Source: Paraspadella gotoi | Taxonomy: Eukaryota > Animalia > Chaetognatha | Reading direction: 5' to 3' | DNA: 64,000 nucleotides | Assembly (NCBI GenBank): GCA_051294375.1 | Contig: CM119269.1 | Coordinates: 2,472,699-2,536,698, forward strand | Shown here: positions 1-64,000 of the stretch, piece after piece | How positions within the stretch are numbered: the stretch's first letter is position 1 | Layout: every line of letters starts with the position of its first letter | The notes under the pieces: model-generated | What the model saw: the letters and a program-made list of their open reading frames with translations, nothing else | Databases searched by the model: none | Told to the model about the DNA's origin: nothing | Position numbers and translations under genes: made by a program

Positions 1-505
1 GTCGTTCTGGCCGTTGATAGCAAGGCCCTGATGATATGTTCTCTGTCATCCATCCTACTAAGCTCTCCTATAAGTAGATAGTCGTTCTGGCCCTGGATAG
101 CGAGGCCCTGTCGATATTTTCCGCTCATCCATCCTACTAAGCTCTTATAGTGTTATTTGTCTCTGATAGACGGAGGCCCTGTGATATTTTCCGTCATCCA
201 TCCTACTAAGCCTCTTATAGTGTAGTCATTCTGGCTCCTCGATAGCCGAGGCCCTGTGATATTTCCGTCATCCATCTACTAAGCTGCTTTATATTGTAGG
301 CTGCCGTTCTGTCGATTAGCGATGGCCCGTGATATTTTCCGTCATCCATCATATCTTGCTATAGTGTTTAGTCGTTTCTGGCTCTGGAAGCGTGGCCCTG
401 TATATCCTTATATCTCTCTTAAGCTCTCTATATGATATGTCCGTTCTGGCTCGATAGCGAGGCCCTGTGATATTTTCGTCATCATCCTACTAAGCTCTTA
501 TAGTG
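1..505. repeat. Degenerate tandem satellite, ~68-bp unit, about 7 copies
   Basis: The unit tagtgtagtcgttctggctctgatagcgaggccctgtgatattttccgtcatccatcctactaagctctta recurs with many scattered 1-bp indels between copies. Confidence 0.85.
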
Positions 506-2126
506 CTCCCTCCCCCCTCGCGCCCGAAGCGTTTGTCGTATCATTAATCTCTCGGACTCGCGAACGTAGAGAAGGCATTACGAAATGCTTAAGGGCTCGG
601 GGATCACTCACCAAAGTTATACGAAGTAGCAGCTGGTTTTAACCACAAAGCTTAAATTTTAAAGAGCAGGTGCCAGCCTCTGATCGCGAAAATGTAGTTC
701 ACCTTTAGTTATTTTTTCAAAAACGTTGGGTGTTGTTTACGAATATTTAATCGTACTATATAAAAAAGATAACCATCGGCAAGCAGTCTGCCAGCCCAAA
801 CGGCGAAAGCGGATTTTTGGATGAAATTTAACATAATTTTACCTTGAGGTGAAGGTCCCCAATTTTCTATGAGAGGATTTTCCAAATTCGACCTTTTCTT
901 CATAGGGAAAAAGAAAAAGAATAATGAAATTTGGCAGTTAAAATTCTAAGATATCTTTGAAAACGAATAACATTTTCAAAATATCCTCTCATAGAAGTTT
1001 CTCCGCACATTTCCATACTAACGTAAATATAATTTTTAGTTTTATTTTTTTTTCAAACAGTTTTCGCTCCAATCTCTTTTTGTTTATTTATTTTTTACGT
1101 TTTTTATTTTTTCTGTAGTTTCTAAAGAATCTGGAAATAGATCGAGCAGGAACCTAAAACGACATGGCTTTAGTAAAAATCTATTTTCATTGTCTAAGCT
1201 ATTAAACTGATGGCTTACCTTCTATTTGAATTTTATTCAATTTTTTAAATTTTTTTTTAAATTTAAAAAATGCCCTGTGACAACAAAAACGGCATATATG
1301 GCTGTGGGATACAAGGAGGACAATTGCATGAAGATTTGACCTTATTTTATCCTGTGGCAACGACGGTCTAAGCTCTTAAGCCAGTTGAATGGTGTGGGAA
1401 CAGAAGACTAATTGACTAAGGAGAGAGCATAACCGCATTGTCCATCTGTGAATCAGAGACCATCTGAGGGCACCATAAGAGATTTTCTATCTCAGAGGAT
1501 CCATTGCAGATTGCCAAGGACGATTGTCTCTTGACTTTAAAAATTTGTATCAATTTTTGGGTATAAACTCATTTTAGTAAAAAAAGGTATATTAGCCTAA
1601 TTAATAGCATCATTAAATATGTATTCTGCACTCTCTCACATGAAACGTTTATTTTCATCCTTATTGATTCCAATTACATCATAAGAATGACAGCTTTAAG
1701 GTGACTAGTATTACGCACTGAGGTAGCTGATCGTTAACTTGAATAAAAAGAATTAAAATTCGCTTTAAAAATGACTTTACCGTCTTGAATGAAGTTTTTT
1801 AGTCTTTACGAGTAAAAAAAAATGCCGATTTTTGGTGGCTCTTGAAGCTAAACCTTATTTCAAATTTTGAAATGGTTTTTTTATTTGAAACACGAGGAAA
1901 TATACTTCTTACATAAAAATAATTTTGTATAAAGCTTTATGCAATTCTTGTTTGAATGGATTCCCAGGCTCTTAATAGCTTAATAAAGCTTAATTTAAGC
2001 ATAATAAGCATTCCGTAAACGAGCACTATTTTAGAGATTTAGAGAAGAAGGGATGTGTATCGTGATGCTTGGCCAAGCGTTCTAGGAACATTTTGAAGGA
2101 GAGATAGAGAGAGAGACGCAGGAGAT

Positions 2127-2161
<35 letters not shown>

Positions 2162-2176
2162 AGTTACACGAGTTCT

Positions 2177-2643
2177 NNNNNNNNNNNNNNNNNNNNNNNN
2201 NAAAAAATGTCCCTGACGCCCTTGGCCACGCCATCACGATACCTCCCTCTTCTCTAAATCTCTAAAATAGTGGCTCGTTTACGGAATGCTTATTAAGCTT
2301 ATTAAGCTTATTAAGCNNNNNNNNNNNNNNNNNNNNNNNNNNNNNNNNNNNNNNNNNNNNNNNNNNNNNNNNNNNNNNNNNNNNNNNNNNNNNNNNNNNN
2401 NNNNNNNNNNNNNNNNNNNNNNNNNNNNNNNNNNNNNNNNNNNNNNNNNNNNNNNNNNNNNNNNNNNNNNNNNNNNNNNNNNNNNNNNNNNNNNNNNNNN
2501 NNNNNNNNNNNNNNNNNNNNNNNNNNNNNNNNNNNNNNNNNNNNNNNNNNNNNNNNNNNNNNNNNNNNNNNNNNNNNNNNNNNNNNNNNNNNNNNNNNNN
2601 NNNNNNNNNNNNNNNNNNNNNNNNNNNNNNNNNNNNNNNNNNN
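2177..2643. other. Assembly gaps flanking a short inverted contig
   Basis: N-runs at 2177-2201 and 2317-2643. The island between them (2202-2316) is the reverse complement of ~1970-2094. Confidence 0.9.
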
Positions 2644-2905
2644 AACACCTCGATGGAGTTTGTCCAGCGTCGATGGAAACTGTGACGTCGATGCTTTTTA
2701 TATCTGCGGTTAATTACGTCGATGAAATCAATAGCGTTGATTAATTATATGCGTTGGATGGAAATGGCGTCGTTTGAGTACGTTGTCGTTATTGTCGTCA
2801 TTGTCGTCGTCGTCGTCGTCTTCGTCAGCGAAGGAACGAGAGGAATTTCCTGGCGTGAAAAGCGATGATTTACTCTTCGATACTTCGTGTGGTTTTGTCG
2901 CGGAC

Positions 2906-2952
<47 letters not shown>

Positions 2953-2958
2953 AAGAGA

Positions 2959-2997
<39 letters not shown>

Positions 2998-3641
2998 TAA
3001 ATTTCTCTCATTAACTATAATAACGCGTTGTATTGAGAACGATTATTCTCTATTACAGAGCAATCACAGGAAAGTGTTACGGGAAGAACACTCTTAGTGA
3101 ATTAACACTTGTGCGTTTTAATGCAATCTTGAAAGCCCAACGACGTTTTTATCATGTTTTTCCACGTAAAAATGAGCTCATAAACATTTAAAAATAATAT
3201 AACCTAGTTGTTATTTAAGTTTTATTTCCCTTGCTCCTCTCTCTCGTAATGTATTATTATCAAAAGAACTCTAAGTAACACTCCGTATTAATTGATGCCA
3301 TAAAAGAGAATCGGAGCGATAAAAACGCATCTCTCTAGAGAACCACCGTCTCTTGGCAACCAAGGACGCCGCCATAGATTCAGCTCTTACCTCGTAACAA
3401 CCAGGTGCACGAGCGCTTCGATTCAAATCCCTGGAAAGCTATTTCGCTTATCTTCGTAACGGGACGGGGAATCCACCGCTCATGAGCTATTAAGAGATAC
3501 GAAGGAATTATTCTTCGATAAAAAAGAAAACATTATTTTTCTTGATAATGCTAGTACAAACAATTGTGGTCCGAATATTGTCGAGTATCGTCTGTCATTC
3601 AACTTACACTTTTCTTACCTCACCTCTTCCCCCTCCTTCAG

Positions 3642-6600
3642 ACGAACCCTCCTCGCCCCTCCGCGAATTTCTCCGTCAACGAAATCCCGAGAGGCAGCAT
3701 TCGGCGACGCTGGAGTCCTACCTCATCAAACCCATCCAACGAATTCTGAGATATCCCCTGCTGCTGCAGCAACTCAAGGCCCTCGTGCCCGTGGGCAAGG
3801 AAGAACACCGACACCTTACCGAGGTAAGGATTCGGTTCATAAATTCTTCAAGCTTTGCTTTAATAAAAATATAGCAACTATATCGAAACGTTCTCGCGAA
3901 ATTATTTTGAGGTTCCAGTTACATATTAAATATTACATAATTATATATATATTACATGATGCTGGGCGGAGTACAATATAGTATTCCCCGATCTAATACT
4001 TAAGGGAGTGGTCTTTTCATACAATCGAAACATTCTTTGAAACATTATACCAATTTATTGATAGGGAAGCCAGGTACTCCGGGAGTGAATAAACGAGACT
4101 GTGAAAGAGTCTTGATTGAAAGCTTGCAGGGACCTGCTATGTCATTATCTTGTAAGAGTGATGGAGGCCTTAAACCACCAAAGCCTGTCCAAAGTCAGGG
4201 GCAAGATAGCTTGTTTATTAATTGAATGGATAATTTTTTTATTGGTTGTACCAATTTCCTAACCTGTCTCTACTGTTGCAGATCGTTAACAGAATCGCGC
4301 TGTCGTACTAATTGTGTTTCGCAGCTGCCGTCGTAAATCAGAGTCGCAAAGAATCGCATTTAAATTTCAATACAGGATGTCGTCGTCTTTTTCGTCGTCG
4401 TCGTCGTCGTCTTCATAATCTATTGGCGGCGGTGGAAAGTGTTCCAGTTTTTTTATTTCTGGTTCGAAGGATTTTTCCTCCTTGCTTCTTACCCTAATGG
4501 TCGTCGTCGTCGTCGTCTTTTTCGTCGTCGTCGTCGTCTATGTCATTTGAGATGTTGTTGTTGTTGTTGTATCAGGAGGTAACTTGAAAAAAAAAAAAAA
4601 AAATGTAGGAAGGAACGGGGAAAAAAAAGAATAGGAACATTTAGATCTATATAGAAAACAGTATTAGGTACACAATTTCTTTTTTTTTTTTATTATCAGT
4701 TAACCACTTGAATAGTTTATAATTTATAAATAGTTTATAATTAAGTTTATTCCTTAGTTTACCAAACGTGTTTGATTGAGTTGTATTCGACTCCCTTCAG
4801 GCCTTGAGTGGGATGGAAGCGGTCGCAGAACACATCAACGAGATGCAACGCCTCTACGAAGAGTTCGGGACCACACTGGAGGAGCTTCAGCGACAACAGG
4901 ATCGAACGCCCAGCGTCACCGGTGACTAGGGGATCGGGGTATTCATGACGGACTCAGGAAATAACAAAAACCGATGAGAATATAATTAATTTTAATGTTA
5001 GCCTGATTTGTAAACTAATATCTATGCATATCGAATTTTAAAATTTTTGATTGACCGACGGTTTTGTCTTTGAAAACGATAATTAAATATTGAAATGAAA
5101 TTAGACGTAGGATTATAATAATAAAAAGAATGTAGACGATGACGATGACAACGTTAAAGATGATAAAAACGACAAAGACAAAAAAAAAAAAACAGGATTA
5201 CGAAGACGACGACCCGACGTCGGGGACAACAATTACAAAGACGACGACGACGACGACGACGAGTAAGCGGCTTGATAAACGCGAGAATCAGCGTCTCCGT
5301 GGAAATTGAATAGTACAAAAGGTGCCATGAAAATGAAGACGGAGCACGGGGGAATGTCAGCAACAGATGCTTAGTCTGCGTCGAGTATTGATAAACCAAA
5401 TAGAGGGAAAAAATAAAGAGAAATTTATCGGAAATTAAAGAGATAAAATGAAAGGAGAAAAAGAAGTCGTTTTCACGGCGAATCAATGGCAAACAACGAC
5501 AACGACAACGACAACGACGACAAAGAAATTGCGCAACTTCTGATAAAGTACATTAATGAAGCCCCATCGTTCTTTCTATCGAAAAGAAATCAGAAACGAT
5601 AGGCAATATTTGAGAACGAGAAATACTCAATGTGAGAGAGCGAAAGAGAGAGTTCATACGAGTTCGGTACTTGTCAGAGTCCTCGTCAGCTAATGACGCA
5701 TAAATAACAAATGAATCTCCCGCCAAAAAAAGTCGCTGCGAGGAACCATTCATTCATTCATTCATTCATTCATTCATTCANNNNNNNNNNCGTTCGATAT
5801 CTCTTCGCATTTGTTTTTTGGGGTCATTTCCCATTCGCACTGAGCTGATAAAAGACTTCATCCCTCATCCCTTTTTCCGAATGTCATTCTTCGACGCGGT
5901 TTCCTTTAGAGGATCTTTCTCGTTTTCATCCCCGCTTCTCTTTCCTCTTTTAGGTTTAGGTCATCGTATTTTAATAACAAATGCTCCAATATTCTTTCCA
6001 CTCCCCCTCCCCCTGCCCCCAAGGCGCCCCGCCCGTCTCGCTATCCCTCAACGAGCTCCAGATGTACGGACTGGTGGACTGGCTAAACCTGGGCGAGGGT
6101 TCGGAGGGACTCGGTCGTCCGCGCAAAGGATGCGAATATGTGACGACGTGTTTCGTCTTCGTCACGTGCGTCGTCATTGTTTGTCAGGAGAAGACGAAGA
6201 GGAAGCACTCGGCAAAGGTGATGGGGAGGGGGATGAGGAGGAGGAGGAAGAAGAAGAGGAAGCACTCGGCAAAGGTGATGGGGAGGGGGATGAGGAGGAG
6301 GAGGAAGAAGAAGAGGTGATATAATTATAATTATAAACAATGTTACTTAACGGTTTCGATTAAGAAGCGTCGGATTTGGGTTCAACTCTTCAAGTGCAGT
6401 TTTTTTTAATTTATTTATTTATTTATTTTTTTTATTTTTAATATTTGTTATTAATACCAGAAAGAACCGATAGGTTTCGCCAGCAAGCACCGTTTCCTCA
6501 TCATTTCTCCTCTTCCTCCTCCCCCTCCTCCCGGAGATCCAGGCTCGAGTCCAGGGTTTAGGTTTTTCATTCACGCTCTTTTCTCTCTTTCTCTCTCACC

Positions 6601-9600
6601 GACCATCTCCCGTTCAGCTTCCGTTAGCTTTTTTTTCCACTACCGATTTAGTCGCTTAGATATATATTCCCCTTTTTCCGCCATTCACCTCGTTTTTACT
6701 TACTATTAGTCCGAGTTAGCCTTACCCGACTGTAGTTAGAGTGGCGCCCAATGTGGGGGTCGAACCCACGACCCCAGGATTAAGAGTGCTGTGCTCTTCC
6801 GACTGAGCACTTTAACCCAAATTCGGTGTTTCTTAATCAATATCTAAACAGTGCATGCGATGACTACAAACTTAAAATTATGGGTTTTTTTCCTATCACC
6901 GTAGATGAAAAAATACTAACTCTATAACCCAAATCGTCAAGTATTTTAGAGACTTCCAAGATTTTTTTTTTCAAAAATTTTATTCAAAGGAACACTTTCT
7001 AACATATTTTATCACTGATATTGGTCGGATCATTTCTGTAAGGTGTACGCTTTTGGCGCAAGTGAAAAAAAGAGGAAGAGTAGAAAGAACGTTTAAAATG
7101 GCATATATATAAGTTAAAACGAGGTTGTACTTTGGTTCAATTATATAATAAGCTTAAAGTTTGGTCGAGGTATTAAAAGTTAAATCGTAGATGATGGTAA
7201 ATAAAATTTATTGTCGGTCGGATAACCTTACTTGATGAAAGGACGCGGCTTAGCGTCAACGTTGAAAGTGAAAAGCGGAAAATTAAATGGTTTCCCGAGC
7301 AGAAGATTTTTTTTTTTCTCAAGTCGAAACAGTTGAGCTCAACTGTGAGAGGAAACTAAGATTTTGTCTTAAGACGAAACAGTTTGGCAAGAAGAAACAA
7401 GGAGTGTTTTCTTATCTAAAATATTTTAACAAGAGAAAATGAGCAAACGAATGTTTTGTCAAATATACCCTTAGTTAAAATTGTTGTGTTATAAAAACAT
7501 AGCCTCAAAATAAAAAAAAGTTTTATATTTATAAAAACACTTGAGAAATAATAAAAACATTTTTTTTCTAGTCGAAACTGTTGTGTTAAAAAAAAACTGT
7601 TGGTCGAAAAGAAATTTTTCTCAAGTGGAATCAGAACGATTTTCCGTCTCAGCAAATTATAATTTACTGAGTCGAGATTCCGATGGAGCGAGTTAAAGTT
7701 TAAAGCGGAGAATTAAAACTTTTCACTGAAGGTTAACTTAATCTTCAAATTTGAAGTTAGGATCGTAAAAGAGTTCTGACACTACTTAAATTGAGTTAAA
7801 AAAAGATACAGAGGCATCTTATAAATATGTATTAATTCCCTACTCTTTTTTCCCCCCATTCAAACCTTTTAAACGAGGTTTGAAATTCAAAACGCTGATA
7901 TCCTTTTGAGAAGAAGTTTAAATCTTATCTTTATTATTCAGTACGTTTTAGAAATTGAAATTTTTCTCGGTCAGATAAGATAATTGTAATATACTAACGT
8001 GTAAGGCTTTTTGTCAATATTTTAATAATGTAAAAAGATTTCTCCACGTACACAGGGAGGAAACGCGACGCTGACATATTCCGATCACGGTGACCACGCA
8101 TCGGGTCAAGCGGCGAAGCTCAAATTTCAGGGGGTCATACCCATCACTGAAGTTCAGGTGCGTATGTTCTTAAATATGCTTTCACTCTATGTTTTTATTG
8201 CCATCGGTTATAGGGTTTATTTGATTTGAAAAACGAAACACAGTTGCACGGAGAGAAAAAGATTTCCCCCACAAAAATCCATAAATATTTAGAATGATTT
8301 TATTTTTATTTTTATTGAAGAGAAAAAAAGAGAGAGAGCGATGACTTTTACCAAAATCCATTTTTTTTCTTTTCCCCAAAAAGACAAATGATGTTGAGGG
8401 ATCAAAGCAAATCTGCTCAGCAAGTTTTCCTCAAGATTTAAAAAAAAAATCTTATCTTTTCGCGGAATGTTTTTTGTATCTGTTTTGTTTGTTTGCGCCC
8501 ATTTAGCTAGTTTTATATATTAAAATAGACGTTAATAACTGCCAGACTTCCAAAACCCATTGGCAGGTTATATTGTTTTGGTCTCATAATTTACCTTCGC
8601 TGTTTTTTTTTCTTCCCATTTTATCAAAGGTCGTTTTTGTTTTTGTTTTTTTTTTTTGGTCCCTCGGAGGAGCGTTTCCCCATTTTTTTTTCAATTTGGC
8701 GCCACGCGTTGGTGTTTTGGCCTCATTTCATTGTTTGTACCTAATGACGAGGTCATCCCTTGTGTTATCAAGAGGTCATTTCCCGGCGACGCCCGCGTCT
8801 TTCCGAATTCTTCCTTCCACTCAATTTTTTTCCCCTCTTCCTCGATTCTTCCGGTTTATTTTTTTCCATTTTCCCTTTCCTCTTCTTATCTTTTCTTAAA
8901 CTACACTGCGGCGCAAAAAAAAGTAGCCACTTTTTCACTTCGAATAAACTGTATGGATGGTTAAATTCTACAAAGATATAAAAATATAAAACAAAGTTTT
9001 TTGAAAGATGAACCAATTGGTCCAAGTCCCAATAAAATTGAGCAGAGCGTTCAAAAGTTATAGGCCGTCAAAATTCAAAATAGATTGGTCAACAAGAGTC
9101 AATAACTTTTTTTATTATATAATATATTTATATTAATATATATTTTATAATATAAAAATGGCTGAATGAATTCAGCATAGAATATTTGTAAAATAGATAA
9201 AAAACTATATAAAAAATATAATCATCAGTCAGAAAAAAAAGTATCATTCACTGAACCTCTAAAAATTATTTTTCCTAATTCCATTTTCAGATTCTAAAAG
9301 TATTATTGTATTTTACTGCCTGAACCAATTAATTTTTTTTTGCACCAATCAGTAACTTTTTAAAAAGCTATACTTTTTATAAATATTTTTTTTAAATTAA
9401 AAAAAAAAAAATAGTGGGATATTTAAAGCTAACGAATGGCTACTTTTTTTTTGCGCCGCAGTGTCCTTTTCTTGGTTTCTATCTTCTCCATCAAAATCAT
9501 ACTATTTTCCTTTTAATATTAAAAAACCTTTTTTTATCATTTTATTTTTACCACTCTCAAATATTATCCCTTATCCGTGATCCTCCAGTTCCTCTTTTCT

Positions 9601-11800
9601 ATCTTTCCTTCGTATCCACCAGTCTCATTATTTCTCATTGCCTTTCCCCCCCCATCCTCCGCCCCTTTCCCCAAACCCCCCAAACCCCAAACCCCCCAAA
9701 CCCCCCAAACCCCCAAACCCCCAACCCCCATCTACCAATCCTCATTCCCATCCACCAGGTCCGTGCATCTACCGTCGTCGACACAGAAGGTCATTACGTG
9801 TGGGAGTTGGTTTACCTCAAGAGTCAAACCCTGGGTGGACCCGAGCGCGTCTTCCAAATGGCCTGCGGGTGAGTCTCGAGTTCGGTGCAGGGGTGAGGTC
9901 GGGAGTCTGGCTCGCCGGGTCCATTATCGCAGCGGTTTGGGAGGATCTGGGTTCGGTACGCTCAATTTAACACACTACTGTATGTACTAAGTACTATGTA
10001 GTAAGGAAGGAGTAATGAAAACCAAAAAAGAGAGTATAAATAATAGCATTTAAACTGTTTGGCAATGCTCGCTTCTGCTTATTGTGATAAATGTAATAAT
10101 CTGCATAATTGTAATACTAAATACTAATTAGAGAAAACAAATTTGAAATGTCGGTCCATCCAGTTAGATTTTTTTTAATTTATATTTATAATTTTAGAAA
10201 ATTAGCTACATATTGCCACCTATGCGTCCTTAACTTTGCATTTTTCCTCCATCTCTTCCTCTTCTTCATTATTCTTTTCTCCTTCTTTCCATCTCTTCCT
10301 CTTCTTTACTATTCTTTCCTCCTTCTTTCCATCTCTTCCTCTTCTTTATTATTCTTTCCTCCTTTTTTCATCTCTTCCTCTTCTTTACTATTCTTTTATC
10401 CATCTTTTCTCCTTCTTTCCATCTCTCCCCATCTCGTCCCATCTGTTCCCCGCCATCACCAGATTGAAAGAGACGAAGATGGCGTTTCTTCGCGGGATCC
10501 GACAAATGATTCGCGAGGGCGTCCGGCAGATGGCGTCGGCGGATATCGCTGTCTCCGCGTCCAGCGCCACCCGAGGAGAGACGCTGCCCGGCCCGGTCCA
10601 CGAGGGCGGCGGTGGCGTTGGCGGAGGAGGCGGCGGAGGGGCGCCCCTTCAAACCCCCGGGGCCAGAGGACCCCCGGCGGGGTTCAGGCTTCCGGGTCTA
10701 GGGGAAGGAGGAGGTGGAGGAGGAGCGGAGGGAGGTGGTGGAGGAGGAAGAGGAGGTGGGGGTGACGGAGGAGGAGGCGGTGGCGGGGGTGGTCCGCACT
10801 TGACTTCATTTTTGAGTCAGGCGAATCTGCGCAACGATTTGGGTAAGTAGAGAAGGTGGGGGGATAAGTTTTTGGGAGAATTCTGACCTCAATAAGTCTA
10901 TTTCGGTCGGTCGGTCGGCGTGACCGATCCCATCCGATCCTCCTTTCGATTCCATCCCCGTTCCATCCCCNNNNNNNNNNNNNNNNATCCCCGTTTCATC
11001 CCCGTTCCATCCCCCAACTCCATCAGGCGTTCCCCCCGGATCCTCCTACGACAGCAGCTTAGAGACAGATAGCGTTCAGGCCCAGCGGAAGTCGAATCGA
11101 ATGGAGAAACGAATGGAGAGATACTCGGCGCATTTTTATCAGACGCCCGATTACGACAATCTCTTCGTCAGCGAACTCTCCAAGAAGCAGCGCCAGTTCG
11201 GCCTAAGTCGGGGTAAGCGAAAGAAGACTGAAGGACAGCGAGGAGAATCTATTGGCCCGAAGTTGATGGCTTCGACTGTCGGCCTTGTCTGTCTTTTGTT
11301 ACTTTTTTTAGTTTTTATACAATTCTTTGCTCTTTTACTGTTGACCTGTGTTTTTCTCGCTCGTCGATTTTGGTCTATCCTTTTCCTACGCTTGGTTGAT
11401 GTGAGAAAAATAAAAAGAAAAGAAAATACACGTTTATTTTCTGGGGTGCTCTTTTTTTTTTGCTCATCGACGATGTTTCTTAAAAAAAAAACAAAAAGGT
11501 CAATACAAAAAACAAAAAGGTCAATACAAAAAAAAAACAAAAAGGTCAAAACAAACGACCTCAGAAAAAAAAAATTTCCGTTAGATGTCCTTCTTGCTTC
11601 TCTGTTTTCGACAGCGCTCAACCTTCACCAGGTTTTCTTGTTGCTCTTGTTAAAATGTTAATGCAGTCGTTGTTGTTGTTGTTGTCCCTCTCAGGTTCGG
11701 CCGTTGACTCCGGCCAAGAGATCGCCTCGTCATTTTACTCGAGGAGCCTCACCTTGGGAGACTTGCGACCTGGAGCCGTTGATGGACGGATGCAACTCGT

Positions 11801-11896
<96 letters not shown>

Positions 11897-12594
11897 GTTG
11901 TAAGAATAGCCAGTGTTTCAAACGGTTTTCTTCTCTCAGATGCCTCACCCTCGGAATCTTGGTCCAACACGATGAGTCGATTGCCCTACAACATCGGGGT
12001 GGCATCGTCGCCCTTACCCGATAAAGGTAAAAGCCTGGAAAGTTATTTAGAAAACCTCATACATGGAGGACGAACCTCTGAACGTAATCCATCCCCGTAA
12101 CAGAATTTGGCGCCGTGGGGATGTCTAGTTTGGCCGACGAAATACTCATGACTTCAACACTTCCCCAGGTAAATAATTAAATGTGTTATACATGATGGAG
12201 CAGTAAACTAAGAAAGTACCATGAACATCAATTTGAATGCTCGATTGTGGAAACATATCATTTTTTGATAAAATCTTTATGAGATGACCAATGGTCATTG
12301 ACCATCCTCTTCTCCTTCGCCCCCCCCCTATTCATTCAGTACAACTACCCCACCAACATTCCGCCCCCTCCCCCGGCGGCGCCTCCACCGCCCCCGGGTC
12401 CGCCCAAACCCCGCCCCCCTTCGCGAAGCCTACACACTCACTTGACTCCGCAGCCGGGCGGCGGAGCGGGCCGCTTGACGGGCGCCGCATCGGGCCGGCA
12501 GCAGCCCGTCACGTCCCCAGCGGCCTTGGGTCCGGACCATCAGGGTCACCGGCCTTTCAAGACCCACGACGCTGGTGGACAAAGTATGCAGTAA
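3642..12594 (+). CDS. sif/TIAM-like: Tiam1/Still life-like Rac guanine-nucleotide exchange factor, 3' part (end of DH domain, C-terminal PH domain, disordered tail); 5' part not found in window
   Basis: Phase-consistent GT-AG exons: 3642-3823 ([31 protein letters not shown]), 4801-4921 ([23 protein letters not shown]), 6024-6217 ([16 protein letters not shown]...CFVFVTCVV), 8056-8157 ([11 protein letters not shown]), 9759-9868 ([17 protein letters not shown]), 10463-10842 ([17 protein letters not shown]), 11027-11212, [11695-11798, phase problem], 11940-12026, 12104-12168, 12340-12594 (stop). AATAAA at 12611. [18 protein letters not shown] and [10 protein letters not shown] are Tiam/Sif DH signatures. 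Confidence 0.93.
4106..4258. repeat. Interspersed 153-bp repeat, copy 1 (intronic)
   Basis: Near-identical to 17242-17394, same orientation (agagtcttgattgaaagcttgcagggacctgc...ggttgtaccaatttc). Confidence 0.9.
6196..6316 (+). repeat. 57-bp tandem duplication spanning a splice donor
   Basis: gaagaggaagcactcggcaaag|gtgatggggagggggatgaggaggaggaggaagaa occurs at 6196-6252 and 6253-6309. Confidence 0.92.
6742..6808 (-). pseudogene. 5'-truncated tRNA-Lys(CTT) copy ending in CCA (probable retroposed tRNA)
   Basis: The minus strand reads gctcagtcggaagagcacagcact-CTT-aatcctggggtcgtgggttcgacccccacattgggcg-CCA. This matches eukaryotic tRNA-Lys(CTT) in D-arm, anticodon loop and T-arm. The 5' acceptor strand is missing and the anticodon stem is imperfect. 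Confidence 0.85.
8904..9463. mobile_element. Non-autonomous DNA transposon (MITE) with ~26-bp TIRs, Tc1/mariner-like
   Basis: Left end TA|cactgcggcgcaaaaaaaagtagcca; right end tggctacttttttttttgcgccgcagtg. AT-rich non-coding interior. TA is seen on the left flank only (right flank is TC). Confidence 0.8.
10245..10430. repeat. Pyrimidine-rich minisatellite (~40-bp unit) directly upstream of the 10463 acceptor
   Basis: Repeated ccatctcttcctcttctttactattctttcctccttcttt. Confidence 0.75.
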
Positions 12595-13611
12595 AATTCA
12601 AGGATTGGTAAATAAATCATGCAAACTTTTTTATTTACTTTTTCCTCCGAAAAATAAACAAAAATTCGGGTTTTAAAAATTATGCTTAAATTTAAAAAAA
12701 AAAGGCGATCGCTCTTTTACTTTTTTTTTTCTTTTGTTGCTCCATTTATTTTTCTGTGGACATCCATTTTGTTTCTTGTTTATCGTTATGATTATTAGTA
12801 TGTAATTTGTTTTTTTATATTTTTGCTTTTACCTTCACCATCTATTTCTATTAAGTTTAATTCTAATCTTAGCGCCTGATTTAGTTTCGCTTTAGTTTAG
12901 GACGTCTGACAAGCAGAGATCTAAAAATGCTACAAAAATGATGTCTTTTACTTTGTCTATATTTTACGACTATAGTTAATCTTGAAAACGAATAAAATAA
13001 AGACTGAGTAAACCTTAAATATTATTTCAATTCAAAATTTGCGAAGTTTTAAAAAGCCTATAAAAGTACTATTAAAATACTAAACTTTCTATCAACTTTT
13101 TTAACTCTACGTACAAGCAAAAACAAAAGTTAATTAACCAAAAGATTTCTGAGTATTTTCCCAAATTAATTAGCCCAAACATTTGTCAATCAAATCATTT
13201 TTAAGCTATTAAATTCATGAGAAGGTTCATTCAGGCTTAAAAGTCAAAATAAGATCCTTTGTAGTTTTTCCAATTTCGGTGGTCTTAAACATGGAAAACT
13301 TTAAGTTCATGCGTTGGCAGAGAACGCTCATTTACTTTCAATGGTTTAACCCCTTTTCTTTTATGTGGCTTAATTTAAAAGATTGCACTTAAGAAAAAAA
13401 AATTTTAAAACATTTTTACAACTTTCCATTAAAAAGTTTTGTTTCAATTTCAACTTTTTATTTCTTTCTTTCTTTTTTGTTTTGTCTTTTTTTTTCTGTT
13501 TTTTTTTATTTTCTCCTTTCCTTCTTTCTTTCCTTCTTTCTTTTTCTCTTTCTTTCCTTCTTTATTATTATTTTTCTTACTCTCTTTCTTTCTTTCTTTA
13601 TTTCTGTCTTA

Positions 13612-13662
<51 letters not shown>

Positions 13663-13913
13663 TTTCTTCTTTCCTTCCTTCCTTCCTTCAACACTGATTC
13701 CCGGTCGCCGTTTTATTTTCCATTTACATAGATTTTGCATGAACCCCTTTATTGGTTTTTTTCCCCGCGCTGTTTAGTCTCGCATAGACAGACGTCAGAA
13801 ATAGTGTTTATCGCGTAATTTTATCTGGTTGTACTTCGTTTATGTTTGCTCTGTAAGTTTTCTTTCATCTATTTTTCTTCGTGATTATATCTTGGAAATT
13901 CATTGATGAAAGG

Positions 13914-14574
13914 GTAGCCATTAAGGCGTAGTAAAATTTTTAAATTTAACTTTAATTAAAATTCTAAAATTGAGGAACGAACAATATTATACTAATAAAC
14001 ATTTATGTAATAAAAAAAATTTATAATAAATTTGACAATTTACGCAGTAGGCCATATTTATACTAGTACTAAACCAATAAATGTTAAAATTTCAAAACAG
14101 TTTTTTCTGAGATTTTTTTGCAGATTTGGATTCGTCAGAGAAAAGTTGATAAAAAGAAATATAACTCTTTTTGAAAAATTCCTTCATTATTAGAAAAAGC
14201 TATATTTTAAGCTGAAAATTAATTTTTTATATATTAAATATAGTTTTTTAATTTTTAAACCAATTAATGAAAGAATTTTTAAAAATGATTTATATTTTCC
14301 TATATCAACTTTTGACGAGAAATTCAAATCTGCAATAAAAATTAAGAAAAGCCTATTCTAAAATTTTTCGATTTTATAAGGATAGTATTATAAATAAATA
14401 TATATAAACATATATAAATATAAATAAATATAAATATATATAAATATTGCCTACTGTAAAAATTAAAAAAACATAAAATTAATTTTTTTTACAAATTAAT
14501 GTTCACTGATAGTATGTTGTTCATAATTGACTTTTAGAATTTTCGTATGTAACTTTCACTACGCCTTAGTAGCC
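13914..14574. mobile_element. Foldback/palindromic MITE (long imperfect inverted repeat)
   Basis: Nested inverted pairs: taaggcgtagt / actacgcctta; cagtaggccatattta / taaatattgcctactg; tgcagatttggattcgtca..aaagttgata / tatcaacttttgacgagaaattcaaatctgca. Confidence 0.75.
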
Positions 14575-14822
14575 ATATGGAGACAGAGAAAAGAAAGAGA
14601 GGTTAGAGCGATGAATAAGCTTTATTATCTTTCCGAGTTCTTTTTTTAATTTATATTAAAAAAATTAACTCTTTGTGGTTAATAGAAAATCACGGCTTCT
14701 TGCCCTTTATGCCCAAAACGTTCGAAATCATTTGGCTTCCCTTTTTCGATTCGACTCCATCGGCAAAGACGAAGGAAAACTTCGCCGTTACTCATTTACA
14801 TTTTTTTCCCTTTTTTTCGGGA

Positions 14823-14836
14823 GTCGCCTTAGCAAC
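14823..14836. promoter_or_regulatory. Candidate RFX X-box, followed by a strong splice donor at 14891
   Basis: GTCGCCTTAGCAAC fits GTNRCC-N(0-3)-RGYAAC; cggg|GTGAGT at 14891. Motif match only. Confidence 0.3.
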
Positions 14837-15959
14837 GCTCCCCTTTAACGCGAGACGCTAAATCCCTTTATTTCCACATTAAACCCCGGGGTGAGTCCAC
14901 AATAAAAATTTTAGACTCGTCAGAAACGACCCCGCATTGATCTGTCGTAGAGCGAACTTCACTCTCTCAGCTGATCCTTACCTGTCCTTACCCCGGTCCT
15001 TAACTACGTTCTCTAGTTTAACCTCACCCTATTTTTTCTTACCGACTTCCACCAAATACACTTTATCTCTAGTTTTCTTTTTAACATCTTCCTTCACTCT
15101 TCACTTCCTTCCACCTTTCACTCGGCAGTCGGAAACTTTCAATTCTCTCTAATTAAATCTCTTTTCATAATCGTCCCCGCTAGAGAATCCCCAGATCCGT
15201 CTTTTCCCCTCCGCCTGCTTTTTTTTTATATCCCTGAATCCTTTTTGGGATTTGAACGATGCCATTTCGTGGATGCCGTCCCGACAATGCCATCCCGACA
15301 ACGCGGTCCCGACAATGCCGCAATTTGGAATTGACCCCCTTGATGGTCTCTTTCGGTTTTCCTGAGTGGCGCTGAGAAAATGTCGCGTCATTAAATGGAG
15401 ATTTTTTCATCTCCCGAGGCGTTCTCCAATCGCATTTCGTTCTCCCGTCGTCGATTTCTCCCCGTTCTCCACCGTCTAACTCCTCGTTTAAATCCGCTAA
15501 CTTACCTTCCGTCCGATTAGCCAACCGCTCTACCTAACCAGGTTTTCCTTTTAAACCTTCTCTGTCAACCTGCTTGAATTTTTGAGAGGTGGGCGACTGC
15601 AGATTGGGGGAGCGGGGTTGGATTGAAATATCCTGATCAACGTAATATCGATTTAAAAATTTGCTTAACTTAAAAAAACAAAAAAAAAAAAAAACACAAA
15701 AAACAAATAAATAAAACCAGGAGTAGTAAGGCGTAAATTCACCTCCTACTAATTATCAGGGAACGCCTTAAAATTGCTTTAATTAGGAGGCGGGAGAAAA
15801 TGATCTTTTTTTAAGTTAAAATTCAAAAATGGCTGAAAGGGAAGAAAGAGACAAAAGCCTTTTCCTTTATCGTTCGCGGAAGCGAAACTACTTAACGGTT
15901 AAAACCTTCCTTGTCGTTAAAACAGTTTTATGCGAATTTCTTTTTTTTAAACCCGACAA

Positions 15960-16055
<96 letters not shown>

Positions 16056-16887
16056 ACTCACGGATTTCTGCCTGTAACTCACCCCACTTTCTCGCGTAAT
16101 CCTTTCGCCTCTTTTTTTTGCATTTTCACTTTTTCGTATGCCGTTTTTTAGACTAACTTAAAGTTTTGTATTGATTACCAATCCTTAAGCATGGGACCAG
16201 ATGATGATGATGATGATGATGATAATGATGATAATGATGATCATGATGATGATGATAATCATGATGGCCTTTCTCTATTTTTTTATTTAAAAAAAAAAGT
16301 ATTTTTTTTCTTTTCTCTCTCTTTCTTTCATTATTTGACGTTGGAAGCTTAGCGAAATTGTTCGGAATCGATTTTTTTTCTCAACGCTTAAATCACAATA
16401 CAAACATTAAACAATACATAAAATAAACAATACTATACTCCGAACGGTTATCGCGCGTTTTATCTTCTAAATGTGAATAAAACCAAACGTAAAACAACGA
16501 CGACGACGACGTCGATACAAATGCTTTGGGTAGATGCGATGACCTCTCCCCAATTCTCCCGCCGAAATATTTGGCATCCTCGCACATTCCTCAAACCCGC
16601 ATCCCTCTCCCCTACCTCCCCCTTCATTCCCTTTCTCTTTCCCCCCCCGAAATCCCCTTCTTTCTTTCCCTTCAACTCCCCCCCCCTCCCGCTCTCTCTT
16701 CAGCCTTACCCCGCTACCTCGCCCCGTCCCTTACCTCCTGCATTCCCCGCCGATTCTTTCTTTCTTTTCCTTTTTTTTTTTCTCGGCTTCACTTCGCTTC
16801 CCGACGCCGATCCACCACCTTGACCACTCCTTCTCACACCACCTCACTCCCCCTTCAACGAACCACCTCCACTCCCTGGGACACCGC

Positions 16888-16934
<47 letters not shown>

Positions 16935-16982
16935 GTGCTCCTCACTCTCTATCTCTCTCTCGAACGTCTCGGCGTCTCGCAG

Positions 16983-18101
16983 GCTCCAATAGCACTACGC
17001 CTTCGCGGCCGACCTCCAGTTGCAGCGGAGATCCCTCGCACCGCGGCAGCACCGGAAGTCTGTCGTCGTCGTCGACGGCGACGACCGCAGTGCACAAGAA
17101 GCAGTCCAACAACTCCACCTTCAACGACGCCTCCTCCGTCTCGGCGTCCGTTTCAACTCCGGCAACCATCAAGGTGAGTCGGATATGGTCAATCAATCAA
17201 TCAATCGGGTGAATCAATCGATCGGTCTCACAATCAGAGAGAGAGTCTTGATTGAAAGCTTGCAGGGACCTGCTATGTCATTATCTTGTATGAGTGATGA
17301 AGGCCTTAAACCACCAAGGCCTGTCCAAAGTCAGGGGCAAGATAGCTTGTTTATTAAATGAATGGATAATTTTTATATTGGTTGTACCAATTTCATAATA
17401 AATTTATCAAAATGTAAAAAAAAGGAATAAAAAAAGAAAAGAATTAATCAAACATTTAAGTAAACTAAACTAAACTAAAAACTAAACTTAATATATCTTT
17501 AATTCTTCCTCTGGAGACGAGCAGATTAATTTATTTGGTTCCTCAATCTCATTTGCATATTGTAGTATTCCGATTAAGTCAGCCAAGTAGCCTTCAAATC
17601 ACTAAGTAAGTCTTAAGTTCTTTCTCCACTGAACTTATATAAACCGATGTTATGAATAATCAGGGGAACCTTTTTATATATATATATATATTATATTATA
17701 TAATATTATATATTATATACATCCTCTTCTTTTCCCAGGCCTACAGTTTCGAGGACTCAACTTCCTTCCCCTACGCGACTCCCTTCTTTCAATTTCCTCC
17801 TCCGTTCAGTTATTCTTGGACGATGTGGGCGCGGCCGAGGCGCACGGTTCAGTATCAGGTCAGAGACGAAACGGTTCAGTATCAGGTCAGAGACGAAACG
17901 GTTCAGTATCAGGTCAGAGACGAAACGGTTCAGTATCAGGTCAGAGACGAAACGGTTCGGGACCTGGGATCATAACCGTTTGGGTTAAGATGATCTTGGG
18001 TTAGTTGAAGCTTCAAATCTTATGAGAAGGATGAAGGAGGTAGGCCCAGTACAACAGACACTACTACAAAACAAACTACACTCACAAGGTTTAACTTTAA
18101 C

Positions 18102-18158
<57 letters not shown>

Positions 18159-20004
18159 GATCAGCTCCGCCTGGAACGACAGCCTCGAGGGCGACCTCCT
18201 CCCTGGTGACGAGGACGCCGCCGACGAGGGCGCCGCCTCGCCCACCGTCGCCTCGATCGGCGAACCAGCCCGGCGCCCTTCGTCCAAAATCTCCGCGACC
18301 AAAGCCTTCAAACGATGCAACTCTTCCCCTCTGCCTTCTCCTGCCTCCATCGAGCCGGCTCTACCTCCTGGTTGGTGAAATTGAAACAAATTTTTCGATC
18401 GCTGTTTTCTTCTTCGGCCGATCATCTCTCTTTGTTTCCTTGTCTTTCCTTCTTTCTTTACGTTTTCTTTTTTTTTTATTTTTCCCCCCTTTCTTTTTTT
18501 TCTTTTTGTTACGTTTTATCTTATTGTCTGTCCGTCTGTCTATTGCTGACTGTCCTTCCGTCTCTCTAACCCATTCTCGCTTCCTCCCTCCTTCCATTTA
18601 TCTCCCTTTCCCTATTTTTCCCGCCCTCCCCCTTTTCTTTCGCCCCCCTCCCTTCATCGCTCAGGATTCTACAAGTGCGGGCGTCCTCGTTGCCTAGTAT
18701 GCCCGTTCGTGGACGAGCGGGCATCGCTTTCGGTCAACGGGCAGCACCACGACATCCGCGACGCGTTGACGTGCGATTCCGCGTGCGTCGTCTACGTCAT
18801 TCTCTGCCTTCTGCACGTCAAGGCCTACGTCGGCGAGACGGACTGCTACCTCAGGCGAGTTCTCTTTTTGGGGTCACGTGACTCGTGAGGTCACGTGTCG
18901 GGACGGGGAGGCAAGGGAGGCGTCTTTAAATAGTATATATAAATAATATATACTATAAATAGTATTTAGGGCAATAAGCGAGTTTATATTAATATATATT
19001 TATATTTATATTCATATTAACCCGCCAAAAAAACTAACGTTATCAAATTTTACTTGACATTTTCAATTTTCTATGTCAATCCGTCGATTTATTTACAATT
19101 GCAGAGATAAATTTGTGGGTCACCGACGGGACATCCGAGCAAAAAAGATGTTTCCAGTCAGTCGCCACTTCAACCGTCCGGGTCACAACATCAGGCAGCA
19201 TCTCAGGTGAGGCTGTATACAACATTCGCAGCGGCCAACTCCCTCGCTGTCCTCATGAAAGAAAATGATGTTTTTGTAGTTTTAACGAATTTTTCTCGAA
19301 ATTCTCTAACCGAAGTTTGTTTTTTTTTTCTGCAGGGTGGTGGGCATCTACAAAGTACGGGATCCAGATTTGCTACAACACTACAAAACGACCTTCATCC
19401 ACTATTTCGATACTGTGCAACCAAATGGCCTTAACATCAGTCTTGGTGAGCAATTTATTTCAAGATCTCTCAGAGATTTTGGGTGTAAGCTTAGTATTAA
19501 AGACCTAAATTTACTTTGAATGAGATCAGTAAAAAACATAATTATTTTTGGTTTATTATATAATTTATATAAATGTGATAAAATATTTTTTGCGGAAAAC
19601 AAAATGGCAGTCGTTATCTTACATCTCGTTCTGATCAAATGTGTGAACAAACAAAATTGTTTCGAAATAATTGGTTCGTTAAAAGGACGGCTATGGCAAA
19701 GACAAAGACACAAAAGTTATACAATTAAGTAATTGATTAAAAGCTTCAGCCAAGGGAAGGAGGTACCTCATTTAGTCTACACAGTCTCGACAAAATTTAA
19801 CGCTGCATCATCTGTCACCGGGCAGTACCCGCCTTCAAGTGTCCGCGCCTCTCCAAAATATGACGTGGACGGTTAAAAGTTGACAACTCAGCTTTTAAGC
19901 GCGAATGTCGCAGTAGGCGGAGAAAGCGTCGAAAGGCTTCCATCGAGAGGCTTCAAGATTGATGAACTCGGAGAAAATCGATTATTCACCAAAATATTTT
20001 TTTT

Positions 20005-20067
<63 letters not shown>

Positions 20068-20860
20068 CTCCACCCAAACCACATGGCAACGGTTCCAACG
20101 CGTCCTGCTAAACGGTTTAAGCCTCTCAACTCTTCGAGATAAATGAAAAGAGTTGGGAAAAAAGGTCGTAAGATCGATCCCTGGGAAACTTTTTTTCTTT
20201 CTTTCTTTTTTTCGTTAGGCGAAACGAAAACATTTTTTAAACACATTTTTTTTTCTGTAACCCCGCCATTAAACAGACGACATCTCGTACCTGTGCTGCC
20301 CTCTTCAGAACGGAATCAGCGCCCCCGACGTCACGACGGCGACGGAATGCACTTCCATGACGAACACGACCACGAACAGGTGAACATCGGAACAAAGAAA
20401 TAGATTGGACAAAAAAAATAAGCTCAATAACTAAGGAATAGCGAAGGAACTTAAAACAAGTGCTCATTAAATTAAATTCACGTAGACATAGACAAAAAAT
20501 AAAATTAACCGATCAATTACACGGTTACAATAAGAACGAGTCAATCCGAAAACAACCGAGTAACGGGGAATTTAAAAATTGAAAAAACAAAAACAAACAA
20601 AACAAACCAAAAAAGACAAATTTTGTATAAGACCAAAATAATTAAACAGAAAACAAAACAAAACCTAAGTGAAAATAAAACAGAAATAAAGAAGAAAAAT
20701 GAGAACAACAATCCAAAACAACGAGGGCGAAACAAGAAAAAAGAATTAAAAATTACTTTCGATCGATTCGACTCTCGATCGCCCTGTATAAAATTCATAA
20801 AAAAAAATATATATTTACATCTAATAGTATTAATAATAATAAATGGGATTGACTCTTTAA

Positions 20861-20902
<42 letters not shown>

Positions 20903-21162
20903 CTCTCTCTCTCTCTCTCACTCGCAGCCCCAGATCCTTTTCTCCTCCCACTTCTCCTCTCTGCTCCGCCTCTCTCTGTTCCGCTCCACCGCTCTTCTCT
21001 CCCCCACCCCTTCCTCCGTTCCTCCTCCTACTCTCCAACTCCTCCTACGCCCCCACTCCTCCTTCTTGCTCCTCTCCTCTCTCCTCCTCCACCTCCTCCG
21101 CTCCTCCTCCTCGCCCGCCTCCTCCCCGATTCGATTCTTATCTCTTGATGGAAACTTCTTGA
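16983..21162 (+). CDS. Multi-exon protein with Ser/Pro-rich regions and a Penelope-like (Neptune-type) GIY-YIG domain; 5' end unresolved
   Basis: Exons 16983-17173, 17739-~17824 (donor uncertain), 18159-18370, 18665-18854, 19105-19206, 19336-19445, 20277-20379 and tentatively 20928-21162. Phases match from 18159 onward. Confidence 0.72.
17242..17394. repeat. Interspersed 153-bp repeat, copy 2 (intronic)
   Basis: Near-identical to 4106-4258. Confidence 0.9.
17844..17958 (+). repeat. Perfect 27-bp tandem repeat, 4 copies plus 7 bp
   Basis: acggttcagtatcaggtcagagacgaa x4. Confidence 0.95.
18665..19445 (+). CDS. GIY-YIG endonuclease-like domain (three exons; first intron GC-AG)
   Basis: Spliced translation: GFYKCGRPRCLVCPFVDERASLSVNGQHHDIRDALTCDSACVVYVILCLLHVKAYVGETDCYLR|DKFVGHRRDIRAKKMFPVSRHFNRPGHNIRQHLR|VVGIYKVRDPDLLQHYKTTFIHYFDTVQPNGLNISL. 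It contains Cx4Cx2C...TC, VVY...YVGET, PVxxHFNxxGH and PxGLN. Confidence 0.9.
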
Positions 21163-23480
21163 TGAGAACCGCTCGGCCTCTCTCTCTTCCTCGAATCTCT
21201 CTTCTCCGTCTTCTCCGCCTCTCTCCCTCCTCTTCTCCTCGTATCCCTCGTCGCACCCCATGTTCGTCCTCTATCTCCTTCAACTCCTCGTCTGGTCTCG
21301 TCGTCCCGTCCCTCCGTCTCACACCCTCTCCTCCGTGTCGTCCTTTCAGGCTCCTCTCTCTCCTCTCTCTCCTCTCCCTCCGTCCCTCCCTCGCCCCCGA
21401 GTCCGTCAGCCCTCGTCTCCTCATGCGCCCCCGTCGTCTCCTCCGGAGCGTAGCGTCTCCACCGCCTCTCTCATCTCGTCGTCTCCGCCCTCTCTCGTCT
21501 CGCTCGTCTCTCTCTCTCTCCTCTCTCTCTCTCTCGTCTCTCTCTCTCTTCTCTCTCACTCACCCTCCGTTTCATTTCGTTCCTTTCTCGAAAAAAGTAA
21601 GTCCAGTGGTTTCGGAGATTCATTTTTTTTTATCATTTTAATGAAAATTCAGTTATCGTTTCTTAATTTTTATATTTTTAGTCGTTTTCACTTTTAGTTT
21701 GCAGTTGTATTTCCCGATTGAGATAAAGAATAGACGAGAACGCTTCTCAAGGATGATGGTGTCATTTTAGTACTCTGTCTTGCTTGCGGAATTCGTATGT
21801 ACAATTTTGTACATGGGATTTGAATATCTGCATTTATTTTATGTGTATAATAATTTTAGAAATTAATAATTGATAATTAATAATTAATAATTAATAATTA
21901 ATAATTAATAATTGAACAACAAAATGAGATTAATTTTTAACAAAAATTTTTTTTTAATTAAATAGGAAAGCCGTTTTGTATCAAAATCATTTTTTTTCCA
22001 TCAAGCAACATGGGGTGTTGGAGATCTAGCTCGACCTGTACTTGGCAATACAATGGTTGCTTCTTGATTGTCCGACAGTGAAATTGCTAAACTGTTGCAT
22101 CCGTATCCATGTTTTTAACCCTATGTAATATCTAATATCTTATATTTCAAAAAAGATAAAAAGCATTATGCATGTACAAAATTGATATTTTAAAGTTTGT
22201 GAACGAATTTCCCAACTCCGAAGAACGGAGAACGAGAAAAGTGAAGCTCAGTGACAAGCGAGAGATGCAACAATAAGTGTGACTGTTTTTCCCCTATTTT
22301 GAAGTTGTCTCATATCTCAGCTGTGCAAGGAACCGCGATTGTTTTTCGTGAAACCTGATAGCGCTCCATAGATAGTCTCTGCTGCTGAAGTTCAGAAACT
22401 CAAAAATCTCTTTCTTATAATTTAAAATGGAAGATAAATCTTAATTATATATTTTAGGCTTCATTTGCTGAGTTTATTGACACAAATAACATTTTGTTTC
22501 AAATTCACCCAATAAAAAAAAGAGAGAAACAAATCTGTACAACTAAACAAAGCAGCCGAGATTAAAAAGATAAGGAAAAAAAACCACCGCGAATTCGCTT
22601 GTCTGATTAATTTCTTTCTTTTTGATCTCTGCCGGATTTCCAATGTTCTTTCTCTCACTCACTTCCTCCAACAGACCCACGACCCGCGGCTCATTGAATC
22701 CCCAGATCAATAAATTTTTTTTTTTTTATTCTTTACTAATGTTTAGTATACAGTCTCCGATAATACATTCGAATTAGAACGTACAAAAAACTAACATAAG
22801 ACGATAATGAACCCTCTAAACTAATAAAATGCTTTTAAAAAAACAAAGAAACCTAATTTGATTTACGTTTATTATCCACTGGTCTTTCTTTTCTCCTTCT
22901 CTCTTTCTTTCTATTCTCTTTCCTATTCGCCCAAACGTTAACCATCGCTTTGATCATCATAATTGCTCGCGCCCGTCGAGATAGAGTCAAATTGTTTTTG
23001 GTCAATTACTACAGATGGCGTAAAATACGGGGTTTGCACCGTATTTTTGATTAGTCAATATCACTATAAAGTCATAAAACTATAATATATATATAAATAT
23101 TTTTAAAGTTCAAGTTGTTTTAAGATAATTTTGAACATATTTTTGTTTTTGACAAAATTAAAAAATGTTTACATCTGTAAAGAACAACCAAAAATAGTTT
23201 TGGTCTTTCTTACGCTCTCGCTCGCCTACCCATTCAAATCAAAATCCCCCATAAATTAAAAAAAGTCAAATATTGTGATTTAATTTGTGAAATTTTATAT
23301 TATGTCTAATTGATTTTTCTTTGCCCTCGACTCGCCCCACCCCCCATCTCGGTAAAAACTTCATCTGGATCTTCAACGTCTCGACTCCCTTCATCCAAAA
23401 ATCAATTCCATCCCGAAAAAAATCCTGCAATGATGATATTAACAAACATTCATCTTTGATATTTATAACTTCCATGAAAA

Positions 23481-24044
23481 ATGCATCAACGCCGAACCTT
23501 AACATCCACAAGCGAATCGACGGCAACATTGAGCACAACCACCGGACCTGAGGATTGGTGTCACCGAACTCCGTCGCCGCAACATCGGCGTCGCTCCAAA
23601 TCCGCCGTCAAAGCCGCGCGAACCGCGTCGTCGCCGCAGACGGCGCTGGCGGCGTCGTCCCATCACCGTCCGCCGCACCATTCTCAAAGCGCCGGGCGCG
23701 GCGTCGATTCTGCGGGGCCACCGGGAACGTCGTCTCGGACTCACCCCCGTTCCGGCGCCGCTAGAACATCCAAGGGAGACTCTCGTACCGGCGTCGCCGC
23801 GGCGACGGCTTCCACCGCGTCGCCCCGCGAAGGGCGTCGCTCCAAATCGACGACGGGACGCCGGGATTCGACGCGCGCTTCGCGGGCGCCGCAACAGGGT
23901 GCCGGGGCTGGGCCGGCGTCGGGCGGCGGCTCGTCGGCAAAAAAGGCTCAATCGACGGGAAACAATCAACAGAGGGGAAGGTCCTCATCCAAAATCAAAC
24001 GTAGGCTGGTTTTAGACGATCAAGGATCCTCGGACGTTCTTTGA
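23481..24044 (+). CDS. Hypothetical 187-aa basic, Ser/Arg/Ala-rich disordered protein (single exon)
   Basis: GC-rich ORF in AT-rich flanks, like other exons here; start in an aaaaATG context; RRSKS occurs twice; C-terminal KRRLVL. No recognisable domain. Confidence 0.55.
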   Translation: MHQRRTLTSTSESTATLSTTTGPEDWCHRTPSPQHRRRSKSAVKAARTASSPQTALAASSHHRPPHHSQSAGRGVDSAGPPGTSSRTHPRSGAARTSKGDSRTGVAAATASTASPREGRRSKSTTGRRDSTRASRAPQQGAGAGPASGGGSSAKKAQSTGNNQQRGRSSSKIKRRLVLDDQGSSDVL

Positions 24045-26098
24045 GTGATTTAAAAAAGAATTAGTATTTAAAATATCGCCCATTAAATTCGTTATTCAAA
24101 GTACATATTCTAGACATATTAAGAAAACGTTTGTCACGATATTATACCATAGCGCATAATCGAAAATTAAGATTTTTTTTTTTTATCCTTCCGTTATGAT
24201 TTTACTACCTTTAAGGTATTAACAAAAACGACAGTGTCAACGAATAGCTGTGACATTAGAATTCATTAAACCAAAATATTACCAAAAGATATGACAAAAA
24301 TTAAAGCTTAGAATACAAATTTGTACTTAACTAGGGTAGATTTAGCAATCACCTTATCTATGCAATTTGTTAAAAAAAAACGCTTCATGTGAGATAACGC
24401 TTAATAAAAGCTATTACCGCTTATTATATCATGCTCTAAAACCATGCTAATATAAAAAATGCTCAAAAAAAATAGCCCGTTTTTTAGGCTCACTCATATG
24501 CAGTTTTATTAGTTTCAAATTTATCTTTTTCGTTTTTAAACATTTCTATGCTCTAATAAAACTGTGTATATTTGAGCTATTTGTCGGTAAACGTGGAAAA
24601 GTGCCCAAATGGAGTTGACTGCATTGATGCATATTGCCTTCTTGAAGGTTTAATGCTATTGTTCTTAAATCCTCAAATCTGATCTAGTCAAATTAAGCGT
24701 TTTGTTTTTGTACATTTAATTCCCTAAAAAAAACTTCGTCTCTTGTGATTTTGCTTATAGAAAAAAGTTGTATTGTACTTTTAAAAATGAAGATAATTGC
24801 AAAATGCTTCAAGGAGTAGCATGATTATAATTTTGCTTACATCATTCCTTACTTTCAAGCTGTCTATAATTAATTTTTAACAAGTTCATTTTAAAAAGTA
24901 GCAGCTTCTAAAGATTTAGAAAACTTTAGTCGATTTTGGTTTTGATTATTAACAATCGATAAATTTTAGGGTTTTTTTTTGGTAGAATTTGATTTGCTAT
25001 CCTTATTTTTTTTTAGATGCCTGATTAAAGACTATTTACTTGAAGAATACTCAATGAACTTGTGGTAGTGGCCGCCTTTCAAGACATTTAAAAAAGTTTT
25101 AAATATTATAGTTTGGACGAATTTTAGTAAAATAGTTTGGCTCAAACGAACTCATACAATACTTTGATCTACCTTCAAGTCGTGTAAAAACATTTAGATT
25201 TTTTGGCGAAAGATGAAACTGCCATGGGAATATATATTTAAAGCTCAAGAGCTAACTCTGCAAGGTTAAAACAAAGATTATAATTAAAAGACTTGTCATA
25301 TTATATTTAACTTTAGTACACTCACTAAAGACGGATTTTCCCTAACGTATATTCCCTATGGTTGTGCTGTATGATTACTTTTAAAATCCCTTAGCTTACG
25401 GCAGCATGAGTATATATATTTATTTTTTGTTGTGGTTTATCAATATGGACGTTGAAGACTGTATTTTGTTTTCTAATGTGTAGTTTCATTGTATTGTTGT
25501 GATATTTTTTCTTCCCATTCCCTCGTTTATAAACTTCATTCATATTTACATTTATTTATTTTTCTTTTTTCCTTCAACTAGTTTTGTCATTAGATTTTCA
25601 GTAAATTTTTTGCTAGTATATTCAAAGATTTAATTATAACCATTTATTATCTAGTTTAATAAAAACAGGCCAAACTGATAAAATTTAGTATTTAGAAATT
25701 TAGAGCAGTTTTAACATTAGTTTTCTCAAAATAAATTTGACGAACTGCACATTCGAGAGATTTTTAATTGGTTGATTTTATTTTTAAAAAATCAGAAGAA
25801 GTTATAAAGTATAAAAAAGTAATGACAACTTTTTTTATCATGAGCAAGATAGTTACTACTGTAAATAATCGGTATCCGAAAAAAAAAAACGCTTTTAACA
25901 TTTCCAAAAAAATGACTACGAGGTCGTTATATGTAAGTGTCATTTTTTTTAATGTAGTGATTATACTTTAACCATAGCTGTAAGTTTTCAGTGTTTTTTT
26001 TTTATAATGAATTTATATTTTTATCTTACTCAATTCTCGAGTCTTAAAAGAAACTACTGTATTGGCCTAGGGCGATCAAACTCCTCGAATAACAACAA

Positions 26099-27966
<1,868 letters not shown>

Positions 27967-28924
27967 GTTTGGTTGTCTAATGTTGTTTAAAATTTTAGCG
28001 CATTTTTTTAATTATTTTTTTTGGTCGGGAAAATTCCAAGCTGCTTTATTACATCATATTGCATAAGCATTACCAATGAGGTAATTTCAGGTAACCACAA
28101 CCATGAGTTTTTTTTTTTTTTTAAAAAGAAACTTTAATTTTCTTTCGTCTCATAAAGGAAAACCGGCAAAATAGAACCAAATTTTTTTGGGGCTAAAAAC
28201 TCAACTTACGAGTTTGTCATGTTCTTTGGGCTGAGCAGTGATTGATATATCTTCTTGAACTAGGACGAGTCAATGGAAAAAATAAAGGAAATAAGGAACG
28301 GCAATTCTAAATCGTAGCGCTGCATTAATTTTCGCATCCTGCATTGGTCTCGTTACAAAACAAGTACAAATAATGCGAAAGGCTGTCTCATACATCTACT
28401 TAATACGGAACCAATTGATACAGAATTACGTAATACGTAAGTTATTCATTTGTGGGACCGATGTCTTATAAAGTTGCTTTGATAGTAAATAAAAAGGAAA
28501 AAATGTACGAAACATTTATTAAATAGAACCAGACTACTTTTTGGGACCTTCTATTTTAAATTCTTTTATATATTATATCATTTGCTTACAAGAATGTTTT
28601 TTTAACTTTAAACTTTGTTTCCTTTGTTCATATGACCTTTGGTAGACCAAAGTTTATGACAGAAGATTTGCTCCGACGTCCCTTCGAGTTATAATTTAAT
28701 AACTTGGTCGATCAATTTTGAACCGGTTTGTATTTTGTATTTTTCTAAGCTACTAATAGGGGTAAATTGGGTAATAGGGGTATCCTAACTCAGTAAAGTG
28801 GTTAAGAAAATAGAGACTTTTTAAAAAAATTTGAATAGACAAACAATTTTTAATATTAATTACTCTATACTCCATGTATTAATTTTTTATTCGATAATAA
28901 CCTTTCGATTCGTTGTGTTATGAT

Positions 28925-29059
28925 ATTAGCAAAGAGAATTTGTTTTTGTTTCAACAACGATTTTTTTTTAATTTTGAAGACTCGTACTAGAGTCGAAACA
29001 TGTCTGTTTTATATTTAAAAAAATCGCTGTTAAAACAAAAACAAATTTTCTTTGCTAAT
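28925..29059 (+). repeat. ~45-bp inverted repeat enclosing a degenerate hammerhead-like core (Penelope-like terminal remnant)
   Basis: Arms attagcaaagagaatttgtttttgtttcaacaacgatttt / aaaatcgctgttaaaacaaaaacaaattttctttgctaat. Core tgaa-GACTC-gtacta-GAGTC-GAAACATGTC. GAGTCGAAACATGTC recurs at 29926-29940. Confidence 0.6.
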
Positions 29060-30460
29060 TAATTTTTTAATATTTATTCATAGATAGGAAAGGCTAAATT
29101 TTTTTTTTAGATTTTTTATTTGTAAGAACAGATTCAAGTAGCTTGCCAAAAGTTGTCAACACAAAGTATAATTTTTTGTTTATATTTTGATCATAAGTGG
29201 GTAAAAAGTAAGAAAAACCGGTAATAATCATCATCATCATCATCTCTCGATAATTTTATCACTTTTTCTTAATTTTGACCAAGAAAATGTAAGAATTTTA
29301 AAAAGTTGTAATCATATTTTGGCTATCAAAGAAGAGTGTTGTACCTAATGTTCCCTTTGCTTGGCCTTTTACGATTTACTTCTTAAAATTTAAATAGACT
29401 AATTAAAATGACTTTCGAATTTGAAAATACAACAGATAACTGTACCAGAAAAGGTCCAATCAAAATTAAAATTTAAAACTAATAAAAGCATAGAACAGAG
29501 AACAGGATTTCGAATCGAAGCTACAAACGTTATAGGTAATTAGGTATTCTATATAAAACCAAAAATTAATTTAAGAGAATAATTATAACTATTTGACAAT
29601 AATATAAAGAATAATAATAAACTATTATAATTATAAAGAGATAAACTGGCTTTTATCTGAAAACAGATTTTTTGCTCTAAAGTGCGCTCTGGTGGAGAAG
29701 CGAATCTGTTACGTCAGGAAGAAAACAAAAGATCAGTTTTATTTGCTTTACATAAACATTTCTTCGATTTTTCCGTTTTCCTGCCAATTGACATACGATC
29801 GTCGATCTTTTGCATTTCGCATTTAGCATTTTGAGTATAGTATGTCCGAGAAAAACCACTTAGGTATCATGTCATATCATATCATATCACAGTTTTCATC
29901 TGTTTTCTCTCTTATACGGTAAGATGAGTCGAAACATGTCCAATAGTCTGTAATAAAATCGTTGTAAAAATACTAAAAACTTTCGTTTTCGAATCTGCTG
30001 AGGGTAAGATAGAAAATATAATAGAAAATGTAAATGTGGTATAACCAAAATACAAAACGAAAAGAAAATATCTTCTCAATTTATTCATTACTTAAAAATT
30101 AGGAAATTTTTCAGAAAAAACGATATTTAGATAATTTTACAGGTTTGCAATTGTAATAAATCATGATGAACAAATATTTGATAAAGAAATGATTGAAATG
30201 AAACCATACGGCAAACGCGCGAAAAGAAAAGAAAAGACCAAAATGTATATAAAGTTTATAATAATGCTGGTCTGAGTTAAAAGCTTTTCAAACGGTTGCT
30301 TAATTTACGGAAATAAAGTAAATGTGACCTTATTTCAATATTCCCCAAAAAAGAATTGCTTAAGCTTGTAAGCGAACCCTATTTGTCCAAGCCAAGTTCG
30401 ACTCAACACTAATACATTTTGCTATCTGTGAAGATTACGATCTATTAGAAGTATCTTGGT

Positions 30461-53124
<22,664 letters not shown>

Positions 53125-54194
53125 CTGCCGGCCGGGCATGGGGGGGCGGGGGATTGGAGTGATGCGGAAAAGGGTGGAGGGGGAAGTGGGCGGAATTTTG
53201 TAATCTTCAGGTCAAGAAAAAATGACCGTGATCAAAAAACACTGACAATCCCCATTGGGGGAGTGAGATATTATTTAATGAAAATTTAAAACAAAATTAT
53301 CTTTTGTACGTGTTACCCAATATGACCCAATTAAATTTCAATTAAAACATTGAATAATATTTGACTGTTGCTGGAAGTATAGAAATGTACAATTTATTAA
53401 TTGCATCACTGAAACCGTTTGAATCGTTCGTTCCCTTCGCTCGCGTGGATGCGGAATAGAATTTGGCAAAAAGAAAAAAAGATGTGACTGATTGAAGTAA
53501 ATAATAAATTAAATGAATGCTATTTCGTAATAGATTAATGATATTATCAACCATTTGGGTGGGGCACCATCCCTTAATTAAGGGTTAGACTCGAAAAGCA
53601 AAAAAAGAAAGAAAATAAAATAAAAAAAGAAAAAAAAAACTTGCTAGAATACTAACCATTATTCATTTTTTAATCTTTTCCATTAAAAGAGGCTCTAGAA
53701 TTTAAACGGATTAAAAAAAGTTCACACTAAACTTAGCNNNNNNNNNNNNNNNNNNNNNNNNNNNNNNNNNNNNNNNNNNNNNNNNNNNNNNNNNNNNNNN
53801 NNNNNNNNNNNNNNNNNNNNNNNNNNNNNNNNNNNNNNNNNNNNNNNNNNNNNNNNNNNNNNNNNNNNNNNNNNNCGGATTCGACTCAAATTTAGAAAGG
53901 ACGGATATTATAAGTGATAAAGTTGCTATTTCAAAATTTGAAACTTCTTCTATTCTTAGTCCGTTGTTAACAAATNNNNNNNNNNCATCTCCGTCGACAT
54001 AATCGAATCACTTTCTTCTCTCTCCCGAATTTCATTCCATCCCCTGAACTTTTTATCCTCAAAAAATTTACGAGAAAATTTGGGTAAATATTTCAGTTGT
54101 TCCTTCTGATGTCGTTAAACTTATGGCCCATCGAACGGCCTTTGAGTGAATTATGCATTATTAGGGTCGCAGGTTGAATGTTTGGTTGTGTCAC

Positions 54195-54318
<124 letters not shown>

Positions 54319-54494
54319 GTTTAGGTCGGGGCGCGAGATAAGGGGGAAAAAGCATCCAACTCGTTCGAGGGAACACAAAGGAGTAGAAATCTTCAATGAG
54401 GCGAATAAGAAACGATGAGTACTGAAGAAATATGGAATGAAGGGAGAGGCGATGTTAGCGAGTGAAGATATCAGCGACAACATGTGGAAAAAAG

Positions 54495-54905
54495 AGAGGA
54501 AGGAGGAAAGAGATGTAGGAGGAAAGGGAGGAAGGAAGAAAGAGATGTAGGGAGAAAATGGAGGAAGGAGGAAAGAGATGTAGGAGAAAAAGGGAGGAAA
54601 GAAGAAAGAGATGTAGGGAAAAAGAGATGTAGGGAGAAAAGGCAGGAAAGAGGAAAGAGATGTAGGGAGAAAAGGGAGGAAGGAGGAAAGAGATGAGGGA
54701 GAAAAAGGAGGAAAGAAGAAAGAGATGTAGGGAGAAAAGAAGAGGAAAGAGGAAAGAGATGTAGAGAGAAAAGGGAGGAAAGAAGAAAGAGATGTAGGGA
54801 GAAAATGGAGGAAGGAGGAAAGAGATGTAGGGAGAAAAAAGGAAAGAGGAAATAGATGTAGGAGAAAAGGGCAGGGAAAAGAAGAAAGAGATGTAGGGAG
54901 AAAAT
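54495..54905. repeat. Purine-rich minisatellite (~33-bp unit)
   Basis: Repeated gaaagagatgtagggagaaaagggaggaaggag. Confidence 0.85.
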
Positions 54906-56112
54906 AAAAAAATGTAAGTTTGGGATCTAATACTTTATGTATGAAAAGTTCTTTTATTTTTTAAAACAAATTTATTGAAATATACTCAAATAAATTTAAC
55001 AAATTTAATTTCAAAATTAAAAATAAGTTTTTTGTTCATCGACGAAAAAGAAATGGCCATACTATTTCGTTTAATATAAAAAGTTAAAAGTTTTAAAAAG
55101 AACCATTAAAGTTTATTCACTGGAGACAAAATAAAGAGATAAATTACAGAATAGAAAGAAATACGCCATTGATATATGATATAAATATGATATGAATCAA
55201 TAAATATCGCATACTGGCATAGTGCCTTTTTAATAACGGGATAGAGTCTCTGGGTCCCCATATCGACTGCGAGTGAGTGTGATGAAGGAAGCACTTAAAA
55301 CCCATTGGAGAGAGAATAAAGCGGCGCGAGAGTCGGCGGCGTCGGCAGCGGCGGCAGCGGCGGCGTCGGGCGAAGAAAACAATTAATAAATCCATTAGCC
55401 GAGATGAAAGAAAGATCTTGATGAATAAGTCGCTCGAGGCGACGCTTAATTTCGTTAGTGGGTTCGGACGACAGAGGTGCTTTAAGATCGAGTGTGGTCG
55501 ATCACAACCCTAACAAGAACGGGTGATTACAATGTGTTGCGCCGCTCTGACTTTATTTTTGGTCCCACGATATGACTAAAAAAACTGATATGATTATGAT
55601 ATTCACTGCATAGAAATTCGAGTCCCGCAGTCCTTTAGATCTGAGGGTTTTTTTTCTGTCTTAACAAATGAGCAACCAACTATTTAGGCAAATTATACAA
55701 TTTTTTACCGTAAGTGGAACCGGACCGACAGACTGATCGAAAATTGACTTATATAGTTGCTCCGCGAGTACTCGCGGCGCAATTAAAAAACATCGTGACA
55801 AAAGATGTTGAAGAATCTTTTTAACTCATTGGATTTCTATAAATAGCCTAATTAGCGAATGTAGATTTAGTATCGATCAAAAATCTGCTCCTTCGAACCA
55901 TTCATTCCAAAAATTCATTTCAAAAAACTGGTATTCAGGATTTGTTCCCAACAGGTCCCGACGATTCGAATGTCAGATATAATCTCTTCCAGTCAGAAGT
56001 TATTCATAAATCGATTCATTTTCTCAAATCGAAAAGTTTATTCCGTCGAAGTCAAACGAAAAGCATCTGGGAAAAGATAACTTTAATGTTTACGCGAATA
56101 AAGTCGAAGTTG

Positions 56113-56185
<73 letters not shown>

Positions 56186-57472
56186 GTTCGCTCGTGGCGT
56201 CGGCGTCTCTCATTCTTCGACGGCGAACGAAACGCTTCGAATATGGCGCCGCTTTCGATTCTAAGCGCTTCGAGCAAATGTCCCATAAAATTTTGTTCGA
56301 CGACCGTGAACCGTGTAATCTTTTCGCGTGAACCCAAAATATTGCCGCCACGGCCCCGAGAAATGGCGTCGGGGGGGGGTCTTTCGTAGGGGGACTTTTT
56401 TTTTGGGGGGGAAGGAGGGTGGCTTGTAAAGGGTCGGAACAGTGCGTTGAATTAAGTGAAAAACTGTTTAATACCAGGACCAGGTAATTTTTAATTCATG
56501 ATAAGCTATTGATATGTGACTTATACGCAGTCTACACATTGAAAACGTCTGCCATCCACGCCTCGGCCGATTTCTCTTTTATTCTTTTGTTTGTTTTGAA
56601 AATCCTATTTTTTCGCCGTCAACTTTTTTTCAACCTTCGAAGTTTCGGATCCTTTAAGTCTTTTTTAAACTTTTCCAATTTTTGTTTGAACTCTACTTTA
56701 ATTTGCGGGACGACGGAAGGCTGAGCAATTTGGTAAAATTGTTCAAAGTTATATGATTGGTGCTCATCCGTTGATAAAACAAGAAAATTCAACATTCACG
56801 TATTTAGTGGTTTGTAGGAAGAATTTACCGATTAAATTATATTAAGGAAATTAAACTTTATTTCGTTTCGAACGTTTTCGTTTCACGCGAAATGATTATG
56901 ATTGATATTGATTATGATTATGATAATTATGATTATGACAATGATATAATAATAATAATAATATGATTATGATAATGATTATGATTGATATTATGATTGA
57001 GCCGAAGAAGTACCTGACTGCGACGCTTTTGATGCCGCGAAGGGCGAGCCGCTCGGGCCAAGCCATGATCCAAGAGAAAGCTTCACCGGTTGGGCAGATG
57101 TAGCAGGTTGTGTTGCAGTTGGAAGGGCAACAACAGCAGGAACACAGACAGGAGCAGGAGCAAGTCTGAAGGAAGAATAAGCATTTGATGAAATAGTATA
57201 ATCGTATTGAAGCAAAAAGTGATTCGTGTAAAATACAATATTTAATGAAAAAAAAATTTAATCCGAGTCACTTATGGAAAACAGTGAGGAGCAAAAAAAA
57301 AAGGAGGAAAGGACAATTCTAGACGTTGATGCCGATGAAATATGTTTTTTTTTTCGGAGAACTTTTTTTAAAAAACTCTTTTTCAAATTTTTTTTTCTGG
57401 TGAATTAAATTCGATTTTCTGGGTTTTCCTCTGCTTTTTTTCTCATCGTCGTCGTCTTCATCGTCGTCTTCA

Positions 57473-57503
<31 letters not shown>

Positions 57504-57612
57504 TATCTCCGTCTTCGAGGTCGTCGTCGTCCTCGAGATCATTATCTTCCTCTTCGTCATCATCGTTTTTAAACTTTATCCAATCCTAAAATATTGTTTT
57601 TTTTTGTCGTCA

Positions 57613-57701
<89 letters not shown>

Positions 57702-59282
57702 AGAGAGAGACGCGCCAGTTAATTTTCATTTGATTTTCAACATGTCAATGATTTATGGTGCATTGAAGATGATGGTGCGTGAAACGCCGAGGGGAAGATT
57801 CGCTCTCGGTTCAGATTTTTTAACCTTTTTTTTCCTTTTTTTATTTTTTGAGATAAAAAATATTTTAAAAAATATTTAAAAGGATAAAAAGATAGAAAAA
57901 CTTCTCTACCAGATCTTATTTTTTTAAATGTTTATAATTTAATTCGATATCGAGTAGAATGAAATAAGCGATCTAGACATTCTAGTACATTAAATTTTAA
58001 TACTTTACCATCGACTAGAGAACGAGTTATAGGAATTTAACGGCTTAATGGGACCAGACAGGGAGCTCTTAAGATCTTACTTAAGTTGTTTTTACGGTCG
58101 GTTATTTTTGGCGAGCTCGTTCGTTCGTTAGTTAACTCCTTCATTGATTGCATCGTTCGAGAGAAATGCAAGTTATATCACATACAATTTACATTTGTCA
58201 AGTTGAATAGGCCCAAAAAATACCTAACCTTCTTTCACATTTAAACCCATGATTTTTACCCATCATGCTCTTACTCAGTCAATTCGGGTCAACGTCCTGC
58301 AACCGTTCAATCAACGAATGAATTCCAAGAGTCCTTACCCGCCCCTTACCTGCCCGACGTTCGGGTGAGGTTGGTCCAACGACGTTGCCGACGCCGTCAA
58401 CTTTGACATCGAATTTAGAAATTAATGAGAAAATAAAACCGAAGTTAAAATCTCGTGAAAAAAAAAGGGAAAAACGACTTGGATTGAAAAAGTAAAAGAA
58501 ATATCCTCTAGCGGCAAACGCTGGGAGGCGGGGAGGCGGGGAGCAGCGGGAGGCGGGGAGCAGCGGCAGGCGGGAGAGGCGGGTAAAATTTTGATGAGCG
58601 GTGACTTATGGGTTGTGGAGTTAAGGGGAGGGGGTCTTCATGTATGAGTTGTTTGAAACTTGTAAGCCTGAAAACTCGCTCAGAGCGATGATCGAAGCTT
58701 GTCGTCGTTGTTGTCGTTGTCGTCGCTCGAGAGGTCGTCCTCTACTTTGTTCGAGGTCGTCGTCGTGATTAATGTCATCGGCGTCGTCGTCATCGTCGTC
58801 GTCGTCGTCGACGCCATGTTGATCATATAAATAGACAATCGTTATTGTTTTTCTCGAACCGGTCGAGTAGATATAGTAATATATATCGAGCAGAAGAACA
58901 AATCTAGAGTAATCTCGTTTCCTATTCGCGCACGGTATTTCTCTCTTTTCTATTTTATCGAACTGTTGTTGTTATTGTTGTGAGTGTAATTTCATTCTTG
59001 TTTTGTTTTGTTCTTATCTCTCTCGTTCTTCCAGACTCCTTGCTTTGTAGACCAGGCAGAAGGGGCGGGGCGGGGGACGGCGCGGAAAAGGTGAGCGGGA
59101 GAAAAGGGGGAAAATCGTTGCAAGTTAGTAAAGGACCTGTGACATTTCGTGTCGTCGTTGTCGTCGTCATCTTCGTCGTCGTCGTCATCATCGACGGAAA
59201 TGTTTTTAAAGTGCTTGCGATTAAAACAATCATTATGGTTTTCACCATCCACTTGATCGTTCGCTCGACTTTGTTTTCGTTG

Positions 59283-59421
<139 letters not shown>

Positions 59422-60849
59422 GTTTCCCTGGACGCTCGACAGTTGTGACTGGTTCATCCGTTGAATTTCATCATTATTTTTTTGATTAATCAAAAATACA
59501 AAGATCTATATAAATTAACTAAGAGGTATGAGTTATTCACGGGGACCTCACAATTAACTGCTATACAATTTTATCGTTATTTGTACGTGCTTACAAACAA
59601 AAATGTTATACCAGAATAACCTAATAACAATAAATGCTAAACCAGAATGTCATAATCTAAAGAGTGATCGATCGTAAAGTAAATTGCGATAAACAAAGGA
59701 GCAACGCCGTCTCGAATTGATTCGTAACGATTGTGCTGCCCTCGAGCGGAGGTCTAACTAAAAGTATAAAAGAAGGTCGCCTTTTGTTTTGACGAGAAAA
59801 ACCGACAAGATCGTAATTCGTAAATATGAGTTAAGCGCTCGAGTCAATTCGGCTGATCGTAAAACTTTCAGATTGGTATGAAGTAAAAAAAAACAAAAAA
59901 ACAAAAAAAAAACAAACTATTGTGCGTTTTTTTATTTGAGAATGTTGCGAATAGATATAATTATCATGATTTGGATCTGCGAAGCCAACGCCACCATTCG
60001 CTTCCATAATCGAGGGCGAATTCAGAAGGAGGGGGAATGAGGATTTTCTAACACTATGGTCTGTCGGGTCAGAGGTCAATTGAGAAGCAGGGACAAAGGT
60101 TCAGGTTTCAACTTTCCGTCCAAGTCAAAAGGGCGACGACGACGACGACGACGAGAAAAAACATGCATTAACGCGAAAATCACCTCGTTTTGACGTCGCC
60201 CCCCTCTTGCGCCTTTCTTAATGTCCTTTTTTTGAGCGCCTCTCTTAATGTACCCAGTTTTAATGCTCGTTTCTAATTCCTTTTTTTTTCACCATCGCCA
60301 AGCTCTGTACTAGGGTCTATAGAAAACTTAAATTGTCGGAGAAAAAAGCAAATTCAAATTCGATTTTTTATTTTTCATCTGCATTTGACAAGAGTCATGA
60401 CAAATTTCATTTACTGATAATAATTTTAAAGTTCAAAGTTTAAGTTCGATCCGACGAACTTGTTGTGAATATTTTAAAAAGCCTTGTTTTTTTATTCCAA
60501 TTCCTTATTATTTTTGGGCCCATAGACAAATAAAAATTTTGTCATATACTGCTAATATCTACCTAGTTATAACTATCTGTACGCTTCTCAACCTTTGAGG
60601 AAAATTTAGTAATTAAGTTGACATGAAATCTACCAAAAACTACTTATGTTTTTTTTTCGTTAAAATATTTTTTTTGTCTCCAATCTATTTTCTGAAATCA
60701 TTGTCGTGAATCGTGATCGCTCGTAATAAATTTAATTAGATACACGTAAAAACAAATTATTATATTTAAAAAATTTTTTTAACGAAGTCACAATTAATAG
60801 ATAATTATAAATAAAGAGTAAAAATCAACAACGAAAACAAATTTAGAAA

Positions 60850-63800
60850 TCAAGTACATGGAAGAATATTCCCTACAGATATCGAGTCATTCAGATTAAG
60901 TTTAACGCTTTGAACAAAAATATTTCTCATGCATCCATCAAAATGTTTTTCGAAAGCATTTCTCAGGAAATGATCTTCTAAAAATCTAGTCTCTGAATAA
61001 AATCCCGAGTACAAATTTTCCGCTCCGTAATGATCAATTGAATCGGGTCTTAAACCACCGAAATTAAACGAGTTTACGGTATCGAGTTTGCTGTAGCTCC
61101 CGGGTACAGTAGTCTCCATCATAACGTTTCCATCTAATCTCAACGACACGAAATTTCCATCCCTGTTCAAATCTAGACGGTACCATTTGATAATCTCCCA
61201 ACGAAACGGAACCGCCTTTTCCATTCCCGAAATGACTCGAGATTTGTAACCCAAGTTAATGACGAAGATCAAAGGTTGAAAATGATTTTGAGTGAGAGTC
61301 AACCCGACGTAATCGTTGTCCCTAGTAAATGGCGAGCCGTTCCAGAAGAGAAGACCCGAAGAGTCGTTCGATCTCAGCCGAAATTCGAAGCTCAATCGCG
61401 TGTAAGATGCGTCAAGGGCGTAGGAAGGCAACTGGAATGTCAAGAAAGACTTTCGAAAAAAGGAAATTGAGTCGTTGTTGTGTTGATTCCAATCAACGGA
61501 TTCCGTGCAAAGCTCTCCCGACCATCCTTGAGGACAAAGACAAACGAAACTATTTTCTCCGTCGATTTTGACCAGCGAGCAGATGGCGCCGTTTTGGCAT
61601 TTGGAGCTGGAATCTACGTTCAAACAGATCCTTGGCGTCTCGCATTTGTCGCCCGCGAATTGCGGCGTGCATTGGCATCCGGGCTTGAGACCTCCGCTAA
61701 TGGGAACGCAGGTTCCGCCGTGAAGACAAGTGGACAATCCGCAGGGACGATGAGCTTCTCCTCCGCGGATTCCATAGGCCTCTACGACATCTTCGTCGCA
61801 TCGAGATGCTGTGGCGTTGGTCAGAACGACTTTACACTCTTTGGGGTACAATTGGGCCAGCTGGTTGGGAAGGCAACTGTACCTTTTCCCGTAAACGATC
61901 ATTCCGTTTTTACACTCGAAAAAAAGAGAGCAAAAATCGTCGTGTTGATAGAATCCGTTGTCTTTGCTGCGGCAACTGAAAGAATGAGTAATTTTAGAAT
62001 CAACATCGAAACTATATTGACGCTCATTGACTATGACGCGACCAATATGGCCGCTGAACGAATTCCAATTGTTTTGATAGTCACGGACATCTACAGAAAG
62101 TTTGGAATGATCCGGAAATCCGCCTAAATAAAATCCCGATGAAATGTCCAGATGCGTCATGGAATGTTGAAGGACTTTGTTTTCATAAGTATCACCGACG
62201 ATTCCCAACCAGCAAAGGGAGGAATTTCTTCCAGCGTAAATTTCATACCATTTGTCTCTGATCGCAGTAATTTTTATTTCCAGCGTATCAGTCTTAACGT
62301 TTCCAGTATTAAACATGAAGACCAATTTATCATTTATAATCCCAATGAAAATAAAATCGCCGCTCCATTTATCCAATTGATGAGCCGCATAGAACAGAAC
62401 GCCATTCTGATTTATTTGAAATGGTTTGATGATGAGTTTTATTTCCGTTTTGCTCCTGATGTTGACGGGCAGCAACAGCATGTGAGATTGCAGCTCCGCA
62501 TCGAAGTATGGGTCGACAATGTCTACGTCCTTTGAGCATGAATTTCCACTCTTGCCAAAGGGACATTTGCAATTAAAATAAGTTTTATTATGTATCTCAC
62601 AAATTCCTCCGTTTACAAGACACTCAAATCCTTGCGTGGAATTTTCACAGCTAAAGTCAGGAATCTCGACCGAGTCAAAAATTTCGCTTGGAAAGTTGCT
62701 GTCTTGCTGGCAATCAAGCACGGATCTCGCATTTAATATCACATTGCTGTTTTCGGTTAAGTCTAACTGAAACCAATCGCTCCAAAATGATTTGTAACCT
62801 TTACGGACCCATACCTCATGAATACATCCAGAGAAACCTTCTGTATTATTCATAAAAACTTGGCTGTGTGTCTCTGGCAAACCGCCAATGAAAAGGGAAG
62901 TCCTTGGTGGTGTATTCATGTCCTTTAGGGAACCCGGTGATCTGCCAGAAGATTCAACAACCTTTGTACTCCTATTCAAGTCAGTAAAGTTGAGCCACCC
63001 GTCTTGACCATCTCGACCGAACGAGAGGAAAAATTCTGTAGTTTCCTGTTCCATAGTTAGTACTGATTGAACGCTTACAATTTCTGTTGGCCCGGAGCCT
63101 AAATCGTATGTAAAGACGATATATCCGTCTTGTCTCAAGTAAACACAGAAACCGTCCCATTTTTTAGCGGAAGGACTCGCTTGTCCATAGTAAAATATCG
63201 TTTGTGAGTTTTCAGATTTAGTCATGTTTTTGGAAAAAACCACATAGAATTCAAAACGCTTAGTAAGTCCGGTCAAGAAAATTTCTAAGTATGAATCATA
63301 TCCAAATGGCGACCCCACGAATCTGGGATTGCTGATTCTAATACTTTCTGTGCATCTGATACCGGATTGGCCGAACCCGCAAAGGCATAAGTGTGATTGT
63401 TCATTGAGTGAGAGGGTGCATGTTGAATCCCCATAGCAAGGATTCTTATCACAGATTTTCCGTTGGCAGAAAGTTCCCTCAAATCCGGGAAGACAGTCAC
63501 AACTCAGCTCGTTGTGGGCCACATTGATTGCAGAATCGGGAATAATCTCTTCGCAGCTTGCGTTATTTTTGCAAGGTTCGAAATCGCAAAGGCTCTGATT
63601 GCGTGTGTGGCAATTGTCGAAAGTGCCACGACTTTCTGAGGTATCTAATACAATGTCCCTCTCTTCTCCATTAACCATTAAATTCTGCATGCATCCTTTT
63701 GCACCGACAACGTTCATAGAGAGAAAGTCTATATGTAAACTGGAAAATTTATCGGATATTGATCCTAAGAAAAGAGTAATTAAAGTTTGATTAGACCATA

Positions 63801-63999
63801 ATGATGATAATCTTGGGCAGTAGTACGGAAAAGGAGTCTCATTAAGTCGAATATGTAGCATAAATAAAAAGTCTTTTTCAATCACAATTTGGACATTGTG
63901 AGGTGATCCAACCGTGAGAGCCGTCGTCACGTGCTTAGAATATATATCACTATCTGAACACGTGATGAAAAATGTAGTTTCCTTTTCATTAATTTCGAG
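60850..63999 (-). CDS. EYS: Eyes shut/spacemaker orthologue, C-terminal part (partial LamG2-EGF-EGF-LamG3-EGF-LamG4[+CBM14]-EGF-EGF-LamG5); frame open to the window edge
   Basis: 1026-aa ORF that continues without a stop to 63999. EYS-like segments: CLCGFGQSGIRCTESIRISNPRFVGSPFGYDSYL, YDLGSG, DPYF..SHM..IRSKTEI..GVLFYAAHQLDKWSGDF, and a terminal LamG ending at the stop. Confidence 0.9.
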   Translation of the reverse strand, partial: LEINEKETTFFITCSDSDIYSKHVTTALTVGSPHNVQIVIEKDFLFMLHIRLNETPFPYYCPRLSSLWSNQTLITLFLGSISDKFSSLHIDFLSMNVVGAKGCMQNLMVNGEERDIVLDTSESRGTFDNCHTRNQSLCDFEPCKNNASCEEIIPDSAINVAHNELSCDCLPGFEGTFCQRKICDKNPCYGDSTCTLSLNEQSHLCLCGFGQSGIRCTESIRISNPRFVGSPFGYDSYLEIFLTGLTKRFEFYVVFSKNMTKSENSQTIFYYGQASPSAKKWDGFCVYLRQDGYIVFTYDLGSGPTEIVSVQSVLTMEQETTEFFLSFGRDGQDGWLNFTDLNRSTKVVESSGRSPGSLKDMNTPPRTSLFIGGLPETHSQVFMNNTEGFSGCIHEVWVRKGYKSFWSDWFQLDLTENSNVILNARSVLDCQQDSNFPSEIFDSVEIPDFSCENSTQGFECLVNGGICEIHNKTYFNCKCPFGKSGNSCSKDVDIVDPYFDAELQSHMLLLPVNIRSKTEIKLIIKPFQINQNGVLFYAAHQLDKWSGDFIFIGIINDKLVFMFNTGNVKTDTLEIKITAIRDKWYEIYAGRNSSLCWLGIVGDTYENKVLQHSMTHLDISSGFYLGGFPDHSKLSVDVRDYQNNWNSFSGHIGRVIVNERQYSFDVDSKITHSFSCRSKDNGFYQHDDFCSLFFECKNGMIVYGKRYSCLPNQLAQLYPKECKVVLTNATASRCDEDVVEAYGIRGGEAHRPCGLSTCLHGGTCVPISGGLKPGCQCTPQFAGDKCETPRICLNVDSSSKCQNGAICSLVKIDGENSFVCLCPQGWSGELCTESVDWNQHNNDSISFFRKSFLTFQLPSYALDASYTRLSFEFRLRSNDSSGLLFWNGSPFTRDNDYVGLTLTQNHFQPLIFVINLGYKSRVISGMEKAVPFRWEIIKWYRLDLNRDGNFVSLRLDGNVMMETTVPGSYSKLDTVNSFNFGGLRPDSIDHYGAENLYSGFYSETRFLEDHFLRNAFEKHFDGCMRNIFVQSVKLNLNDSISVGNILPCT
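61798..61974 (-). other. Chitin-binding type-2 (CBM14/peritrophin-A)-like module within EYS
   Basis: CRSKDNGFYQHDDFCSLFFECKNGMIVYGKRYSCLPNQLAQLYPKECKVVLTNATASRC has spacing C-x13-C-x5-C-x12-C-x12-C-x11-C with the typical GFY and FFxC aromatics. Confidence 0.8.
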
Positions 64000-64000
64000 T

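Follow-up and report, generated by a model that had tools for sequence, protein, structure and literature searches.

We found that a chaetognath gene carries, split over three exons, a GIY-YIG domain of the kind encoded by Penelope-like retroelements. Our favored reading, to which we give a probability of roughly 60%, is that this domain, predicted to be non-cutting because Lys replaces the catalytic Arg and Glu, forms part of the disordered C-terminal tail of Tiam/Still life, where it would serve as a binding module with two zinc sites. The window, that is, the whole stretch of DNA analyzed, comprised 64,000 nucleotides of Paraspadella gotoi contig CM119269.1, and all positions below refer to it. 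The domain is expressed and intron-split, its expression being known from one contig of one run. Judged by homology, its origin is a Penelope-type GIY-YIG endonuclease, and the Rac GEF Tiam/Still life is its most likely host gene.

All features of the captured domain lie on the plus strand. Exon A (18665–18854) ends in phase 2 with a GC rather than a GT donor and contains the Cys codons of a CX4CX2C..C zinc site (18676, 18691, 18700, and 18772), both GIY-YIG tyrosines (18793 and 18826), and a Cys (18805) and a His (18814) of a second zinc site. Exon B (19105–19206, ending in phase 2) adds the zinc His residues at 19166 and 19184, a further His at 19121, and a Lys codon at 19109, while exon C (19336–19445, ending in phase 1; splice predicted) carries a Lys codon at 19385 and the terminal Asn at 19433. 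Immediately upstream lies a Ser/Pro-rich acidic host exon (18159–18370), which ends in phase 1 and closes with the Pro-Gly that opens the captured domain. The next host exon downstream (20277–20379) begins at acceptor 20277 or 20309, which scored 7.5 and 10.7, respectively, in a splice-site scan. The five exons and their phases were confirmed as first proposed in the initial annotation, and each motif it had listed (CX4CX2C, LTC, VVY-x10-YVGET, HFNxxGH, and PNGLN) was found in the spliced peptide. Pfam returned no match when the three nuclease exons were searched singly. A further Ser/Pro-rich tail is probable at 20928 to about 21596 and about 23330–24044, with frame breaks in both parts; the ORF at 23478–24041 had no match in Pfam or in the Atlas. 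Degenerate repeats and frame breaks at 1–500, 20928–21596, and 23330–23480 suggest indel errors in the assembly.

Transcript evidence came from a run search with sampled words of 18159–19990, which found one matching run, X1, from one study and presumed to be RNA. X1 contained a quarter of the sampled words, approximately the share taken up by exons, and yielded a single matching contig of 3460 nt at depth 8. This contig arrives at 18159 from the end of exon 17739–17858 (junction 17858/18159), skips a 294-nt GT-AG intron to join 18370 to 18665, and runs past 18854 into the opening letters of exon 19105 across a GC-AG junction, extending 2160 nt beyond 18854. The transcript thus has host exons joined directly ahead of the domain and the GC-AG intron removed. 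Splicing to unrelated Ser/Pro-rich exons had been claimed from the genomic letters, with 18370/18665 and 18854/19105 named among the junctions to look for; both were joined in the contig, which supports the claim upstream of the domain and at the GC-AG intron. The junction 19206/19336 is predicted from the homology that continues across it. Relative to the window, the contig has zero substitutions and one base fewer, at 18175, and its base count places the first five codons of exon 18159 in a different frame from the window's. The transcript's count puts the upstream exons into the frame whose third positions are rich in GC; with the window's own count, there is no open path through the splice sites. 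The transcript's frame at 18175 is the coding frame. The extra base in the window is most simply read as an assembly error, and it could be a real null allele.

A search of 1.84 billion representative proteins with exon A alone gave 108 matches at E ≤ 1e-3, none more than 48% identical. Forty of these 108 were scanned against Pfam, of which 37 matched GIY-YIG (PF01541) at E ≤ 0.01 and two matched RVT_1. That the three exons give a complete, in-phase GIY-YIG domain, as had been proposed, was borne out by a score of 153 bits for the spliced domain against the homolog profile, a score that is circular for exon A, since exon A was the query. Neither exon B nor exon C was used as a query, and they scored 19.3 and 9.7 bits against this profile, each above all 100 of 100 shuffles. 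Identity to Penelope-like GIY-YIG endonucleases was 31–39% over 130–200 aa. An Atlas search with exon A returned unnamed eukaryotic clusters and one cluster with 10% GIY-YIG members, and in a word-seeded protein search with exon A (110–2000 aa) none of 10 candidates scored. The available excerpt of PMC8557442 gives two zinc motifs, a linker CX2-5CxxC and an internal CCHH, as typical of Penelope-like endonucleases, and both are recognizable in the window domain. The Penelope-type origin stood, while the proposed Neptune-type assignment is tentative: in our tree, the window domain falls, with weak support (86/75), beside two homologs whose endonuclease is C-terminal, and the same excerpt describes Naiad and Neptune endonucleases as nearly indistinguishable. 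The sequence KAFKR in exon 18159, considered as a remnant of the upstream linker, was not significant, its score being reached by 19 of 200 shuffles in one test and by 347 of 2000 in another. No orthologue was found in the databases searched, where the best identity was 48%. A single metagenome locus, one from 360 pattern matches, proved false, being antisense to a bacterial gene.

Upstream on the same strand lies a Tiam/Still life gene. Its DH-domain exon within our chain (3642–3823; the gene runs on upstream) matched Pfam RhoGEF at E 2e-11 and, in the PDB, best matched TIAM1 (1FOE, E 3e-16; next families 2e-5). The end of the DH domain and the PH2 domain follow in exons 4801–4921, 6024–6217, 8056–8157, 9759–9868, and 10463–10842, which form an open chain with GT-AG sites. 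The top named database matches were Still life/TIAM1, and identity to Still life homologs was about 50% over 259 aa. Two tail exons (11027–11212 and 11695–11798) matched a profile of invertebrate Still life tails at E 5e-5. The N-terminal PH-CC-Ex, RBD, and PDZ domains typical of the family would lie ahead of the window's first base. In a Tiam tree, in which two copepod labels were read from identifier prefixes, the sequence of this fast-evolving invertebrate has a long branch and falls outside the arthropod and vertebrate clades that have support, its position unsure. One Tiam intron holds, on the minus strand at 6753–6808, a tRNA-like sequence (Rfam, 33 bits) that may be a tRNA fragment or the head of a SINE.

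The question was whether the nuclease exons belong to this gene. Reading 18175 with the transcript's base count opens a chain of 16 exons and 882 codons, free of stops, that leads from the DH exon through the nuclease domain; its splice sites are canonical, and it bridges a 4.4-kb intron (12584–16982). On the near side of this intron, the chain includes a Pro-rich tail exon (12340–12583) with a donor score of −1.1, where read-through stops a few codons later. On the far side, it includes a Ser-rich exon (16983–17173), which is in frame with the nuclease domain, has no ATG in that frame, and is a predicted member of the chain, and exon 17739–17858, whose joining is seen in the transcript. The donor of the latter lies within the first of four perfect 27-bp tandem copies (17844–17958), each of which has a splice donor, and the contig agrees with splicing from the first. 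The other frame of exon 16983, favored by a codon model, was rejected because it holds a stop and offers no path into the domain. A splice-site scan also gave a candidate alternative exon of phase 1-1 (11940–12026), which lies outside the main chain and could join 16983 in frame.

The length of the X1 contig bears on the same question. Ahead of 18155 it contains 895 nt; the two nearest exons account for 307 of them and leave 588. Under the Tiam chain, its 5' end would fall at 10789, the edge of a G-rich tract (10703–10786), and short-read contigs tend to break at tracts of this sort. Inclusion of exon 11940–12026 would place the end at 11060 instead, and we therefore regard the fit of the contig end as modest evidence. 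On balance, we consider it quite probable that the nuclease exons are linked to Tiam across 12584–16982.

A domesticated pseudo-nuclease in a separate gene, starting in the 12.6–17 kb gap and leaving Tiam to end shortly past 12583, is unlikely. In its favor, no read crossing 12583/16983 was found, the donor at 12583 is weak and has an in-frame stop just beyond it, read-through past 12583 would give a Tiam tail of normal length, and the tail homology ends at 11798, with no Still life tail match for the exons from 12340 on; exon 12340–12583 could thus be the end of Tiam. Strong unexplained donors at 14890 and 15588, in a moderately GC-richer patch of the long intron, may mark alternative first exons, and a Met codon in exon 17739–17858 could start a protein. 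Against such a gene, exon 16983 is coding-like and has an acceptor but no in-frame ATG, the frames open ahead of the gap donors run for only 11 to 19 codons and lack a Met, and no coding-like exon was found in the 12.6–16.9 kb gap. A separate gene would also have to place the 588 further upstream nucleotides, for which the Tiam chain sets the contig end at a low-complexity edge.

We then compared the active site with that of its homologs. Terminal Asn was reached by 41 of the 108 homologs, and the other 67 were dropped; removal of five more that were >70% alike left 36 rows, a set in which the terminal Asn column is conserved by construction because the rows were selected on it. The domain keeps 12 of the 15 columns that are at least 90% conserved in these 36 homologs, and in the other three His stands for Cys, Lys for Arg, and Lys for Glu. 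The two Tyr, the Gly, the His, and the Asn of an active GIY-YIG nuclease are all present. The Lys at codon 19109 occupies the position of I-TevI Arg27, where Arg is found in 92 of the 101 homologs that have a residue in that column and Lys in none, and the Lys at codon 19385 occupies that of the metal-binding Glu75, which is Glu in 39 of 40 full homologs, the remaining one having a gap. None of the 40 full-length homologs has both replaced, and the probability that three random misses would include both the Arg and the Glu is 0.03. In the homolog profile, these two columns line up with I-TevI position 27, an Ala in entry 1LN0, and with Glu75. A predicted model of homolog P0050 (pLDDT 85) had I-TevI as its top fold match, with a TM score of 0.84 over the target at E 2e-3; Foldseek with this model gave no match at E ≤ 0.001. 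In plant MSH1, a Glu-to-Ala change at the equivalent site abolishes cleavage, according to the part available of 10.64898/2026.06.11.731605. We predict that the domain is nuclease-dead through loss of the catalytic Arg and Glu.

The zinc sites present a different picture. The first, CX4CX2C plus a fourth Cys conserved in 36 of 36 homologs, is intact. In the second, the second Cys, also found in 36 of 36 homologs, is replaced by His, which is still a zinc ligand, and the other three ligands are kept, giving Cys-His-His-His, so that all eight zinc positions are Cys or His. Of 19 moderately conserved columns, the domain retains 16, against a homolog median of 14.5; its branch length of 0.77 is ordinary relative to the median of 0.62, and its net charge of +8 equals the homolog median. 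With its moderate columns well kept and its branch of ordinary length, it is unlike a decaying copy. This pattern of substitutions argues that the fold may have been kept under constraint while catalysis was removed.

These data also bear on a tolerated passenger, a functionless exonized relic of an element that decays slowly in a disordered tail, and we consider this explanation improbable. Disordered GEF tails tolerate insertions, the domain is found in one genome and lacks an orthologue in the databases searched, and a frameshifting base separates the window from its transcript. Three mutually unrelated internal and boundary introns nevertheless imply long residence, over which the frame has stayed open, and the losses fall on catalytic residues while every zinc position retains a Cys or His. 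By self-BLAST, the introns resemble neither one another nor other window sequence, apart from a 160-bp repeat in an upstream intron. This dispersed repeat occurs at 4103–4262 and 17239–17398, in two introns of the region, with 95.6% identity between copies. A weak Twister-P5 ribozyme match at 4157–4199 (E 0.32) fell below the gathering score.

An active or recently active Penelope-like element that retains introns, or a functional host nuclease comparable to the fish fusion described below, is very unlikely. The precedent is that Penelope-like elements can keep introns, and the available part of PMC3846280 describes one rotifer copy with an ORF intron that is transcribed. The window has a single copy of the domain by tblastn, and no reverse transcriptase was found in its six frames: tblastn with 115 homologs, RT-bearing ones included, matched only 18574–19456, in agreement with the earlier claim that none lies nearby. 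Neither flanking terminal repeats nor pseudo-LTRs were found in 16900–24100, and an Rfam scan gave no hammerhead ribozyme. Further points against are the splicing of the domain to host exons and the joint replacement of Arg and Glu. Canonical EN+ Penelope-like elements (cd10442 type; Neptune, Naiad, and Nematis) share with the window domain the CX2-5CxxC linker, three of the four CCHH ligands, the tyrosines, the His, and the terminal Asn, whereas the window domain has no RT or flanking terminal repeats near it, has introns within it, is spliced to host exons, and has Lys for Arg and Glu and CHHH for CCHH.

The usual animal GIY-YIG genes are SLX1, whose partner domain is a RING, and ANKLE1, whose partners are ankyrin and LEM. 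A diverged member of such a host family has a negligible chance of being correct: in the 40 scanned homologs GIY-YIG stands by itself, next to RT, or fused to unrelated domains and none has ankyrin, LEM, or the SLX1 RING, Pfam found no such partners in the flanking exons scanned, both zinc motifs specific to Penelope in the excerpt of PMC8557442 are recognizable, and the only GIY-YIG matches of the profile in the PDB were to I-TevI, not SLX1.

The layout had been thought to be undescribed in any animal gene, and this claim was weakened by a family in fishes, which makes the pairing of a host gene with a Penelope-type nuclease less unique. An eel homolog led us to the family: 17 of 20 database matches (P0079, P0236–P0249, P0251, and P0252) combine an N-terminal Penelope-type domain with a SLIP-GC (NUGGC-like) GTPase, in eels, conger, tarpon, bonefish, gar, and sturgeon, all basal ray-finned fishes (e.g., XP_035281912). 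The other three were one fusion of the fish-type domain to a HECT ligase domain, from a moray eel (P0250), and two RT elements. The fish domains keep the catalytic Arg in 18 of 19 cases and the Glu in 19 of 19, and they form a clade (support 100/96) that excludes the window domain. Judged by this tree, the fish fusion is a capture independent of the one in the window, and host capture would thus have happened more than once. In both, a host gene captured the same Penelope-type domain; in the fishes, the domain is N-terminal, catalytically intact, and partnered with a GTPase, whereas in the window it has Lys at both sites and its likely partner is a GEF. No paper pairing GIY-YIG with SLIP-GC/NUGGC for such a fusion was found in the open-access literature searched. 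The fish fusion offers a second, testable, multi-species case. Separately, P0095 places a partial Penelope-type domain in a HEAT-repeat protein and is likely a gene-prediction chimera, so database fusions need transcript checks.

Compared with Tiam1, Tiam2, and Still life, the window gene shares the DH-PH cassette and two tail motifs but would have a much longer tail with an inserted folded domain. A Penelope-type domain was found in none of the 120 Tiam homologs listed out of 136, which were ≤2000 aa and included no close relative. Domains of DDE transposases and of Gag and Env proteins are well-known cases of transposon domains taken over by hosts, and host–transposase fusions such as SETMAR exist. 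Catalytically inactive domesticated element proteins include PiggyMac-like partners and CapR, as described in the available portions of PMC6143343 and PMC8096241, respectively. In these three systems, as proposed for the window, an element enzyme is kept as a binding or scaffolding module; they come from DDE transposases or phage homing endonucleases and have nuclear or transcriptional hosts, whereas the window domain would come from a Penelope-like retroelement. No described case of host capture of a Penelope-like endonuclease was found in the open-access literature searched, and a rotifer survey reports, in the portion available, no strong evidence for exapted Penelope ORFs (PMC3846280). Both the donor class (Penelope-like) and the host class (Tiam) of this capture appear undescribed.

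In the mechanism we propose, a Penelope-like element would have inserted into the 3' region of Tiam, and its endonuclease part alone would have been kept in frame. Introns would then have been gained, one at the start of the domain, two inside it, and one at its end. Catalysis may have been lost because a free nuclease on a signaling protein would be harmful, with the fold retained afterward, and a basic surface could bind DNA or RNA without cutting and tether the GEF to chromatin or RNA granules, thereby localizing Rac activation. Such a putative non-cutting tether is the most likely job, at slightly less than even odds; it is suggested by the basic charge and by the role of mammalian TIAM2, which acts at the nuclear envelope according to the available part of PMC5974301. 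A zinc module that binds protein is a putative alternative that we hold more tentatively, and a putative decoy binding Penelope RNA or target sites seems improbable. On a wider and rather doubtful view, animals may have tamed the Penelope endonuclease repeatedly: in fishes from sturgeon to eels it would be kept intact on an immune GTPase, and here, catalytically dead but with two zinc sites, it would give a Rac GEF a grip on DNA or RNA and so couple nucleic-acid recognition to actin signaling. The gain of such a module by a deeply conserved polarity regulator would be unexpected, if true. The excerpt of PMC8557442 calls the role of the zinc motifs unknown, and a GIY-YIG pseudo-nuclease with both zinc sites intact would be a natural tool for asking about it.

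Elsewhere in the window, a short motif with a small hairpin is shared by about 28975–29005 and about 29920–29945; it had no Rfam match and, by eye, recalls the minimal hammerhead-like ends of Penelope repeats. Aquaporin/aquaglyceroporin-like exons, recognized by eye from their NPA motifs, lie on the minus strand at about 30450–31540 and 51584–52054. Also on the minus strand, 26099–27579 contains a cytochrome P450 gene (Pfam E 5e-60), one of whose exons is very long.
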